Shown here: positions 1-64,000 of the stretch, one piece after another
Layout: each line of letters starts with the position of its first letter
How positions within the stretch are numbered: the stretch's first letter is position 1
Source of the DNA: Candidatus Obscuribacterales bacterium
Lineage (GTDB): Bacteria > Cyanobacteriota > Vampirovibrionia > Obscuribacterales > Obscuribacteraceae
DNA length: 64,000 nt
Assembly (NCBI GenBank): GCA_965228855.1
Contig: CBDDIJ010000003.1
Span: 448,001-512,000 of the forward strand
Direction: 5' to 3'
Made by a program: the position numbers and the translations under genes
The notes under the pieces: model-generated
The model's database searches: none
Told to the model about the DNA's origin: nothing
What the model saw: the letters and a program-made list of their open reading frames with translations, nothing else

Positions 1-164
1 CACTGAAGTCAAAATTGAGACCTGTCTGGGAAAGTTGCCCGTCTGCTTTGAATGTCACGATGCTTCCTTTTCGAAAGTGCTTCGGCTAAGCTATCGCACT
101 GGACTGAATTTCGCCTGAGTAGAATTTATAAGTTGAGGGGCGAAAGTGCCGAAACTCTGAATTG

Positions 165-225
165 CTTGACATTCTATCTTCTTGACATTGATTTGTTCTT
201 GACAAACTGTTAGGTATTTTATAGT
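165..225 (+). promoter_or_regulatory. Three tandem CTTGACA repeats (perfect sigma70 -35 TTGACA at 166, 182, 199) with candidate -10 TATAGT at 220-225
   Basis: Read directly; repeat period 16-17 bp; the -10 candidate is 15 bp from the third -35; lies upstream of the kinase at 353. Confidence 0.4.
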
Positions 226-352
226 TTCGGTAATAGATTGGGCATTGTGTAAGCACAGACCGGATTTACGGTCCTGATTAGAAACTTTACCAGGTTCAAG
301 TTAAACTGAAGAAGTCGCGAAAACGCGACCCCCACGCTTCCCCGGCACTTTT

Positions 353-2881
353 ATGACCGCTATATTCGCACACAACGACAAGCTAGAGGACGGGCACTAC
401 ACCGTTCTGAAGGAGCTTGGCGTTGGCGGCATGGGCGTGGTCTATCATTGTCGCGACGAGTTTTTGCAGCGTGATGTGGCAATAAAAATGTTGCTGCCGG
501 AACTCATGGCTGATCCTAAAAACGTAGAGGTATTCACCGAAGAAGCACGGCTTGCTGCGCGGATGGATCACCCAAATATAGTCACCGTATATGATATCGG
601 TGTTGAAAATCGGCAGAGTAAAGCGCATCACTTTGTAGCGATGGAATATCTCCCGGGCGGCAATCTGGCGGTGCGAACTCAAGGCGCGGCGCTGGCGGTT
701 GAGCACGCACTCAACTGGATGAAACAATTATCAAATGGATTGTATTTTGCTCATCGCAAGGGTGTTGTTCACCAGGATGTAAAAGCGGACAACATTTTCA
801 TCACCACAGAAGGTGATTTGAAAATTGGTGACTTCGGCTTAGCGCGCCTGATGGCGAACAAGGTTTATATCAACCCGTCGACCAAGGGGATGGGAACGCC
901 TGCGTATATGTCGCCGGAACTCTGTCGCGGAGAGCAACAGGACCAGCGCTCCGACATGTATTCTCTTGGAATTTTGTTCTTCGAGATGGTGACAGGACAG
1001 CTTCCCTATCGAGCCAACGGCATGATCGAGATGGCGATGAAGCACACGACTGCACCGATTCCCTCTGTGCGACGTTTGAATCCCGAAGTACCTGATGTTC
1101 TTGACCGACTTATCCGGCGGATGATGGAGAAGTCGCCATTCGATCGATATCAATCGCTTAATGAAGTGCTCAAGATTCTCGACGATTTGATCTTTGATAT
1201 GCGAGTGGCTCGAATGGGCCTGACCACGAAGCGAACGTCGCAGAGAGTTGATACCGCCAATGAAGTATCCTCGCAAGAACGAGCCAAAGCTGCGGCTGAA
1301 GCGGTTGCTAAACCGCCCACGCCGACACCGCCAAAGCGCGAATCGGCAGGAACGCCTCGTCACGACACCGGCGTATTGATACCGGGAGCGGTGCAGCCGC
1401 AGGGAGGTCCTTCGGCTTCGACTGCTGCAACGCCGGTCTCGAACAACGTAGTCGCGTCGCCGAACTCTGGTGCTGCTGGTACTTCACCTGCAAAAGCTCA
1501 ATCTCCGGCGCCGACTCCTGCGAAGACACCGGATCGTTTGGAAACAAATCCCCTTGAGGTTCCCCAAGGTCAAGTTTTAGACGGTAATTCCGTTTCCTCC
1601 TCTTCTGCGGCGAAAGCTCAGTCCTCGAAATCTGCGGTTGATAGGGCTGCTTCAAATGCATCGCAAATGCGTGCAGTGAATGCGCCGGATACCAGATATG
1701 GTGCTAAACCTAAACGTCCATTCGACGATCGAGCGGACATTTCGCACACACGAATAGAGGCTGCCGGCATTAAAATGTTCGAGCCGGTTGGACCGGTTCG
1801 TGAACCCAGTCAAAAAATTGCCAAGATCGAAGAGCCTCGCATCTCTGCCTATTCGATACCAGTAATCGAAGGGTTAAATCCGTTGCTCAGTGAAGTCTGG
1901 ACATTTAAAACCGGAGGACCAATCGGCTGGAATTCTACGCCTGTTGCTCCTCACGACGATGAGGGAGTCTATGTTGCCTCCGCGGACGGTACTCTGTACA
2001 AATTGCACCGTGATTCGGGCGAGCTGATTTGGCGATATGACTCCAATTCGATGATGATCGCCGGTCCCGTTGTCAGAGCAAAGGATGTCCTGATTGGAAC
2101 CACTGATGGTGCTTTAATAAAACTTGATTCTGCAACCGGAGCTCAGCAATGGAAAACACAACTGAATCATCCTATTGTAAGCGTTCCGGTTATCGCCAAT
2201 CAGGCTTTGATTGTCCCGACTTTGTCAGGGAAGGTTTCCTGTCTGGATATAAATGATGCCGGTAAGCTCTGGGACGTCGATTTGAAGTCGCCGATAGTAT
2301 GCAATCCCGCAGTTTATGGAGACAACACCGCATTTGTTTCAACTCGCGATGGCAACATCCATTCGCTTCAGGTGCGAAACGGCAAGGAGTTGTGGCGTGC
2401 AAACCTTGATGGACCAATAGTCTCAGCGCCTGCGGTATCCGCAGATAGTATTTATGTCGGAACCCAAGCGGGTACGTTTTTCTCACTCGATATTCAAACT
2501 GGCGAGTCTACCTGGGAGCACCAGTGCAGTCGCGGTATCATATCTGGTGCGACGATAGTGTTTACCTCCGTGATTTTCTGCAGTCAGGACAAGTGGTTGT
2601 ACGGTTGCGAAAAGTATGATGGGCGGCTGCGTTGGAAAGCCGCGGTCAAAGGGACCGTCCAATCAACTTTGTCGGTCGCCGCGCAGACAGTTATTGCGGT
2701 TTCTCGTGAAGGCTGGATGCAGGGATTTGATGCAGGCAGTGGACACATGAAGTGGCAGAAAAACTTTGGTCGTCGCCTGGAATCGCAACCTTTGATTATG
2801 AAGGATGGAATGCTGGTAGCGTCGGTCGAAGGCGAGCTGACATTTTATGCTTTTGGTGCCCGACTGCAAAAATCGGCCTAG
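353..2881 (+). CDS. Ser/Thr protein kinase with Pro/Ser/Ala-rich linker and C-terminal PQQ-like beta-propeller (AfsK-like architecture)
   Basis: LGVGGMGVVY, VAIK, HQDVKADN, DFG, GTPAYMSPE; C-terminal repeats such as VYVASADGTLYKLHRDSGELIW; no TM segment. Confidence 0.9.
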   Translation: MTAIFAHNDKLEDGHYTVLKELGVGGMGVVYHCRDEFLQRDVAIKMLLPELMADPKNVEVFTEEARLAARMDHPNIVTVYDIGVENRQSKAHHFVAMEYLPGGNLAVRTQGAALAVEHALNWMKQLSNGLYFAHRKGVVHQDVKADNIFITTEGDLKIGDFGLARLMANKVYINPSTKGMGTPAYMSPELCRGEQQDQRSDMYSLGILFFEMVTGQLPYRANGMIEMAMKHTTAPIPSVRRLNPEVPDVLDRLIRRMMEKSPFDRYQSLNEVLKILDDLIFDMRVARMGLTTKRTSQRVDTANEVSSQERAKAAAEAVAKPPTPTPPKRESAGTPRHDTGVLIPGAVQPQGGPSASTAATPVSNNVVASPNSGAAGTSPAKAQSPAPTPAKTPDRLETNPLEVPQGQVLDGNSVSSSSAAKAQSSKSAVDRAASNASQMRAVNAPDTRYGAKPKRPFDDRADISHTRIEAAGIKMFEPVGPVREPSQKIAKIEEPRISAYSIPVIEGLNPLLSEVWTFKTGGPIGWNSTPVAPHDDEGVYVASADGTLYKLHRDSGELIWRYDSNSMMIAGPVVRAKDVLIGTTDGALIKLDSATGAQQWKTQLNHPIVSVPVIANQALIVPTLSGKVSCLDINDAGKLWDVDLKSPIVCNPAVYGDNTAFVSTRDGNIHSLQVRNGKELWRANLDGPIVSAPAVSADSIYVGTQAGTFFSLDIQTGESTWEHQCSRGIISGATIVFTSVIFCSQDKWLYGCEKYDGRLRWKAAVKGTVQSTLSVAAQTVIAVSREGWMQGFDAGSGHMKWQKNFGRRLESQPLIMKDGMLVASVEGELTFYAFGARLQKSA

Positions 2882-2918
2882 CCTTCCAAAATGTACCGAT
2901 CTGGAGTAAGGTAGAAAT

Positions 2919-3245
2919 ATGATTAAACTCCTGGGAATAGCGTTTTTGATGAGCATTCTGGCTCTTAGTGGGTTTGTCTACGGACACCTTGTGCCGCAGC
3001 ATGAACTTCTGCAACCCATGACTGTCGAGCAGCTGTCTGCTTATCTTCTGGACGAAACGAGCGCGGAGAATGTCGCTCAAATCACTATCAAGAATGGAAA
3101 GCGCATCGAATCCGTCAAACTCAACGATTCACGAGAGTTCAGAATTGTTGCGCCCGACCAATTTTGCTTTGATTCTATAATTGATCGCGCAAGCGGAGAC
3201 TATGGTATCGAGTGTCTCGACACTTACGATTGTGGACACTTTTAG
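2919..3245 (+). CDS. Small hypothetical protein with N-terminal signal/TM segment
   Basis: 108-aa ORF, AAGGT RBS-like sequence upstream, hydrophobic N-terminus. Confidence 0.6.
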   Translation: MIKLLGIAFLMSILALSGFVYGHLVPQHELLQPMTVEQLSAYLLDETSAENVAQITIKNGKRIESVKLNDSREFRIVAPDQFCFDSIIDRASGDYGIECLDTYDCGHF

Positions 3246-3280
3246 AAGTCAGTTAAAACGAACTTGCCGATTAGAACTCA

Positions 3281-4186
3281 TCAGCTCCCAAACTGGGCAA
3301 TGATTTTGTCCGTGAGAATTGTGATGAAAACGAGAATGCTGACGACTCCGTTTACAGTGAAAAATGCGGCATTGACGCGCGATAAATCGTCTTTGCTCAC
3401 GATGCTGTGCTCGTAAATCAGCATAGCGGTCACAAGCGCCAGTCCAACCCAGTAAGCGACTCCAAGGTGTAACAGCTGCGATATGGCGAACAGGGAACCG
3501 ACTGTCACCACATGCAGTGCGCGCGAGATGTTGAGAGCGGTTCCAACTCCGAATGCGCTAGGCATGCTGTGCAGCTTTTCGTTGCGATCGAACTCCGCGT
3601 CCTGGCAAGCATAAATGATATCGAAGCCCGCGACCCACGTCGTCACTGCCAGTGCCAGCACCCAGGGTGCAGCCAGTGCTAAACTGCCACCCGCGGCAAC
3701 CCAGCCTCCAAGTGCTGCTCCGCCAAGCGCTATGCCAAGGACGATGTGGCAGAGCCAGGTAAACCGCTTCGTGAATGAGTAGAAACTCAACCAGAAAATT
3801 GCGATTGGTGAAAGTTGCAGGCAAATGAGAGGCAGTTGTGATGCGGCTCCAAGCATCACCGCGAATGACAAGATCGCACCAAGTAGAGCATGAGATTTTT
3901 TGATTCTTCCAGCAGGAATGGCACGCTCACTGGTGCGCGGATTTCGCGCGTCAATTTCGCTGTCGATCAGCCTGTTCAGGGTCATTGCCGCTGCGCGCGC
4001 TCCGGCAAAGGCGAGGACCGTATATACCACTGTCATAGGCTCGGGCAGTTTCGGCATTGCCAGAATGAGACCCGAGAGCGCAAATGGCAGCGCGAATACG
4101 GTGTGTTCTATCTTGATCATCTCTGCCCATTCGCGAACACTTAGCGAGTGGGTTTGATTGGGTCTCGGATCTAAAACAGTGGACAT
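3281..4186 (-). CDS. ubiA: UbiA-family 4-hydroxybenzoate polyprenyltransferase (MqnP-like)
   Basis: MIKIEHTVFALPFA, NRLIDSEIDARNPRT, YSFTKRFT, GFDIIYACQDAEFD; start moved from 4420 to in-frame ATG 4186. Confidence 0.88.
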   Translation of the reverse strand: MSTVLDPRPNQTHSLSVREWAEMIKIEHTVFALPFALSGLILAMPKLPEPMTVVYTVLAFAGARAAAMTLNRLIDSEIDARNPRTSERAIPAGRIKKSHALLGAILSFAVMLGAASQLPLICLQLSPIAIFWLSFYSFTKRFTWLCHIVLGIALGGAALGGWVAAGGSLALAAPWVLALAVTTWVAGFDIIYACQDAEFDRNEKLHSMPSAFGVGTALNISRALHVVTVGSLFAISQLLHLGVAYWVGLALVTAMLIYEHSIVSKDDLSRVNAAFFTVNGVVSILVFITILTDKIIAQFGS

Positions 4187-4398
4187 GGCTTTGAAAACAA
4201 CAGAAATCTTACATTGATGAAGAAGCGTTCGCTCCGCTGCGAATATGCGACGCACATCGCGCGCATACGGCTTCGAGTTATCGAACAGAATACATGGGAA
4301 ACTTGATGAAATGTGGTTAGTTGAATAATTGTCATGTAACTGCCATGATAAGCTGATATCAAATGCCTTAGATATAGGGAGTTTCGATAGATCGAACG

Positions 4399-4980
4399 AT
4401 GACAAGAGGTTCTGCGTCAATGAATTCTATGGGTCCCGCTGGTTCTGCAAGTGGCTCAAATCAAGCGTTTACAGGTAAGACAATCAATCTTCAGGGCGTA
4501 GCGGCTTTCGCCAGTCTCGTCGAATTGTTGTCGCAGGAGCTCGGTACGGCTGCCGGCAAGATGCAAGGTCAGTTGCCGAACGGACCTGAAACATTCGACA
4601 AATTGATGGGTGAGCTCGATCTCAACAGTCAAGGTTTTGTTCGCAAATTGATTTTGATATCGCAGCCTGGAGCGCCTCTGATGCTGCGCTTCCAATGCGC
4701 CTGGAATAAAAATCAAGGCGAAGGCAAGTCTGAAATTGTCGGCGGAGTCACCGCTGATTACTTCCTTGGCGTGGCTGTCGAAGACATCGTTCCTCAAGGA
4801 CGAGCCCTGGCTCGTTACATTGAAGATATCTTCGCCGTTCTCGATAGAATGGTCACACTCGGTCACTCGTCGAAGCTCGCCAACATGAGCATTCCTGTTT
4901 CGCAGCTCGAAGCGTTCGAAGCGAATGAAGAGGACCTCGTAGCGCCTTACGAAGGGCGCCAACCCTCGGAAACGATTTAG
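4399..4980 (+). CDS. Hypothetical protein (start may be ATG 4420)
   Basis: 193-aa ORF with natural composition, divergent from ubiA. Confidence 0.6.
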   Translation: MTRGSASMNSMGPAGSASGSNQAFTGKTINLQGVAAFASLVELLSQELGTAAGKMQGQLPNGPETFDKLMGELDLNSQGFVRKLILISQPGAPLMLRFQCAWNKNQGEGKSEIVGGVTADYFLGVAVEDIVPQGRALARYIEDIFAVLDRMVTLGHSSKLANMSIPVSQLEAFEANEEDLVAPYEGRQPSETI

Positions 4981-5044
4981 CTAGCTCATAACTGAACAGT
5001 AGGTTGCGCTGAAGAGTACGACTTCAGATTAAACATGCTCGCAG

Positions 5045-6688
5045 CTAAGCGGATCTCGCAAGTTTGTTGTACAGCACTTTGCTGTTATGTCGCGCATCAA
5101 CTGGGATTTTGCGCACTATTTTGATGGTGCTCAAATTGCCCCAGTTCAACCTATCTTTTATTGCCCATATATCAAAGGATCGTTTGCCTTCTGTTTCAAC
5201 GAACAGCGTCGTGACGTTGTTGACGGTTAAACATGCCGCGCGAGATACACTGTCGTCCAAAAGCGCAACCGCCTCCACACATTGCGCTAAAGAGGTATCT
5301 ATTTTGTTTTGTTTGGAAACCGCTTGCGATGCCGCTTTCCGACCTGTCAGCCACAGCCTGCCAGTTCTGTCGATGTATCCAACGTCTCCGGTTTTATGCC
5401 AGATTTCACCACCGATTTCAACTTTGCTTTCCGCATCGCCTACTCCCGCTGCATAACCTTTTACGACATGGTCGCCGGTGACGATGATCTCTCCGACCGC
5501 ATTGAGTGGAATATTTGCCACTTCACAGATGTGTCTCAATGCTGCCAGTCTGTCTGCGTCATTCAGCTCGTTTGCTTCATGCACAAGTGTAGAAATCCGA
5601 ATTTTGACCTCGTCCACAGGAATGCCAACAGGCAGACCGGCACCATTGGCAATGGCATGCATGTCGCGCGCGCTCAATGAGCTATAAGTGATTTTTGAAA
5701 CGGGCTCAGCCTCCGTGCTGCCGAATACGGTAATGATCTCCGCGCGCGGACATACGGCATTCGCCTTTTTGAGAAGGCGGGGAAATACCGGTCCCCCGCC
5801 TGTGATAACCGTCTTCACAAATGTCAGTTTGATACCGTTGGTGATGCAGTGATCCATTAAACTTTCTACGAACGACGGCGATGCGAGAATTCTATCGGGA
5901 TAATGCCCCTGGATTTGTTCAACGACCGCGGCTGAGTTAACCTTCGCAGCTTTGCTCAGATCTGTGTTTGGAATCACGGAAGTTACTCTTGATGCCAGAT
6001 TCGCCAGAATAAACACTGGAAGGGACGTCAGTTCGCAGCCTCCTTCCTGTACGCAACAGTTTGATGATACTACTTCGAGTTGTGTACGAAGAAAGTCGTG
6101 ACTGCGAACAATCAATTTAGGAGCCCCGCCTGTGCCGCTCGTCAAAGTAATCAGCGCAGGGGTGTCTCCGCTGACCGGCTCTGTTTGCGCAGACCTGTGC
6201 CAGTTGCTTTCTCGCAAAGAAAACCAGCCTGGCGCTGCGAAACCATCGGAAAATTTCAGCTTAATCCGTCTCAGCGAAGGGATTGCTACTGTGACCAGAA
6301 CTCCCTTTGCCGACGCTATCACGGCACGCGGTTTCGTTCTCTCAATCGCATTTGTCAGCTTTTCGATTCCCGCAGATGGATCGAGAATGAGAACAGTCGC
6401 TCCTATTTTGAAGACCGCCAGAATGGACGTAAAAAGCTCTATGCTCATTGGTTCAATGATGAGGATGCAATCGCCGGTGTGAACGCCGTGTTCTTTTAAA
6501 ACGCCCGCTCTGCGCGCAACCTTTTTTGCCAACGCCCGAAAATCTATTTTTCTACCGGTACCACGTGACCCCTCGATAAGAGCCGGCTGCTGCGGGTGCG
6601 AGCGAGCGATTTCATCAAGTCCATTGGCTATGTTCGTCTCGATGGTTCTTTAAACTAATGCCGTCTGTGTTACTGTGCTCATTGTCAT
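5045..6688 (-). pseudogene. OleC-like AMP-dependent ligase (ANL superfamily); in-frame TAA at 6652-6650 after codon 12; intact downstream ORF is 5045..6532
   Basis: TLTSGTGGAPK (A3), FGSTEAEP (A5), WHKTGDVG (A7), LTGRK, HNSK. ATG 6688 overlaps the upstream TGA and is in frame. NIANGLDEIARSHPQQPAL follows the stop. The family call is firm; pseudogene status is uncertain. Confidence 0.7.
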
Positions 6689-7722
6689 AGTCCTTTACCG
6701 TAAACGGCATACTTTCTGAATACGTGGGCACCGGGAATGGTGCTGTATGCGCTGGACGAATTATCGTCTTTGTATAAAGCGTGAATCATGTTCGTGAAGC
6801 CCATTTTGTCTGCCCGGGCGTGACATTCAGCCATGAGCCGTCGACCGAGTCCGTTTAATCTGTCGTCCTTGACTCGACCAATCGTCTTCGCCACGAGGGT
6901 TTTCGTGTCCGTGTTCGAGTTCGCCAAATCGGGGATGGCAAGCATGAAGCCGACTGGATGATTGTCGTACTCGGCGATTAATACCAGGTCCGGATTCACG
7001 ACACTTCTCAAATGTCGGTATCTGGTTATGAATTCCAACTCGCTGATTTCAGCGTAGAGAAATGCATCTGAGAAGGCATCGCATGCAATACCATATATGC
7101 TGTGCAATTCCTGCTCGAACCTGTTCATGTCGATAGAACGAACTGAAACCTGGTCGAGCATTGACGAATCGGTAGACGAGAGTTTGTTTTTATCCAGGAA
7201 GTCTGGTTTCACTTCCAGAATGGACGAGCTGTAGGTTGCGACCGATTCGAATCCAGAGTCGATAAAATGACCTGGAAACTCCATCGGATTTTCCGGTTCC
7301 ATCAAGAAGCTCTTCACGCCTGTAGTTCCACAGACTAAACGATAGCGTCGCCAGGTGTTACCGTCGACCGGACCGATGGCAAGCTGGCAGCCGTATTGCT
7401 TTAGCAATTTTGTTGCCGATGCCAGTAAGTCCGTTGCCACGCGACGGTTTGCTGCGAAGTAATGCCCGATGAATCCTACGCTTTGTCCGTTTAAATCCGG
7501 CGTATCGCAATACCAGAGTGAAAAGTGCCCGGCGATTTTTCCGTCTTCGACCAGTATCCATGTTTCATCCGGGAGGTCGGCGTCAATGCTTGCCTGGGGC
7601 AGATGCTGTTTCATGAAATTAGCGTGAGTGTCTGTTGCCCTCAACTCTGTAAGTCTTACCAGTTCAGTTTTTCGTGTCTCTCTTGTGGGAGTGTTGGAGT
7701 TTTTAGTGGTACGAGAGTTCAT
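6685..7722 (-). CDS. Tandem GNAT-fold acyltransferase (YghO-like)
   Basis: GFIGHY, AIGPVDGNTWRRYR, FLMEPENP, PDLVLIAEYDNHPVGFMLAIPD, GLGRRL; GGAG RBS before ATG 7722 (ORF track starts 7791). Confidence 0.75.
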   Translation of the reverse strand: MNSRTTKNSNTPTRETRKTELVRLTELRATDTHANFMKQHLPQASIDADLPDETWILVEDGKIAGHFSLWYCDTPDLNGQSVGFIGHYFAANRRVATDLLASATKLLKQYGCQLAIGPVDGNTWRRYRLVCGTTGVKSFLMEPENPMEFPGHFIDSGFESVATYSSSILEVKPDFLDKNKLSSTDSSMLDQVSVRSIDMNRFEQELHSIYGIACDAFSDAFLYAEISELEFITRYRHLRSVVNPDLVLIAEYDNHPVGFMLAIPDLANSNTDTKTLVAKTIGRVKDDRLNGLGRRLMAECHARADKMGFTNMIHALYKDDNSSSAYSTIPGAHVFRKYAVYGKGL

Positions 7723-7901
7723 ATCAGTTTCTCCGGCGATTACCGCAATTGCGGTTACAATCCATTCTGACTCTTTGGACGCCCTCTGCACATTGGAGTC
7801 AACACTTTCAAAACCGTTGTATCGAAGTCAGGGGCGGGTTCGAGTCTCTAAACAGTAGTTCCCTCATTACGTCACCGTTCGAATGAATGGTAATGTAGTT
7901 G

Positions 7902-9227
7902 CTATTGCAAGAGCAGTGGTATCAACCCCAGTAAAGAAGCCATAGCCGCGCATGATGCTTGCTTCCACCAGCGTGTTGCGCGCGTAAATGGTTTGATCTT
8001 CGTCGAATTGAATAAGTAGAATAGAAAGGTAGGAATGCCTATGCAGAATGGTGTCAGAACTATCAGAATCAACGAATCTGCGGTTTTCGGCAACAACAGC
8101 AGTAACGGAACGGCGACCAGGCACCATGCTTTCAGAACCGCGTAGAGAATGAACAGTATCTTTTGTTTCGAAAAACTGGTGAATCGCATGTGAGCGGTCG
8201 CGATGATTGCCGCATGTGCAGCGAATGTGAGCATATACGGAAATATGAACTCATCACGATTGTTGAGCATCGAAAGCAGCGACCAGATAATTCCTACCGA
8301 AGCTACTGATACCACTGCGTAAATATTGTGTTCGCTTCTAATGTTGCGAAAGCGATTGGGCAGCAGAAAGCGATACGAGAGATAGAGCAAAATGGGCATT
8401 ACAACCCATTCGATACCGTTCATTACAAACGTGAAATAGCAAAACAGTGCCGCCCCGATAATACCGCTGCCGTTCAACGTGCTGTTCCGACGCAGCAGAA
8501 CGATTGAGATGGAAACAGCCAGCAATAAAATCAAGCGCACTAAAAGTACATCTAAAGACAGATGCATGTGCGTTTTCATTACTATAAATGCACCCAGGGG
8601 GATAAATAAATTATCTAGCCCATTCCACGCAATTGCTTCAAACATCATCGCGACCAGTCCAACGATCAAGGCGATGCAGAGTGCTACTGGCACTCCCAGA
8701 CCGGTGAAGAAATTCAAAGACACGAAGGTCGCCAGCAGAGCTACTGATGCGAAGCCAAAGCTGCCCTGAAGTGATTTTTGGCTGTCTGCAGTGCAACTGT
8801 ACTTCCGAGTTCCAAATCGTTGACCTATCAGCGCCGAGGCTGTGTCCGCCAACGTGAGAATGATAATCGGCACCATATACAGTATCTTATTACCGTCTGC
8901 CAGTAAGAACGTCAGACCGATTGCTAGCGGGAATATAATTTCTCCGACGCTCGAGCGTCCGCGAGCGCAGACAACCGGTTGCCACTGTTTCAAGTTTGAG
9001 ACCTTTAGTAGTGCTATAAAAAGGCTCGATACGACGCTCAGTGTTAAAACCGGCCATGCACTCTGAAATACCCATGGAAAGCTCAACGTCAAAAGACCCA
9101 TCGTCACGTGGAGAGTTTTTCGAATGACTTCCGGGTCTTTTATTTTCGAGTTTTGTAGTCGGCTGAGTACGTGAATTACTCCTATCAGAATAATTATCAC
9201 GCTTGCGATGCCAACCCAGGGATTCAT
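7902..9227 (-). CDS. Phytol/dolichol kinase-like (CTP_transf_1 fold) polytopic membrane protein with extra C-terminal TM region
   Basis: RKTLHVTMG, ADTASALIGQRFG, KSLQGS, GLDNLFIPL; start overlaps upstream stop (ATGA at 9227-9224). Confidence 0.75.
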   Translation of the reverse strand: MNPWVGIASVIIILIGVIHVLSRLQNSKIKDPEVIRKTLHVTMGLLTLSFPWVFQSAWPVLTLSVVSSLFIALLKVSNLKQWQPVVCARGRSSVGEIIFPLAIGLTFLLADGNKILYMVPIIILTLADTASALIGQRFGTRKYSCTADSQKSLQGSFGFASVALLATFVSLNFFTGLGVPVALCIALIVGLVAMMFEAIAWNGLDNLFIPLGAFIVMKTHMHLSLDVLLVRLILLLAVSISIVLLRRNSTLNGSGIIGAALFCYFTFVMNGIEWVVMPILLYLSYRFLLPNRFRNIRSEHNIYAVVSVASVGIIWSLLSMLNNRDEFIFPYMLTFAAHAAIIATAHMRFTSFSKQKILFILYAVLKAWCLVAVPLLLLLPKTADSLILIVLTPFCIGIPTFLFYLFNSTKIKPFTRATRWWKQASCAAMASLLGLIPLLLQ

Positions 9228-12200
9228 GCGGCTCTGCCTCTTGCTCCATCAGCTGTCGATTTAATAATCGTTTGCGGTGGCGTTTCACATTCGGTGAAGC
9301 TGTGGTCGATTTCCTCGACGATGAATCTGCTGTAAAAGAACGTCTTGTTTTTAGCAAAAAGTCTATCTGATACTTCTGTCAGCTCTTTCACATGCTGAAC
9401 GTTTGAACCTCGACTTGTTCTTCGCGCCATCATATTCCAGTAAACAACTCTAGCTCCTGGTTTTGACGCGCGAGCAATCAGTTTCATAATTGACCTGTAG
9501 TTCTCTTCTGAAACGTATTCAAAAACGTCGCTCAGGTTCAAAGAGTCGATGCTCTCTTCGTCGGCTCCCGAGAGGAACTCTTCGATAGACTGCTGGCGCC
9601 ATTCGAGCTTGTCTATGTTTCTTTTGATAGTTTCAAAGTTTTCTCGGCGAATGAATGTCGGCAGAGAGTCGCCGAACTCGCCCTTCAAAATCCAGTGCAA
9701 ATATGGATTCGTGGAAGGATCTTGCTCGACTAGTGCTTTGCGAGTCCACTGCATCAAGGCGCCTGGTAGTCCGCCATCCGCATATGTGAAGAAGCTCGGG
9801 TCTCGACCCAACGAACCCATAACGAACTCAGAGAAGAATACTTTGAAGAGCGCTCTCCATCTAAATGTGTTCCACCTATGGTTGAAAAAACTCTCACGCT
9901 CCGAGCGACATTTAGGTTTTAAAAGCTTATTAACCGTGCGTTTGGAGTGGGTTAAAGGCAGAGAGAAGCGTCGAAACACGTCGAAGTAGTGCTCGAATTT
10001 CCCGGATCTCACCACACCATATTCGATATCGTCGCTGTGTTGGTTCCAGTACTGAAGCGCAGAAGCGCTCAGGAATGCCGATAATGTTGTGAACAGTTCT
10101 AGTCGGTTTTTGCCTGGCTTGTAACCGAGCACAACTAACATCTCCTCGTAGCTGAGATGTTTGAATGCCATCGCCTTCAGTTCCAGCAAGGCTAGCTGCG
10201 CCGGGTTCAGATCTAGCGCAATAACCTTGTGGGGATTTCTGATTAACAAGGCTAAACTGTTGTCGCCTGCCGATGCGATGGAAACGCAGGTGTCTCCGGG
10301 TCTTATCTTCATCGCTTCGATTACGATGTCGCTGTCTTCCCAACATTGCGCGTATCGAACGAATGAGAAACCGGCTTTGTTTTGAATTTCGCTCTTCATG
10401 AGTATTTCGTCCAGCCCATACGAAGTTTCTGATTGTTCAATCTTAGAACTTTGGCTGACACTGGAGTTTGCGCATGCATGCAGTTCAGCTACTGTTTCCG
10501 TTTCACATTGCTCATCGGTAAGAGTGACGTCCGCAATCTGCGCCGTCACCCGTACCTCACCGGTTGCACCGTTGATATCGAGCCAGTCTCCAGAATTTAC
10601 GCTGGTTGTGACATTGGAAACTGAGACGACTGTTGGGATTCCAAGTTCCCTCGCCACGATCGCCGTGTGCGATAACAAGCTCCCGTACTCGACGACTATT
10701 CCGCGAGCCTGTGCGATAACGGTTATCCAGCCGGGATCTGTACGCTTAGCTACCAGAAGTTCGCCTTCCAGCAGATGTTCTATGTTTGGATTTTCAATGA
10801 TTCTCGCGTAACCGGATATGGTGCCGGGGCAGCAACCCAAGCCTTTCATTGAGAATGAACCGCTATCCGACTTAAGCATCCCTTCGCTGACATCCACAGC
10901 AGGCGCATCGGTTTCGAGTTCCGAACAATTCAAGCTCAACCCGTGACGAATACTGAATCTGTCCGGAGGTGCCGGCATGGTTTGAAACATTGCATGATCG
11001 GATCTTCTTGCGCTCGCTAACGACTTAAGACAGGCGCTGCTTGAGGTCCCTTCTATGAAGCGCAAAGCTTCTTCTGTTTCCAGCCAGAATATATCGCTAG
11101 CCTCATCCAAAACGTTCTGACTCGCAAATCGACGCCCAAGCTCCACGAATATTCGGCGGACGGCACCGAAGACGCGTGTTCGCATGAATCGGAGATTTTC
11201 GCGCTCACGAATTCTCGCTCTGGTTTCAGAAAGAACAAGTTTGAACATTGTCAGTTTTAGAGGGTGGGCCCTGAGCGCGTTCAAAGCGTTGCATTCGGCC
11301 TCTTCTCGATTTGTAGAAGCAAAGTCTGTTGCCGCCGAGTTCCTTACGCCGCTCGACTTCGTCTCTGCAAGGCGCACTATCGCGATAATGAAAGCAATGG
11401 GATTATCAGATAGCGTGGGGCTTTCTAGTTTCAATTCACCCGTGCACCGGTCGCCGAACTTGTTTAGATAGGAAACATACTTGGAGTAGAAAACCGGATA
11501 CGATTGCAAGCGTTTATCCATCGATTGAAACTCACTCGTGATCGGCTGTGTCGTTGCTGTTTTCAAAACCGCCAACAGTGTCTCATCGCTCGCTGCTAGC
11601 ATGGCAAGTTCTTGCATTCTGGTTACCGGCTCCGTGCTCACAATGCCTGTTTCTCCACACAATAATTGGTTATGAATACCCTCAAAATTTCCCAACCATC
11701 TTGCGCAGACACCGCGAAGAAGTCCAAATGAGACCATCGCGAAGAAGTCATTTACGATGGGCGCGTCCCACTTCTGAAGCAGGTCTTGTTCCATTGCTCG
11801 ATATATTTTTCCAAGCTCGACCGTAGTAGTTTCGCTAATATTCTGCGGCATTCTTTTAAGTGAAGTCTCGACGCGGGCGTTAAAGTTCTCCACGTCTGAA
11901 TTCAATTTGACCCAGCGCAGAAGAAGTTTTGGAATGGAAACGCTCAAGCTCAGACCGTCCAGAACGCGCTCTTTTAGCGTTAACTCGCGTTTGAATTCGG
12001 CAAGAAACTCTTGCGGCAGCTCAGATTTTACCCCCATCATCTGTTCCATAAATCCGCGATTGGTCTTGAATCCCGGAAAAAGCGAGAGTAAACGGTACCA
12101 GTTGAGAAGGTTGTAGTATATCCGCCCACGCGCGAAACCAAGCATTTGTGGAAAGATAAAAGAGTGTTTTGCGATTGCAGATTCTGAAACACCCATAAGA

Positions 12201-13231
12201 CGGCAGAATGTTTCATACACGTGCTGGTAGGCCTTGCGCGCAAATGAGAAGGTGAGCGGCGTCGTAGTTCCTGGATAGCTCTCGCCGATGTTGCTGTTGT
12301 CAAAGATATCCAGCCTTGCGTCCTGGTTCTCATTGTTCGCTCCAACAGCTTTGCCTCGAGAAGAAGAGAACGTCGGCGACGAAACTGTTTTCAATGTTGT
12401 AATCGGTCGTGATTGAACTATGAATAGTTTATTGAACTTGTCTATCGCCCATTCGATGTCCTGGGGACTACCGAAGATTTCTTCGGCTAGATCCAGGACA
12501 TCGCAAATGTCCTGGAGTTGTTGGTCCGTTAGTGGACAAAGCGATTCGCTGTTTCGTTCAATTACTTCTGCATTCGAAATAACGTATGTTGCCGCATCTA
12601 CCTCGCCGGATACGAGCTTGTCGCCCAGCCCATGCACTGCTGATATGACCTTCTCCGCCGTCTTGCCACTGATCGGGTTTGCTCCGAATGCGACGCCGGA
12701 AGCGATTGCAGGTACCATTCGTTGAATGATCACGCATGGTGGCTCAGGCGGTGCGCTCAAACCGTTCAAGTTTCTGTAAGCACTGAGTTGACTTGTGAAG
12801 GCGGAACGCCAAACTTGCTCTACAGCTGTCGCGACGTTCTTTGCTTTTACGTTCAAAACCGAACTGAATTGCCCTGCGTAAGACAAGTGGGAGCCATCTT
12901 CGTCGAGAGCGGAAGAACGCACTGCTAGATAGACATCATCCAGTTGGTACAGTGCCAGTTCACTTCGCAGCTTGAGTATGGTCGAGGGGCTTAGAGCGAG
13001 GTGCTCAACAATTGAAGCTCTCTCTTTATCGCTTAGCTTCCACCATGAAAGCCGTTCAGATTCACTTAATGCTGCGAAAAATGCTTTCTGGGTCAGCACG
13101 ATGAAGTTGGGAACCTCTAAGTGCGGGTTCGACATCAATCTCGAAAGGTTGAAACCTTTCCCGCCAAGTACGGCCACGTCTGCCGTTTGGTCTGGTGTCC
13201 ATATCTCAAAAGCGTCTTTGATCGTGTCCAT
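9224..13231 (-). CDS. PEP-synthase-like enzyme (ATP-grasp, central domain, His swivel; RPH/PigC-type order) fused to C-terminal DUF3419/BtaA-like SAM-dependent 3-amino-3-carboxypropyl transferase
   Basis: LGGKGFNL, AVRSSALDEDG..SYAGQF, PQDIEWA, QSRPITT, TDPGW, GSLLSHTAIVARELGIP; from aa 945 RYAQCWED, SIASAGDN, DLNPAQ, LSDVFEY. Confidence 0.85.
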   Translation of the reverse strand: MDTIKDAFEIWTPDQTADVAVLGGKGFNLSRLMSNPHLEVPNFIVLTQKAFFAALSESERLSWWKLSDKERASIVEHLALSPSTILKLRSELALYQLDDVYLAVRSSALDEDGSHLSYAGQFSSVLNVKAKNVATAVEQVWRSAFTSQLSAYRNLNGLSAPPEPPCVIIQRMVPAIASGVAFGANPISGKTAEKVISAVHGLGDKLVSGEVDAATYVISNAEVIERNSESLCPLTDQQLQDICDVLDLAEEIFGSPQDIEWAIDKFNKLFIVQSRPITTLKTVSSPTFSSSRGKAVGANNENQDARLDIFDNSNIGESYPGTTTPLTFSFARKAYQHVYETFCRLMGVSESAIAKHSFIFPQMLGFARGRIYYNLLNWYRLLSLFPGFKTNRGFMEQMMGVKSELPQEFLAEFKRELTLKERVLDGLSLSVSIPKLLLRWVKLNSDVENFNARVETSLKRMPQNISETTTVELGKIYRAMEQDLLQKWDAPIVNDFFAMVSFGLLRGVCARWLGNFEGIHNQLLCGETGIVSTEPVTRMQELAMLAASDETLLAVLKTATTQPITSEFQSMDKRLQSYPVFYSKYVSYLNKFGDRCTGELKLESPTLSDNPIAFIIAIVRLAETKSSGVRNSAATDFASTNREEAECNALNALRAHPLKLTMFKLVLSETRARIRERENLRFMRTRVFGAVRRIFVELGRRFASQNVLDEASDIFWLETEEALRFIEGTSSSACLKSLASARRSDHAMFQTMPAPPDRFSIRHGLSLNCSELETDAPAVDVSEGMLKSDSGSFSMKGLGCCPGTISGYARIIENPNIEHLLEGELLVAKRTDPGWITVIAQARGIVVEYGSLLSHTAIVARELGIPTVVSVSNVTTSVNSGDWLDINGATGEVRVTAQIADVTLTDEQCETETVAELHACANSSVSQSSKIEQSETSYGLDEILMKSEIQNKAGFSFVRYAQCWEDSDIVIEAMKIRPGDTCVSIASAGDNSLALLIRNPHKVIALDLNPAQLALLELKAMAFKHLSYEEMLVVLGYKPGKNRLELFTTLSAFLSASALQYWNQHSDDIEYGVVRSGKFEHYFDVFRRFSLPLTHSKRTVNKLLKPKCRSERESFFNHRWNTFRWRALFKVFFSEFVMGSLGRDPSFFTYADGGLPGALMQWTRKALVEQDPSTNPYLHWILKGEFGDSLPTFIRRENFETIKRNIDKLEWRQQSIEEFLSGADEESIDSLNLSDVFEYVSEENYRSIMKLIARASKPGARVVYWNMMARRTSRGSNVQHVKELTEVSDRLFAKNKTFFYSRFIVEEIDHSFTECETPPQTIIKSTADGARGRAA

Positions 13232-13295
13232 GATTCTTCCTTGAGGTCCTTTATAGTTTCGTTTTTCCAGCGCTAATTGATAAATCCTGTGAGTT

Positions 13296-14216
13296 TTAAC
13301 TAAACTGAGTCACCAAAAGCGGTATCAGTCCAATCATCAGGTAGGTCGTTAATGTCCAGGCTCCCGATAATGTATCGAGCCGTTTTGCGGCTGCAGGAGT
13401 GGAAACCGACAGAAATCTTTTGCCGGCCAACCAGCAGCTGAACAGCGAGAATGACAGTACCAATACGGCAAGCGGACCTGAGTGAATCTGGAATGCGGTG
13501 GCAATCGCTAACGCTCCCGAGACACTTATTGCCGCAAGCCAGGCACTTACAGCCCTTTTCTTCCCCCACAGGCGACTGTAAGTGTCGGTGCCGGTAGTTT
13601 CGTCCAGAGGGCTTCTAATTTTTCTACCGAGTTCAATCACAGTTCCAAGTGAAAAGCTGGTCGCCAGGAAGTACAGAAGCGTTAATGGCGGCTCGATGTT
13701 TGAGACCATGAAATGGCACGAGGTGATGAACAGGTCGGTGAAAAACAGAATACACATGTGAGTGACCATATAAATCATGGGATGCCGGCGAAGCCATTCG
13801 CCGATGAAAAACTCTTTCGTCATCAGCAACATATAGGTCCATGCAAGAAAGAGGGGCAGCAGCAGTTTTGCACTCAGAGACGAAACCGCCAGCAATTGCA
13901 GCACGCCCGCTCCAATGCCCAAGGTGCGCAGTTCGAAAAGTGAAACGAGACCGCGTGGCACCGGTCGTTTCGGGTGGTGCTTCGAGTCGTAGTCGTAGTC
14001 CTTGTGCTCATCCGCCACGCGAAGTTGAAAAAACAACATCAATGTCACCGTGAAAGCGACGATGAACATAGGAAGAGTAAGTGGAGCGCGCATGCCGGTT
14101 AAAAGGAACGAAAGTGATAAACCCGACGCGGAGAAGGCTGAAACCAGCAGCGAATAACGGACTAGAGGAAATCGTTCCTTCTGATAGATAATCCATTTTG
14201 AGAGTTTGCCATCCAT
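13296..14216 (-). CDS. UbiA-like prenyltransferase (divergent)
   Basis: YQKERFP, LRVADEHKDYDYD..HPKRPVPRGLVS, multiple TMs; AAGGAA RBS before ATG 14216 (ORF track starts 14447). Confidence 0.78.
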   Translation of the reverse strand: MDGKLSKWIIYQKERFPLVRYSLLVSAFSASGLSLSFLLTGMRAPLTLPMFIVAFTVTLMLFFQLRVADEHKDYDYDSKHHPKRPVPRGLVSLFELRTLGIGAGVLQLLAVSSLSAKLLLPLFLAWTYMLLMTKEFFIGEWLRRHPMIYMVTHMCILFFTDLFITSCHFMVSNIEPPLTLLYFLATSFSLGTVIELGRKIRSPLDETTGTDTYSRLWGKKRAVSAWLAAISVSGALAIATAFQIHSGPLAVLVLSFSLFSCWLAGKRFLSVSTPAAAKRLDTLSGAWTLTTYLMIGLIPLLVTQFS

Positions 14217-14382
14217 GACTGTTTCCTTTCTTAGAAGTGCGCGACAAAGCACGCCCCGCAAGAGCCTTAGAGCAGAAATTTCTTTCCGCCTGCTCGGTAC
14301 TTGCCCGACACTACTAATGTAGTTGACGGCGCGTCGAATGTTCCGCGACTTCAACAGTTCCGAGAGTGTTTGAACCGGGTAT

Positions 14383-16656
14383 ATGCTCAAAATGTCAGCA
14401 GAAGAACCTTGCTCGAAGTGTGGAAAGAAAATTCGGACCGGACGCACCGGTTCGCTGACTCAGTGGCTGTTCACTGAAGACACTTGTGAGTGCGATGGGA
14501 AACTGGCATCTCTCAAGATGCCGGAGTTGGAGCCCAGTTTTGAAGAATCTCGCATGTGCGAGCATTGCGGTAAGCTGCGAAGCGATTCGCGCCAGGGGAG
14601 TCTGACGCAATGGGTTTTCGGTGCGGAACGCTGCAGCTGTGATTACGAGAAGCTGAAACAGAGGCATTCCGGAGAGCTTGGAGAGCAGGCACGAGAAGCG
14701 AAGGCAATTGAAACGGCCGCATACTCAAGCGACATCCCTGTGGAACTCAGAGACGCGCTTGAGAATGGACCGGTCAACTTTCATGGTCTGGCGGAAAACA
14801 GTTTTCCATTTGAGCGTTATCGAATTATCGATGAGAAGGGGCGTGGCTTTGCCGGTATTGTTTACGAAGCCTGGGATCTAATTCTCAGAAAGCGAGTTGC
14901 GATAAAGACTCTATACTCGAAAGCGTGGAGCGCAGAGGAACTCGTTCGCTTTCAGAGCGAAGCTCGTGCATCCAGTCGATTAAGTCACCGCAACGTATTG
15001 CAGATACTCGACTTTGGTTCGTCCGAAGGCGGGCAACCGTATATGGTGATGGAATTTGTCGACGGTATCACGCTGGCCGATTTGATCAAAAGGGAGGGTT
15101 CAATTGAAAGCAAAGATGCGGTGCCTCTGTTCTTGCAGATCTGCGAGGGGGTTCGGCATGCTCATCACAGCGGAATATTGCATCGCGACATCAAGTCCGG
15201 CAACATAATGATTGCAAACGACCGCTCCGGTAACCAGATTGCAAAAGTAATTGATTTCGGCATCGCTGCTCTGGCGCATCATGAGGAAACCGTCTCTACA
15301 TCAGGTGTTTCTAAAACCGAGTCGATAGCCGGGAGTCCGCATTATATGGCTCCGGATCAATTCCGCGGGTATCCTTACGAAATCCGGTCTGACATTTACT
15401 CCATCGGTTGTGTCATGTATGAAACGCTCTGCGGCGTTGTTCCCTACGAGGCTGAAAACGTTATGTCCACTATGTCTCTGCATGCATCAGCGGAGATACC
15501 CGACCTCATCAACACATACGGAGAATCGGTCAACTGCCCGCCTGAGCTTTCAGCGATCGTCCGAAAGTGTTTGGCTAAGGAGCCCGTCGGCCGTTTCAGA
15601 AACACCGATGATTTGCACAAGCAGCTCCTCGACGTCAACGAGATTTTAGGTCTGCCTCCGCCGCCAATAGACGAAGCTACCGATTCAGTCTCATTTAAGA
15701 AGCCATATGAAAAATTCAAAACGCCGTTCATTGTCGCAGCCGCAGTTGCACTTCTTTGCACAGTCGGCTTTCTTTCTTATAAAGGAATCTCTGCTTTGCC
15801 TGCACCGAAGGCGGTGCCCTCGACCAGCAAGATGCTTCTGTTCGATAAAGATGCGCCCGATGAAACTCCCGAACAAATCATCTCCAAAGACCCGTTCGCC
15901 GACCTGGCAACACATGGTTTGATCGTTCAGTGGTCAGAGAAGCAGGGGCGCCTCACTATAGATGGAGAGCAAAGCCCTGACAAAATTCTCAGGCGCGCCT
16001 TGAAAAGAAAGTATCCGGTTAAAGAATTGGAAATTGAAAATGCGGTCATGTCGGATGAAACGTTCTCTATGATTGCTCAGCTACCCGACTTGAACATGCT
16101 CAGTCTCTCCGATGTGTCAGGTGCAAAGCCAGAGGATTGGCACGAGCTTGGAACGTGTAAGAATCTGCGCCATCTGCGATTGACGGATATCAATGCTACC
16201 GACGACTTTATGAGCATGGTCGGTCAGCTGAAATTTCTGGATCATCTGGACATCGACTCTTCTACTGTTAGCGCAAAAGGTTTGAGTCATCTAACTCAAC
16301 TGCCGCTCGAACATCTGAGTTTGAAGACTTCAATGCTGTCATCGGCTCACATGAAAGAGATTGTCAAAATAAAGACGCTCAACCAAATATTTCTTGGAGA
16401 TACATCTCTCTCCGATGCCGATCTCAAATCGCTGCTTTCTCTGGATGTTGTATTGGCGCTCGGGCTCAATGGTTTGCCGATTGAGGATGAAACACTACTT
16501 GCACTTGTGAAAAAGTTTCCCTTGAAGGCTCTGTATGTTTTTCGTTGCGAAAAACTAACCCCGAAAATGATTCACCGCGTTAGCGCGATGCGCCCTTCGT
16601 GTTCGATTTTCGATGACGACAGCGACATCAAAAATGGTTTTGCTCCAATGCAATAA
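14383..16656 (+). CDS. Ser/Thr kinase with two N-terminal Cys-rich repeats, a TM helix and C-terminal leucine-rich repeats (start may be 14392)
   Basis: VAIK, HRDIKSGN, DFG, GSPHYMAPD; TM FIVAAAVALLCTVGFL; LRRs such as LRHLRLTDINATDD, LDHLDIDSSTVSAKGL. Confidence 0.88.
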   Translation: MLKMSAEEPCSKCGKKIRTGRTGSLTQWLFTEDTCECDGKLASLKMPELEPSFEESRMCEHCGKLRSDSRQGSLTQWVFGAERCSCDYEKLKQRHSGELGEQAREAKAIETAAYSSDIPVELRDALENGPVNFHGLAENSFPFERYRIIDEKGRGFAGIVYEAWDLILRKRVAIKTLYSKAWSAEELVRFQSEARASSRLSHRNVLQILDFGSSEGGQPYMVMEFVDGITLADLIKREGSIESKDAVPLFLQICEGVRHAHHSGILHRDIKSGNIMIANDRSGNQIAKVIDFGIAALAHHEETVSTSGVSKTESIAGSPHYMAPDQFRGYPYEIRSDIYSIGCVMYETLCGVVPYEAENVMSTMSLHASAEIPDLINTYGESVNCPPELSAIVRKCLAKEPVGRFRNTDDLHKQLLDVNEILGLPPPPIDEATDSVSFKKPYEKFKTPFIVAAAVALLCTVGFLSYKGISALPAPKAVPSTSKMLLFDKDAPDETPEQIISKDPFADLATHGLIVQWSEKQGRLTIDGEQSPDKILRRALKRKYPVKELEIENAVMSDETFSMIAQLPDLNMLSLSDVSGAKPEDWHELGTCKNLRHLRLTDINATDDFMSMVGQLKFLDHLDIDSSTVSAKGLSHLTQLPLEHLSLKTSMLSSAHMKEIVKIKTLNQIFLGDTSLSDADLKSLLSLDVVLALGLNGLPIEDETLLALVKKFPLKALYVFRCEKLTPKMIHRVSAMRPSCSIFDDDSDIKNGFAPMQ

Positions 16657-16902
16657 CTCCCCGTTTCACTAAAGTTATGCGTCATGGCGGATTGAACCGG
16701 CATGTTGCCCATATCTCACAGGCGGGTAACGGAATTTTTAGAATTTTCCAGATTAAAATTTCAGGTTCGGGTTTGAGTTTCGTATCTTGAAACCGCCGCT
16801 CTGTCGGAATCGATGCACTCGCAGTTTATTTCGTACCAGCGTCGTCTACTATCAGCTACGTAATTTTCCACTTTCATCTGTCTTGCTTACGCGTTACGGT
16901 GA

Positions 16903-18045
16903 ATGCGTGGCATTTTGAGTGCGAACCCGGAGCAATCTCCGGCTGTTCTGGCATACAAAATTTTAGTGGGGTTGCCTATGTTGAACACACTGAAACTGTT
17001 GGTAAATCACTTTCGACCTAAGACGCAAAATAATCCAAGCGGATTAAAAACACCACCGGAATCAAAAAGAATAACGGAACAATCTGAGCATCTGGAAAAG
17101 CTAGTCCACGTGCGTAGTCACATGGATGAGCTCACGACAACAAACGCATTTGATATCAATGCGGTTCGTCAGAAAGTTCATGAAGATCTCAGGACTAGCG
17201 ATCTAAACGCCCGGCAGAAAGATCGGGCTTCAATGAATAAGTGGTTTAACAAGTGCGATCTTACTGATAGCGGATCATTCGATATCACGGCCTTCCAGCG
17301 CCGGATGGAAGAGATGGCGCGCGCCGAGGAAGAGGTATTCATGGAAGCTCTTCCCGCGCAGGAAGATATGTTAATGGCCTTTGGCAAACCCGAACATGAT
17401 TTTTTTGAGAGCGAGAAAATCTCTCTGTCTGGAGTTTTCCTCCGGGTAAACCCAAACGAGGATTTTGAGGATGAGTACAGCACACCATTGTTGCCGAGGT
17501 ATCACTGCAATGACGAAGCTGTATCCGAGCGTCATGAAATCCTGGACGAAACGCCCATTGTTTGCGAAGAATTTGATTTGAATTTTTCCGTGGAGGAAAC
17601 ATACGAGGAGTTGATCGCGGATGCGATTCCATCTCCGATACCGGCGTTCATACCTGTTTCACAAGCGGAAGAAACGTCGGCTCCCGAGCGACCGACAGTC
17701 AAAATAGATGCATCTATATTATTTGAAGAGTGGGTGAATCAAGAAAATTTCGATCCGCTTGCCGTCGAAAATGCAAGCGACGCAATGATCGATTCTGTCA
17801 CTGAAACGGCAATGGATGCGGTTTCTGATGAAGTGCTTGTTGAAGTGAATAGTCAACTCAATTCGCAATGCAAGGAAACTTCTGAAACAAAATTGGCCGC
17901 GAACGTTAAACCCGGCGGTAAGACGTCCAAAAAAACTTCCACGAAGTATTGGGCAGATTCAGATCGTTTAACTCGATTTGGTCGCAGGAAAACATCAGCA
18001 AGTTGCTCTTCAACTCGATTGCCTGCTCTCACACAAATCGCCTAG
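16903..18045 (+). CDS. Hypothetical acidic, probably largely disordered protein
   Basis: 380-aa ORF, Glu/Asp-rich, no recognised motif; start uncertain (16978 possible). Confidence 0.6.
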   Translation: MRGILSANPEQSPAVLAYKILVGLPMLNTLKLLVNHFRPKTQNNPSGLKTPPESKRITEQSEHLEKLVHVRSHMDELTTTNAFDINAVRQKVHEDLRTSDLNARQKDRASMNKWFNKCDLTDSGSFDITAFQRRMEEMARAEEEVFMEALPAQEDMLMAFGKPEHDFFESEKISLSGVFLRVNPNEDFEDEYSTPLLPRYHCNDEAVSERHEILDETPIVCEEFDLNFSVEETYEELIADAIPSPIPAFIPVSQAEETSAPERPTVKIDASILFEEWVNQENFDPLAVENASDAMIDSVTETAMDAVSDEVLVEVNSQLNSQCKETSETKLAANVKPGGKTSKKTSTKYWADSDRLTRFGRRKTSASCSSTRLPALTQIA

Positions 18046-18088
18046 TTGTCGGTCTGTTCTGTTCCGCCAAACGAAAGAAGCACCGACA

Positions 18089-19393
18089 TTAGCCGGTGCT
18101 CCAGACATCTTTCTTCGGTGGTGGATTGTACGCGTGTATTGAAAGCAGAAGTCCGATACACACAAGGTCTACAATCAGCGCCGTTCCTCCATAGCTGAGG
18201 AACGGCAGTGGAACCCCTGTGACTGGCATTATTCCTGTCGTCATTCCCATATTGATGAATGAGTGGAAAATGAACATGCACATGAGCCCCACGGCCATGC
18301 CGCTTCCGGCCGGGTCACCGCGGCAGTTGAATGCAATTTTTATTGCGCGGCAACAAATAATGGCGTACGCCGCGACTACTAAAACAGTGACCTTAAAACC
18401 GAGTTCTTCGCCGACTACCGCGAAGATAAAGTCTGTGTGTCTTTCTGGAATGAACGCTCCCTGACTCTGGTTGCCCTTACCGAGACCGGTTCCCTGGGGG
18501 CCACCGCTGCCGATTGCGATCAGACTCTGGAGAATGTGATATCCGGAACCTCTTGGATCGCTCCAGGGGTTTACGAAACTGGTCAAGCGTTTCTGCTGAT
18601 ACGGCTTCAAGTGTCCCCAAAGTTCAGGTCTGATCGTGCCGATGCCGTAGTTTGCACCTACGACGCCAAGAATAAGGATCAAGCGAACAAATATATTCCA
18701 GTCTTTTCTTCTCCAGAACAGGAGCAGAAAAACTCCGAGTCCACCCAGAAAATAGTGCCACCATGTAATGTCTACTGCGTTTAGAACCAGGCTGACCCCA
18801 GGGCTGGCAAGCAGAATGATGTCGGCAATCGTCGCGCCTGCCCAGAAGGACATGCCCATGAATACCGCCCCGAAAGTTAACGAGGTGCCTAAGTCCGGCT
18901 GTTTGAAAACAAGGAATGCCGGCGGCAGAATGATTGCCAGGGCCTTGAATATGTCGAAAAAGCTGCGGATTGGAAAGCGCTTGAACCAGGCAGCCATTGT
19001 AAATATAACTACGATTTTTGATATCTCAGATGGCTGGAGCGTGATCGGTCCTAGCTGCAGCCAGCGTTGAGCTCCCTGAGCCTCGTGTCCAAGAACCATG
19101 GTGAGGGCTAGTAACCCGAGATTTCCCAGGTAAATAACTGGTATCACCCATGGTTTCACCCAGAAGCGATATGGAATGCGACTAAAGATGAAAAGCAGCA
19201 CGGCACCTGCGCACAGGAAGTCGAACTGCTTTTCATAGTATCCGTATGTTTGTGCCGAATTGCGTAGAACGGTCAGTCCCGTGAAGAGAAGAAAGCCTGT
19301 CGCGCCCAGTAGCCACAAATCAATGCTCGCAAATGTTTGCGAGATGATTTTGGACACATCGTCGAAAGTCGTCCTACGTAATACGTTGTTCAA
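18089..19393 (-). CDS. rodA: Rod shape-determining SEDS peptidoglycan polymerase RodA
   Basis: GAQRWL, LQPSEISK, KQPDLGT, YQQKRL, GYHILQSLIAIGSGG, PERHTDFIF, GVPLPFLSYGG. Confidence 0.92.
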   Translation of the reverse strand: MNNVLRRTTFDDVSKIISQTFASIDLWLLGATGFLLFTGLTVLRNSAQTYGYYEKQFDFLCAGAVLLFIFSRIPYRFWVKPWVIPVIYLGNLGLLALTMVLGHEAQGAQRWLQLGPITLQPSEISKIVVIFTMAAWFKRFPIRSFFDIFKALAIILPPAFLVFKQPDLGTSLTFGAVFMGMSFWAGATIADIILLASPGVSLVLNAVDITWWHYFLGGLGVFLLLFWRRKDWNIFVRLILILGVVGANYGIGTIRPELWGHLKPYQQKRLTSFVNPWSDPRGSGYHILQSLIAIGSGGPQGTGLGKGNQSQGAFIPERHTDFIFAVVGEELGFKVTVLVVAAYAIICCRAIKIAFNCRGDPAGSGMAVGLMCMFIFHSFINMGMTTGIMPVTGVPLPFLSYGGTALIVDLVCIGLLLSIHAYNPPPKKDVWSTG

Positions 19394-19406
19394 TCAGCTT
19401 CGAATC

Positions 19407-19667
19407 TCAGCACTTGGAGCGCAGGAGCGGGAAATTGGCAATCAATTGCGCCCTGCGATCTAATTGTTGCAGATCAAACTGCGTCGTGCTCTTGTCAAGC
19501 TCAAAATATCTTGACACCACGGCCATCAGTTCTTCCTCGAGGCATTCGAGGCGCCCGGCCGGAAGCTCGAGACGGTCGTAGGTTAACATTGATCTCATGC
19601 GGTCTTTTGCGGTCGTTCTGACTGTAGTCGGGCGAAAGCGCGCAAAAAGATTGGATAAAACCTGCAT
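19407..19667 (-). CDS. minE: Cell division topological specificity factor MinE
   Basis: TAKDRMRSMLTYDR, EELMAVVSRY, LIANFP; directly downstream of minD. Confidence 0.88.
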   Translation of the reverse strand: MQVLSNLFARFRPTTVRTTAKDRMRSMLTYDRLELPAGRLECLEEELMAVVSRYFELDKSTTQFDLQQLDRRAQLIANFPLLRSKC

Positions 19668-19681
19668 ATTGTCGGCCCCCC

Positions 19682-20494
19682 TTATACGCGGACCGGATTA
19701 AAGAAGTTGACGATCCTGTTGATCCAGGTCTGATTCTGGGCTGAAAAGTCCATAATCGGAACGTCTTCTCCTCTCAACCGGCGCGCAATATTGCGGTAGG
19801 CGAGACCCGATTTGCAGTTGTCGGTTCCACTGACCGGTTCGCCTTTGTTCGTGGAGACGATGATTTCCTCATCCTCCGGAACGACGCCGAGCAGTTCCAC
19901 TGAAAGAATTTCAAGAACATCTTCGACCGACATCATGTCGTTAGCCTGAACCATGTTCGGGCGGTAACGATTGACGACCAGCCTGTACTGCTCGATTTCA
20001 TCTTTGCGAGCTTCAAGTAAACCGATAATGCGATCGGCGTCTCTGACGGACGACATTTCCGGAGTGCATATGACAATCGCTTCGTGTGCCCCTGCCACCG
20101 CATTTTGGAAACCTTGCTCGATACCTGCCGGGCTGTCGACGAGTACGAATTCGAAAATGCTGCTCAGCTCTTTGCAGAGTTCCTTCATTTGATCGGCGGA
20201 AACAGCTGATTTGTCACGGGTTTGCGCTGCCGGCAACAGACTCAGGTTTGGAAGACGTTTGTCTTTCACGAGCGCCTGGCGCAATTTGCAACGTTCTTCG
20301 ATAACGTCGACTAGGTTGTATACGACTCGGTTTTCGAGACCCATGAGGATATCTAGGTTTCTCAATCCGATGTCCATGTCGACGAGTGCGACGCTTGCGC
20401 CTGTGCTTGCCAGGGCTACGCCCAGGTTGGCGGATGCGGTTGTTTTACCAACCCCGCCTTTTCCAGAAGTTATTACGATTACTCGACCGGTCAT
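19682..20494 (-). CDS. minD: Septum site-determining ATPase MinD
   Basis: SGKGGVGKTT, DIGLRNLD, DSPAGIEQGF, VRDADRIIGLL, C-terminal amphipathic helix. Confidence 0.96.
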   Translation of the reverse strand: MTGRVIVITSGKGGVGKTTASANLGVALASTGASVALVDMDIGLRNLDILMGLENRVVYNLVDVIEERCKLRQALVKDKRLPNLSLLPAAQTRDKSAVSADQMKELCKELSSIFEFVLVDSPAGIEQGFQNAVAGAHEAIVICTPEMSSVRDADRIIGLLEARKDEIEQYRLVVNRYRPNMVQANDMMSVEDVLEILSVELLGVVPEDEEIIVSTNKGEPVSGTDNCKSGLAYRNIARRLRGEDVPIMDFSAQNQTWINRIVNFFNPVRV

Positions 20495-20553
20495 TCCATT
20501 TACCTGTGGGATAGTGGTGCTTAATTTACGAGGAGAGAACTTTGTTTTCGGGC

Positions 20554-22077
20554 TTAATCGAGTCTTGATCTGACGACTTTGATTTTGCCGTCCACCATGC
20601 GAGCCGTCTCAGGTCCGTTGCTGGCTGCATAGTTGACTCGAGGTCTGTCGGGAGCTCTAGCGATTGCGTGGGCAATTCGAATCTGGATAGGTTGCAACTT
20701 CAACGCTCGAATTTCAGCGTCGACGTTGCCGCCGATACCGGCGTGGGCCACGCCGCGCAGGCAGCCCCATACAGTAATGTCGCCGTCCGCCATTACTTCT
20801 GCGCCTGGGTTGATATCGCCAATGATGACGAGGTGACCTTTATGGCTTACCGTTTGACCTGATCGCAAGTTTTGTCTCAGGTACAGCGTTGTAGGTCCAC
20901 CGATAGGCGACATATGAATGTCAACCGAATCGGTTTCCACTTCGCCATCGTATTCTTCGGCATGCTCTACATCATCGTCTTCGTCATCGATCTCGTTGTC
21001 GAGAATCGTCTGACCGACTTTGGGGTCGGGCGTACAATCCGCGTCCACATGGGTGACAACGTCACCAGTTACGGTGGCAGCCTGTGCGATCGCCTGGGCT
21101 GCGGGCTGGGCTTCCATCATTCCGTCAGAAAGCTGGAAGCTCATTACTTTTACTTCTACTTGAGGACCAGTGATTGACTGCTGCTCTTTCGAAATCGGCT
21201 CATCAAGCACACTTTGCGAAGCCGGCATTGCCTGGATGACGTTTTGCTCCGGAGAGGTGTCTTCGGCAACGATACTGACGTCCACCACATTCGGTGGCAC
21301 CGTTATTTCCAGGGTGGGAGCGAAGATTTGGTCGTTGGGCAAATCTGAATTTGCCGCAACCTCGAAGTTTTGCACAGGAGGCTTTGGTGCGCTCGCTGAT
21401 TTGGAAGCCGTTGGCGGCTTCTCTGCTTTGCCTTTGCTCTGAGCTGCGGGCTCGAAACTTACCGGTTTGCTTTGCTCCACTCTCGGTTCGCCGGCGATTG
21501 ATCTGCCATCGAGCGAGACCTTTCGTTTTTTCGGTGCTACGTGTGGAAACGGTGAATCATGACTCTCTGCTTTGCCTGCTTCGAAGCCATCGTGCTTCAT
21601 TTCTTCCAGACCTTGTTCCACAGGAGGGCTCGCCTCATGCTTGTTTTTGTTGCGAGACATCGCATCGACCACGCGCATTGTGATGCTGGCGAGTGGTCCT
21701 GCTTTCTTCCCCTCTTCTTCGAGCTCGGTGCTCGTTACTTTCGTTGGATCAATAGACACTGCCGGCAGTGTCATCGGTTTTCCTGCTCCAAGAGGAATAT
21801 GTCGTTTCTTTAGTGAAGCGCGCGTGACATCACTTGTCGAGTAGACGCCAGTTGGAGCGATGCCGACGGCTTCCGCTATAGAGAGGATCTGTTCGAGTTC
21901 CTCCGGAGTGACAGAGAGCGCGCCGAGATTGATAGAAACATGCATGCCCTGCCAAAAGTTGTTTGACACTTGCAGCGTTGAACTGAGATGTTCGAGCGCC
22001 TCTCTCAACGTCGTGCAGCCACTGACGTCGATGAGCACTCCCTGGTCCGGTTGACTGATAATAGCGATTTTAGACAT
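20554..22077 (-). CDS. minC: Septum site-determining protein MinC with a very long internal linker
   Basis: C-terminal LRSGQ..GHLVIIGDINPGAEVMADGDITVWGCLRGVAHAG; directly upstream of minD. Confidence 0.9.
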   Translation of the reverse strand: MSKIAIISQPDQGVLIDVSGCTTLREALEHLSSTLQVSNNFWQGMHVSINLGALSVTPEELEQILSIAEAVGIAPTGVYSTSDVTRASLKKRHIPLGAGKPMTLPAVSIDPTKVTSTELEEEGKKAGPLASITMRVVDAMSRNKNKHEASPPVEQGLEEMKHDGFEAGKAESHDSPFPHVAPKKRKVSLDGRSIAGEPRVEQSKPVSFEPAAQSKGKAEKPPTASKSASAPKPPVQNFEVAANSDLPNDQIFAPTLEITVPPNVVDVSIVAEDTSPEQNVIQAMPASQSVLDEPISKEQQSITGPQVEVKVMSFQLSDGMMEAQPAAQAIAQAATVTGDVVTHVDADCTPDPKVGQTILDNEIDDEDDDVEHAEEYDGEVETDSVDIHMSPIGGPTTLYLRQNLRSGQTVSHKGHLVIIGDINPGAEVMADGDITVWGCLRGVAHAGIGGNVDAEIRALKLQPIQIRIAHAIARAPDRPRVNYAASNGPETARMVDGKIKVVRSRLD

Positions 22078-22305
22078 GCAAATACATTGGCGTCCGAAGG
22101 GTCTGGTATGCTCGGCGAACTTATGTAACGATTCGCCACAGGAGGATCGTATTGTTTGGAAATCGGCTCGTCAAGCCTATCTACATACAGGGTGTATATC
22201 GATCGGTGCGTATAATCGCATGACATAACCGTAAGATTTTTGCCATGCGCGGCTGTGTCCTGCATCGCGGGAAGATGAAACTATTTAGAGAATGAGGGGA
22301 GCGCT

Positions 22306-23736
22306 ATGACAGGTGGTCAATTCCATAGAGCCATGGGGATGGTCGATGCGACTGCCATAGTCGTAGGTTCGATGATCGGCTCCGGCATTTTCATCGTTGC
22401 GGCGGATACCGCGCGCAGCGTCGGTTGCGCAGGCTGGTTCCTTGCAGCCTGGATTTTTGCCGGTTTCCTGACTGTTTCCGCTGCCACCGCCTATAGTGAG
22501 CTGGCGTCGATGTATCCATCAGCGGGTGGTCAGTATATATTTTTGAGAGAAGGCTACGGGAAGCTCGTTGGCTTTTTATATGGATGGACACTTTTCATGG
22601 TGATCCAGACGGGAACCAACGCTGCCGTTGCAGTAGCGTTTGCCAAGTTTCTCGGTGTATTCGTTCCCTTTGTTTCCGACGAAAACGTTTTGCTGGCAGT
22701 GGGCGGTTGGCATTTTTCCACGCAAAAGTTGATCGCTTTGTTGGTCATCGCTCTCTTGACTGCGGTGAATTGTGGTGGCATTCATCTGGCAAAGAAGATC
22801 CAAACAAGTTTCACCTTCATAAAAGTAGTCGCATTATCAGCGCTGATTATACTGGGCGCCTTTGCTACTCAGCATCACAGTGGTGCGCCGGTGAATTTCG
22901 AAAACCTCTGGCTCGCGAAATCCGCTGATGGTCATCCACTTGAACTTGGCGCACTGCTGCTGGCGTTTTCCATCGCGCTCGTGGGACCTCTGTTTTCCAT
23001 GGACGCGTGGAACAACATCACATTTGCAGGGGAGGAAGTGAAAAGCCCTGAGAAGACTTTGCCGCGAAGCTTGATCACCGGCACGGCACTCGTCTGCCTG
23101 CTCTATCTTCTGACCAATATCGTCTACCTTCTCGTGCTTCCACTGGACGGTGTAAAAGATGCTCCAACTGTAATTGAGCGTGGCATACAGTATGCCGCCC
23201 AGGACAGAGTAGGAACGGCAGCCCTGGAAGTTATCTTTGGCGAAGTCGGTCAGAAAATCATGGCAGGCGCGATCATGATTTCTGTTTTCGGTGCATTAAA
23301 TGGACTGATTCTATCGGGACCACGTCTGTATTACGCGATGGCCAAAGACGGTTTATTCTTTAAGAACGCGGGCATTTTACATGCCAGGACCGGGGTCCCG
23401 GTGTTCGGTCTGGTTATTCAGGGGGTCTGGTCTTGCATTCTTGCGACCTCGGGACGGTACGGAGACCTCCTGGACATGGTCGTCTTCGCTGCTTTGCTGT
23501 TTTACATCCTGACGGTCGGCGCGATATTTATATTAAGGAAGAAACATCCGAATGCTGAGAGACCTTTCAAGGTTCCTTTGTATCCCGTGCTGCCTGCCTT
23601 GTATATAATATGTGCTGCGGTAGTTTCCATGGGGCAAATAATCGGTCGACCCGATTACTGCGGTTTCGGTCTGGCCATCATCCTTTTGGGGCTTCCTGTA
23701 TTTTTTGTCTGGCAAAAGAAAGCCAAATCCTCCTAG
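22306..23736 (+). CDS. APC-family amino acid permease
   Basis: VGSMIGSGIF, ELASMYPSAGGQY, GEEVKSPEKTLPR, RLYYAMAKDG, RPFKVPLYP. Confidence 0.92.
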   Translation: MTGGQFHRAMGMVDATAIVVGSMIGSGIFIVAADTARSVGCAGWFLAAWIFAGFLTVSAATAYSELASMYPSAGGQYIFLREGYGKLVGFLYGWTLFMVIQTGTNAAVAVAFAKFLGVFVPFVSDENVLLAVGGWHFSTQKLIALLVIALLTAVNCGGIHLAKKIQTSFTFIKVVALSALIILGAFATQHHSGAPVNFENLWLAKSADGHPLELGALLLAFSIALVGPLFSMDAWNNITFAGEEVKSPEKTLPRSLITGTALVCLLYLLTNIVYLLVLPLDGVKDAPTVIERGIQYAAQDRVGTAALEVIFGEVGQKIMAGAIMISVFGALNGLILSGPRLYYAMAKDGLFFKNAGILHARTGVPVFGLVIQGVWSCILATSGRYGDLLDMVVFAALLFYILTVGAIFILRKKHPNAERPFKVPLYPVLPALYIICAAVVSMGQIIGRPDYCGFGLAIILLGLPVFFVWQKKAKSS

Positions 23737-23745
23737 CCAATTGAG

Positions 23746-24600
23746 GTGTCTATGACAGCAACGAACGGCGCCGCCCGCGTTTTTTCAGGCGAGAAGGTTT
23801 TATCGCTAAAAGTCGTTCGTCTCAGTTTGATAGTGTCTTTGTTGGCTTTGGCGAACCCAGCGCAGGCGGCGGTCGTGAAAAAGCCGCAGGCGTCGAAGCC
23901 TGTTCAAAAATTCGATTTGAAACGGATTACCGCTGCTGCGGCCAAAGCTCCGCAAGCAAACAGTAACAAGTCGATCGCAAGTATTGCTGGAACTTCATCT
24001 TTGTCGTCCTCAGCGGAAATTGAGAAACAGTTTCAGCAATTGAAGAAAAACGGGTTCAAAGGGAACCCATCGATTGAGTTGCTCGAACGTATGATGGGTG
24101 AAATGCACAATCAAAAACGTTGGGCCGACAAGGAAATTGTGATGCACGCCAACGTGGTAGCTTATGAAAAACATTATGGTGCCGATCATCCTGTTGTTGC
24201 CAGTCAGCTCGAGTCGATGATTGACATGTACAAGAAATTGAACAAGTTGAGCGATGCGTCCAAGTTGCAAACGAGAGTTAATTCTATCCTTAAAGGGGCG
24301 CGTGAAAACGTTGATGCCACACCGCTCTTTGACGTTCACCCGGATGGCAGCACGACGGAGCGTAGTCCGATGACTCATGAAGATCGAATGACCGATCTAA
24401 GAGCCCGTGCGGATGTTTTCGCTAATCATGCTGATTTCGAAACATCGGTCGCCTATCTCAAGAAGGCGCTGTCTGAGTCAAAATCAGAAGGTGGTGGATT
24501 TACCTCTGATGACTATAAAAATCTGGCGAGTTTCGAAGAACGGCTTGGAAACGAGAAGGAAGCAGCTAAGTTTCGCAATGCTGCAGATACAACAAATTAG
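23746..24600 (+). CDS. Exported TPR-like protein
   Basis: Signal peptide ending NPAQA; YEKHYGADHPVVASQL kinesin-light-chain-type TPR motif. Confidence 0.65.
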   Translation: MSMTATNGAARVFSGEKVLSLKVVRLSLIVSLLALANPAQAAVVKKPQASKPVQKFDLKRITAAAAKAPQANSNKSIASIAGTSSLSSSAEIEKQFQQLKKNGFKGNPSIELLERMMGEMHNQKRWADKEIVMHANVVAYEKHYGADHPVVASQLESMIDMYKKLNKLSDASKLQTRVNSILKGARENVDATPLFDVHPDGSTTERSPMTHEDRMTDLRARADVFANHADFETSVAYLKKALSESKSEGGGFTSDDYKNLASFEERLGNEKEAAKFRNAADTTN

Positions 24601-25424
24601 GCAAGTTTTTCAAGCTCAGCGTTTGCTTCTTTTGTCATGGCGTGCTCATCACCCCAGTGTTTTTTGAGGATGGCTATTTCTTCCTGTCGCAGTTGTTTCG
24701 CCCTCTCAACCTCACCCAACTCAAGCAGCACCTCACTCATTTGAGCGAGAATTGATATTCGACACAATGGATGACTATCGTTTGCTTCTACGATGTCCGC
24801 GGCTATCTGCGCGCGTTCGAGCAGCGGCATGAGTTTCCTCAACCGCTCTTCGCGGCTAATCTCGATCTGCACGAATGGAACTTCTGTTTTTTGCTCTTCT
24901 TCAGTAAACCAATCTTCGAGGTGTTTGTTTGCTTCTTCTGCCACCATATCCGGTTCCGGCTGCCGACCCATTACCGTAAATAACATTTGCATTGCAACGT
25001 CTTCAGCGCTCTTGATGCCGAACTTTTGTTCAAGGGCACGCGCCACCGAAGTCATGGCCTTACTCAATTCCGTTCGAGGTTTGCATAACGCGATGTGTCT
25101 CAATAGGTCGGCTACTTCTTTAACGTTTGCGGATTTCGCTCTCCGAAGCCTTACCAGCGTTCTCGAGAACAACTCTTCAGCTTTCGCGACTTCATTCGCG
25201 TTCATGTACGAGGAACCCAGATCGCTCATGACTGAAAGCGCGATTGAACTGTCGGACCCGTGACATTCTTCCGTGTGTGCCGCTAAATCTTCGGCGATCC
25301 TGAGCGAATGCGAATGATCGCGATCGAAATGCAAAAGGATTTTGAGCGACTTCATGAGGTTGACTTCCTGTTCTAAAAACAGGGAGTCGCTGTCCTCAAT
25401 CGAGACGAGATTCTCAAACACCAT
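24597..25424 (-). CDS. TPR-like helical repeat protein
   Basis: DLGSSYMNANEVAKAEELF, KKHWGDEHAMT; ATG 25424 overlaps the end of meaB (ORF track starts 25457). Confidence 0.6.
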   Translation of the reverse strand: MVFENLVSIEDSDSLFLEQEVNLMKSLKILLHFDRDHSHSLRIAEDLAAHTEECHGSDSSIALSVMSDLGSSYMNANEVAKAEELFSRTLVRLRRAKSANVKEVADLLRHIALCKPRTELSKAMTSVARALEQKFGIKSAEDVAMQMLFTVMGRQPEPDMVAEEANKHLEDWFTEEEQKTEVPFVQIEISREERLRKLMPLLERAQIAADIVEANDSHPLCRISILAQMSEVLLELGEVERAKQLRQEEIAILKKHWGDEHAMTKEANAELEKLA

Positions 25425-26403
25425 TGGTGGTGCGCTCCGATTCCATGGCCGCACCAAACAGTTTCCGTATAATGGTCTCCGCTGCAGAGTGCGGGTCTAG
25501 CTTTCGTGCCACCACGCTAGAAAGCGCGTCTTTGATTTCATCGGAACTCTCGAGCGAGTGTTCTAAATTGGTCCGTGCAATTTCTGCGACCATCTCGGCA
25601 AGTTCTGTCTTCACCTTGCCTTTGCGACGCTCGTTGAGCTGGTCATTTTCATTGAGAAAACTTCCGTGATCTTTGACTGCTTGCCAAATTTTATCGACGC
25701 CCTCTCCTGTTTCGCTGATTGCAACGATAACGGGCGGACACCAGCTTGTCGGGTGGTGTGCCAGTTCCAAACTCGCGATGATCTCGGTCGCCGATTTATT
25801 TGCTCCGGGTAAATCGCCTTTGTTTACCACAAAAATATCACCTATTTCCATGATACCGGATTTGATGGCTTGGATGTCGTCGCCGGAACCGGGCATGAGG
25901 ACTAAAATGGTCGTGTCAGCTGTTTGAGCAATTGCAAGTTCAGACTGACCGACGCCAACAGTTTCAATAATCACTACATCAAAGCCGAATGCTTCCAGCA
26001 TCCTGATTGCATCATAGGTGGCGAGCGAAACGCCGCCTGCGTGCCCGCGATTCGCCATCGAGCGGATGTACACATCTTTGTCCAGCGTGTGATCTTGCAT
26101 CCTGATTCTGTCACCGAGGATGGCGCCACCGGTAAACGGGCTGGATGGATCGACCGCGAGAACCGCGACCTTTTTGCCTTCCTTGCGCGCCTCCGTCACG
26201 AGCGCATCAACAAGCGTCGATTTACCGACTCCTGGCGAGCCTGTGACGCCAATGATGTGTGCTTTGCCCGAATGGTTGAATAATTCTTTGACCAGCGCCG
26301 TAGCGGGTGTGCCGCCTGCCTCTACAACTGTGATGGCGCGCGCCAGTGCGCGTTTGTCGCCTGCTAAAAGCTTTTTGCCGATGTCTTCCAAGACTCTACT
26401 CAT
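25414..26403 (-). CDS. meaB: MeaB/ArgK family GTPase (methylmalonyl-CoA mutase chaperone)
   Basis: GVTGSPGVGKST, AVDPSSPFTGGAILGDRIRM, IETVGVGQSE, GDDIQAIKSGIMEI, VNKGD. Confidence 0.93.
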   Translation of the reverse strand: MSRVLEDIGKKLLAGDKRALARAITVVEAGGTPATALVKELFNHSGKAHIIGVTGSPGVGKSTLVDALVTEARKEGKKVAVLAVDPSSPFTGGAILGDRIRMQDHTLDKDVYIRSMANRGHAGGVSLATYDAIRMLEAFGFDVVIIETVGVGQSELAIAQTADTTILVLMPGSGDDIQAIKSGIMEIGDIFVVNKGDLPGANKSATEIIASLELAHHPTSWCPPVIVAISETGEGVDKIWQAVKDHGSFLNENDQLNERRKGKVKTELAEMVAEIARTNLEHSLESSDEIKDALSSVVARKLDPHSAAETIIRKLFGAAMESERTTNGV

Positions 26404-26548
26404 ATATAAGTAAGAACAGTCGCTAATTTTAGCAAACGCAAATGGGCTACTGGTCCTGGTATTTCGAGGTCATAACACTCCGGGAACATGTCTTGAACAG
26501 AGGAGTCTTGAGGGATATGTGAGCGTAGCGGCGAAGGGAGCCTCCAAA

Positions 26549-27169
26549 ATGAAGTCGGAAATTAGCGTGTCCTTACTAGTAGTTTTGGGTCTTTCTCTGG
26601 CTCCTGCAGCCCATGCCGGAATTATCGACTCGTCCAATGTGAGCATCAAGACTGGCTTTGGAGATGAGATAACTATTAAGAAGGGAATCTTTGGAAACAA
26701 GAAGAAAGTCGTCAAGGATCGGCTGGGCGACAAATACGAGGTCAGCAATGGCATTTTTGGCAACACGAACACTGAAATAAACTTGCTGGGCAACTCGTAC
26801 TCCAAGAAAAAAGGAATATTGGGAACTCGCGAGACCGAGATGAAGTCGCTTCTCGGCGACAGTTTTAAAACCAAGAAGAGTTGGCTCCTTGGGCGCAGAA
26901 CGACAACTATTGATGCCAGCGGTGTGACCGGGCTGGTAGGTTCTGCAATCAGTCGCGCTACAAGAAAACCGATGCTTCCGCCTCTGCCCGTCGGCAACGG
27001 TGCTCCTGACGTGTCGACCTTCGGTTCCAGGATGGCAGGCGATATGGGTGGTGATGAAAACCTTCCTCCGCCGATGAGCGCGATGCCCGAATACAATCAG
27101 CCTGACTTGAGCGCTCCGCCAGCTGGAGAGCTCGACACGGTGCCGTTCAGTCAGAGTCCCATGCGCTAG
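26549..27169 (+). CDS. Exported hypothetical protein with short xxxG(I/L)(F/L)G repeats and Pro-rich tail
   Basis: AAGGGAG RBS; signal peptide ending APAAHA; repeats KTGFG, KKGIFG, DRLG, NGIFG, NLLG, KKGILG, SLLG, WLLG. Confidence 0.7.
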   Translation: MKSEISVSLLVVLGLSLAPAAHAGIIDSSNVSIKTGFGDEITIKKGIFGNKKKVVKDRLGDKYEVSNGIFGNTNTEINLLGNSYSKKKGILGTRETEMKSLLGDSFKTKKSWLLGRRTTTIDASGVTGLVGSAISRATRKPMLPPLPVGNGAPDVSTFGSRMAGDMGGDENLPPPMSAMPEYNQPDLSAPPAGELDTVPFSQSPMR

Positions 27170-27177
27170 TCCCAGCA

Positions 27178-27244
27178 GGAACTAGTACTGGAACTGGAAC
27201 TGGAACTAGAACTAGAACTAGAACTAGAACTTTGGAACTAGAAC
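27178..27244 (+). repeat. Hexanucleotide tandem repeat (R)GAACT, about 11 units
   Basis: GGAACT AGTACT (GGAACT)3 (AGAACT)4 TT GGAACT AGAAC read directly. Confidence 0.9.
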
Positions 27245-27264
27245 GCTAATAAAATTTTTCCCCG

Positions 27265-27308
27265 GAGTGGTGAAAGGCGCACGAGCAATCGGGGCGCCTT
27301 TCTGGTTT
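27265..27308. repeat. 44-bp hairpin-forming direct repeat, copy 1
   Basis: GAGTGGTGAAAGGCGCacgagcaatcgggGCGCCTTTCTGGTTT; GAAAGGCGC/GCGCCTTTC stem. Confidence 0.9.
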
Positions 27309-27476
27309 GCGGCTCCTTATACTTTGTCCCGGTTTAATGTGTCTATCACTCGATGACGGATTTCGGCAAAAGCGTCATCGCATCGTAGACAAGCAAATTG
27401 TCTGTACCCGCGAACCCTTATCCCGTCCGCTTTTTGCTTGCAGTCACCGAAATACGTGATGTTGGGAAATGGTGAT

Positions 27477-27520
27477 GAGTGGTGAAAGGCGCGCGAGAAA
27501 TCGAGGCGCCTTTCTGGTTT
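27477..27520. repeat. 44-bp hairpin-forming direct repeat, copy 2 (41/44 identical); may terminate the 27525 gene
   Basis: GAGTGGTGAAAGGCGCgcgagaaatcgagGCGCCTTTCTGGTTT; 4 nt past the stop at 27525. Confidence 0.9.
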
Positions 27521-27524
27521 TACA

Positions 27525-28028
27525 CTACTTTTTAAAGCCTTTGAACCAGCCGCCGCCCTGACCCTGATCTTTTGTAGCGTCATAAGTTCCTGACGTTCTC
27601 GGGTTTTGCGCCTGACTGTGCTGTTCTTTTTCGCGCTCGGTCAGCATGACTGCGAGTAGGTCACGTTCAGATTCTCTCTGTTTCAATTGAGCTTGGATGT
27701 CGTTGAAGTTAGCTTGCAGCTCATCCACTTCTTTCAGTTTCTGCTCCAGAAGCGCAGTCACGCGCGCGAGGTCCTGATGAAGTTGCTTATTTTCGCGACT
27801 CTTATCTGACAGAAGCGCGCTCTGGTTCGAGAGTTCAGCCTTCAAATCCTGACCATCTCGCGCCATCATTTCCATTTCGCGAAGTTGCGTGGAGAGGACG
27901 ATGTTTCTCTCCTGCGCCTCGACAAGCTTGTCTTGCAGCTCGACGATCTTGGTGACCATCGCCTGAACGCTTGGAGGACTTCGATCTTCCGCTTTGGCTG
28001 TTTGCCCTTGTGCACCCTGTGCAGTCAT
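27525..28028 (-). CDS. Coiled-coil hypothetical protein ending GGGWFKGFKK
   Basis: Heptad-rich Leu/Glu/Gln composition; ATG 28028 preferred (ORF track starts 28079). Confidence 0.7.
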   Translation of the reverse strand: MTAQGAQGQTAKAEDRSPPSVQAMVTKIVELQDKLVEAQERNIVLSTQLREMEMMARDGQDLKAELSNQSALLSDKSRENKQLHQDLARVTALLEQKLKEVDELQANFNDIQAQLKQRESERDLLAVMLTEREKEQHSQAQNPRTSGTYDATKDQGQGGGWFKGFKK

Positions 28029-28176
28029 TGTTCTACGTTTCGAAAAATAGTGGGAATTGGCCTTCAACCAATATGCCACGAGTTTTCATTAGTCAATCGA
28101 ATGGGTTATATTGTTCGTCCCGTATGTTTTTTTATCACATGCGGAAGGACTAATTGTACAGCCAGGTAATCTTAAA

Positions 28177-29298
28177 ATGAGCAATCTTGTCGTTAGTGGT
28201 GGGCACGTTTTGACCCCCGTTGGCGAGCGTTTCGCCGACGTTGTTGTCCGAGGCGGGCGCATAGTCGCGTTCTCTGATGCCACTTCTGATAATCTCGCTG
28301 TCGGTGAGAAGAACTCCGACGCTTCGCGCGTGCTCGACGCCACGGGATGTTATGTGACGCCCGGTCTGGTCGATTTGCAGGTCAATGGCGACGCTCATTG
28401 CGATCTCTGGGGAACACCGACTGATGCTGACTTGAGTGCGATGCGTTCTGCACTTGTCAGCGCCGGTGTAACCTCATTCTTGCCGACACTTATAACCGGT
28501 GATATCAAGCACATGCGTGCAAATGTCGACATGCTGACTGCTCGCGGTGCCGGCGTTCACGACAAGTGGAGCCAGGATTCATCGGGGGCGAGGATGGTCG
28601 GCATTCACCTTGAAGGTCCATGTTTGTCTGAAAAACGGCCGGGCGTTCATCCGCCGGAGCACATCGTCGCTCCGTCGATTGAGGTTTTCTCCAGGTTGGT
28701 CAACGATAGCGTGCGGCTTGTCACGATGGCATGCGAGCGTGATTCGGACAGCACCTGCACGAAGTGGTTGGAAAAGCACAATGTTGTTGTGTCCATCGGT
28801 CACTCGAACGCCACGTACGCGGAGGCTCGGAGCGCTTTCGAGGGCGGAGTTCGCATGATGACGCACACCTTTAATGCCATGGCGCCGTTGCATCACCGAG
28901 AACCAGGTGCTGTTTCAGCTGCTTTGCTGGATCGGCGTGTTTCTTGTTGCCTGATCGCGGACGGATTGCACTTGTCGCCTCAAGCGGTCGAATTGATTTA
29001 CCGTTTGAAAGGAGCCGACAAAGTTATTCTGGTAACGGACATCGCTCATATCGGCACCACTGGTGGTGACCTCGTCGGTTCCTCCATAACCCTGGACGCT
29101 GCTATTCGAAATGCAGTCACTTGGGGTATTGCGGGCTTTCGCGAAGCGATCTTGATGGGCAGTTATAACGCGGCCCGCTCAATCGGTTTAGAAAATGAAA
29201 TAGGAAATATTTGTCAGGGAGCGCTTGCCGACCTTATCCTCTGGGATAAGGAAACCCTTGCCATTAAGCAGGTTGTGCTCGGAGGGAATGTGCTTTAG
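28177..29298 (+). CDS. nagA: N-acetylglucosamine-6-phosphate deacetylase
   Basis: PGLVDLQVNG, GVTSFLPTLIT, GIHLEGP, GHSNA, THTFNAM, IADGLH, LVTD. Confidence 0.9.
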   Translation: MSNLVVSGGHVLTPVGERFADVVVRGGRIVAFSDATSDNLAVGEKNSDASRVLDATGCYVTPGLVDLQVNGDAHCDLWGTPTDADLSAMRSALVSAGVTSFLPTLITGDIKHMRANVDMLTARGAGVHDKWSQDSSGARMVGIHLEGPCLSEKRPGVHPPEHIVAPSIEVFSRLVNDSVRLVTMACERDSDSTCTKWLEKHNVVVSIGHSNATYAEARSAFEGGVRMMTHTFNAMAPLHHREPGAVSAALLDRRVSCCLIADGLHLSPQAVELIYRLKGADKVILVTDIAHIGTTGGDLVGSSITLDAAIRNAVTWGIAGFREAILMGSYNAARSIGLENEIGNICQGALADLILWDKETLAIKQVVLGGNVL

Positions 29299-30644
29299 CG
29301 ACCTTTGCCTCGCTTAAACAGTGACGAGATACCTGCGACGGCCGCACCTACGACGATACCACCAAGCACCTTCGATGTGGTCGACTTGAGAACAGCTCGA
29401 TCGCGAGGACGCCTCGCCGTTTTCGAGCTCCGGTCATCATCAGTTTCATCAGTTTCAGCAACGCTTGCAGTTTCAGTTTCAACGACCTGAGCCGCCTGTT
29501 TCTCTTCAATCTGAGCCGCCAGAGGATGGCTTTTGATCGCCTGTTTGATCGCTTCATCGCTGGCAACTCCGAGCAGTTTCAATAACTTGCTCGAAGCCAC
29601 GGGGTCGTTGAGAATGCGGTCCAAAGCGGCTTGAACTTCTTGATGGTTGGTGGCACCCGAACTTTTAAGGATGTCCAGCAGTCTTGGTGTGCCATCACTC
29701 GCAGCGTTGTTATTCAAATTGACAGTTTCAACTTGTCGACGAGGTGCGTTCTCCGTATGTTGCGGCGTGACTGGCGCGGCATCGGGTGGGCGAGAGACTC
29801 CCTCGCCTGCGCTGATAGTCGGCTGGGTGTAAAGTGGTGGCGCAAAACTTGGCGGTGCAAAAGCCCCTGACTGCTGCGGCAAACTACTGGTCTCGCTGTG
29901 CTGGCGGCTGTACATTCCAGAATCCTGGCTATGCGGGTTGGGCTGCGATTGCTGAAAGAATTCCTCTTCAACCTCCTGACCATAAATCTCGTCGGCGTCC
30001 TCCATCTCTGCGGCTCTGGCAAGAGACTCCTCTGCCTTAATCCAGTGGAGAAATGTAGAACGCAACTCGCTTATGCCTTCCTCGCGGCCGACACGACCCT
30101 CACGGATGTTACGCTGAATGCGCAAGATGCTTGGAAATAGTGAGGGTGAGAGCACTCCCTCGAGTACCAGAGCGCTGCCCAGCGGCATGCCTGATGAATA
30201 GCTCGTCATGAGTGCCTGATCGATTTGCTCTTGCGTGACTATGTCTGAATCAAGCAGTAATTCGGCCAACCGTTTTGAAGTCTGCTGAGTGTCTTCGCTG
30301 GAAGCGCCGATGTCCAGGAAGGTTCGCAGTGCGCGTCCGTCCTCGGCCGATTTGCGAAGCGCATCCACTGCGGCGCCTCGTGCGACCGTGCCCTCCCTTA
30401 TGAGCGCTTGTGCTTCAAGAGAAGCCTCCAGTACGTTGTCGGTTACACAGCGAGAAACCAAAAGCGCCTGTCCAATCGGCACTCCGAGGCGCCTGGACAC
30501 CTGAATCGCCTCGGTTAAATCGCCGGAAGTAATCACTCCAGCGTCGATTAGAAGCTCACCAAGCTTGATTTTATTGGCGGAAGAAGGCACGTTCGATTGG
30601 TCCTCGCTGCGACATGACAGGATGCTTACTGAAACCCTACCCAT
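29295..30644 (-). CDS. Protein with MshEN/GSPII_N-like repeats and no ATPase domain
   Basis: KLGELLIDAGVITSGDLTEAI, RLAELLLDSDIVTQEQIDQAL, PLGSALVLEG; hydrophobic C-terminal segment; start may be GTG 30590. Confidence 0.7.
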   Translation of the reverse strand: MGRVSVSILSCRSEDQSNVPSSANKIKLGELLIDAGVITSGDLTEAIQVSRRLGVPIGQALLVSRCVTDNVLEASLEAQALIREGTVARGAAVDALRKSAEDGRALRTFLDIGASSEDTQQTSKRLAELLLDSDIVTQEQIDQALMTSYSSGMPLGSALVLEGVLSPSLFPSILRIQRNIREGRVGREEGISELRSTFLHWIKAEESLARAAEMEDADEIYGQEVEEEFFQQSQPNPHSQDSGMYSRQHSETSSLPQQSGAFAPPSFAPPLYTQPTISAGEGVSRPPDAAPVTPQHTENAPRRQVETVNLNNNAASDGTPRLLDILKSSGATNHQEVQAALDRILNDPVASSKLLKLLGVASDEAIKQAIKSHPLAAQIEEKQAAQVVETETASVAETDETDDDRSSKTARRPRDRAVLKSTTSKVLGGIVVGAAVAGISSLFKRGKGR

Positions 30645-30815
30645 GCTGGAGTTTCGTCAATCAGATCGACAAATTAAATGCTACTGTCGTTCCACTCCTG
30701 GGCAAAGAACTGTTATAGCCGTTTGGTGTCAGACTTTCCTTTCTAACAGTTTTCTTCAAGGCGGCTATAATTGCACTGCAAAGGGTCCAATACTTGCGTA
30801 TTTCGGCGGTTGGTT

Positions 30816-31838
30816 ATGAAAAAAGATTTTTCGATGGTTGTGAAACCTGTTGGAGTTGCCCTGGCGCTCAGCATCAGCTGTTGTGGTGTCTCGCTGGCAC
30901 AGGGGATGTCTGAGTACGCGGGAGTTACTTCTATTCCGAAGCCCATGCCGAAAACCAGTGGCATCGCAGGTGGTTTAAACAGTATCTATGGCGCGCCTGC
31001 CAAGCAAATGAACAATGCTGCACGAAGCGTTTCGACCGCAGGAAGAACCTCGTCCTCGGCTACTTCAGTTCGAACAGCTCAGGGCGCGCCAGCCAAGAAG
31101 GGCAAGCCGGCGATCATCATGTCTGGTGACTTACCCGGATCCGCAATCCAGGCACAGCGTGAAGCCGCGCTTGGAGTCAGCAAGGTCGCCAATGAGAGCT
31201 ACAAGGCGGGACTGGATGCGAAAAGCAAAGGGAAGCTCGATGAGGCCGAGAAGGACTTCCGCAAATCCGTAAATGCACGCATGCAGTACTGGTCTGAGCG
31301 AGACCACAAAATTCCCGATATCTTCGTCGAACTCGGCGAAATTAATGCCGCGCGTGGCAACGATCAAAAGGCGGTCGAGGATTTGCAACAGGCTCTTGCG
31401 TTTTACAGTAAATTTCACGGTCCGGGCTCTGATCACCGGTTGAAACCGCTGCTTCTGCTTTCTGAGAGTCAGTTCAAACTTGGCGAAAAAGCTAAGAGTT
31501 ACGAGTCGTATAAGCAAGCCTATCAGTTGGCAACGCGTGCGAAGTTGGATGCATACAATCCAGTTGTATTGCGCTTAAATACGGTAAAGAAAGCAATTGA
31601 AGTAAATAAATTCAGGGACGCATGCGAAATGTGCGAAATCGCCATGTCTAGTTCTGAAAAGCCTAAAATGAGTCAGGATCAGCTTCTGGCTCTTATGAAC
31701 GACTATGCGACTGCGCTCAGAGGTTTAAATCGTACTCGTGACGCCGAGGAAGTTTTAGCCGAGGCGGAGAAGATAAAAGGCTCAGGACCGGCGTCGACAC
31801 CGCAGCCGCCGTCCGGATCCGAGACGACGGCAAAGTAA
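30816..31838 (+). CDS. Exported TPR protein
   Basis: Signal peptide; TPR motifs GKLDEAEKDFRKS, ELGEINAARGNDQKAVEDLQQAL..FHGPGS. Confidence 0.75.
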   Translation: MKKDFSMVVKPVGVALALSISCCGVSLAQGMSEYAGVTSIPKPMPKTSGIAGGLNSIYGAPAKQMNNAARSVSTAGRTSSSATSVRTAQGAPAKKGKPAIIMSGDLPGSAIQAQREAALGVSKVANESYKAGLDAKSKGKLDEAEKDFRKSVNARMQYWSERDHKIPDIFVELGEINAARGNDQKAVEDLQQALAFYSKFHGPGSDHRLKPLLLLSESQFKLGEKAKSYESYKQAYQLATRAKLDAYNPVVLRLNTVKKAIEVNKFRDACEMCEIAMSSSEKPKMSQDQLLALMNDYATALRGLNRTRDAEEVLAEAEKIKGSGPASTPQPPSGSETTAK

Positions 31839-31994
31839 TCTTCAGTTTCAAAATTTCGGTGATCACGTCAACGTCCGATGGCTATATATCGGGCGCTAGA
31901 TGGGCTTGACGAGCCACTGTTGTATTCAACAGTTACTTCGACGTGCCTCAAAATTACGATCTGGGAGTCGCCCCTAACCTGAGGTCCGTTGAAT

Positions 31995-33683
31995 ATGGAC
32001 AATTCTTCTTCCGATTTTTCTCCGACAATATTCGGTCCGGTAACTTTTAAAGACTGCGATTCGGAAATGAAGCGCCAGGGGTTGGAACGTCTTCTCACCG
32101 CAGTTTATAAACGTGAAGTTGGAATCAATCTGTTGCTCGTGGAAAACGGCGCATCACAGACGGTGCTCGATAGCTTGAAGCATCGAAACATTGCAAACGT
32201 CGCCGATTCGATCATTGGTGACATTAAAGCAATGATTGGAGAAGCGGACGGGACTGAGCGACGCTGTCAGATTATGGAGCGCTACTATGGTCTCGATGGC
32301 ATGAGACCGACGCGCCTTTCTGCTCTAGCAACTCGATTCAATATTTCCAGAGAACGGGTTCGACAGATTAAAGAGCGTTCCTTAATCTCTCTGCGCTATC
32401 GGAAACGAGAAATAGAGCGCCTGATTGTGGAGCACTCCTCGCGATTGCTATCACGCCGCGCGGTTGGACTGCAAAGTACCGAATCGCTGGTCGGTGAATT
32501 GGAACCTCGAAATCTATGCAGTCATGAGGCGCTCCTGATGATGCACGAGAGCACGGCACCCTGGACAATCGAACAATCTGCAATTTTAAACGCTGTCGAC
32601 TCGTACAACCGAGCGCGCATTGTTGGTTGCGCCGGTAGTGGCAAAACAATTCTTGCATTGACGCTGGCTCGACGCTATGCCTGCGCCGGTGAGAGAACCG
32701 TACTGACCTGTTTCAGTCGCGCACTGGCTGATTGGTTGAGTTCGCTGCTACAAGGGCAGGAAAACTTGGAAATAATGTCTTTTCATTCTCTGTGTTTTCG
32801 CGTTGCTAAACAAGCCGGAATCAAAGTTCCGGGAGGGTGGAACAATCGTGTTTGGCTCGAAAAGTTTCCGGACACACTCTCCAAGGCAATCAAAGCAAAC
32901 CCATCCTTGAAGTTTGACAATATCATTGTCGATGATGGTCAGGACTTTCGCGATAACTGGTGGCTTGCTCTGCAAAGCGCGATCAAACCGCGCGGTAGGC
33001 TATTATATTTTGTCGATGATAATAAGCTCTGCAACCCGATGCAGAATGAATTTCCCGACATCGATTTCGATTCTCATCTCTCGATAAACCTCAGAAGCCC
33101 GGCGATAATCTCGCAGCTGCTCCGTGTTTGCCACGCCTCCGAGCGACCCATGCGCTATGCTCGCAGTTTAAATGCACCGCTTGAATTTTACCGCTGTGAC
33201 ACAGACGACGAAGTTAAGTCTACTTTGAGTCATGTGTTCGTGGAGCTTGTGGAGAAAGGTCGCTATCAGGGATGTGATGTGGCAGTTCTGACCCCCCGAA
33301 TCGCTCGCTTCTCATCAGTGGCGAACCATAAGCTGCGGTGCGGAGCCAGGCTGGTTCGCAGTCATTCGGACATGCCTGCTAACACTTTGTTGTCTCGCTC
33401 TCATGCTTTCAAAGGCTTCGAACGCAAATGCATAGTTTTAGTCGACCTGGACAAGAAATTTGCAGTGATGAACGATGATGAAATTCGGATTTTTGTGTAT
33501 GAGACCTTCTCGCGGTTTACCGAGCGATTGATCATTCTTGGCGATGTCGAGGTCTGGAATCGTATAGTCTCTTTGAGCCCTCCAAATTCTGCTCGACATT
33601 ATGCCGAGGCGCGCGAGCGCTGGCTTGATAGAGCTGCCGACATCGTGCCTGCAGTCTGCGAGCCTGTTGCAGAATTTTCTTGA
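31995..33683 (+). CDS. Sigma70 region-4 HTH fused to a divergent SF1 (UvrD/DUF2075-like) helicase/ATPase
   Basis: RYYGLDG..LSALATRFNISRERVRQIKERSL; GCAGSGKT; IIVDDGQDF; NLRS; HAFKGFE; FSRF; GAGGT RBS before ATG 31995. Confidence 0.8.
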   Translation: MDNSSSDFSPTIFGPVTFKDCDSEMKRQGLERLLTAVYKREVGINLLLVENGASQTVLDSLKHRNIANVADSIIGDIKAMIGEADGTERRCQIMERYYGLDGMRPTRLSALATRFNISRERVRQIKERSLISLRYRKREIERLIVEHSSRLLSRRAVGLQSTESLVGELEPRNLCSHEALLMMHESTAPWTIEQSAILNAVDSYNRARIVGCAGSGKTILALTLARRYACAGERTVLTCFSRALADWLSSLLQGQENLEIMSFHSLCFRVAKQAGIKVPGGWNNRVWLEKFPDTLSKAIKANPSLKFDNIIVDDGQDFRDNWWLALQSAIKPRGRLLYFVDDNKLCNPMQNEFPDIDFDSHLSINLRSPAIISQLLRVCHASERPMRYARSLNAPLEFYRCDTDDEVKSTLSHVFVELVEKGRYQGCDVAVLTPRIARFSSVANHKLRCGARLVRSHSDMPANTLLSRSHAFKGFERKCIVLVDLDKKFAVMNDDEIRIFVYETFSRFTERLIILGDVEVWNRIVSLSPPNSARHYAEARERWLDRAADIVPAVCEPVAEFS

Positions 33684-33791
33684 CGGACATCATATTTAGT
33701 GGCATGCTGATGTAGCGAAAGTGCCACCATCCCCGGTTCCCTTTTGTCGGTCATTGTCGATTACTTGATGTAGAAAGCGGTAGACGTAAGC

Positions 33792-33884
33792 ATGGAATCT
33801 ATCACGGTTTTTACTGCGTTATTTTTGGTCGTGCTTGCACTGTGTGCCGGCTACAGCATCATTCGCGAACTGCTTGGACTTTAG
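33792..33884 (+). CDS. 30-aa single-TM small protein MESITVFTALFLVVLALCAGYSIIRELLGL
   Basis: ATG..TAG ORF read by hand in the intergenic gap; strongly hydrophobic core; below the ORF track cutoff; RBS weak. Confidence 0.5.
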   Translation: MESITVFTALFLVVLALCAGYSIIRELLGL

Positions 33885-33899
33885 CGCTGCAAACTTTCG

Positions 33900-34724
33900 C
33901 TAGATGTTTTTGTACGCAAGTATCTCTTGCGCTTTGGTTCGATCACCGGTGCAATTGATCATGCGCGGCGCATCGAGAATATCGATTTTGAAGTTGTAAC
34001 TCTTGTACAGTTCGACAATTCGATCGGTGGCTTGATTAGATACGACTACCGGACCTCTGTGTGCAGCGAGCCAGCGAGCCAGTCTCAATTGATCGTTCCA
34101 ATCGAATCCTTCTTGCGAATACTGGGTGAATTCGACATCGTAGGGCGGATCGGCATATACGAAGTCTTTTGATGTGACATCGAGAAGCTCAAAATCGCCA
34201 AGTGCGAAATGCCAGTCTTGAAATATGTATCTGTAATCTCTGAAGTCGCGTTTGTAATTGATGTTTTTATACTTCCCGAAGGGAACGTTGAAGAAGCCCT
34301 TTTTGTTAAAACGGCAAAGACCGTTGAAACCGGTTCTATTCAAATAGTAAAAGAGCTCTGCAGCCATGCGGGAGTCTGCTCGCCCCTCTTCGATGAGACG
34401 GTTGAAGCTCTCGCGATGTCTGTAATAGGTAATTTCGTCGTTGCTCATTTCGAGCCCGATAATCATTCCACGCTTAAGCCAGGTATAGAAGTTGATGGCG
34501 TGAGGGTTGATGTCGTTGACCATCGCTTTGTCAGGCAATAAACCTAGCGTTACTGCAAGGCCACCGCAGAAAGGTTCTACCAATCTCTGGCGGCGGAACG
34601 AGTCGTACATTGGTTTCACATGCGATACCAGCCAGCGTTTACCGCCGGCCCACTTTAGAGGTGGTCTGATACCACGCTCGTTGGGGAGATATATCTCCGA
34701 GTGGCGAGGAACCGATTCGACCAA
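33900..34724 (-). CDS. dam: Dam-family (D12 class) DNA adenine methyltransferase, orphan
   Basis: PPLKWAGGK, EPFCGG, NDIN, YLNRTGFNGLCRFN, FNVPFG, YADPPY. Confidence 0.9.
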   Translation of the reverse strand: MVESVPRHSEIYLPNERGIRPPLKWAGGKRWLVSHVKPMYDSFRRQRLVEPFCGGLAVTLGLLPDKAMVNDINPHAINFYTWLKRGMIIGLEMSNDEITYYRHRESFNRLIEEGRADSRMAAELFYYLNRTGFNGLCRFNKKGFFNVPFGKYKNINYKRDFRDYRYIFQDWHFALGDFELLDVTSKDFVYADPPYDVEFTQYSQEGFDWNDQLRLARWLAAHRGPVVVSNQATDRIVELYKSYNFKIDILDAPRMINCTGDRTKAQEILAYKNI

Positions 34725-34993
34725 GTTGTTCCGATCCTTCCTGTGCGATCAAACCCGGGTGCGACAATCCGAGCTGTCGCACTATCATAATGCATCTATT
34801 ATATTCGTTTTATTTATCAGTGATATTTGATAGTAATATATTCGATAAGTATTTGGTCGAATTTTGTTAATCGCGAGACTGGTAGCGCGATTGCGAGTGT
34901 CGATGCTTCTGTGGGTTGAGCCCCGGAATCATCATTAAGCCGCATTATCAGGCTCCGAAGTTCGACGGCTGTTAGTAGAGCGCTGGAGTTACC

Positions 34994-37372
34994 TTAGCGT
35001 TCCGACCAGCTCGATACGATGTTTTCCAACAGCTTTTGCTGGCAATCGAGCGGTGTTGAATCTGGTGGCACGGGCAGCCGGACGTAGCTGCCGTCCGGTT
35101 GCATAAATCTGGCGCGCAATGAATCAGTCAGATAACAATCGAGAAGTTGTTCGCGAATGTAGCGATTCAAGCCCGGATCTTCTATCGGGAACAGCACTTC
35201 TACGCGGCGGTCCAGGTTGCGCGGCATCGTATCGGCGCTGCCTATGTAGATCTCCTCATTGCCTGAGTTGTGAAAGAAAAAGATGCGGCTGTGTTCAAGG
35301 AAGCGTCCGACGATGCTGACCACGCGAATGTTCTCGCTGATGCCTTGAATTCCGGGACGCAGGCAGCAGACTCCTCGGATAATCAGATCAACTTTTACAC
35401 CAGCCTGCGATGCTTCATACAGTAGCTGAATGATGCGTTCGTCAATGAGTGCGTTTGCTTTGAAAATTATGTGTCCGATCTTGCCATTCTTCTGGTGTTC
35501 GATTTCTCGGCGAATCAAACCTTCCAACCGTTCTCTCAAATTGATTGGTGCAACCAGCAATTTGCGATAGTCGGTTTTTGCTGAATAACCGGTCAAAAAA
35601 TTGAATAAATCGCTGACGTCCGAGCCGATATTCTCGTCCGTGGTGAGCAACCCGAGATCCGTATAGGCGTGCGCCGTCACCGAGTTGTAGTTACCTGTAC
35701 TCAGGTGTATGTAGCGTTTTATAGAATCGCCCGACTTTCTGACAATGAGCAAAACTTTGGCGTGAATCTTGAGACCGATAAGTCCATAGACCACGTGAAC
35801 ACCTGCACTTTCCAATGCTCTCGCCCATTCGATGTTGCTTTCTTCGTCAAATCTGGCTTTCAGTTCTACAACGACGGCAACCTGTTTTCCTTTTTCCATC
35901 GCTCGCAAAAGCGCCTGTACAACAGGAGAGTTGCGCCCGACACGATACAGTGTCATCTTGATTGCCAGCACATTCGGATCGTCCGCGGCTCTGTTGAGCA
36001 GGTTGACGATTGGTTGGAACGAATCATAGGGATGGTTGAGCAGAATGTCCCGGCGCGAAATCGCTGTAAACTCGTCCTCGTCGTGAGAGTCCTGGTTTAA
36101 AACTTTTGCTACATGCGGCACGAATTGCGGATATTTCAATTCTGGCCGATCGAGTGAGCCGATGTGTTTTAAGCTCGAGAGTGGAAAGTGACCTTCCACG
36201 AGGTAAACGTCACCGGGCTCGATTTGCAGGTTCGTCATCAAAATTTCAAGAACGTGCGCAGGCATAGCGCGATCGACCATCAGTCGAACCACGTCACCGA
36301 ACTTCCGCTGGCGAAGACCCTCTTCAGTGGTTTCAAGCAAGTCGCTCGCTTCCCATTCCTGAATTTCAACCTCCGCATCACGTGTGATGTGGAAAGGATG
36401 CGCCTCGATAATGGTCATGCCCGGAAAGAGCGCGTCGAGATTGGCTTGAATGACTTCGTCTATCCAGATGTATTGTTTGACCGGTCGACTTTGATTCGTC
36501 GAAGGTCTCGCCAGAGGAATCAGCTGCGTCAAGCTGTCCGGAATTTTCAACCTGGCGAAGCGGACGTCTTTGCTGGTTTTGCGCACAGAGACCGCGAAGT
36601 TCAAACTTAAATTCGAGATGTGCGGGAACGGATGCCCCGGATCAAATGCCATCGGCGTGAGCACGGGGAAGATTTTCTGCAGGAAGTACTGACGCATATC
36701 GTCGCGCTGTTCGCTGCTCAGCTCGTTATAATTGACGATCTTGATGCCACTTTCGTCGAGAGCCGGCATAAGTTTTTCTTGCAAACATTTTGTACTTTCA
36801 GCGATGAATCGATTGACCTCGGCTTCAACGGCCTCTAGCTGTTCCAGAGGGGTTAAGCCGTCCGGACCCGCTGTGAGACTGCCTGCTTCAACCTGTCTCT
36901 TCAACCCGGCAACGCGGACCATGAAAAATTCGTCCATGTTGGAGCCGCAAATCGATAGAAACTTGAAGCGCTCCAGTAGAGGATTTCGCTCGTCCTGGGC
37001 CTCCTCTAAGACGCGCCACTGAAATGCCAGAAGGCTGAGTTCTCTGTTGATATAAAGTCTTGGGTCGGCAAGTGACGACACATTCGAAATCGCAATCGGC
37101 TCGAATGTATGGGCTATCGAGGGATGCTTGTCGACGTCGGTAGGCTGTCCCTGTGCCGTATTTGCTTGAACTTGAGGCTGAGTTGGTTGGGCGGGCACCG
37201 CGGCCTGCTTCTGGTCCGGCTCTTGGTCCGGCTCAAAGTTGCTTTCTTGTGTCAGTTTGGAGTCGTGGACCATTCTATCCGCTTTTCCGTCGGGCATCGG
37301 CTCAGGTGCGTTCGACGAACCATTGATGTCAGTTTCGATTTCGATTGTCTGTTCTGTTCCCATTCTATCCAC
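34994..37372 (-). CDS. ppk1: Polyphosphate kinase 1 with acidic N-terminal extension
   Basis: YINRELSLLAFQWRVL, DEFFMVRVAGL, HPFPHISNLSLN, HPYDSF, KMTLYR, ELKARFDE, TGNYN, RFLEHSR, RNLDRRVE. Confidence 0.97.
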   Translation of the reverse strand: MDRMGTEQTIEIETDINGSSNAPEPMPDGKADRMVHDSKLTQESNFEPDQEPDQKQAAVPAQPTQPQVQANTAQGQPTDVDKHPSIAHTFEPIAISNVSSLADPRLYINRELSLLAFQWRVLEEAQDERNPLLERFKFLSICGSNMDEFFMVRVAGLKRQVEAGSLTAGPDGLTPLEQLEAVEAEVNRFIAESTKCLQEKLMPALDESGIKIVNYNELSSEQRDDMRQYFLQKIFPVLTPMAFDPGHPFPHISNLSLNFAVSVRKTSKDVRFARLKIPDSLTQLIPLARPSTNQSRPVKQYIWIDEVIQANLDALFPGMTIIEAHPFHITRDAEVEIQEWEASDLLETTEEGLRQRKFGDVVRLMVDRAMPAHVLEILMTNLQIEPGDVYLVEGHFPLSSLKHIGSLDRPELKYPQFVPHVAKVLNQDSHDEDEFTAISRRDILLNHPYDSFQPIVNLLNRAADDPNVLAIKMTLYRVGRNSPVVQALLRAMEKGKQVAVVVELKARFDEESNIEWARALESAGVHVVYGLIGLKIHAKVLLIVRKSGDSIKRYIHLSTGNYNSVTAHAYTDLGLLTTDENIGSDVSDLFNFLTGYSAKTDYRKLLVAPINLRERLEGLIRREIEHQKNGKIGHIIFKANALIDERIIQLLYEASQAGVKVDLIIRGVCCLRPGIQGISENIRVVSIVGRFLEHSRIFFFHNSGNEEIYIGSADTMPRNLDRRVEVLFPIEDPGLNRYIREQLLDCYLTDSLRARFMQPDGSYVRLPVPPDSTPLDCQQKLLENIVSSWSER

Positions 37373-37513
37373 TTTTGAGGTGAGCGGTCCGGCAAATAAT
37401 CTCTGGTGATGGCTTTGTCGAACTGTAGGTGATGGATCCGGGTTCCCTGGTTTAACGCTGACCGGCTTGACTAGCCGAATTACCTGCTATTGAGTTCGTT
37501 TATCGGTCGCAAA

Positions 37514-37969
37514 TTACTGACCGAGTGGGGCTTGATTGCCGCCATTAAGTCCGTTATTCATCATTTGCTGGACGCCCTGACGGAAGATGCCGCCCCACAT
37601 TCCACCTTTACCGGTATCACCTGTGGTGCCGGTGTTGTTATTGTTTTGCATTAATCCGCCTGTCGCCTGGTTCAACAACGTCGAGCCAATGCCTCCACCA
37701 CCAAGGCCTCCGCTGGATGTTCCAATCGGTGCCACGTTGAAGTTCAAAGAGCGAGGGTCCTGCGCCATCAAGCGTCCGGTGGAGTCTATTTCCACGTACA
37801 CGGCTTGACCGGTTCTCATGTTCGTGACCATGTATTGTCCGGCTGGCAAACTGCAATTGCCCATAGGGATAAGTCCGGCAGTCTGGCATATCGCCGGAGC
37901 GCAGAGGTAGAAAACAGCTGCCAATACTGCCAGGCAGAGGGATGAGAGCATCAGCTTACGGTTTTTCAT
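37514..37969 (-). CDS. Exported Gly/Asn-rich hypothetical protein
   Basis: AGGAG RBS, signal peptide, 151 aa. Confidence 0.65.
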   Translation of the reverse strand: MKNRKLMLSSLCLAVLAAVFYLCAPAICQTAGLIPMGNCSLPAGQYMVTNMRTGQAVYVEIDSTGRLMAQDPRSLNFNVAPIGTSSGGLGGGGIGSTLLNQATGGLMQNNNNTGTTGDTGKGGMWGGIFRQGVQQMMNNGLNGGNQAPLGQ

Positions 37970-38115
37970 CGTGCAAATTCTCCTGGAGGTCTCGGCGACC
38001 CCGCACTGAATTGAGCCAGACCATCATTTTATGGCAGAAGGCGCTTTCTGTCCGGTTGTTGTGAGAGGTTGTTAACTCGAATGTGAGATGTTTAAAGCGT
38101 GGGCTCACCGGGCGC

Positions 38116-39057
38116 TCACTGGCGTTCAGTTTCTTGTGCGGGCGCAATCACCCCGGTTCGAATGTGGATGTCCCTCTGCGGGAAGGGAATTTCTATGCCT
38201 TCAGTCTTCAATCTTTCGAATATTTCATAATACAGATTGCTTTTCAGGACAAGAGGGCGACGAGTGAAGTCGCAAGTCCAGACCCACAAGTCGAATCGCA
38301 GGGCGCTGTCTCCAAAACCGCTGAAAATAAGCTCGGGTCTGGGATCTTTTAGCACGCCGTCATGCTTGCGTGCGACGTCCTCGATCAGCTCTTTCACTTG
38401 GCTGGGGTCGCTTTTATACGAAACCGTTACTGGTATCGTCAGACGGATGTTGGGCGAACTGTGACTCCAGTTGGTCACTTTCTTGGTGATGAACTGCGAG
38501 TTTGGAACTATGATTTCGATATTCTCATCGGTGAGAATCGTCGTCGCTCGAAAGGTTATGTTGGTGATATCACCTACGGTACCATCAACCTCAACACGGT
38601 CACCGATCTTCACAGGGCGCTCAGTAAAGAGGGTGACGCCGCTCACGACATTGGAAATCAGGCTCTGCAGACCTACAGTCAGACCCAGACCGATAGCACC
38701 CGCTATGATCGTCAGTGAGCTTAAGTCGACGCCTGCGCTTTGCAATATAACCAGGAAACCGATGCCGATCATCAAATAACGAACTACGGTACTGATACCA
38801 TGTGTGGTGCCAATGTCGAGATTGGTTCTCGTTTCCGCTTGCTTGATGATGAAGCGCTGCATCTTGCCGGTTAAAATCAACAACAGTATCGTCAGCACTG
38901 CCAGATACAGGATCGACCACCAGGTCAAGCCCGTATTACCGACTTTCATAACTGGTTGCGAGAGGAGATTGCTTATGCTGCCCAGGTATTCCAAACTTCC
39001 CCTCCTTCTCTCCGTTGTACCGGCTCTCGACTGTTTCTGGGAAACGGCGCTCGTCAA
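38116..39057 (-). CDS. mscS: Small-conductance mechanosensitive channel (MscS family)
   Basis: GAIGLGLTVGLQSLISNVVSG, ERPVKIGDRVEV, IIVPNS, VTNWS, FGDSAL, GIEIPFPQRDI. Confidence 0.9.
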   Translation of the reverse strand: MTSAVSQKQSRAGTTERRRGSLEYLGSISNLLSQPVMKVGNTGLTWWSILYLAVLTILLLILTGKMQRFIIKQAETRTNLDIGTTHGISTVVRYLMIGIGFLVILQSAGVDLSSLTIIAGAIGLGLTVGLQSLISNVVSGVTLFTERPVKIGDRVEVDGTVGDITNITFRATTILTDENIEIIVPNSQFITKKVTNWSHSSPNIRLTIPVTVSYKSDPSQVKELIEDVARKHDGVLKDPRPELIFSGFGDSALRFDLWVWTCDFTRRPLVLKSNLYYEIFERLKTEGIEIPFPQRDIHIRTGVIAPAQETERQ

Positions 39058-39069
39058 TCCTTACAACAC

Positions 39070-40206
39070 TTAGAGCGTCGCCATTTCGATGTTGTCGAAA
39101 TTTCGACGATAGTATTTCATGTAATCGACTTTTCTTTCGAGTGCATCGATGACCGCATGACTGAAATTTACGCCTTCGAATTTCTGTGCGCTGCCCAGTC
39201 CTCCGGGGCTGAAGACGTTGATCTCCATAATTTTCTTTCCGACGATATCGAGTCGAACGAAGAACATTCCGTCCTGCACCAGCTTCGGTCGCACCATCTC
39301 TGCCAGTTCGAGCATGTCGTCGGTAACTTCCGTTTGCGTAACGTTTCCGGCTGCTTGATGCAGTCCGTTTCCGCCATCCTCTTCGATGTGCTCACGACGA
39401 AAGGCCGCGACCTTTCCTTTGTAGCGAAGAGGCTGACCATTCATCAAGAAGAGCCTGGTATCACCTTTTGCCGCTTCCGGCAAATACTCTTGAGCGATTA
39501 TATAACCCTCGTCGCATAGCGCATCGACGATCTGGTTCAGATTGGATAATTCGTTTTTCTTCACCAGAAAAACGCCTTGAGAACTCGATGCTTGCAACGA
39601 TTTCAATACGATGTTGCCGCCCTCTTCCTTGGCGAACTGCTTTACCGCGGCTTTGCTCCGCGTGATAATTGTTCGCGGGCGAACCTCTTCGGGGAAGAGT
39701 TGAAAGTACATTTTGTTCGTCGCCTTGGCCAGACCATTGGGATCGTTGAGCACGATTACGCCATGTCTCATGGCTACACGTCCGAAGTTGATGCCAACAT
39801 TTCTTGCCCAGGAGCGCGCCGCAATCTCCTGAGACGGATCGCTGCGAAGCAGCAGAATGTCCAGATCGTCGACGCAAATTTCTTCGGTCAGAGCCTTCTT
39901 GCTTTGTATGTCCGACAGATAGGAGGCTGCCGATTTGTAATTCTTTTTCGGCGCATGCTTAGCAATCGCTCGGATGCGATCGTCTTTGTCGTATTTGAAA
40001 CCGTCAGCGTTGATGATCCAGGCTTCGTGTCCGCGATTGATTGCGGTCATGGCGAGGCGGCTGTTTGTGAAGCCGACTTCTTGAGTCATGATGTCGTTGA
40101 CGAAGAGCGCAATTCTCACTGGCTCGCTCCCTCGTATAGCCGAGCGATCGGCGGAGTATGGATATGATTTAAACAGTTTCGCAGAAACCGCTTCAACCGA
40201 ACTCAT
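39070..40206 (-). CDS. gshB: Glutathione synthetase-like ATP-grasp protein (divergent)
   Basis: LLLRSDP, VLNDPNGL..ATNKMY, QEYLPEAAKGDTRLFL, LDIVG..MEINVFSPGG. Confidence 0.75.
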   Translation of the reverse strand: MSSVEAVSAKLFKSYPYSADRSAIRGSEPVRIALFVNDIMTQEVGFTNSRLAMTAINRGHEAWIINADGFKYDKDDRIRAIAKHAPKKNYKSAASYLSDIQSKKALTEEICVDDLDILLLRSDPSQEIAARSWARNVGINFGRVAMRHGVIVLNDPNGLAKATNKMYFQLFPEEVRPRTIITRSKAAVKQFAKEEGGNIVLKSLQASSSQGVFLVKKNELSNLNQIVDALCDEGYIIAQEYLPEAAKGDTRLFLMNGQPLRYKGKVAAFRREHIEEDGGNGLHQAAGNVTQTEVTDDMLELAEMVRPKLVQDGMFFVRLDIVGKKIMEINVFSPGGLGSAQKFEGVNFSHAVIDALERKVDYMKYYRRNFDNIEMATL

Positions 40207-40399
40207 ATGTTATGCGGATATCGCCGGTTATTTCAATGTGATATCGAGTTTCGAACGAAAAACAATCGATCGAGACGTCAAAGCGGTCGACTGGTTTCGG
40301 TTTGTAAGTTGCCCCCTCATTGTTTACAATTGGCTTCTCTTCGAGATTACTACCGTTCTTCGTGGTTTCTAAGACCGTGGGAGAGCGGAAAGGTACTTA

Positions 40400-42595
40400 A
40401 TGCGAGTTCTACCTGGTAAACCTTATCCCCTCGGCGCGACCTGGGATGGCTTGGGCGTCAATTTTGCGATCTTCTCGGAAAACGCCAGTCGCGTTGAGCT
40501 GTGCTTCTTCGACTCTCCCGACAGTCGTGTGGAATCACATCGTGTGATTATGCCCGAGTATACGAACCAGGTCTGGCATGTCTACTTAAAGGATGTTCAG
40601 CCCGGTCAGGTTTACGGCTACCGAGTTTATGGACCTAATAACCCCAAAGAGGGTTTTCGGTTCAATCCATACAAGATTCTCATTGACCCATACGCTAAGT
40701 TGATTGCACGACCTCTTGTATGGCATGAGAGTCTCTACGGCTACACTATCGGGCATAAGGACAAAGACCTCAGTTTCGACAAACGGGACAGCGCACCATA
40801 TGCGCCACTGTGCGCCGTAGTCGACGATGCTTTTACCTGGTCGAACGACGCTCGTCCGAACACTCCGTGGTACAAAACCGTTATCTACGAAGCACATGTA
40901 AAAGGGCTTTCCAAGCTACACCCGTTGATTCCGGCGGAACTGCAGGGCACATACATGGGTCTGGCGTCCGAGCCTGTGATTCGACATCTAAAAACTCTAG
41001 GCGTCACCGCAATCGAATTGATGCCGATTCATCATCGCGTCGATGATCACAGGCTGGTCTCAGCCGGAATGGCTAATTATTGGGGCTACAACACACTTTC
41101 GTTTTTTGCTCCGGACATTCGATATTCACGTCCGGGAAGTTCTTTGAACGCCGTTCAAGAATTCAAAATGATGGTTCGTACCCTTCACGCGGCCGGAATC
41201 GAAGTGATACTGGATGTGGTGTACAACCATACGGCTGAAGGCAGCGAACTCGGACCCACTCTTTCATTTCGTGGAATCGACAATCTTTGTTATTACAGAA
41301 CGCAGCTCGACGAGCGGCGCTACTATATGGACTATACCGGTTGCGGCAACACGCTCAACATGATTCATCCGAACGTGTTGCAGTTGATCATGGATAGCCT
41401 GCGTTACTGGGTCGAGGAAATGCACGTTGATGGTTTCCGATTTGACCTTGCCAGTGCACTTGCTCGAGAGTTATTCGATGTTGATAAACTGTCCGCGTTT
41501 TTCGACGTCATTCAGCAAGATCCGGTAATTTCTCGCGTCAAACTGATTGCAGAACCTTGGGATCTCGGTATGGGTGGTTACCAGGTGGGCAATTTCCCTG
41601 TTCTCTGGACGGAATGGAATGGGAAATATCGTGACACCATACGCCGCTTCTGGCGCGGGGATGCCGGCGAACTCGGGGAAATGGCGACTCGGATGACCGG
41701 TAGCAGCGATCTATACGAACACAGCGGAAGAAGCCCCCACGCCAGCATTAACTTTGTCACCGCCCATGATGGCTTCACTCTGAATGATCTTGTTAGTTAT
41801 AACCACAAACATAACCTGGCCAACTTGGAAAACAACAGGGACGGTGAGGAGCACAATAGCAGCTGGAACTGTGGTGTCGAGGGCGTTACCTCGGATGAAG
41901 ATGTCATTGCGGTTCGGCTACGCCAGCGCAAAAATTTCATCGCCACGCTGATGCTTTCGATCGGGGTTCCGATGATAAGCGGTGGTGATGAACTTGGACG
42001 GACTCAATCAGGTAATAATAATGCGTACTGTCATGATAGCGAATTGAGCTGGACGCATTGGAACCTGGACGAGAATGACAAGGAATTTCTCCGCTTCTTC
42101 AAGACGATCGCGTCAATCAGAAAGTCTCAACCGGTTTTGCAGAGGCGGCGGTTTTTCCGGGGGCGCGTTGGAAGCGTCGCTGAAAATATTCGTGATGTAA
42201 TCTGGCTCAATGCCGACGGTTCCGAGATGACGCAAGCTGACTGGCAGCAGAGCGACCGCCGATATCTTGGTGTCATATACGATGGCAAAGAGATCGACGA
42301 TTTCGATGAGGAAGGTAACCTTCTTGTTGGCAGCAGCTTGTTGATCTTGATGAACGCATTTTGGAAGGATATCGAGTTTACTTTGCCGCCCAGAGAAACA
42401 GAGTCTTACGCGCGCTCCAGCATCTTCCTGGCTGACAATCTATGCTGGAAACTTCTTGCCGAGACCTCCGGAAATCTTTCTCCCAGTTGCTGGGAATTGA
42501 GTTCGATGTTTCTTCTGGAAGCACGCAGTTTGGCAGTGTTCGAACTCGGCGCGAAGGACGAAAACCTGCCGTACAGCTCCGAACTCATTCACTAG
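40400..42595 (+). CDS. glgX: Glycogen debranching enzyme (GH13 isoamylase)
   Basis: PLGATWDG, NYWGYNT, DVVYNHTAEG, DGFRFDLA, IAEPWD, NFVTAHDGFTL. Confidence 0.97.
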   Translation: MRVLPGKPYPLGATWDGLGVNFAIFSENASRVELCFFDSPDSRVESHRVIMPEYTNQVWHVYLKDVQPGQVYGYRVYGPNNPKEGFRFNPYKILIDPYAKLIARPLVWHESLYGYTIGHKDKDLSFDKRDSAPYAPLCAVVDDAFTWSNDARPNTPWYKTVIYEAHVKGLSKLHPLIPAELQGTYMGLASEPVIRHLKTLGVTAIELMPIHHRVDDHRLVSAGMANYWGYNTLSFFAPDIRYSRPGSSLNAVQEFKMMVRTLHAAGIEVILDVVYNHTAEGSELGPTLSFRGIDNLCYYRTQLDERRYYMDYTGCGNTLNMIHPNVLQLIMDSLRYWVEEMHVDGFRFDLASALARELFDVDKLSAFFDVIQQDPVISRVKLIAEPWDLGMGGYQVGNFPVLWTEWNGKYRDTIRRFWRGDAGELGEMATRMTGSSDLYEHSGRSPHASINFVTAHDGFTLNDLVSYNHKHNLANLENNRDGEEHNSSWNCGVEGVTSDEDVIAVRLRQRKNFIATLMLSIGVPMISGGDELGRTQSGNNNAYCHDSELSWTHWNLDENDKEFLRFFKTIASIRKSQPVLQRRRFFRGRVGSVAENIRDVIWLNADGSEMTQADWQQSDRRYLGVIYDGKEIDDFDEEGNLLVGSSLLILMNAFWKDIEFTLPPRETESYARSSIFLADNLCWKLLAETSGNLSPSCWELSSMFLLEARSLAVFELGAKDENLPYSSELIH

Positions 42596-42667
42596 ACCAT
42601 TCCAATCCAATTATTCAAATGACTGTATGTCTCGGGCACGTTCCAAACCGGTGATGCTTCGGCTGAA

Positions 42668-43249
42668 CTACTCTCGCGGCGTCTGTCCAAGCTCGTTCTC
42701 AATAACGTTAGTTCCAAACACCTTTTGAGTTTTAATGATAAATGGCAGGCAGAGCATAAACGATAGCAAACCCTGCATTAGGCAAGCCTCGAGAAGATCC
42801 AGTTCGTCTGAGAACAAAAGCTTATCTTTGAAGAACGTGGCAACCAGTGCAAAAGTTATCGCTGGCACCACGCATGGTGTCAATGAAATAAGCCACCTTG
42901 GTTGGTTGCCCAGCAAAACACGAATTGCGATCGCTTTGGCGATGTCCGGATTACGAACGTCAGACATCGAGAGCTTCCGAAGGTTTTGGGCAACTACGAA
43001 CATTATGGCAAAGTAGCCGCTTATCGCTAAAAATAGAAAAGTTACGAGGATGAATGCCACAGCGAAGATAAACAGGAACAGACCCTGATCCGTAAGTGAC
43101 CCGGTCCACGATATATTGAGCACCGATGGAAGTACCAGGTTCATATTTAGTACTACTGCGATCATCTGCGAAATCGCATAAAGCGGCGAGCTGAATGGAT
43201 ACTCAGGTCGTTTCGTCGGAATATTTTGTTGCGGAAGCTCTTTGACCAA
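42668..43249 (-). CDS. Hypothetical membrane protein (about 4 TM)
   Basis: 193-aa ORF with several hydrophobic segments. Confidence 0.6.
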   Translation of the reverse strand: MVKELPQQNIPTKRPEYPFSSPLYAISQMIAVVLNMNLVLPSVLNISWTGSLTDQGLFLFIFAVAFILVTFLFLAISGYFAIMFVVAQNLRKLSMSDVRNPDIAKAIAIRVLLGNQPRWLISLTPCVVPAITFALVATFFKDKLLFSDELDLLEACLMQGLLSFMLCLPFIIKTQKVFGTNVIENELGQTPRE

Positions 43250-43408
43250 AGTAAAACCAAAACGAACTCATAAAGTATTCTACCAGCCTCTAGCCCCAGT
43301 AGATAACCCTTTCAGCATATTTGCAGGAGCTTTCAATTCGCTTCCAAAGCGGATTCCATCTGGATTGATATCAGTCCGCTTGCTGCACACTTTCGAGGCA
43401 AAACGCGG

Positions 43409-44452
43409 TTAGAGAAGGTGATTTATTTTCGCCAGGAATACTAGAGTGCCAATCCCCGCCGTCAACAACAAAATTGCGATTACGAATAAAATCACGAGTT
43501 TTGATCGTGGGCAGGTCGCAGGCAAGGGGCGCGCAGGTGTCTGTTCATTCCGGAAACATTCTTTATTCCTGATCAGTTCAGCTGCACTCTTCAGCATCTC
43601 GAGCATTTCATCTGCTGTTTGAAATCGATCTTCCGGATTTTTCGCTACCGCTCTGGCTACTATCTCTTCCAAGATAGGAAGGAAACTGCGTCTTGGTGCT
43701 GCTTCCGACAGGGTCGGCGGTGGCATCATCACATGCATGCTCATGGTTTGAAGAGACGTTTTCCCTAAGAAAAGTGGTTCGCCAGTCAACAACTCAAACA
43801 TAATGCAGCCAGTCGAGTAGATGTCGCTGCGGGTATCAAGGTGTTGTCCTTTCACTTGTTCCGGACTCATGTAGACCGGGCTTCCAACAATGTGACCGGT
43901 TTTTGTGATTGGGCGGGCCGGTTCGACCGGTATCGCCAGCTTGGCTAACCCGAAGTCTAAAATCTTGACGGACGGGTTGTCGCTTTCGATCTCGTCGACC
44001 ATGATGTTCGCAGTCTTCAAATCCCTGTGTACAAGAGCGTTTGCGTGAATTGCCCTGAGCCCTTCGCATATCAGGATTGCGATTTGAACAGCCTTACCCG
44101 CAACGAGCGGACCTCGCTCCTGGACTGCTCGGCGGAGGGTCGAACCGTCGACGAATTCCATCACCATGTATGGGCGTTCGTCGGGCGTCATGCCGAAGTC
44201 GTACATCTGGACGCAATTTTCATGTTTTACTGCGCAGGCGGCGAGCGCACCGCGATGAAACCTGCGCAGTTCCTCATCAGAAACAATCTGCTCAGTCAGA
44301 ACTTTGATTGCGACTGGTCTTCTCAGAGCTCGGTCATTAGCCTTGTAAACTGAGCAAGAACCGTGTTTGGCCAGGCATTTGATTAATTCGTATCGCCCGG
44401 CTAGTGCATGATCTGAGTCGTTATTGGTTGATAAATCTACATCCGTGGTCAT
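43409..44452 (-). CDS. Ser/Thr kinase with C-terminal TM anchor; degenerate Gly-loop and alphaC
   Basis: VAIK, HRDLKTAN, DFG, GSPVYMSPE; LAKHGSCSV; RFHRGA; ATG 44452 (ORF track starts 44494). Confidence 0.85.
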   Translation of the reverse strand: MTTDVDLSTNNDSDHALAGRYELIKCLAKHGSCSVYKANDRALRRPVAIKVLTEQIVSDEELRRFHRGALAACAVKHENCVQMYDFGMTPDERPYMVMEFVDGSTLRRAVQERGPLVAGKAVQIAILICEGLRAIHANALVHRDLKTANIMVDEIESDNPSVKILDFGLAKLAIPVEPARPITKTGHIVGSPVYMSPEQVKGQHLDTRSDIYSTGCIMFELLTGEPLFLGKTSLQTMSMHVMMPPPTLSEAAPRRSFLPILEEIVARAVAKNPEDRFQTADEMLEMLKSAAELIRNKECFRNEQTPARPLPATCPRSKLVILFVIAILLLTAGIGTLVFLAKINHLL

Positions 44453-44624
44453 GGTCGTGTGCCAAAGTAACAAACCCTGTCTCAAGTCGAACACGGGTGC
44501 TGGGCCGGGTGGAAAGAAGACAGAGGTTTAGGATTAGTAAGTTCGAAATGCGAAAGAGGCCAGCACCTTATCCATAATTCTATTTATAGAATGTGGCTAA
44601 AAAGTACCTTGACAGCCTGCGGAT

Positions 44625-45392
44625 TTAATTTTTGCCTGAGGCTCCAGCCGTTTCCGTGTGTGAATTAGTCGGTGGTTCGGTGACGGTTAACCAGTTTAAC
44701 TGTTTGATCGGTTTCGCTTTCTCGTTGCCGATGTCCAGCAAGGCTCCGGAATCTGGATCTCTAATCCAGCTTTCTTTCCATGGACCCATGTCGGTGTAGA
44801 GGAGGTCTTGCACTCCGAGTGCCACCATATCCGATGCAAACTTTTGCAGAGTAATCCAGCTTTTGCTTTCCACCAGAATCGGTGCGCCGCTCGAAAGGTG
44901 TCCGATTGCTCTTCGTAAATACTTGCCCTTATCTTTGAATACTTGTGCGTTCCGGTCTTTTACGATCGTGAATTGTTGAAACAAACATCCGCCCTTTCGG
45001 GCTATCTTATCGAGATATTGCGGGGTGAAACCGGCACCGTTATTGGTATCAATAAGTTTGAACTTCCCTCCCAAAATTTCAAGCGCGCCGCCCAGTTTTG
45101 GATTGACCCGGTTGTGAACTTCGCCGTTAAAGACCAGCACACCGATTGGCTTTTCATCGGCTGTGACAAAACCAGCGGGAATGGCAACAAGGATTTCCGG
45201 ATTTTCGCGTTTCGGTTTTTCAACCGTAAAATTTACCGATGCTCCGTTCAAAAGTACAAAAAGATATTTCTCTCCGGATGGCGCAGTTCTAGTCTCCAAA
45301 CTGAGCGGATTTGCTGCCATAACCGGCATTCCGCAGCCAACAAAGAACACTGCGGCGAGTAAAGACGAAAGTTTAGTACGATGCAAATTCAA
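44625..45392 (-). CDS. Exported protein, distantly phosphodiester glycosidase (NAGPA)-like
   Basis: Signal peptide; RRAIG..ITLQKFASDMVALGVQDLLYTDMG resembles RTAIG..TL.ELA..L..LG...A.NLDGG. Confidence 0.5.
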   Translation of the reverse strand: MNLHRTKLSSLLAAVFFVGCGMPVMAANPLSLETRTAPSGEKYLFVLLNGASVNFTVEKPKRENPEILVAIPAGFVTADEKPIGVLVFNGEVHNRVNPKLGGALEILGGKFKLIDTNNGAGFTPQYLDKIARKGGCLFQQFTIVKDRNAQVFKDKGKYLRRAIGHLSSGAPILVESKSWITLQKFASDMVALGVQDLLYTDMGPWKESWIRDPDSGALLDIGNEKAKPIKQLNWLTVTEPPTNSHTETAGASGKN

Positions 45393-45815
45393 TTACTTTG
45401 CATATTGTTCTGCGAGATCTCCGATGATTGGCAGCTTATACATCTCGCGTTGATTTGCCTTGAGCATCAGCACTACGCTCACGATGAACCAGACGGCGCA
45501 AATGCCGAACCACGCCAGACCGCTGATAATCGCGAAAATCCCTCCAAGTACAGGAATCGCAGACAACAGTCCCACGATGTACACGGCGATATTGCCGACG
45601 ACAAGGACGCCCAATAGCATCAATGATTGAATTGCATGAAAGCGAACGAACAGGTTTGCTTTGGGCTCTGTCATTAGCCAGACGATGCCCGCAATAAGGC
45701 TGAACATCGGCACCGGCAAGTAACAGATAAGTGCGGCGACGTTGTAGTCCAAACCCAATGTCTGTGTGGTTCCGACTAATTCATGCTTGGTTTTGTCCGG
45801 AAATTGATTGTTCAT
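45393..45815 (-). CDS. DUF4870/Tic20-like membrane protein
   Basis: GLDYNVAALICY, FVRFHAIQS, KANQREMYKLPIIG. Confidence 0.8.
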   Translation of the reverse strand: MNNQFPDKTKHELVGTTQTLGLDYNVAALICYLPVPMFSLIAGIVWLMTEPKANLFVRFHAIQSLMLLGVLVVGNIAVYIVGLLSAIPVLGGIFAIISGLAWFGICAVWFIVSVVLMLKANQREMYKLPIIGDLAEQYAK

Positions 45816-45980
45816 GACCCTGCCTTAGTACCTATTGGGGAGCCCCATTCACTTCCGTGATTCTACGCGAATTCGGTGGAAATTAGCCGAAAAACTTGAG
45901 ATGTCAGCATGTCATAATTAACCTGAGATGCTGTTTGCTGGTGTTTAACAGCGTTTTAACTGACCTCGTTCGACCGCCAG

Positions 45981-46877
45981 GTGAAAGAAGGATTCAAGAT
46001 AGTGAAACGATTTGTCGCTTGTTCTCTGTTAATTATGCTCGGAATGGGTTTCAGTCCGCTGGCGGCGTCTGCTCAATTGCTCACTTCTCCGTCAAACGAA
46101 CCCGAGGTCGCTGAGCCGAAAAAAGAAGATCCTGTGGTGAAAAAGGAAGAAGCGAAAAGCGATGGCTCGTCCGATTCGAAGGATGAGAAAAAGGCGAAAA
46201 AAGCGAAAGAAAGTTCGGATAAGGCTGCGAAAAAGGCTGCTGCTGCTGCCAAGAAGGCTGATGCGGCGGCAAAGAAAACCGCTGAAGAAGCGAAGAAAAA
46301 CAGCGACGCGTCCGCAGACACGTCGTCCTCGGCAAAACCCAATAAAGCGGGGCGACCAGACGACCGGATGCAAACTCCTGATGCGGAAGACATAAAACTT
46401 CTTGAGCAAAGGCTCGAGAAGAAAGCCGCTAAGAAGTCTAAGAAGGATGAGAATGATTCTTCTAAGAAGGCGGATAACAACACGGATAAAAAGGCGGACG
46501 ATAAACCTACGGACAGCAAGGGTACGAAAAAAGCATCTGAGGGGGACGACAGTATAGGCACCGAATCCGGTGATAAGCCTGTTAAAGCAGATAAGGTTCC
46601 CTTCGGTAAACGCATGGCTTCGTTTACCTGTGGAGCGGTTTTAGGTTATCCGGTAGCTATGGCAAAACGAAGCGTGTACCAGACGAGAAATGGCACTCGT
46701 GATTTCGTCGGGGAAACTCGCAACCCCTTCCTTCTGATACCGGCTGTGGTGGTGAGCGCCCCCTATGGATTTGTAGGTGGTTTTTTTGAAGGCGCTCAGT
46801 ATTCAGTAATGAATAGCTGGAAAGCCAGTGGGGAAGAGCCGTTCAGCAAAGAGACCTTCAGTCTCGACGACGATTAA
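45981..46877 (+). CDS. Exported protein with Lys/Asp/Ala-rich low-complexity region and conserved-looking C-terminal domain
   Basis: Signal peptide; KAAKKAAAAAKKAD; C-terminal EEPFSKETFSLDDD. Confidence 0.7.
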   Translation: MKEGFKIVKRFVACSLLIMLGMGFSPLAASAQLLTSPSNEPEVAEPKKEDPVVKKEEAKSDGSSDSKDEKKAKKAKESSDKAAKKAAAAAKKADAAAKKTAEEAKKNSDASADTSSSAKPNKAGRPDDRMQTPDAEDIKLLEQRLEKKAAKKSKKDENDSSKKADNNTDKKADDKPTDSKGTKKASEGDDSIGTESGDKPVKADKVPFGKRMASFTCGAVLGYPVAMAKRSVYQTRNGTRDFVGETRNPFLLIPAVVVSAPYGFVGGFFEGAQYSVMNSWKASGEEPFSKETFSLDDD

Positions 46878-46887
46878 GAGGTTAAAA

Positions 46888-48966
46888 CTAAACCGTCGGT
46901 CTGATGTGTTCTTGCGTGACACGAATTGCTCGGCGACGGCTTAGCTCCGTCACCACATGAGAGAGTATAGTCTCGATTCGAACGCAACCTACCAGGTGGT
47001 CGTTTTCGTCAACTACTGGTAAGTTCTTCAATCCGTGCTCTCGCATTGTGTTGACCGCACATGCGGTTCCCTCGCCTCGTTTTATAACTATCGGTTCGTG
47101 TCCCATGATGTGGTGCACGCGGACGACATCATCCTGTCCGACCTCGAATGTGGAGGCCGCTTCAATCGTCCTGAGCAGATCACTTCTGGTGACGACCCCG
47201 ACTACTTTGTCCGAGGCGTCAAGGACGCAACAGAAGTCGAGGCGATGCTGACAAAAAAGTTCTAAGATGCCGTCCAGAAAATAATCGGTTCGCAACACTT
47301 CGCCTGGAACCGGCTCCATCACATCTTCAAGAGAGAGGGTATCCAACACCTTGCGCACATCCGGTAGGTCTTTCCAGACGTTGCGCCGACGCCTGACTGC
47401 TTTGGCAATCGCGTCTCTGAGCGGACCGAGATTCGCAGACATTTCCGTAAACAAACTTCTGCCCATGGTGACCACAAGGACGTTAGAACGTGCGCGTACC
47501 GAGGCATTTCTACTCCTGCTCGTAACAAGCGCGGCCTCTCCGAAGAAATCCCCTGGACCCAGAACCGCTACCACCTCCTCAGAGCCCTTTTCCTGATTGT
47601 AGGTTACAACTTCGACATCACCCATCTCGATAACGAAAAAGTCCGTAGCCGGATCTCCCTGTTTAAATATGTAGTCACCCGCGCCGTAGAATGCTCGTGA
47701 TACCGCCCGTGATGTGTCTGTTTTCACATAGACCAGGTCGCGTGGGAAAACCAGATCGCAGAACCATTCGATTCCAACTTTAATGCGCTGCACCATTGAT
47801 GGTAGCTTGAACAGGTAAATCGCGCGCCACATAAACCAGGCGATAAAACCTGAGAATAACATGCCCTGAATTTCGGCTACAGCATTGTGTCCGCCGATGG
47901 CGCAAAGGCTGCCTTGTGAAATATGTGAAAATGGCTTGGTCGGTTTTCCATTGATGGTGTTGACTATGTTGTGAGCGAGTTGCACTCCCTGGCGCTCCGC
48001 AAACTGGGCAACCGGCGGGCTCAATTGACCGCTAGCTTCGTTGGGAACTGCCGCACAATCGCCGATCGCCCAGACATTTCGGAAGCCCGGAACGTTCATA
48101 TCTTTTGTTGTAGCGATCCGTCCTTTGATGTTCTCTACGGGCAGCCTCGCGACCAGAGGGTGCGGCGTGGTGCCAATGGTGCAGACAATGGTGGCAGAGG
48201 GGATCAGTTCTCCGGAGTCCAGAGTCACTCCTTCACGCGATGCCTGCACAGCGCGCACGCCGAGGTGAAATTTCACTCCGTGTTTTTCCATCTCGCGCTG
48301 CGCGAAATCCCGAAGGCTGGAATTGACTTCCGGTAAAATCTGTTGTCCAGAGTGAATCAGATTCACGGTAATCATGTCGCCGGTGAGCGTTTCGAAGAAC
48401 TTGCTCGACTTTCGCACAAATTCATTTATTTCACCGGCTACTTCGACGCCACTGAATCCGCCACCAATTACGGTAAATGTCAGATACCAGTCTCGCTTGC
48501 GCGGATCGTCGCAAACTTCTGCCTTCTCCATCATATCGATGATGTGGGCCTGCAGCTTGAGCGCGTCTCCCACATTTTTCAACGGGAATGCTTGCTCGTC
48601 CATTCCGGGCACGATTCCGAAATTAGCTCTGTTGCCGCAGGCGATTACGAGATGGTCGTAAAACATTTGTCTGCGTGTGCGATCGTAGGCCTCGTACTCG
48701 ATGAAGTTCTTTTCGAGATCGACGTTGATCACTTCTTCCGTGCGGCACTTCACGCCATGCAGGAGCTGGCGGAGCGGTGCCGCGACGTGTTTTGTCTGAA
48801 TCGCAGCAGAAGCGACTTCAGCTAGAAGTGGATGAAACACCATATGATTTTCCCGATTGAACACAACCAGTCGGTAGTGTTCTTTCGGGAGAAGTTTCCT
48901 CAGCGTCTTTGCGCATTTAACTCCGGCGAATCCGCCGCCGAGAATCACGATAGTCGCTTTCGACAT
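46888..48966 (-). CDS. ndh: Type II NADH dehydrogenase (NDH-2) fused to a cNMP-binding domain and a CBS pair
   Basis: ILGGGFAG, FHPLLAEVA, GGGFSGVEVAGE, WAIGDCA, AQFAERQG; GPGDFFGEAAL..RNASVRA; CBS VVGVVTRSDLL, LPVVDENDHLVG. Confidence 0.88.
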   Translation of the reverse strand: MSKATIVILGGGFAGVKCAKTLRKLLPKEHYRLVVFNRENHMVFHPLLAEVASAAIQTKHVAAPLRQLLHGVKCRTEEVINVDLEKNFIEYEAYDRTRRQMFYDHLVIACGNRANFGIVPGMDEQAFPLKNVGDALKLQAHIIDMMEKAEVCDDPRKRDWYLTFTVIGGGFSGVEVAGEINEFVRKSSKFFETLTGDMITVNLIHSGQQILPEVNSSLRDFAQREMEKHGVKFHLGVRAVQASREGVTLDSGELIPSATIVCTIGTTPHPLVARLPVENIKGRIATTKDMNVPGFRNVWAIGDCAAVPNEASGQLSPPVAQFAERQGVQLAHNIVNTINGKPTKPFSHISQGSLCAIGGHNAVAEIQGMLFSGFIAWFMWRAIYLFKLPSMVQRIKVGIEWFCDLVFPRDLVYVKTDTSRAVSRAFYGAGDYIFKQGDPATDFFVIEMGDVEVVTYNQEKGSEEVVAVLGPGDFFGEAALVTSRSRNASVRARSNVLVVTMGRSLFTEMSANLGPLRDAIAKAVRRRRNVWKDLPDVRKVLDTLSLEDVMEPVPGEVLRTDYFLDGILELFCQHRLDFCCVLDASDKVVGVVTRSDLLRTIEAASTFEVGQDDVVRVHHIMGHEPIVIKRGEGTACAVNTMREHGLKNLPVVDENDHLVGCVRIETILSHVVTELSRRRAIRVTQEHIRPTV

Positions 48967-48986
48967 ATGAGGTTTGCCTCATGGTG

Positions 48987-50159
48987 TTAGTCTGAACCAC
49001 CTAGCGATTCAGTGTTTTTCAAGTTCTCCGAGGTATCCTGGTCACCGGGACCTCCCGAGCCGTTGGAATCGGTCAGGAAAGTTTCTTCCATCCAGCGATC
49101 CGGGTTTTTCGGATCGTCTTCAAAGCGAATGTCTTTGGGTAGCGACGGATTGAAGAATTGCGCGCGCTTTATATCTTCTCGTGCCAAAATCGACTTCCCT
49201 TCTTTGTGCCAGAGAAAGGCGCGCGCCATGTAATAGTTTGCCTGGTTTGGATCGATTCTGATGGCGTCCTCTAAAGCTTGCATGGCGAGCCCATTGCTGC
49301 CGAGCTGCATTAAGGCTTTTGCTTTGTGATAGAAAAGATCAGAATTTGTCGGATCTAGTTTTAACGCTGCATCGAAATCCTCGAGAGCTTGCTTGGCGTT
49401 TTTCAACTTGTAGTATTCACGACCTCTGCTCTTCTTCAAATCTGCGTTGTCCGGATCGTATTGAAGCGCTTTATCGTAATCTTTGACTGCATCTTCCGGT
49501 CTGGATATGCCACTGAATGCGGTGCCACGATGAATGTAACCAACATTGTAATCAGGAGCCAGCTCGATAGCGTAGCTGTAATCTTTCAGGGCATCCTCGT
49601 TCTTTCCGAGAACTTTCATGATGTCGCCGCGCCCGATGAGGGCGTTGACGTTTTTCGGATCGTGCTTAAGGGCCTGGTTGTAGTTTGTCAGAGCGACATC
49701 ATTTTTACCAGTCGCCATGTAGGAATCACCTAGCCCGCGATAGGCATCAGACAGTTTCGCATCCAGAGTAATTGCTTTTTGAAAATCTTCAATTGCTTGT
49801 GGATGGTTGTTTAGCTTGGCGCGAGTGATGCCACGCGACAGATAACCGGCGGCATTGTTAGGGTCATACTGAATTGCTGCGGTAAAATCCGCTTCGGCCA
49901 GTTGATATTTTTTCTCTTCGAAGAAACACTGACCTCTGCGCATAAACGCGCGCGGATCGGTCGCTGCCATGCCGATTGACATATCGAACGACTGGATCGC
50001 GTCAGCATAATTCTTCTCTTTCATCTGTTGGACGCCGGCGTCGTAATAGCTTCCCGCTGTTTCACCGTCGGCCCAGGCCGGTAGGCTTGAAAGTGCAAGC
50101 ATAGAGCCGCTCACGACAAGCCCCGCCATAACTTTCTTGTTCCAGCTTTTGTCAAACAT
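48987..50159 (-). CDS. Exported multi-TPR protein
   Basis: GGAGG RBS; signal peptide ending LPAWA; about 9 canonical TPRs (AYRGLGDSY..ALTNYNQALKHDP). Confidence 0.88.
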   Translation of the reverse strand: MFDKSWNKKVMAGLVVSGSMLALSSLPAWADGETAGSYYDAGVQQMKEKNYADAIQSFDMSIGMAATDPRAFMRRGQCFFEEKKYQLAEADFTAAIQYDPNNAAGYLSRGITRAKLNNHPQAIEDFQKAITLDAKLSDAYRGLGDSYMATGKNDVALTNYNQALKHDPKNVNALIGRGDIMKVLGKNEDALKDYSYAIELAPDYNVGYIHRGTAFSGISRPEDAVKDYDKALQYDPDNADLKKSRGREYYKLKNAKQALEDFDAALKLDPTNSDLFYHKAKALMQLGSNGLAMQALEDAIRIDPNQANYYMARAFLWHKEGKSILAREDIKRAQFFNPSLPKDIRFEDDPKNPDRWMEETFLTDSNGSGGPGDQDTSENLKNTESLGGSD

Positions 50160-50250
50160 CAATTTTAGCCCTCCCGGCACCCCTATTTCTGTTATCGCAC
50201 CGATTTGCATCGATCGATGAAGTCGTGTTCGATTTTGTTTATATGCCACG

Positions 50251-52797
50251 CTAGTCGGTGGTCAAACGACACGAGACGGTGAGCTCTGCTGTAGCCTGAG
50301 CGTAATCCGAGACTTTGACTTCGACCGGCTGCGTCTTCCAGATGCGCTCGCGATATTCGCGAATTGATCTATCAGACGAGAAGTACCCCATTCGGCTGAC
50401 ATTTAAAATGGACATCTTCGTCCATTTAGTTTTATCAAGATAGGTCCGACCGAGATCTCGTTGACAGTCGACGTAAGCCTGATAATCGGCGAGCAGCATA
50501 AAGTCGTCGCGGCTCAGCAACGAATCGACGATCGGTTTAAACAGATCGCGATCGCCTTCGGACCACATTCCCGACACCAACTGATCGAGTACCATCTTCA
50601 AGTCTGCATTGTTTTCATAATATTGTCTCGGGTTGTATCCGGAGAACTTGAGGGCATCAACCTCCGCTTCGTCGAGGCCGAATAGGAAGAAGTTTTCTGC
50701 TCCGACCTTTTCGCGGATCTCGATGTTTGCACCGTCCATGGTGCCAATTGTGAGCGCACCATTCATCGCAAACTTCATGTTACCTGTGCCGGATGCTTCT
50801 TTCCCAGCAGTCGATATCTGCTCGGATACGTCAGCCGCCGGGTATATTTTTTGCGCGAGAGAGACGTTGAAGTCCGGGAGGAAGACGACCTTCAAAAGCT
50901 CGTTTACATCCTTATCGTTATTTACGACGTCGGCGACCGAGTTGATGAGTTTGATAATCAGCTTCGCAATGAAATAACCGGGAGCTGCCTTTCCGCCGAA
51001 TATGAACGTTCTCGGCGGGAAGTCAGTAGGCTTGTTATTCTTCAGATAGTTGTATAGGCTGATGATGTGGAGAACATTCAAATGCTGACGTTTGTATTCG
51101 TGGATCCGTTTGACTTGAATGTCAAAAATACTTTCCGGATTAACGATTATGCCGGTCGCCGAGCGTATAGTGCGTGAGAGGCGCTCTTTCTGGTGCACTT
51201 TGATTTGACGCCATTCATCATGGGCGTTGGTATCATCTGCAGTGGCTTCCAGTTTTTCGAGCTCGTCCAGATGTTTGAGCCAGGTATCGCTTCCGATTCT
51301 CTTGGTGATGAAGCTGGACAGTTCCGGGTTGCTCAGCGCCAGCCAGCGACGCGGGGTAACTCCGTTTGTCACATTGGTGAATTTTTCCGGATATAGCTCG
51401 TAAAAGTCGTGAAGAACTCTGTTCTGCAAAAGTTCAGTATGAAGCTCAGCCACACCGTTTATGGTACTGCTTCCGGCGCATGCCAGGTTCGCCATGCGAA
51501 TGTAGCGTTCACCATAATCATCGATTAAAGACATCCGTCTCAGCAATTCGGGATCATTCGGTCTCTGTTGACGGACCGTGTCTAAGAAGCGTCGATTGAT
51601 TTCGTAGATTATTTCCAGATGACGCGGTAGCAGTCGCTCAAACAGCGAAACCGGCCAGCGTTCGAGCGCCTCCGGCAGGAGTGTGTGGTTTGTGTATGCA
51701 AAAGTTTTCTTAGTCACTTCCCAGGCGTGATCCCATTCGAGATCTTCTTCATCCACGAGAAGTCGCATCATCTCAGCGATCGCGATCGAAGGATGAGTAT
51801 CATTCAATTGAATGACAAATTTTTCGTGGAGAGTTTCAGGAGATAAGCCAGCATTTTTATGAAAACGCAGAATCGTTTGAAGACTGCAGGATACGAAGAA
51901 ATATTGTTGTTCGAGACGAAGCTGCCGGCCTTGAGATACGTTGTCGTTCGGATACAGAACTTTTGAGATGTTCTCTGAAACGCATTTGTCCCCTACCGCG
52001 CCGAGGTAATCGCCCATATTGAAGATTTGGAAGTCGAAAGCTCGTGGCGCTTCTGCTTTCCAAAGACGAAGTGTATTGGTAGTTTCAGTGCCATAGCCTG
52101 GAATGGGTGTGTCGTATGGAATTCCCATCACTTCGCGCTGTGCTTCCCAACGCACTCTGTATGCGCCTTTTTCATCCATGTAGCTCGTCGTTCTTCCACC
52201 GAACTTGACGATCATCGATTCGTCCGGCTTTGCCAATTCCCATGGATTGCCGTTGTGTAACCATCGGTCTGCAACTTCTACTTGCCAACCGTTCTTAATC
52301 AACTGGTCGAATATGCCGAATTCGTAACGGATTCCGAAGCCGATAGATGGAATGTTTTCTGTGGCCATTGAATCGAGGTAACACGCAGCGAGGCGTCCTA
52401 AGCCTCCGTTGCCCAGACCGGGTTCCTCTTCGTGATCTATAAGTTCATCGAAATCGAGGCCGGATTCCTCGCATGCCTTTCGCATGTCATCAGTGATACC
52501 GAGGTTCAGCATGTTATTGGCCAGGTGTGGTCCGAGCAAAAATTCCGCCGAAAGGTAGCACACGACCCGGGCCTTGTGCTCTAGATAGCTCTCCAGCGTG
52601 TTGATCCATCGGTGCAGGAGGCGGTCTCTGACAGTCAAAGATAGCGCCATGTAATAGTCATTGCGACTGGCGATTGCCGGGAACTTGCCAAGTCCATAGT
52701 ACAGGTTGTCAGCCATTGCTCGACGCAGAGTTGGAATACTCCGACCCGTTCTGTCGTCTTCTACGGACACGCCGACGGTGCCTTCTACTTGTCCCAT
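50251..52797 (-). CDS. glgP: Glycogen/starch phosphorylase
   Basis: GLGNGGLGRLAAC, QLNDTHP, YTNHTLLPEALE, KRIHEYKRQ, EASGTGNMK (PLP Lys); GGAGAGG RBS before ATG 52797. Confidence 0.97.
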   Translation of the reverse strand: MGQVEGTVGVSVEDDRTGRSIPTLRRAMADNLYYGLGKFPAIASRNDYYMALSLTVRDRLLHRWINTLESYLEHKARVVCYLSAEFLLGPHLANNMLNLGITDDMRKACEESGLDFDELIDHEEEPGLGNGGLGRLAACYLDSMATENIPSIGFGIRYEFGIFDQLIKNGWQVEVADRWLHNGNPWELAKPDESMIVKFGGRTTSYMDEKGAYRVRWEAQREVMGIPYDTPIPGYGTETTNTLRLWKAEAPRAFDFQIFNMGDYLGAVGDKCVSENISKVLYPNDNVSQGRQLRLEQQYFFVSCSLQTILRFHKNAGLSPETLHEKFVIQLNDTHPSIAIAEMMRLLVDEEDLEWDHAWEVTKKTFAYTNHTLLPEALERWPVSLFERLLPRHLEIIYEINRRFLDTVRQQRPNDPELLRRMSLIDDYGERYIRMANLACAGSSTINGVAELHTELLQNRVLHDFYELYPEKFTNVTNGVTPRRWLALSNPELSSFITKRIGSDTWLKHLDELEKLEATADDTNAHDEWRQIKVHQKERLSRTIRSATGIIVNPESIFDIQVKRIHEYKRQHLNVLHIISLYNYLKNNKPTDFPPRTFIFGGKAAPGYFIAKLIIKLINSVADVVNNDKDVNELLKVVFLPDFNVSLAQKIYPAADVSEQISTAGKEASGTGNMKFAMNGALTIGTMDGANIEIREKVGAENFFLFGLDEAEVDALKFSGYNPRQYYENNADLKMVLDQLVSGMWSEGDRDLFKPIVDSLLSRDDFMLLADYQAYVDCQRDLGRTYLDKTKWTKMSILNVSRMGYFSSDRSIREYRERIWKTQPVEVKVSDYAQATAELTVSCRLTTD

Positions 52798-53034
52798 GAC
52801 AAATATCCTCTCCGGGAAACCATTAAGTGGAGAATTATATTCGTTCCTGTTTGTCAATAAATTAGAAATACGCTGCAATCAGCCATTTGTCGTCGAAAAC
52901 GTACAAAAATGTAAACATACCCTGACCGGCGCCACTGGCCTGATAACCTTCTCGAAGGTGCTCGACGTGTGCTATCGACTAATGACTTCGATGTCTTTGT
53001 AATTTACTACGTCGTCAAATCGGGGGATTTGTTA

Positions 53035-55437
53035 ATGTCTAAAAACAGAAATATCAAGCGCGCGATGCGGAAACTCGGTTTAGTAGCCGTTACTTGTGCT
53101 CTCTCCGCTGGTCCTTCCCACGCACAGATGAACTGGACCCAAGTCCCCAACTACATCGATGTGCAGGGGCGAATGACTACAGTCGAGCAAACGATCATGG
53201 AATCGCTTGCGGCCGGCAGGCTAACGGCTACCCAGGCGGATAGTTTTAAAAATGCTCTGGAGCAAATCAAATTGCAGGATAAAGCGTACAGAGCCGATGG
53301 CAAGCTCAGTATGTGGGAGCGCGTGAAAATCGTAATGGATCTGGATAAGCTTAGCGCAAGTATTCAAAGTGGTTTAACCGATCGCAAGGTTGCCATAACT
53401 GACATCAACGGACACGAAGCAGACATTGAGAGAGTCATTCAAGAATCTCTTCTCAGCGGGCGTTTGACTAATCTCGAAGCTCTTGGTTTTAAGAAATCCC
53501 TTTCTGATATCAAGGCTAAAGAGCAAACCTTAAAAGGTGATGGCGCGCTTTCTGCCAATGATCTCTTGCTGCTGTCGCAAGATCTCGATAAGCTCTCGGC
53601 AAACATTGAGCAGAGCTTGAGAACGCGTGTGATCTCAGATCCGAATATCGATTCTAAGCAAACAGAAATAAAAAATCGCATCAGTCAGTTGTCTTCTACC
53701 GGACGAATCCCGGCGCAGCAAGCCGAACTTTTCAATCAAGAGCTAAATCGAATTATCGCTCGAGAAGCCTCCTTCAAAGCATCCGGAAACGCTCTGGATA
53801 ACGAGGAGAAGTTGACGCTGGCGCTTGAACTCGAGCGTTTGCGCGGGCAACTCGATCGGTTTGAACCTGAGTCCAGCTCAACGTCGAATAAAGGGATTGA
53901 CGAGCAACAAGCCGAAATCAAGAAAGCAATTGAGGATGCGAAGATTTCCGGACGACTTTCTGTCCAGGACTCCAATGACTTGCTTCAGGAATATGCTCGA
54001 ATCGAGGCTTTGGAAGCCATGTTCCGCGCAGACGCAAAGTTGTCGGATAACGAACAGTTGACGTTGAATCGCGATCTTGCAGCCCTGAACAAAGCGGTGA
54101 CTGACATTTCGAGCAGAACTCAACCAATGAGTCTCGCCGATCGTAAGACTGCTCTCAAAACAAAAATCGTCGATGCTCAAAGCGCTGGCCGAATAAAACC
54201 TGAGAGCCGCGCCACTGAATTTCTTGACGAATTCAGCAGACTTGACGCCAAGGAAAACTTCTACAAGCAAGATGGTTCGCTGGACAGCACGGAATCTCTA
54301 ATTATCGCCAACGATATCGATGCGCTCAGCGCGAAGGTCGAGAGCTCGTTGACTGCGCTGCCCAGCCCCGCGCAACAAAAGGATTCTATCGAACGCACGA
54401 TGAATGATGCTCTGGCATCCGGGCGACTGGAGCCGGCCAAGGCTGACGAACTTCGCCAGGAGATTCAGCGGATTGCATTTCTGGACAGCGCTTTTCGTGG
54501 CAACGATGGGGTACTTGATGAACGTGAATCCGTCGCGCTCCACAAAGAGTACAACAACCTAGAGGCACGTTTAAATCGCGCGCTGCCTGCGCTTCCGGAT
54601 ATCGATACCATTCAAGCAGATATCGAGCGACGCCTGGCCGAAGGTCAGGCAAACGGTTCGATTGATGCTACCAATGCAGCCGCGATGAAAAAAGAATTTG
54701 ATCGTATAGCCACTGTTGAAGCCTCATTCCGCGCAAGCGACCAGGCACTTTCCGAGTGGGAAACAATGGCTTTGAAGCGCGATCTGGACAGACTAACTTC
54801 GGACATAGAGCGTGTTGCGAAAACAGAACCGGTCACGACTGTTGATCTGAGTGGCGGTTCCTCGGACATTAATGGGCACTGGGCTCAGAAGTACATTGCG
54901 ATTTTGCAGAAGCGTGGTACCATCGGCGGTTTTCCTGATGGTTCATTCAAGCCGGACCAGGGCATCACGCGATCTCAGTTTGCGGCAATCGCCGTCAAGG
55001 CGCTAGGATTACCGCAGGGAGGACGAGAAGTCGAATTCCGAGACCTGCCCAAAACTCACTGGGCTTACAAAGCGATTTGCTCTGCTAGCGATGCCGGTCT
55101 TGTTGGCGGATTTCCCGATGGATCTTTCCGTCCTGAGGACAAGTTAACCAGAGCCCAGGCGCTGGTTATCCTGGCAAAGGCGATAAACAAAGGTTCAAGC
55201 GACACATCTGTGCTCGATAAGTATAAGGATGGCACCGGGGTGGCCGCCTGGGCTGCTCCGAGTGTCGCGAAAGCGGCGTCTGCCGGAATTATTGTCAACC
55301 ACCCTGACCCCTATCAGATCCGACCGGCGGATCTTGCCACTCGCGCTGAGGTAGCGGCATTGACCTATCAGACAATGGCGAACCTTGGTCAAAAACTGCC
55401 GCGGGTCCGCATCGGCTTGGAAGCCAGCGGTAATTAA
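53035..55437 (+). CDS. Exported protein with seven ~80-aa helical repeats and three C-terminal SLH domains
   Basis: Signal peptide; repeats G(R/S)(L/I)..A..(F/L)..E..RI...E..FRADG.L...E...L..DLD.L; SLH HWA..GFPDGSFKP..ITRSQFA. Confidence 0.88.
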   Translation: MSKNRNIKRAMRKLGLVAVTCALSAGPSHAQMNWTQVPNYIDVQGRMTTVEQTIMESLAAGRLTATQADSFKNALEQIKLQDKAYRADGKLSMWERVKIVMDLDKLSASIQSGLTDRKVAITDINGHEADIERVIQESLLSGRLTNLEALGFKKSLSDIKAKEQTLKGDGALSANDLLLLSQDLDKLSANIEQSLRTRVISDPNIDSKQTEIKNRISQLSSTGRIPAQQAELFNQELNRIIAREASFKASGNALDNEEKLTLALELERLRGQLDRFEPESSSTSNKGIDEQQAEIKKAIEDAKISGRLSVQDSNDLLQEYARIEALEAMFRADAKLSDNEQLTLNRDLAALNKAVTDISSRTQPMSLADRKTALKTKIVDAQSAGRIKPESRATEFLDEFSRLDAKENFYKQDGSLDSTESLIIANDIDALSAKVESSLTALPSPAQQKDSIERTMNDALASGRLEPAKADELRQEIQRIAFLDSAFRGNDGVLDERESVALHKEYNNLEARLNRALPALPDIDTIQADIERRLAEGQANGSIDATNAAAMKKEFDRIATVEASFRASDQALSEWETMALKRDLDRLTSDIERVAKTEPVTTVDLSGGSSDINGHWAQKYIAILQKRGTIGGFPDGSFKPDQGITRSQFAAIAVKALGLPQGGREVEFRDLPKTHWAYKAICSASDAGLVGGFPDGSFRPEDKLTRAQALVILAKAINKGSSDTSVLDKYKDGTGVAAWAAPSVAKAASAGIIVNHPDPYQIRPADLATRAEVAALTYQTMANLGQKLPRVRIGLEASGN

Positions 55438-55469
55438 CATGGCGGTGTGGCTCTAAAGTCAATAGAATC

Positions 55470-55533
55470 AAGAGCTTCAGGTTTCTCACCCTCCCCCATC
55501 ACCCTGGAGGGGGGTGGGAGAGCTCTTTGTTTA
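55470..55533 (+). terminator. GC-rich imperfect hairpin followed by a T-rich tract after the SLH gene
   Basis: AAGAGCT/AGCTCTT outer stem; TCTCACCCTCC/GGGGGGTGGGA inner stem; TTTGTTT tail. Confidence 0.55.
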
Positions 55534-55738
55534 TCAGGATTTTGATAGATTAAAGCGCTCGACCAACAATTAATAAAGCGCTGTCTCTTAGTGCCGGTCC
55601 TGAAACTTTCGAGAAGGTAAGTAAACTCTGGCAGGGTAACCTACTTCCATTGTCGCGAGTCTTTCGTTAGTCTGGGGAAAGCTTTGAATAGTCGAAGTCA
55701 CTTTTCCTGGTGAAAACGTCTGCTGTGGCAGAGAGTTT

Positions 55739-55984
55739 ATGAAAGACGAGAAAGACTATGGAATGTTCTGTTCAGTCGCCGTGATTTTGTTGGCGATAAC
55801 ATTCGGCTGCAGTCTCGTTCTTTATATCGATCAGCAAGCCATCGTCGATTACAAGCTCGAATGCGCTCTTCAAGAATTCGAACAGAAGTTCTTGGGTCAG
55901 CAGAAGACCGTCAAGCAGCGTCCAGTTGCGACCGTGGAAGAAGCTATTCCTACGGGCATGATTCAGTCTATGGTTCTCCAGTAG
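55739..55984 (+). CDS. Small single-TM hypothetical protein
   Basis: 81 aa, one hydrophobic segment. Confidence 0.55.
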   Translation: MKDEKDYGMFCSVAVILLAITFGCSLVLYIDQQAIVDYKLECALQEFEQKFLGQQKTVKQRPVATVEEAIPTGMIQSMVLQ

Positions 55985-56176
55985 AAACTGCTGGTCTGAT
56001 TCACTCCGCGGCAGATTTTTGGCGGTATAAACCTGACGCTCCGTTAGCCTTCGAAGTCACCCGGGTGAGTTTAAACCTCAGTGAGGTTTTTGCGATTTAC
56101 CATCCGGCAGTGGGCGTTTATCGTTTAAATTCAGTTCCTATACCTGTGGAAACCGATCGCTCAAGATCGGCTCGAG

Positions 56177-56812
56177 GTGTTGTCTATGAAAATAAGCGAT
56201 TTACAGAACGAAGTGAACAAGATCGTCATTAGAAATCCCTGCGCCGCGAACTGGGATGACATGCAAGGTGATCAAACCGTTCGATTTTGCGGGCAGTGCA
56301 GTAAGAACGTTCATAATCTCAGCGCCATGAATCCTGACCAGTTAGCTTTCACGCTTGAGCTGCGCGAGCGGCAACCAACTTGCGTTTTTATGGCGCGGGC
56401 AAACGATGGAAGTGTCATCATCGATAATTGCCCCAAGTTTTTAAGAAAACAGCGCGATAAAATCCGCGCCTACGCATACTCTGCTTTGTTGACCATTGCC
56501 TGGCTACGCGCGCAAGAGGCTTGCGGGCAAACGCTGGTCGGTGCTCCAGTTGACCCGAGGTATGGGCAGGCGGTCGAGGTCGGTGCACTTGCTGATTTCG
56601 GCTATGATACCGCCCGCGATATCTCTCGCATTGTCACAGCATTGTCGGCGATTCTTGTATGGTTTATCTTTCCAATCAAAGCCAGGCACTCTACGACTGC
56701 AACCCGCCTGGTCCTGGCAGTTCTCGAACGGCTAGCCGTGCCATTGTTAGTCCATTTAGCGGGAACCTACATGCTCAATAATTATGGTGGGCTTGGTGGT
56801 GGCGGAATTTAA
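56177..56812 (+). CDS. Membrane protein with N-terminal Cys-rich PC..W..M.GD...RFC..C.K.VHNLS domain
   Basis: PCAANWDDMQGDQTVRFCGQCSKNVHNLSAM; C-terminal TM segments. Confidence 0.7.
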   Translation: MLSMKISDLQNEVNKIVIRNPCAANWDDMQGDQTVRFCGQCSKNVHNLSAMNPDQLAFTLELRERQPTCVFMARANDGSVIIDNCPKFLRKQRDKIRAYAYSALLTIAWLRAQEACGQTLVGAPVDPRYGQAVEVGALADFGYDTARDISRIVTALSAILVWFIFPIKARHSTTATRLVLAVLERLAVPLLVHLAGTYMLNNYGGLGGGGI

Positions 56813-56885
56813 CACGTAAGTGAGCCCGCCCTGGCACCATTGGCAGTGGCACGAGCAAATTTAAGCGGGAACGGAACGCTCTCGA

Positions 56886-57416
56886 TTAAAAAACGTCCGG
56901 CAGCGGAAGTGTAAGTTGCCGAGGCGCTTTAATACGACCTTCCTTTGCTGGAGACACTGCTTTGAAGATTGCTTTTCGCACCTTCTTGAACAGCAGTTTG
57001 CCTCTGGACGGACCACATTTCTTGCAGTACATCCCGCTGAGCATCTCGGGTTTTCTATGACGACTGAATAACGTCATGCAGTTTGCGCAGCGAGCCTGCC
57101 ATGCCCCTTGTGGAAGGACCGCCGTGCTGTCGCAAGCTTTCGGGTTGCATCCAAGCCGTATGCACATTTCTTTCCAAGTATCATCATGACCATGCTCTAC
57201 GCCGACTATCGCGTGGGCGATTTCGTGGAGAATGGTATCACGCACATGTGCCTCGTCATTTTTGAAGACGTAGGCATAGGATAGCTCGATACGCTTGGTG
57301 CCTGCTTTGCAGATACCAAGCATGCGTTTGCTTTTATTGAACTTAAACGACCAGCCGTTTAGACCATAACTGCTCATCAGGTCTAGCGCAATCTGTTTTG
57401 CAAGTTCAGGTTGCAT
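56886..57416 (-). CDS. SprT-like zinc metalloprotease
   Basis: TILHEIAHA..HGHDDTWK; C-terminal CANC/CKKC zinc ribbon. Confidence 0.88.
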   Translation of the reverse strand: MQPELAKQIALDLMSSYGLNGWSFKFNKSKRMLGICKAGTKRIELSYAYVFKNDEAHVRDTILHEIAHAIVGVEHGHDDTWKEMCIRLGCNPKACDSTAVLPQGAWQARCANCMTLFSRHRKPEMLSGMYCKKCGPSRGKLLFKKVRKAIFKAVSPAKEGRIKAPRQLTLPLPDVF

Positions 57417-57647
57417 GTGCGGAACTCGAAAGTGGTGCCAATTAGTCGCCGCTGGATAACGTATTCAACGCGACGCTTCCATGATTATAAGGCAAACGGG
57501 AACGCTGGCAACTACTGGATTTTGCGATGATCCGTTTCTATATTTTGTGCATATATAAGTCTAAGAGAATTTAAGTACCATCGATTCTTGACGAGCGTTA
57601 CTATTGTTGAAAGAGATCCGTTTCTGCTGGAAAGCAAGCGAGGCAAA

Positions 57648-58274
57648 ATGTCTGGGGCCGATTTGGCGCGCAAGATTCTGCGTAACCTCACATCTGGTGG
57701 CATTGATAGTTCCGGAGTGCGCCCGGACTATGTCGAGCATTTGACCAATAAGTCGAAGGCATTCTTCAAGAGCTACGAAAAAGGTTTCGGAATAGTCAAC
57801 GACGATGACATCCTTCGCGATGCGACACTCCGGATGGTTGAGCGTATCTTCAACTTGATAGAACCGTATGTAGTGCACTTCAACAACGCTGTTGATTCTT
57901 CGCAGCTCTGTCTTGCCGCGACTCCACCGGATGAAATTCTGGAGACCGTCGAAGGTGAGTGGCCCTTTCGTGCAGCTCAAGAGGTGTCGTTTTACAGGGC
58001 ACGTTTTTCGTTTCACAACATGAGTCTCGTATTGCGTGGCTCTGACGACCGTGTTGAATTCTACGTTTTGCCGGTCGATCAAGTCATGCGAATGAGCGCA
58101 GTCGAAGACCAGTACGGTGCGCTTATGGTCTATAACGCGAAGGTGTTCAATGGAAAAGTTGAGTGGGAGGTAGAGGGTAAGCCGCTCACCGATGAGCGTT
58201 TTGAACGCTACTGTCTACTCATGTTCGAATATTTTGTCAAAGAATCACAGGAAGAATTGATGCGCGCTTCTTAA
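57648..58274 (+). CDS. Hypothetical protein
   Basis: GAGG RBS before ATG 57648; globular-looking composition. Confidence 0.65.
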   Translation: MSGADLARKILRNLTSGGIDSSGVRPDYVEHLTNKSKAFFKSYEKGFGIVNDDDILRDATLRMVERIFNLIEPYVVHFNNAVDSSQLCLAATPPDEILETVEGEWPFRAAQEVSFYRARFSFHNMSLVLRGSDDRVEFYVLPVDQVMRMSAVEDQYGALMVYNAKVFNGKVEWEVEGKPLTDERFERYCLLMFEYFVKESQEELMRAS

Positions 58275-58303
58275 AATCGAAGGCGCTATGGCAAGGAAGA
58301 AAA

Positions 58304-58648
58304 GTGCTCATCTACGAAGTCAATCTCGAAGTTGACGAAGAAATCAACTACAAAATGGCGGCGTACTTGCAAGAACACTTGCAAAAAATGCTGACCTTCA
58401 AGGGTTTTCGCACGGCGTACTGGTTCTTTCGTCGTCCTGAAGATGAGCCTGATGCCCCTCCCGAAAAGACTTTGTGGACGATTCAATATGTCGTCGAGTC
58501 GAGGGAGGATCTGGACGACTATCTGGCGAATCATGCAGAAGCAATGCGCGGCGAGACCAACGAAAGGTTTGCCGATAAATTTAAGGCTACGCGCCGGATT
58601 TTGAATTTGCTTGGTGTTGCGGGTCTGTCCGCCGAGCAGAATGCATAA
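58304..58648 (+). CDS. DUF4286-like (dimeric alpha-beta barrel) protein
   Basis: IYEVNLEV, QYVVESREDLDDYLANHAEAMR, RFADKFKATRRIL. Confidence 0.75.
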   Translation: MLIYEVNLEVDEEINYKMAAYLQEHLQKMLTFKGFRTAYWFFRRPEDEPDAPPEKTLWTIQYVVESREDLDDYLANHAEAMRGETNERFADKFKATRRILNLLGVAGLSAEQNA

Positions 58649-58755
58649 CAAGGCGATTTAAAGATAATTGAGATTAGGTTGTGCTCCCACTCGGTATAAG
58701 AAATAGTGGGAATGGCCTGGTTTAAGCCCACGATTTTGGGCGAGGTGTAAGAGAT

Positions 58756-59172
58756 ATGCGAATCTTTCTCGGCTTGTGCTGGGCTCTATTGCTGACCCTG
58801 TCGGCACCGATAGGTTCAATTGCGGCGGATTCCCCATCGCCGAAAGCGAGTGATAAAGTGCTTGTGGTAATGGTTTACGACGGCGGGTGTCACATCTGGT
58901 GTGATGAAGTACGACCAATTATCAGTGGTGTGACGAAGGCGTACGGCGACAAAGTCGAACTTCACGAGATCGATGTGCAGAAATCAGTGCTGAAGGAGTC
59001 GCTCGGAAAGGCTAACGAATTGGGCGTAAAGTCTTTTGTTGAGGGCGCCCTGGCATGGGTTCCGACTGTTGGTGTTTTCGACCAGAAACGCAAGCTTGTG
59101 AAGTCGATCCCCGGCGTCAGCAAGAAAGACACCTACAAAAGAATGATTGATAAGGCCTTGAAGCAGGGTTAG
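58756..59172 (+). CDS. Exported thioredoxin-fold protein with CxxxC motif
   Basis: Signal peptide; VLVVMVYDGGCHIWCDEVRPII; WVPTVGVFD (cis-Pro position). Confidence 0.72.
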   Translation: MRIFLGLCWALLLTLSAPIGSIAADSPSPKASDKVLVVMVYDGGCHIWCDEVRPIISGVTKAYGDKVELHEIDVQKSVLKESLGKANELGVKSFVEGALAWVPTVGVFDQKRKLVKSIPGVSKKDTYKRMIDKALKQG

Positions 59173-59193
59173 TAACAGTCTCGTGAGAGAACA

Positions 59194-61134
59194 ATGGTCC
59201 GTGTAAATCCAAATCTTTTGAAGGGTTTCAGCTGGGTCGCTATCGGTCTGGTTTGTCTCACCATCGCACTATCCGGTCTTGTCTTATTCGGATGGGCAAC
59301 CAACACTGCGCTGTTGATGGACTTGTGGCCGGATATCTCGGAAAACCAGGTTGGGCGTGTCCTGTCTGCTGCGGCGGTGACGCTGATCGGATACGGCATC
59401 GCTACTCTGACTTTCATCTTCGGCAAGACTAATAAATTTGCCATCGCCGTGGGTGAGTTTATCAATGCTTTGATGCTTACCGGCGTTGGTATTGCGATTT
59501 ACTTTATCTGTACGCAGGATGTTTTCGAAAATGAGCTCGTTCTTTTCCCTGGCCCGGACGGTGCTGCTCAGGGAGCCACCTATCCGACTCCTCTATCCTA
59601 TGAAGTGGCTGGTTTGCTTCTTCTTGTTGGTCTTACGGTTGCTGCGATACCATTTGGAAAACCAAAGAAGTATCCGCTGTTCCAAATACTTGCGATAGTC
59701 TCGCTTGTGGTTCCCTTTCTGATAATCCTTTCTGCGTCGACTAATATCGCGCAACTTTGTGCGGCAACCGGGTGCATAAAGCTATCACCGGGATTCGCAT
59801 TGTTGTGCGTTACCATGCTTGTCGGAATATTCTTTTCGCGTCCTGAGCTGGGCATCGCGGCATTATTCTCGCGCTCATCTCCAGCTTATGCGTTGATGAG
59901 ACGTGTGACTGTTTTTCTCTGTATTGTGCCACCACTCATGATGGCACGCTCAATGATTACGCGTCCACCGCTCGAGGTCGAGACTGGTTTTTCCTGGGCG
60001 TTATTCGTTCTCTTCCTTCTCGTTGCGCTCGGTGCTGTCATCGCATCTGGTGTCAACATATTTAACCGAGTTGAAACCGAACTTACCGGTCAACTCGCAA
60101 ATATGAGAGACGAGTTGGAGAGAACTTCCGGAACTAGCGGTTCGGGCACGATCGATATGGCCGGTTCCATCAACTATAAGGTTCGCTATAAACGCATTTG
60201 TCTTACTTGCACGGCTGAGTACGGTGACGACATTGAACTCTGTCCAAACGATTCGTCGAAGTTGAGCCGCGTCATGAACGAGTCGATGATCGGAACTGTT
60301 TTCCTCGATAAGTATGAAATCACGGAGCGGCTCGGTGCAGGTGGCATGAGTACTGTGTATAAAGCCAAGCACAAATACATGGATAAGTATTTCGCGATCA
60401 AGGTGTTGAAAGGAAATACTGCCGAATCGCGTGATGGGCTGAAACGGTTTCAGCGCGAAGCGCGTGCAACAGGCTCGATTTCGCACTCAGGTATTGTCGG
60501 GGCGGCGGATTTTGGATTGACGCAGGACGGTCGAGCTTATCTGGTAATGGACTATTTGGAAGGCGAGAGTTTATCTCACTTCCTGGACCGCACCGGTAGT
60601 ATGAGTGTAAGTGACGTGATTGGTTTGACCGAGCAACTTTGCGATGCCCTGCGAGTCGCTCACGATAACGGCATTGTTCATCGCGATCTCAAACCGAGTA
60701 ACATCATGCTTGTTAGTGGCGAGAACGGGCAGATCGTCGCGAAGATTGTCGACTTCGGGCTTGCCAAAATTCTCGAGGATGACGAGTCTCCCGAGCTGAA
60801 GATTACCCAGACAGGCGAATGCTTCGGAAGTCCGCTCTACATGAGTCCGGAACAATGCATGGGCAAGAGGGTAGATTTTCGCTCCGACATTTATTCGCTG
60901 GGCTGCATCATGTTCGAGTGTCTAACTGGAAATCCTCCTATAATTGGTGCGAATGCTGCAGACACCATTGCTAAGCACGTCAAGGAGCGTCCCGCGGCTT
61001 TTCCTGACGCTTTGCAGATACCGAATGAAATCAAGCTCGTTGTCTACAAAGCGCTGCATAAGGAGCCGGTGTGGCGACCTCAATCAGTGACTGAGATCAA
61101 GGATTCTTTATCCGGCTCTTTGAGACAGCTTTAG
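59194..61134 (+). CDS. Ser/Thr kinase with N-terminal ~8-TM domain and zinc-ribbon-like segment
   Basis: CLTC..CPND; LGAGGMSTVY, AIK, RFQREA, HRDLKPSN, DFG, GSPLYMSPE. Confidence 0.9.
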   Translation: MVRVNPNLLKGFSWVAIGLVCLTIALSGLVLFGWATNTALLMDLWPDISENQVGRVLSAAAVTLIGYGIATLTFIFGKTNKFAIAVGEFINALMLTGVGIAIYFICTQDVFENELVLFPGPDGAAQGATYPTPLSYEVAGLLLLVGLTVAAIPFGKPKKYPLFQILAIVSLVVPFLIILSASTNIAQLCAATGCIKLSPGFALLCVTMLVGIFFSRPELGIAALFSRSSPAYALMRRVTVFLCIVPPLMMARSMITRPPLEVETGFSWALFVLFLLVALGAVIASGVNIFNRVETELTGQLANMRDELERTSGTSGSGTIDMAGSINYKVRYKRICLTCTAEYGDDIELCPNDSSKLSRVMNESMIGTVFLDKYEITERLGAGGMSTVYKAKHKYMDKYFAIKVLKGNTAESRDGLKRFQREARATGSISHSGIVGAADFGLTQDGRAYLVMDYLEGESLSHFLDRTGSMSVSDVIGLTEQLCDALRVAHDNGIVHRDLKPSNIMLVSGENGQIVAKIVDFGLAKILEDDESPELKITQTGECFGSPLYMSPEQCMGKRVDFRSDIYSLGCIMFECLTGNPPIIGANAADTIAKHVKERPAAFPDALQIPNEIKLVVYKALHKEPVWRPQSVTEIKDSLSGSLRQL

Positions 61135-61243
61135 TGTGACCGCATGAAGCAGGAGATGGATAGCGATTCCTTCCTGATTCGTTTGACGTTTATAGATCCG
61201 ACGAAAGCTTTTATGGCTATTCTTAAACGCTTGTCCCTTGTCA

Positions 61244-62710
61244 TCAATGGCTTCGGGGAATTTTGAACCAGAAAGTGCTTCCTTCGTTCAAAACTGATGT
61301 TACGCCGATTTCACCACCATGTTGTTCGACAATAGTTTTTGAAATTGGGAGTCCTAAGCCGGTACCACCTTTAGATGTCTGGTCGCTGCTCTCGACCTGT
61401 TGAAACGGTTCGAATATTTGCTCCAGTTTGTCTTGTGGAACACCCCGTCCTCTATCCGTGACGCGAAATTCGTAGTCTTCGTCATACTTAAGAACTTGAA
61501 CGGTGATCAATCCTTCCTTGGGCGAAAACTTAATGGCATTCGACAAGAAGTTGATGAGCACTTGAACCAAGCGGTCTTTGTCTGCTATGAATTGACCGCC
61601 GACGTCGTTAATCTCTAGTTTGACGCTATGACGATCAGCCATGTCTTTGACGCTTCCTATGGCGGCTTCAATGACTTCGCTGCTCGTTGTTTCTTTCAAA
61701 TCTAAGTCGAATCGAGCGCCTTCCATGGTTTCAATGCTGAGCAGGTCATCGATCAGACGCATTACCCGGTCTGTGTCGCGTGCGGCTAAAAGAATGCGAT
61801 TCTCCGCTTTCTCACTGAGATCGCCGAGCACTCCCTGCGAAAGATTATGCAAAGTGTACTGCACCGTACGTAGTGGCTCGCTGAGTTCATCCTTGACGAG
61901 GGATACGAGGTGTTTACGTTGCTTATCCACCTGTATCAGGTCCTGAGCCGCGGCGTGAAAAACTTCGTCGATATGAGCTAGTTCGTCATCTCCGCGAATC
62001 CGTGCCGCCAGCGGTTCTCTTCTTACGAGCCGACGGGTATTTTCCGAGAGTATTGCGATTGGTGTTGTGATTGTCCATGCAAAGATAACTGCTAGCACCA
62101 CTGTCAGTATCACATGCGCGCCCACTCCGTAAATTATAAATTGGCGAATATACTCGCGGTAAAGCTTTTCTTTAGCTTGAACTTTGGTTTGTGTATCTTG
62201 CTCCATTGTAAGAAGCTTATCGATGACTTTGAACGAACCTGTCATTCGAGAATACACGCGGTCCGATTTTTTTGTGGTGCCGGCGACCTTTTGAAGATCT
62301 GCATCCGGTTCGAACTCGCCTGTAAAAATAGTCCGCAATCTGTTCAGCGTTGTAGTTACAGTGGACTCTACTTCAAGGCTCAAGCTCCTGCGAGGCTCGG
62401 TTCTTTCGCAAAGACGTTTCAACTCTATGAGTTGGTTGCTGATGAAGTGAGCATCCTCATCGAAGCGAACGTCGAGCATCGGAATCTTCATTGCGTTGTA
62501 CAACATAGAAAGAAACTGGCAGTCGATTACTCTAGTACCGATGGTAGTTGCCACTGCGACAATTTTCTTAGATTCGATCCGGCGCTGAATATCACCTTCT
62601 GCAACAACCAGCAGGTAAACGAGGACGCTCATGAAAATCACTTCGAAGACTAGAGGTACTATCACGAGAAACAATCCCTTCTGGGCAATTTTTGATTTGA
62701 CCTTAATCAT
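61244..62710 (-). CDS. Membrane sensor histidine kinase-like protein with intact ATPase domain but no phospho-acceptor His
   Basis: TM-sensor-TM-HAMP; H-box reads VKDELSEPL; N box NFLSNAIKF, G1 DRGRGV, F IFEPF, G2 GGTGLGL. Confidence 0.88.
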   Translation of the reverse strand: MIKVKSKIAQKGLFLVIVPLVFEVIFMSVLVYLLVVAEGDIQRRIESKKIVAVATTIGTRVIDCQFLSMLYNAMKIPMLDVRFDEDAHFISNQLIELKRLCERTEPRRSLSLEVESTVTTTLNRLRTIFTGEFEPDADLQKVAGTTKKSDRVYSRMTGSFKVIDKLLTMEQDTQTKVQAKEKLYREYIRQFIIYGVGAHVILTVVLAVIFAWTITTPIAILSENTRRLVRREPLAARIRGDDELAHIDEVFHAAAQDLIQVDKQRKHLVSLVKDELSEPLRTVQYTLHNLSQGVLGDLSEKAENRILLAARDTDRVMRLIDDLLSIETMEGARFDLDLKETTSSEVIEAAIGSVKDMADRHSVKLEINDVGGQFIADKDRLVQVLINFLSNAIKFSPKEGLITVQVLKYDEDYEFRVTDRGRGVPQDKLEQIFEPFQQVESSDQTSKGGTGLGLPISKTIVEQHGGEIGVTSVLNEGSTFWFKIPRSH

Positions 62711-63998
62711 CTTGCTTTCCTCTCGGAGGAAGCTTCAACGCGAAATGACTTGTCTGAGAGTCAGACACCGCTGTCAGTGAACCACCATGAGCTTGTGCGA
62801 TTGCCGCTGCCAGGGCGAGAAATAATATTCTCCCTTTGACCTCGTTCTCTTCCGTTTCTCGGGTCCTGTCGAAATAATTCGCTGCTTGTACCGGAGACAG
62901 TGGCGGACCATTGTCCAGAAACCGGATGTCTACGAATCCTGCACTGTCGATAGTACCGGTAATTGTCAAACTTCCTTCGGAGGGAATTCTGAGTAAGCAG
63001 GTCTCAATCAGGATCTCAGTGGTTTCTTTTAGTTTGTCCCAATCTCCAACCAGAGGCAGTTCTTCAAACTGACAGTCCACCGATATCTGTTTCTCTTCGA
63101 TGAATTGCTCATGGGCATCAAGTGCGTCAACGATTATGTGTCCGATGTCCAGCTCCGCTTGTTTAAGAATCTGGCTTCCTGCTTCCAGGCGCTCCAGCAA
63201 GAGCAAATTGTTTATGAGTTTAATCAGGCGATCGACGCTCTGCTGCGCCCTTACTATCTCAGGGGTGGCTCGCTCGGAAAACTGTCCCATCGCTCCTGCC
63301 TCGAGCAAGGTCAGAGTGCCCTGGACGGAGGTCAATGGTGTTCTCAGCTCGTGACTGACTACAGCAACTAATTGTTGTTTGAACTTCTCGAATTCGAGAA
63401 TTTCATTTGCGGTTTCGTGCAGAGCGTGGTCCAGATCCGCGATCTCATCGGTTCCGCGAAGAGGAGGGTCAAGAGGCAATCGAGCGCCGAATTTGAATGT
63501 GTTGTTCAACACGTTTTCCATTCGTGCCGTGATCCCGCGCATCACGAAGGTCGCAAGAAATACGGTGATGGCAATGTTCGCGATGAAGCCGAAGAGAAAG
63601 AAAATTTGCAACTGCACAAGGGTTTGCTGTCGCAGTTTTGGTTGAATCGTCAGAATCTTCTGCTCCTTCTCAAGAATCACAGATGCTGCGGTTTCTGGTC
63701 GCTGTTGATTCGCTGAAGTGAGGCTGGCTAAATTGAAGAATGAGCTGACTCTCGCTTGAGGGGCGCTGTTGAGGGCGCGGTCTTGCTGGCGCATCCACTC
63801 GTCGGCGGCGTTGCGAAGCCGGCTGGCAGACTCAAGTTCGGCAGGATCTTTGGCGCACAGCTTTACTAGTTTGGAATATGCTCGCAACAATTTTGCGCGT
63901 GACTTTTCGTTGCGCTCCTTCATTTCGTTGCGACGCGTGATGTTGTAGAGAATCGCTGACGTCATCGAGTCTGAAATCTCTTTGACCATTGTCTCAAC
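62703..63998 (-). CDS. Membrane sensor histidine kinase-like protein (5' end outside the window) with intact H-box but degenerate ATPase domain
   Basis: HAMP GTDEIADL; VSHELRTPLTSVQG; N box Asn lost, DNGPPL, GRILFL; frame open to the window edge. Confidence 0.85.
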   Translation of the reverse strand, partial: VETMVKEISDSMTSAILYNITRRNEMKERNEKSRAKLLRAYSKLVKLCAKDPAELESASRLRNAADEWMRQQDRALNSAPQARVSSFFNLASLTSANQQRPETAASVILEKEQKILTIQPKLRQQTLVQLQIFFLFGFIANIAITVFLATFVMRGITARMENVLNNTFKFGARLPLDPPLRGTDEIADLDHALHETANEILEFEKFKQQLVAVVSHELRTPLTSVQGTLTLLEAGAMGQFSERATPEIVRAQQSVDRLIKLINNLLLLERLEAGSQILKQAELDIGHIIVDALDAHEQFIEEKQISVDCQFEELPLVGDWDKLKETTEILIETCLLRIPSEGSLTITGTIDSAGFVDIRFLDNGPPLSPVQAANYFDRTRETEENEVKGRILFLALAAAIAQAHGGSLTAVSDSQTSHFALKLPPRGKQDD

Positions 63999-64000
63999 GG

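Follow-up and report, generated by a model that had tools for sequence, protein, structure and literature searches.

Can two neighbouring sensor kinases, each of which has lost the half of the catalytic machinery that the other has kept, still add up to one working kinase? Sensor histidine kinases are usually treated as homodimers, and the question is raised by two genes, here called A and B, at the end of the window (the whole stretch of DNA that was analysed, 64,000 nt). The features concerned are:

62703..64000, minus strand: gene A (acceptor half), running past the window end; TM1, then a CHASE3-like sensor of four helices, TM2, HAMP, a DHp whose H-box is intact and a dead CA domain
61244..62710, minus strand: gene B (catalytic half), 488 aa; layout as in A, H-box lost, CA domain intact
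62703..62710, minus strand: 8-nt overlap of the A stop and the B start, probably coupling translation of the two
63351..63353, minus strand: His275 of A in H-E-L-R-T-P, predicted sole phospho-acceptor of A/B; H+1 acid and H+4 Thr retained
62820..63002, minus strand: dead ATP-binding boxes of A; Thr392 replaces the N-box Asn (63002-63000), G1 DNGPP from 62915, G2 GRILF from 62834
61889..61891, minus strand: Asp274 of B at the phospho-His position, codon GAT; orthologues have D, E, N or Y here and in no case H
61352..61540, minus strand: intact ATP boxes of B; N box Asn391 (61540-61538), G1 DRGRG from 61456, G2 GTGLG from 61366

Full-length A has 490 aa and its start codon lies 175 nt beyond base 64000 (G000:C3:512175, where G000 is the source genome). 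Both proteins contain two TM helices followed by a HAMP-like linker, the DHp and the CA domain. The initial annotation had described adjacent genes with an 8-nt overlap and a common sensor-TM-HAMP-DHp-CA layout, which was borne out when the ORFs were checked. The helical sensors of A and B are CHASE3-like (Pfam CHASE3 E 8.9e-5, below cut-off; atlas score 0.95). A promoter scan gave no signal above shuffles. That the window holds no receiver protein, as had been stated, was confirmed, and the region beyond 64000, where it had been proposed to look for a regulator, does not contain one either: no receiver-domain protein lies nearer to A/B than 55 kb.

We use the labels H, N, G1, G2 and HAMP and the roles of positions H+1 and H+4 in their established sense. 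Pfam HisKA matched A with 62.4 bits, above the cut-off, and HATPase_c with 23.5 bits, below the cut-off of 26.4. For B it was HATPase_c that scored high (109.5 bits) and HisKA that stayed below its cut-off (20.5 bits, cut-off 26.9). In A the second G1 glycine and the G2 box are gone and the N-box Asn has become Thr392. The description of A as a protein with a kept H-box (H275) and lost ATP-binding boxes (Thr392, DNGPP, GRILF), and of B as one with intact N, G1 and G2 boxes and a His to Asp change (Asp274, GAT), holds on both counts. Neither A nor B alone has the full set of sites of an autonomous class I (HisKA) kinase, which A and B have jointly, and the ATP site and the phospho-acceptor reside on separate proteins as in a split kinase. 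This reciprocal loss is real and not a sequence error, because window positions 55000-64000 are identical to one contig of another run (possibly of the source sample itself) and B is without the His in all 10 orthologues. Chance is excluded as well, since 8 of the 13 same-strand neighbour pairs among the 106 kinase-like ORFs of the source genome are complementary.

Orthologues were searched in 41 genomes, yielding 10 clear orthologues of A with 41-97% identity. The initial annotation had proposed checking whether such pairs keep the same losses and the same adjacency, and this is what we found: at 10/10 loci A has kept its His and is directly followed by a B without it. Altogether, the phospho-acceptor His is present in 11/11 aligned A sequences. 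The CA domain of B is intact at 9/10 loci; at the remaining one (G006) the contig ends inside B. The N-box Asn is absent from A in 9/10 orthologues, and the A of G021 keeps this Asn but is without G2. The dead CA domain of A is the most divergent region among the orthologues (37% mean identity), yet its dN/dS is 0.10-0.23; the CA domain of B has 64% mean identity and a dN/dS of 0.06-0.16 in the orthologue alignment. The two DHp helices of B are 79% and 77% identical (79% for the His-less helix 1), compared to 44% for the B sensor. The ratio did not exceed 0.23 in any A or B region in which it could be computed, and these values indicate purifying selection throughout A and B.

The source genome encodes 135 receiver proteins besides its kinases, 54 of them of OmpR size. 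The 13 same-strand neighbour pairs consist of the 8 complementary ones and 5 in which both kinases are intact. Every full-length kinase with the His and a dead CA domain (8/8) abuts a kinase without the His and with an intact CA domain. The genes overlap in all 8 complementary pairs, by 4 nt in 6 of the 7 other than A/B, and the partners within the pairs are 20-32% identical. For 3 of the 8 pairs an OmpR/PhoB-type regulator is located at a distance of at most 731 nt. The kinases that deviate and stand alone are L011, which is doubly dead and of other layout, L012, which is soluble and without the His, one CheA-like protein and one fragment.

We then considered the order Obscuribacterales, comprising 107 genomes, for four of which (G012, G041, G065, G078) all matches were listed. 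Loci were fetched where matches in these four were neighbours or twins, together with hand-picked loci elsewhere, giving a set that is enriched by the queries. After removal of 23 loci (duplicates, near-copies, other architectures) and one three-gene overlap, 67 distinct neighbour pairs from about 20 genomes with at least 10 genus codes were scored. Of these, 50 are complementary, 35 as split pairs and 15 as fusions; among the others, 8 are intact-intact, including one whose G1 is weakened, 8 are half-way, and 1 has no His at all. In all complementary pairs that could be scored for PAS-sized inserts (36/36, 14 more being unscored) the partners have the same number of inserts. The pair without His (L254) results from a one-base change to Tyr in the A unit, in a fragmented genome. 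Further exceptions are L249, in which an intact kinase has a soluble and doubly dead neighbour (of other architecture and outside the 67), L167, which has a His at the B position while its clade is His-less, and L168, a homologous pair with a broken A reading frame. One adjacent pair of intact kinases was fetched in G041. Scanning genome contigs with an A profile retrieved mostly intact kinases, with 2 complementary split pairs and 1 intact-intact fusion in 79 loci, and a profile of the dead CA domain did not rank A-type proteins above intact kinases.

Relatives in Obscuribacterales also carry both units fused as a single chain, and in G078 alone 14 reading frames each contain two receptor units head to tail. 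No reading frame with two matches was found in G041 or, among the 150 of 166 matches listed, in five further genomes, one of the same family, one of the other family of the order and three of other orders. Such fusions provide a test of cis versus trans phosphorylation. If a unit phosphorylates in trans, the His and the CA domain may survive on opposite halves of a duplicated unit. A cis-acting ancestor would be expected to leave one intact and one doubly dead unit.

The best 120 proteins of a 1250-aa family comprised 102 two-unit and 18 single-unit proteins. The 102 fusions were classified as 77 B-then-A, 1 A-then-B, 20 intact-intact, 2 B-intact and 2 intact-A, so that 78/102 are complementary, and none had a doubly dead unit. 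A 1000-aa search gave 74 matches of which 31 were family fusions: 19 B-then-A (7 of them with a kept N-box Asn and degraded G boxes), 11 intact-intact and 1 with both His and both CA domains weakened. A profile search over 50%-identity representatives returned, among its best 150 proteins (31 seen before), 143 with two units; 4 fragments, 1 unrelated four-unit kinase and 2 proteins in which the first DHp was not found were set aside, the latter two showing an intact CA domain and no H-box. The 143 included 90 complementary fusions (73 B-then-A and 17 A-then-B), 25 intact-intact, 26 half-way and 2 doubly weakened ones (P0153 and P0222, in which both His are kept and both CA domains weakened). 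Within these 143, all 109 His-less units have kept the CA domain with full N, G1 and G2 boxes, all 78 CA-dead units have kept the His and the H+1 acid, and no unit is dead at both sites; the proteins are kin, so that the counts of the fused sets are non-independent, and since the profiles held no doubly dead unit and only the best 120-150 proteins were taken, they are biased against finding such units. A shortened unit occurs in 11/143 representatives, and in some fusions the CA domain of A is cut short or deleted (L229, L230). The distribution is the opposite of that expected from a cis-acting ancestor.

Trees were computed without the H-box and CA columns and are unrooted. In the FastTree tree of the 1250-aa family the only A-then-B protein is nested among intact-intact ones with supports of 98 and 100, and loss of the His only and loss of the CA domain first occur in two other clades. 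The tree of 90 fusions lacking PAS domains forces at least 10 changes for B-then-A and at least 8 for A-then-B when its starred branches are considered, and one clade with a support of 100 mixes intact-intact, A-then-B, B-then-A and B-intact members. A single clade for the B units of this PAS-less class is rejected with p-AU 6e-12; of 89 rows, 31 had been dropped as long-branch, near-copy or misassigned, leaving 58 for the test. With a tree of the CA region across all classes a single B clade was not rejected (p-AU 0.096). The window's own pair has no resolved sister group. Taken together, the trees show that complementary forms originated repeatedly, in either mirror order, from duplicates with two intact units, the direction presumably running from intact to split. 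Tandem and fused ancestors with two intact units suggest that the partners paired with each other before either lost a site.

Among the representatives, helix 1 of A units resembles that of intact units. B units retain L at +2, P at +5, L at +6 and L at +16 relative to the position of the lost His and scatter at 0, +3, +4, +7, +11 and +15, and a His at any given position from -13 to +21 is found in at most 7/109 of them. Judged by the helix pattern, the kept positions would form the buried DHp core and the scattered ones the exposed face on which a regulator docks. A kept core and a lost docking face would make B a bundle partner and ATP donor and not a regulator-binding pseudokinase.

Whether a kinase acts in cis or in trans might also be read from its fold. 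HK853 acts in cis. It is, together with WalK, among the nearest solved structures, and the top Foldseek matches are chains of these two, by which handedness is not shown. The span from helix 1 to helix 2 is 51 residues in most units, equal to HK853 and one longer than in WalK. The handedness of the DHp hairpin is described as deciding between cis and trans (PMC6798134, PMC11371814, PMC5956149), and WalK as cis-acting (PMC11371814). Folding of an intact-intact fusion (L222) from a single sequence was useless (pLDDT 36.5). For a B-then-A fusion (L224) a 39-row alignment gave a model with pLDDT 78.4 and pTM 0.52, in which the packing of the two units is unreadable and the dead CA domain retains a GHKL-like order of helices and strands. 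Hairpin length appears to be a weak predictor of cis or trans, and the pattern of retained sites argues for trans.

We consider it probable that A and B work only as a heterodimer, with a single composite active site that acts in trans and with output to an orphan OmpR/PhoB-type regulator. In this mechanism A and B would be co-translated as membrane sensor kinases of the HisKA class whose CHASE3-like sensors pair outside the membrane. The signal would pass from TM2 via HAMP to a mixed A/B four-helix DHp bundle, in which the CA domain of B would bind ATP and phosphorylate His275 of A in trans. Helix 1 of A would then dock a response regulator encoded elsewhere, probably of the OmpR/PhoB type, and hand over the phosphate; A probably also dephosphorylates this regulator. 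The ancestral second site, composed of the His of B and the CA domain of A, would have been switched off and retained as a scaffold. Such a pair may have started with an intact kinase duplicated in tandem or as a fusion, the two copies already pairing with one another, so that loss of one His or one CA domain was tolerated and reciprocal loss then locked the pair in. The heterodimer is supported by the orthologous pairs, the pairs of the source genome, the fusions, the trees, the kept B core, the matched inserts and purifying selection. It is weakened above all by the WalK/HK853-like hairpin, and also by the exceptions (L254, L249, L167, L168, L011, L012, P0153, P0222, G021) and by the missing regulator nearby. 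From the initial annotation, the obligate heterodimeric split kinase is strongly supported at the level of sequence, by conserved pairs, 8 pairs in one genome, fusions and strict complementarity over many origins. Its AND gate over two sensors drew no support from the analysis. In AgrC, ligand bound to either one protomer or both is described as activating the dimer (PMC6066662, citing George Cisar 2009), so that integration of an OR-like or graded kind, or a single ligand site composed by both subunits, is as plausible as an AND gate.

Another reading, unlikely in our assessment, is that the A:B heterodimer is no autokinase at all. Under control of the signal it would act on regulators that other kinases have charged, either as their phosphatase or as a sink for their phosphate, and the ATP bound by B would have an allosteric role. 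Such a function would agree with the H+4 residue of A (T, S or N in 74/78 CA-dead units of the 143 fusions), with a cis-like hairpin that would bar trans transfer, and with the orphan position of the pair among the 106 kinase-like ORFs and 135 receiver proteins of its genome. However, it would not call for the H+1 acid, which is required for autophosphorylation and is kept in 78/78 A units, nor for the full N, G1 and G2 boxes of 109/109 B units. In a cis geometry each His has the CA domain of its own chain next to it, and cis would then probably not favour this combination for a phosphatase either.

Rather improbable is a third arrangement with separate homodimers, in which A2 would be a membrane-anchored phosphotransferase and B2 a His-less kinase phosphorylating it in the manner of CheA4 and CheA3. 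ChpT and Spo0B are DHp proteins with dead CA domains, the same make-up as A, and the shortened or deleted CA domains of A in some fusions would agree with this arrangement. Transfer between distinct proteins is also described for CheA3/CheA4 (PMC3591291). But separate homodimers would need neither the matched linker architecture of the partners (36/36) nor the fusion of whole receptors head to tail, nor the strong conservation of the B DHp helices relative to the sensor, and the intact-intact tandem and fused ancestors suggest prior hetero-pairing.

We regard it as very improbable that B is active alone, using His267 or His288, or that it binds a phosphorylated regulator in the manner of DivL, a His-less pseudokinase sensing a regulator's phosphorylation, with A as an accessory. 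His267 (in RKHLV) is located one heptad ahead of the lost His, and His288 is present in all 10 aligned B sequences and in the partial B of G006. As an alternative phospho-acceptor His267 is unlikely, since it is Gln in 2/10 orthologues (G006, G009) and has no acidic neighbour following it; in addition no position near the H-box has a His in more than 7/109 B units, and the docking face of B has drifted. That A and B are decaying duplicates without joint function, for which the broken A frame of L168 could be cited, is hardly credible with dN/dS at or below 0.23 wherever computable, intact frames in 10 other genomes and strict complementarity.

Reciprocal half-dead pairs are real, conserved and lineage-wide. 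To a broader reading we give an even chance: that sensor kinases which were homodimers have repeatedly become, in this one lineage, obligate heterodimers with a single site and pseudo-dimers in a single chain, each joining two different sensors, for asymmetric or two-input sensing on a scale undescribed in bacteria, and that the retained sites are an evolutionary read-out of trans phosphorylation despite a cis-like hairpin. A whole family apparently uses heterodimers whose partners are half-dead in a reciprocal way. Since forms with two intact units, half-way forms and fused forms all exist today, the family may serve as a replicated natural series of how a homodimer becomes an obligate heterodimer. 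It raises the questions whether a dimer can manage with one active site (half-of-sites signalling), whether cis or trans can be predicted from the length of the hairpin, and how one dimer combines two different sensors. The single-chain double kinases would be scaffolds for asymmetric structural work and for two-input synthetic sensors. Annotation pipelines would label A/B-type proteins as ordinary or dead kinases.

Split kinases are already known. In the main texts searched, which include few subscription papers, neither half-dead pairs with reciprocal losses nor double kinases in fused form turned up for this lineage. Rv0600c and Rv0601c of Mycobacterium tuberculosis are reportedly two fragments of one kinase, and not full-length paralogues with reciprocal point losses. 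Engineered heterodimers of EnvZ, combining a His mutant with an ATP-site mutant, are said to restore activity in trans. Histidine kinase heterodimers are described as rare (PMC12675982), and by one estimate up to 1.7% of kinases could be split (PMC3591291).

The closest likeness is that of adjacent full-length membrane kinases proposed to form a heterodimer, FasB/FasC of group A Streptococcus (PMC12675982). In this proposal, drawn from genetics and two-hybrid data, FasB would give the kinase domain and FasC would give His246, the kinase domain of FasC being dispensable (PMC12675982). However, the Fas sensors have six TM helices and their operon contains a ComE-like regulator, whereas A and B have two TM helices each and no receiver within 55 kb, and the regulators beside three of their sister pairs are of the OmpR/PhoB type. 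FasB also keeps its DHp histidines and cis phosphorylation on H284 is not excluded, so that reciprocal loss is not established there (PMC12675982). FasB/FasC is a single system; the present family comprises dozens of pairs of two-TM HAMP/HisKA kinases in which both losses are fixed, and in addition fusions and intermediates.

CheA3/CheA4 of Rhodobacter sphaeroides and Hik36/Hik43 of Synechocystis likewise place ATP binding and the acceptor on different proteins, neither of which autophosphorylates alone (PMC3591291, PMC7656254). These are soluble class II (CheA) kinases from which whole domains were removed (HPt or CA), whereas A and B keep the entire receptor layout with a sensor each; no HPt domain was matched in A or B, and both have HisKA-type DHp and HATPase_c folds, so that theirs is not a CheA-type split. 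Rv0600c/Rv0601c/TcrA is similar in that two kinase genes have one output (PMC3544749). RetS/GacS is a kinase heterodimer too, but RetS inhibits an autonomous GacS (PMC12189002). Neither RetS/GacS nor DivL, ChpT or Spo0B represents a mutually dependent pair of full-length receptors. A DivL-like protein, understood as a His-less DHp protein with its regulator-binding face kept, also differs from B, in which exposed helix-1 residues are lost and the core is kept. For AgrC, His mutant and ATP-site mutant are reported second-hand to complement each other in trans in engineered heterodimers (PMC6066662). The EnvZ and AgrC heterodimers are laboratory mutants of one homodimer with identical sensors, and A/B would be the natural form of that experiment.

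The B half of the window pair, in which Asp274 stands for the phospho-His, carries a further histidine, His288 (window 61847–61849), two heptads past the lost one; it is retained in all B orthologues of the window pair but not conserved in other B units. The motif K-D-E-L-S takes the place of the H-box both in window B and in unit 1 of the fused double kinases P0148 and P0149. The clade of these two proteins nests among fusions with both units intact; the replacement apparently arose by convergence.

Several genes accompany the pair or lie elsewhere in the window:
L001:7349-10405, minus strand, directly upstream of A: low-complexity protein of 1018 aa that includes a thioredoxin-like domain
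window 58756-61134, plus strand, convergent with the pair: small thioredoxin-like gene and membrane Ser/Thr kinase
window 52969-55437, plus strand: 822-aa protein of repeated helical units, its C-terminal region presumably S-layer-homology-like

At several orthologous loci, too, a gene similar to the first lies just ahead of the pair, and modules like the second are found near it in several relatives.

Two overlapping gene pairs in the window's genome, with His and ATP-binding (CA) domain kept in both partners, are candidates for the ancestral state of hetero-pairing, and three degenerate kinases fall outside the complementary pattern:
L009:6976-10676: intact pair
L010:6627-10222: intact pair
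L011:6485-8920, minus strand: lone membrane kinase, doubly dead
L012:5976-7541, plus strand: lone soluble kinase without the His
L249:2363-3595, minus strand: soluble PAS kinase, doubly dead; neighbours: intact kinase, receiver protein

Some proteins join two receptors in a single chain, with four TM helices in all; 14 of them occur in one relative alone (G078, L217–L230). The 1250-aa form comprises more than 100 clusters (P0001–P0102), annotated as PAS or HAMP kinases and nothing more. In some fusions the CA domain of the His-bearing unit has been lost in large part or entirely:
L229:3099-5765
L230:2996-5560
P0231, P0234, P0237, P0289, P0290, P0293, P0304

Those among them in which the loss is C-terminal could be due to contig ends. 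With such a loss the His-bearing units resemble FasC of group A Streptococcus, which can likewise do without its CA domain (PMC12675982).
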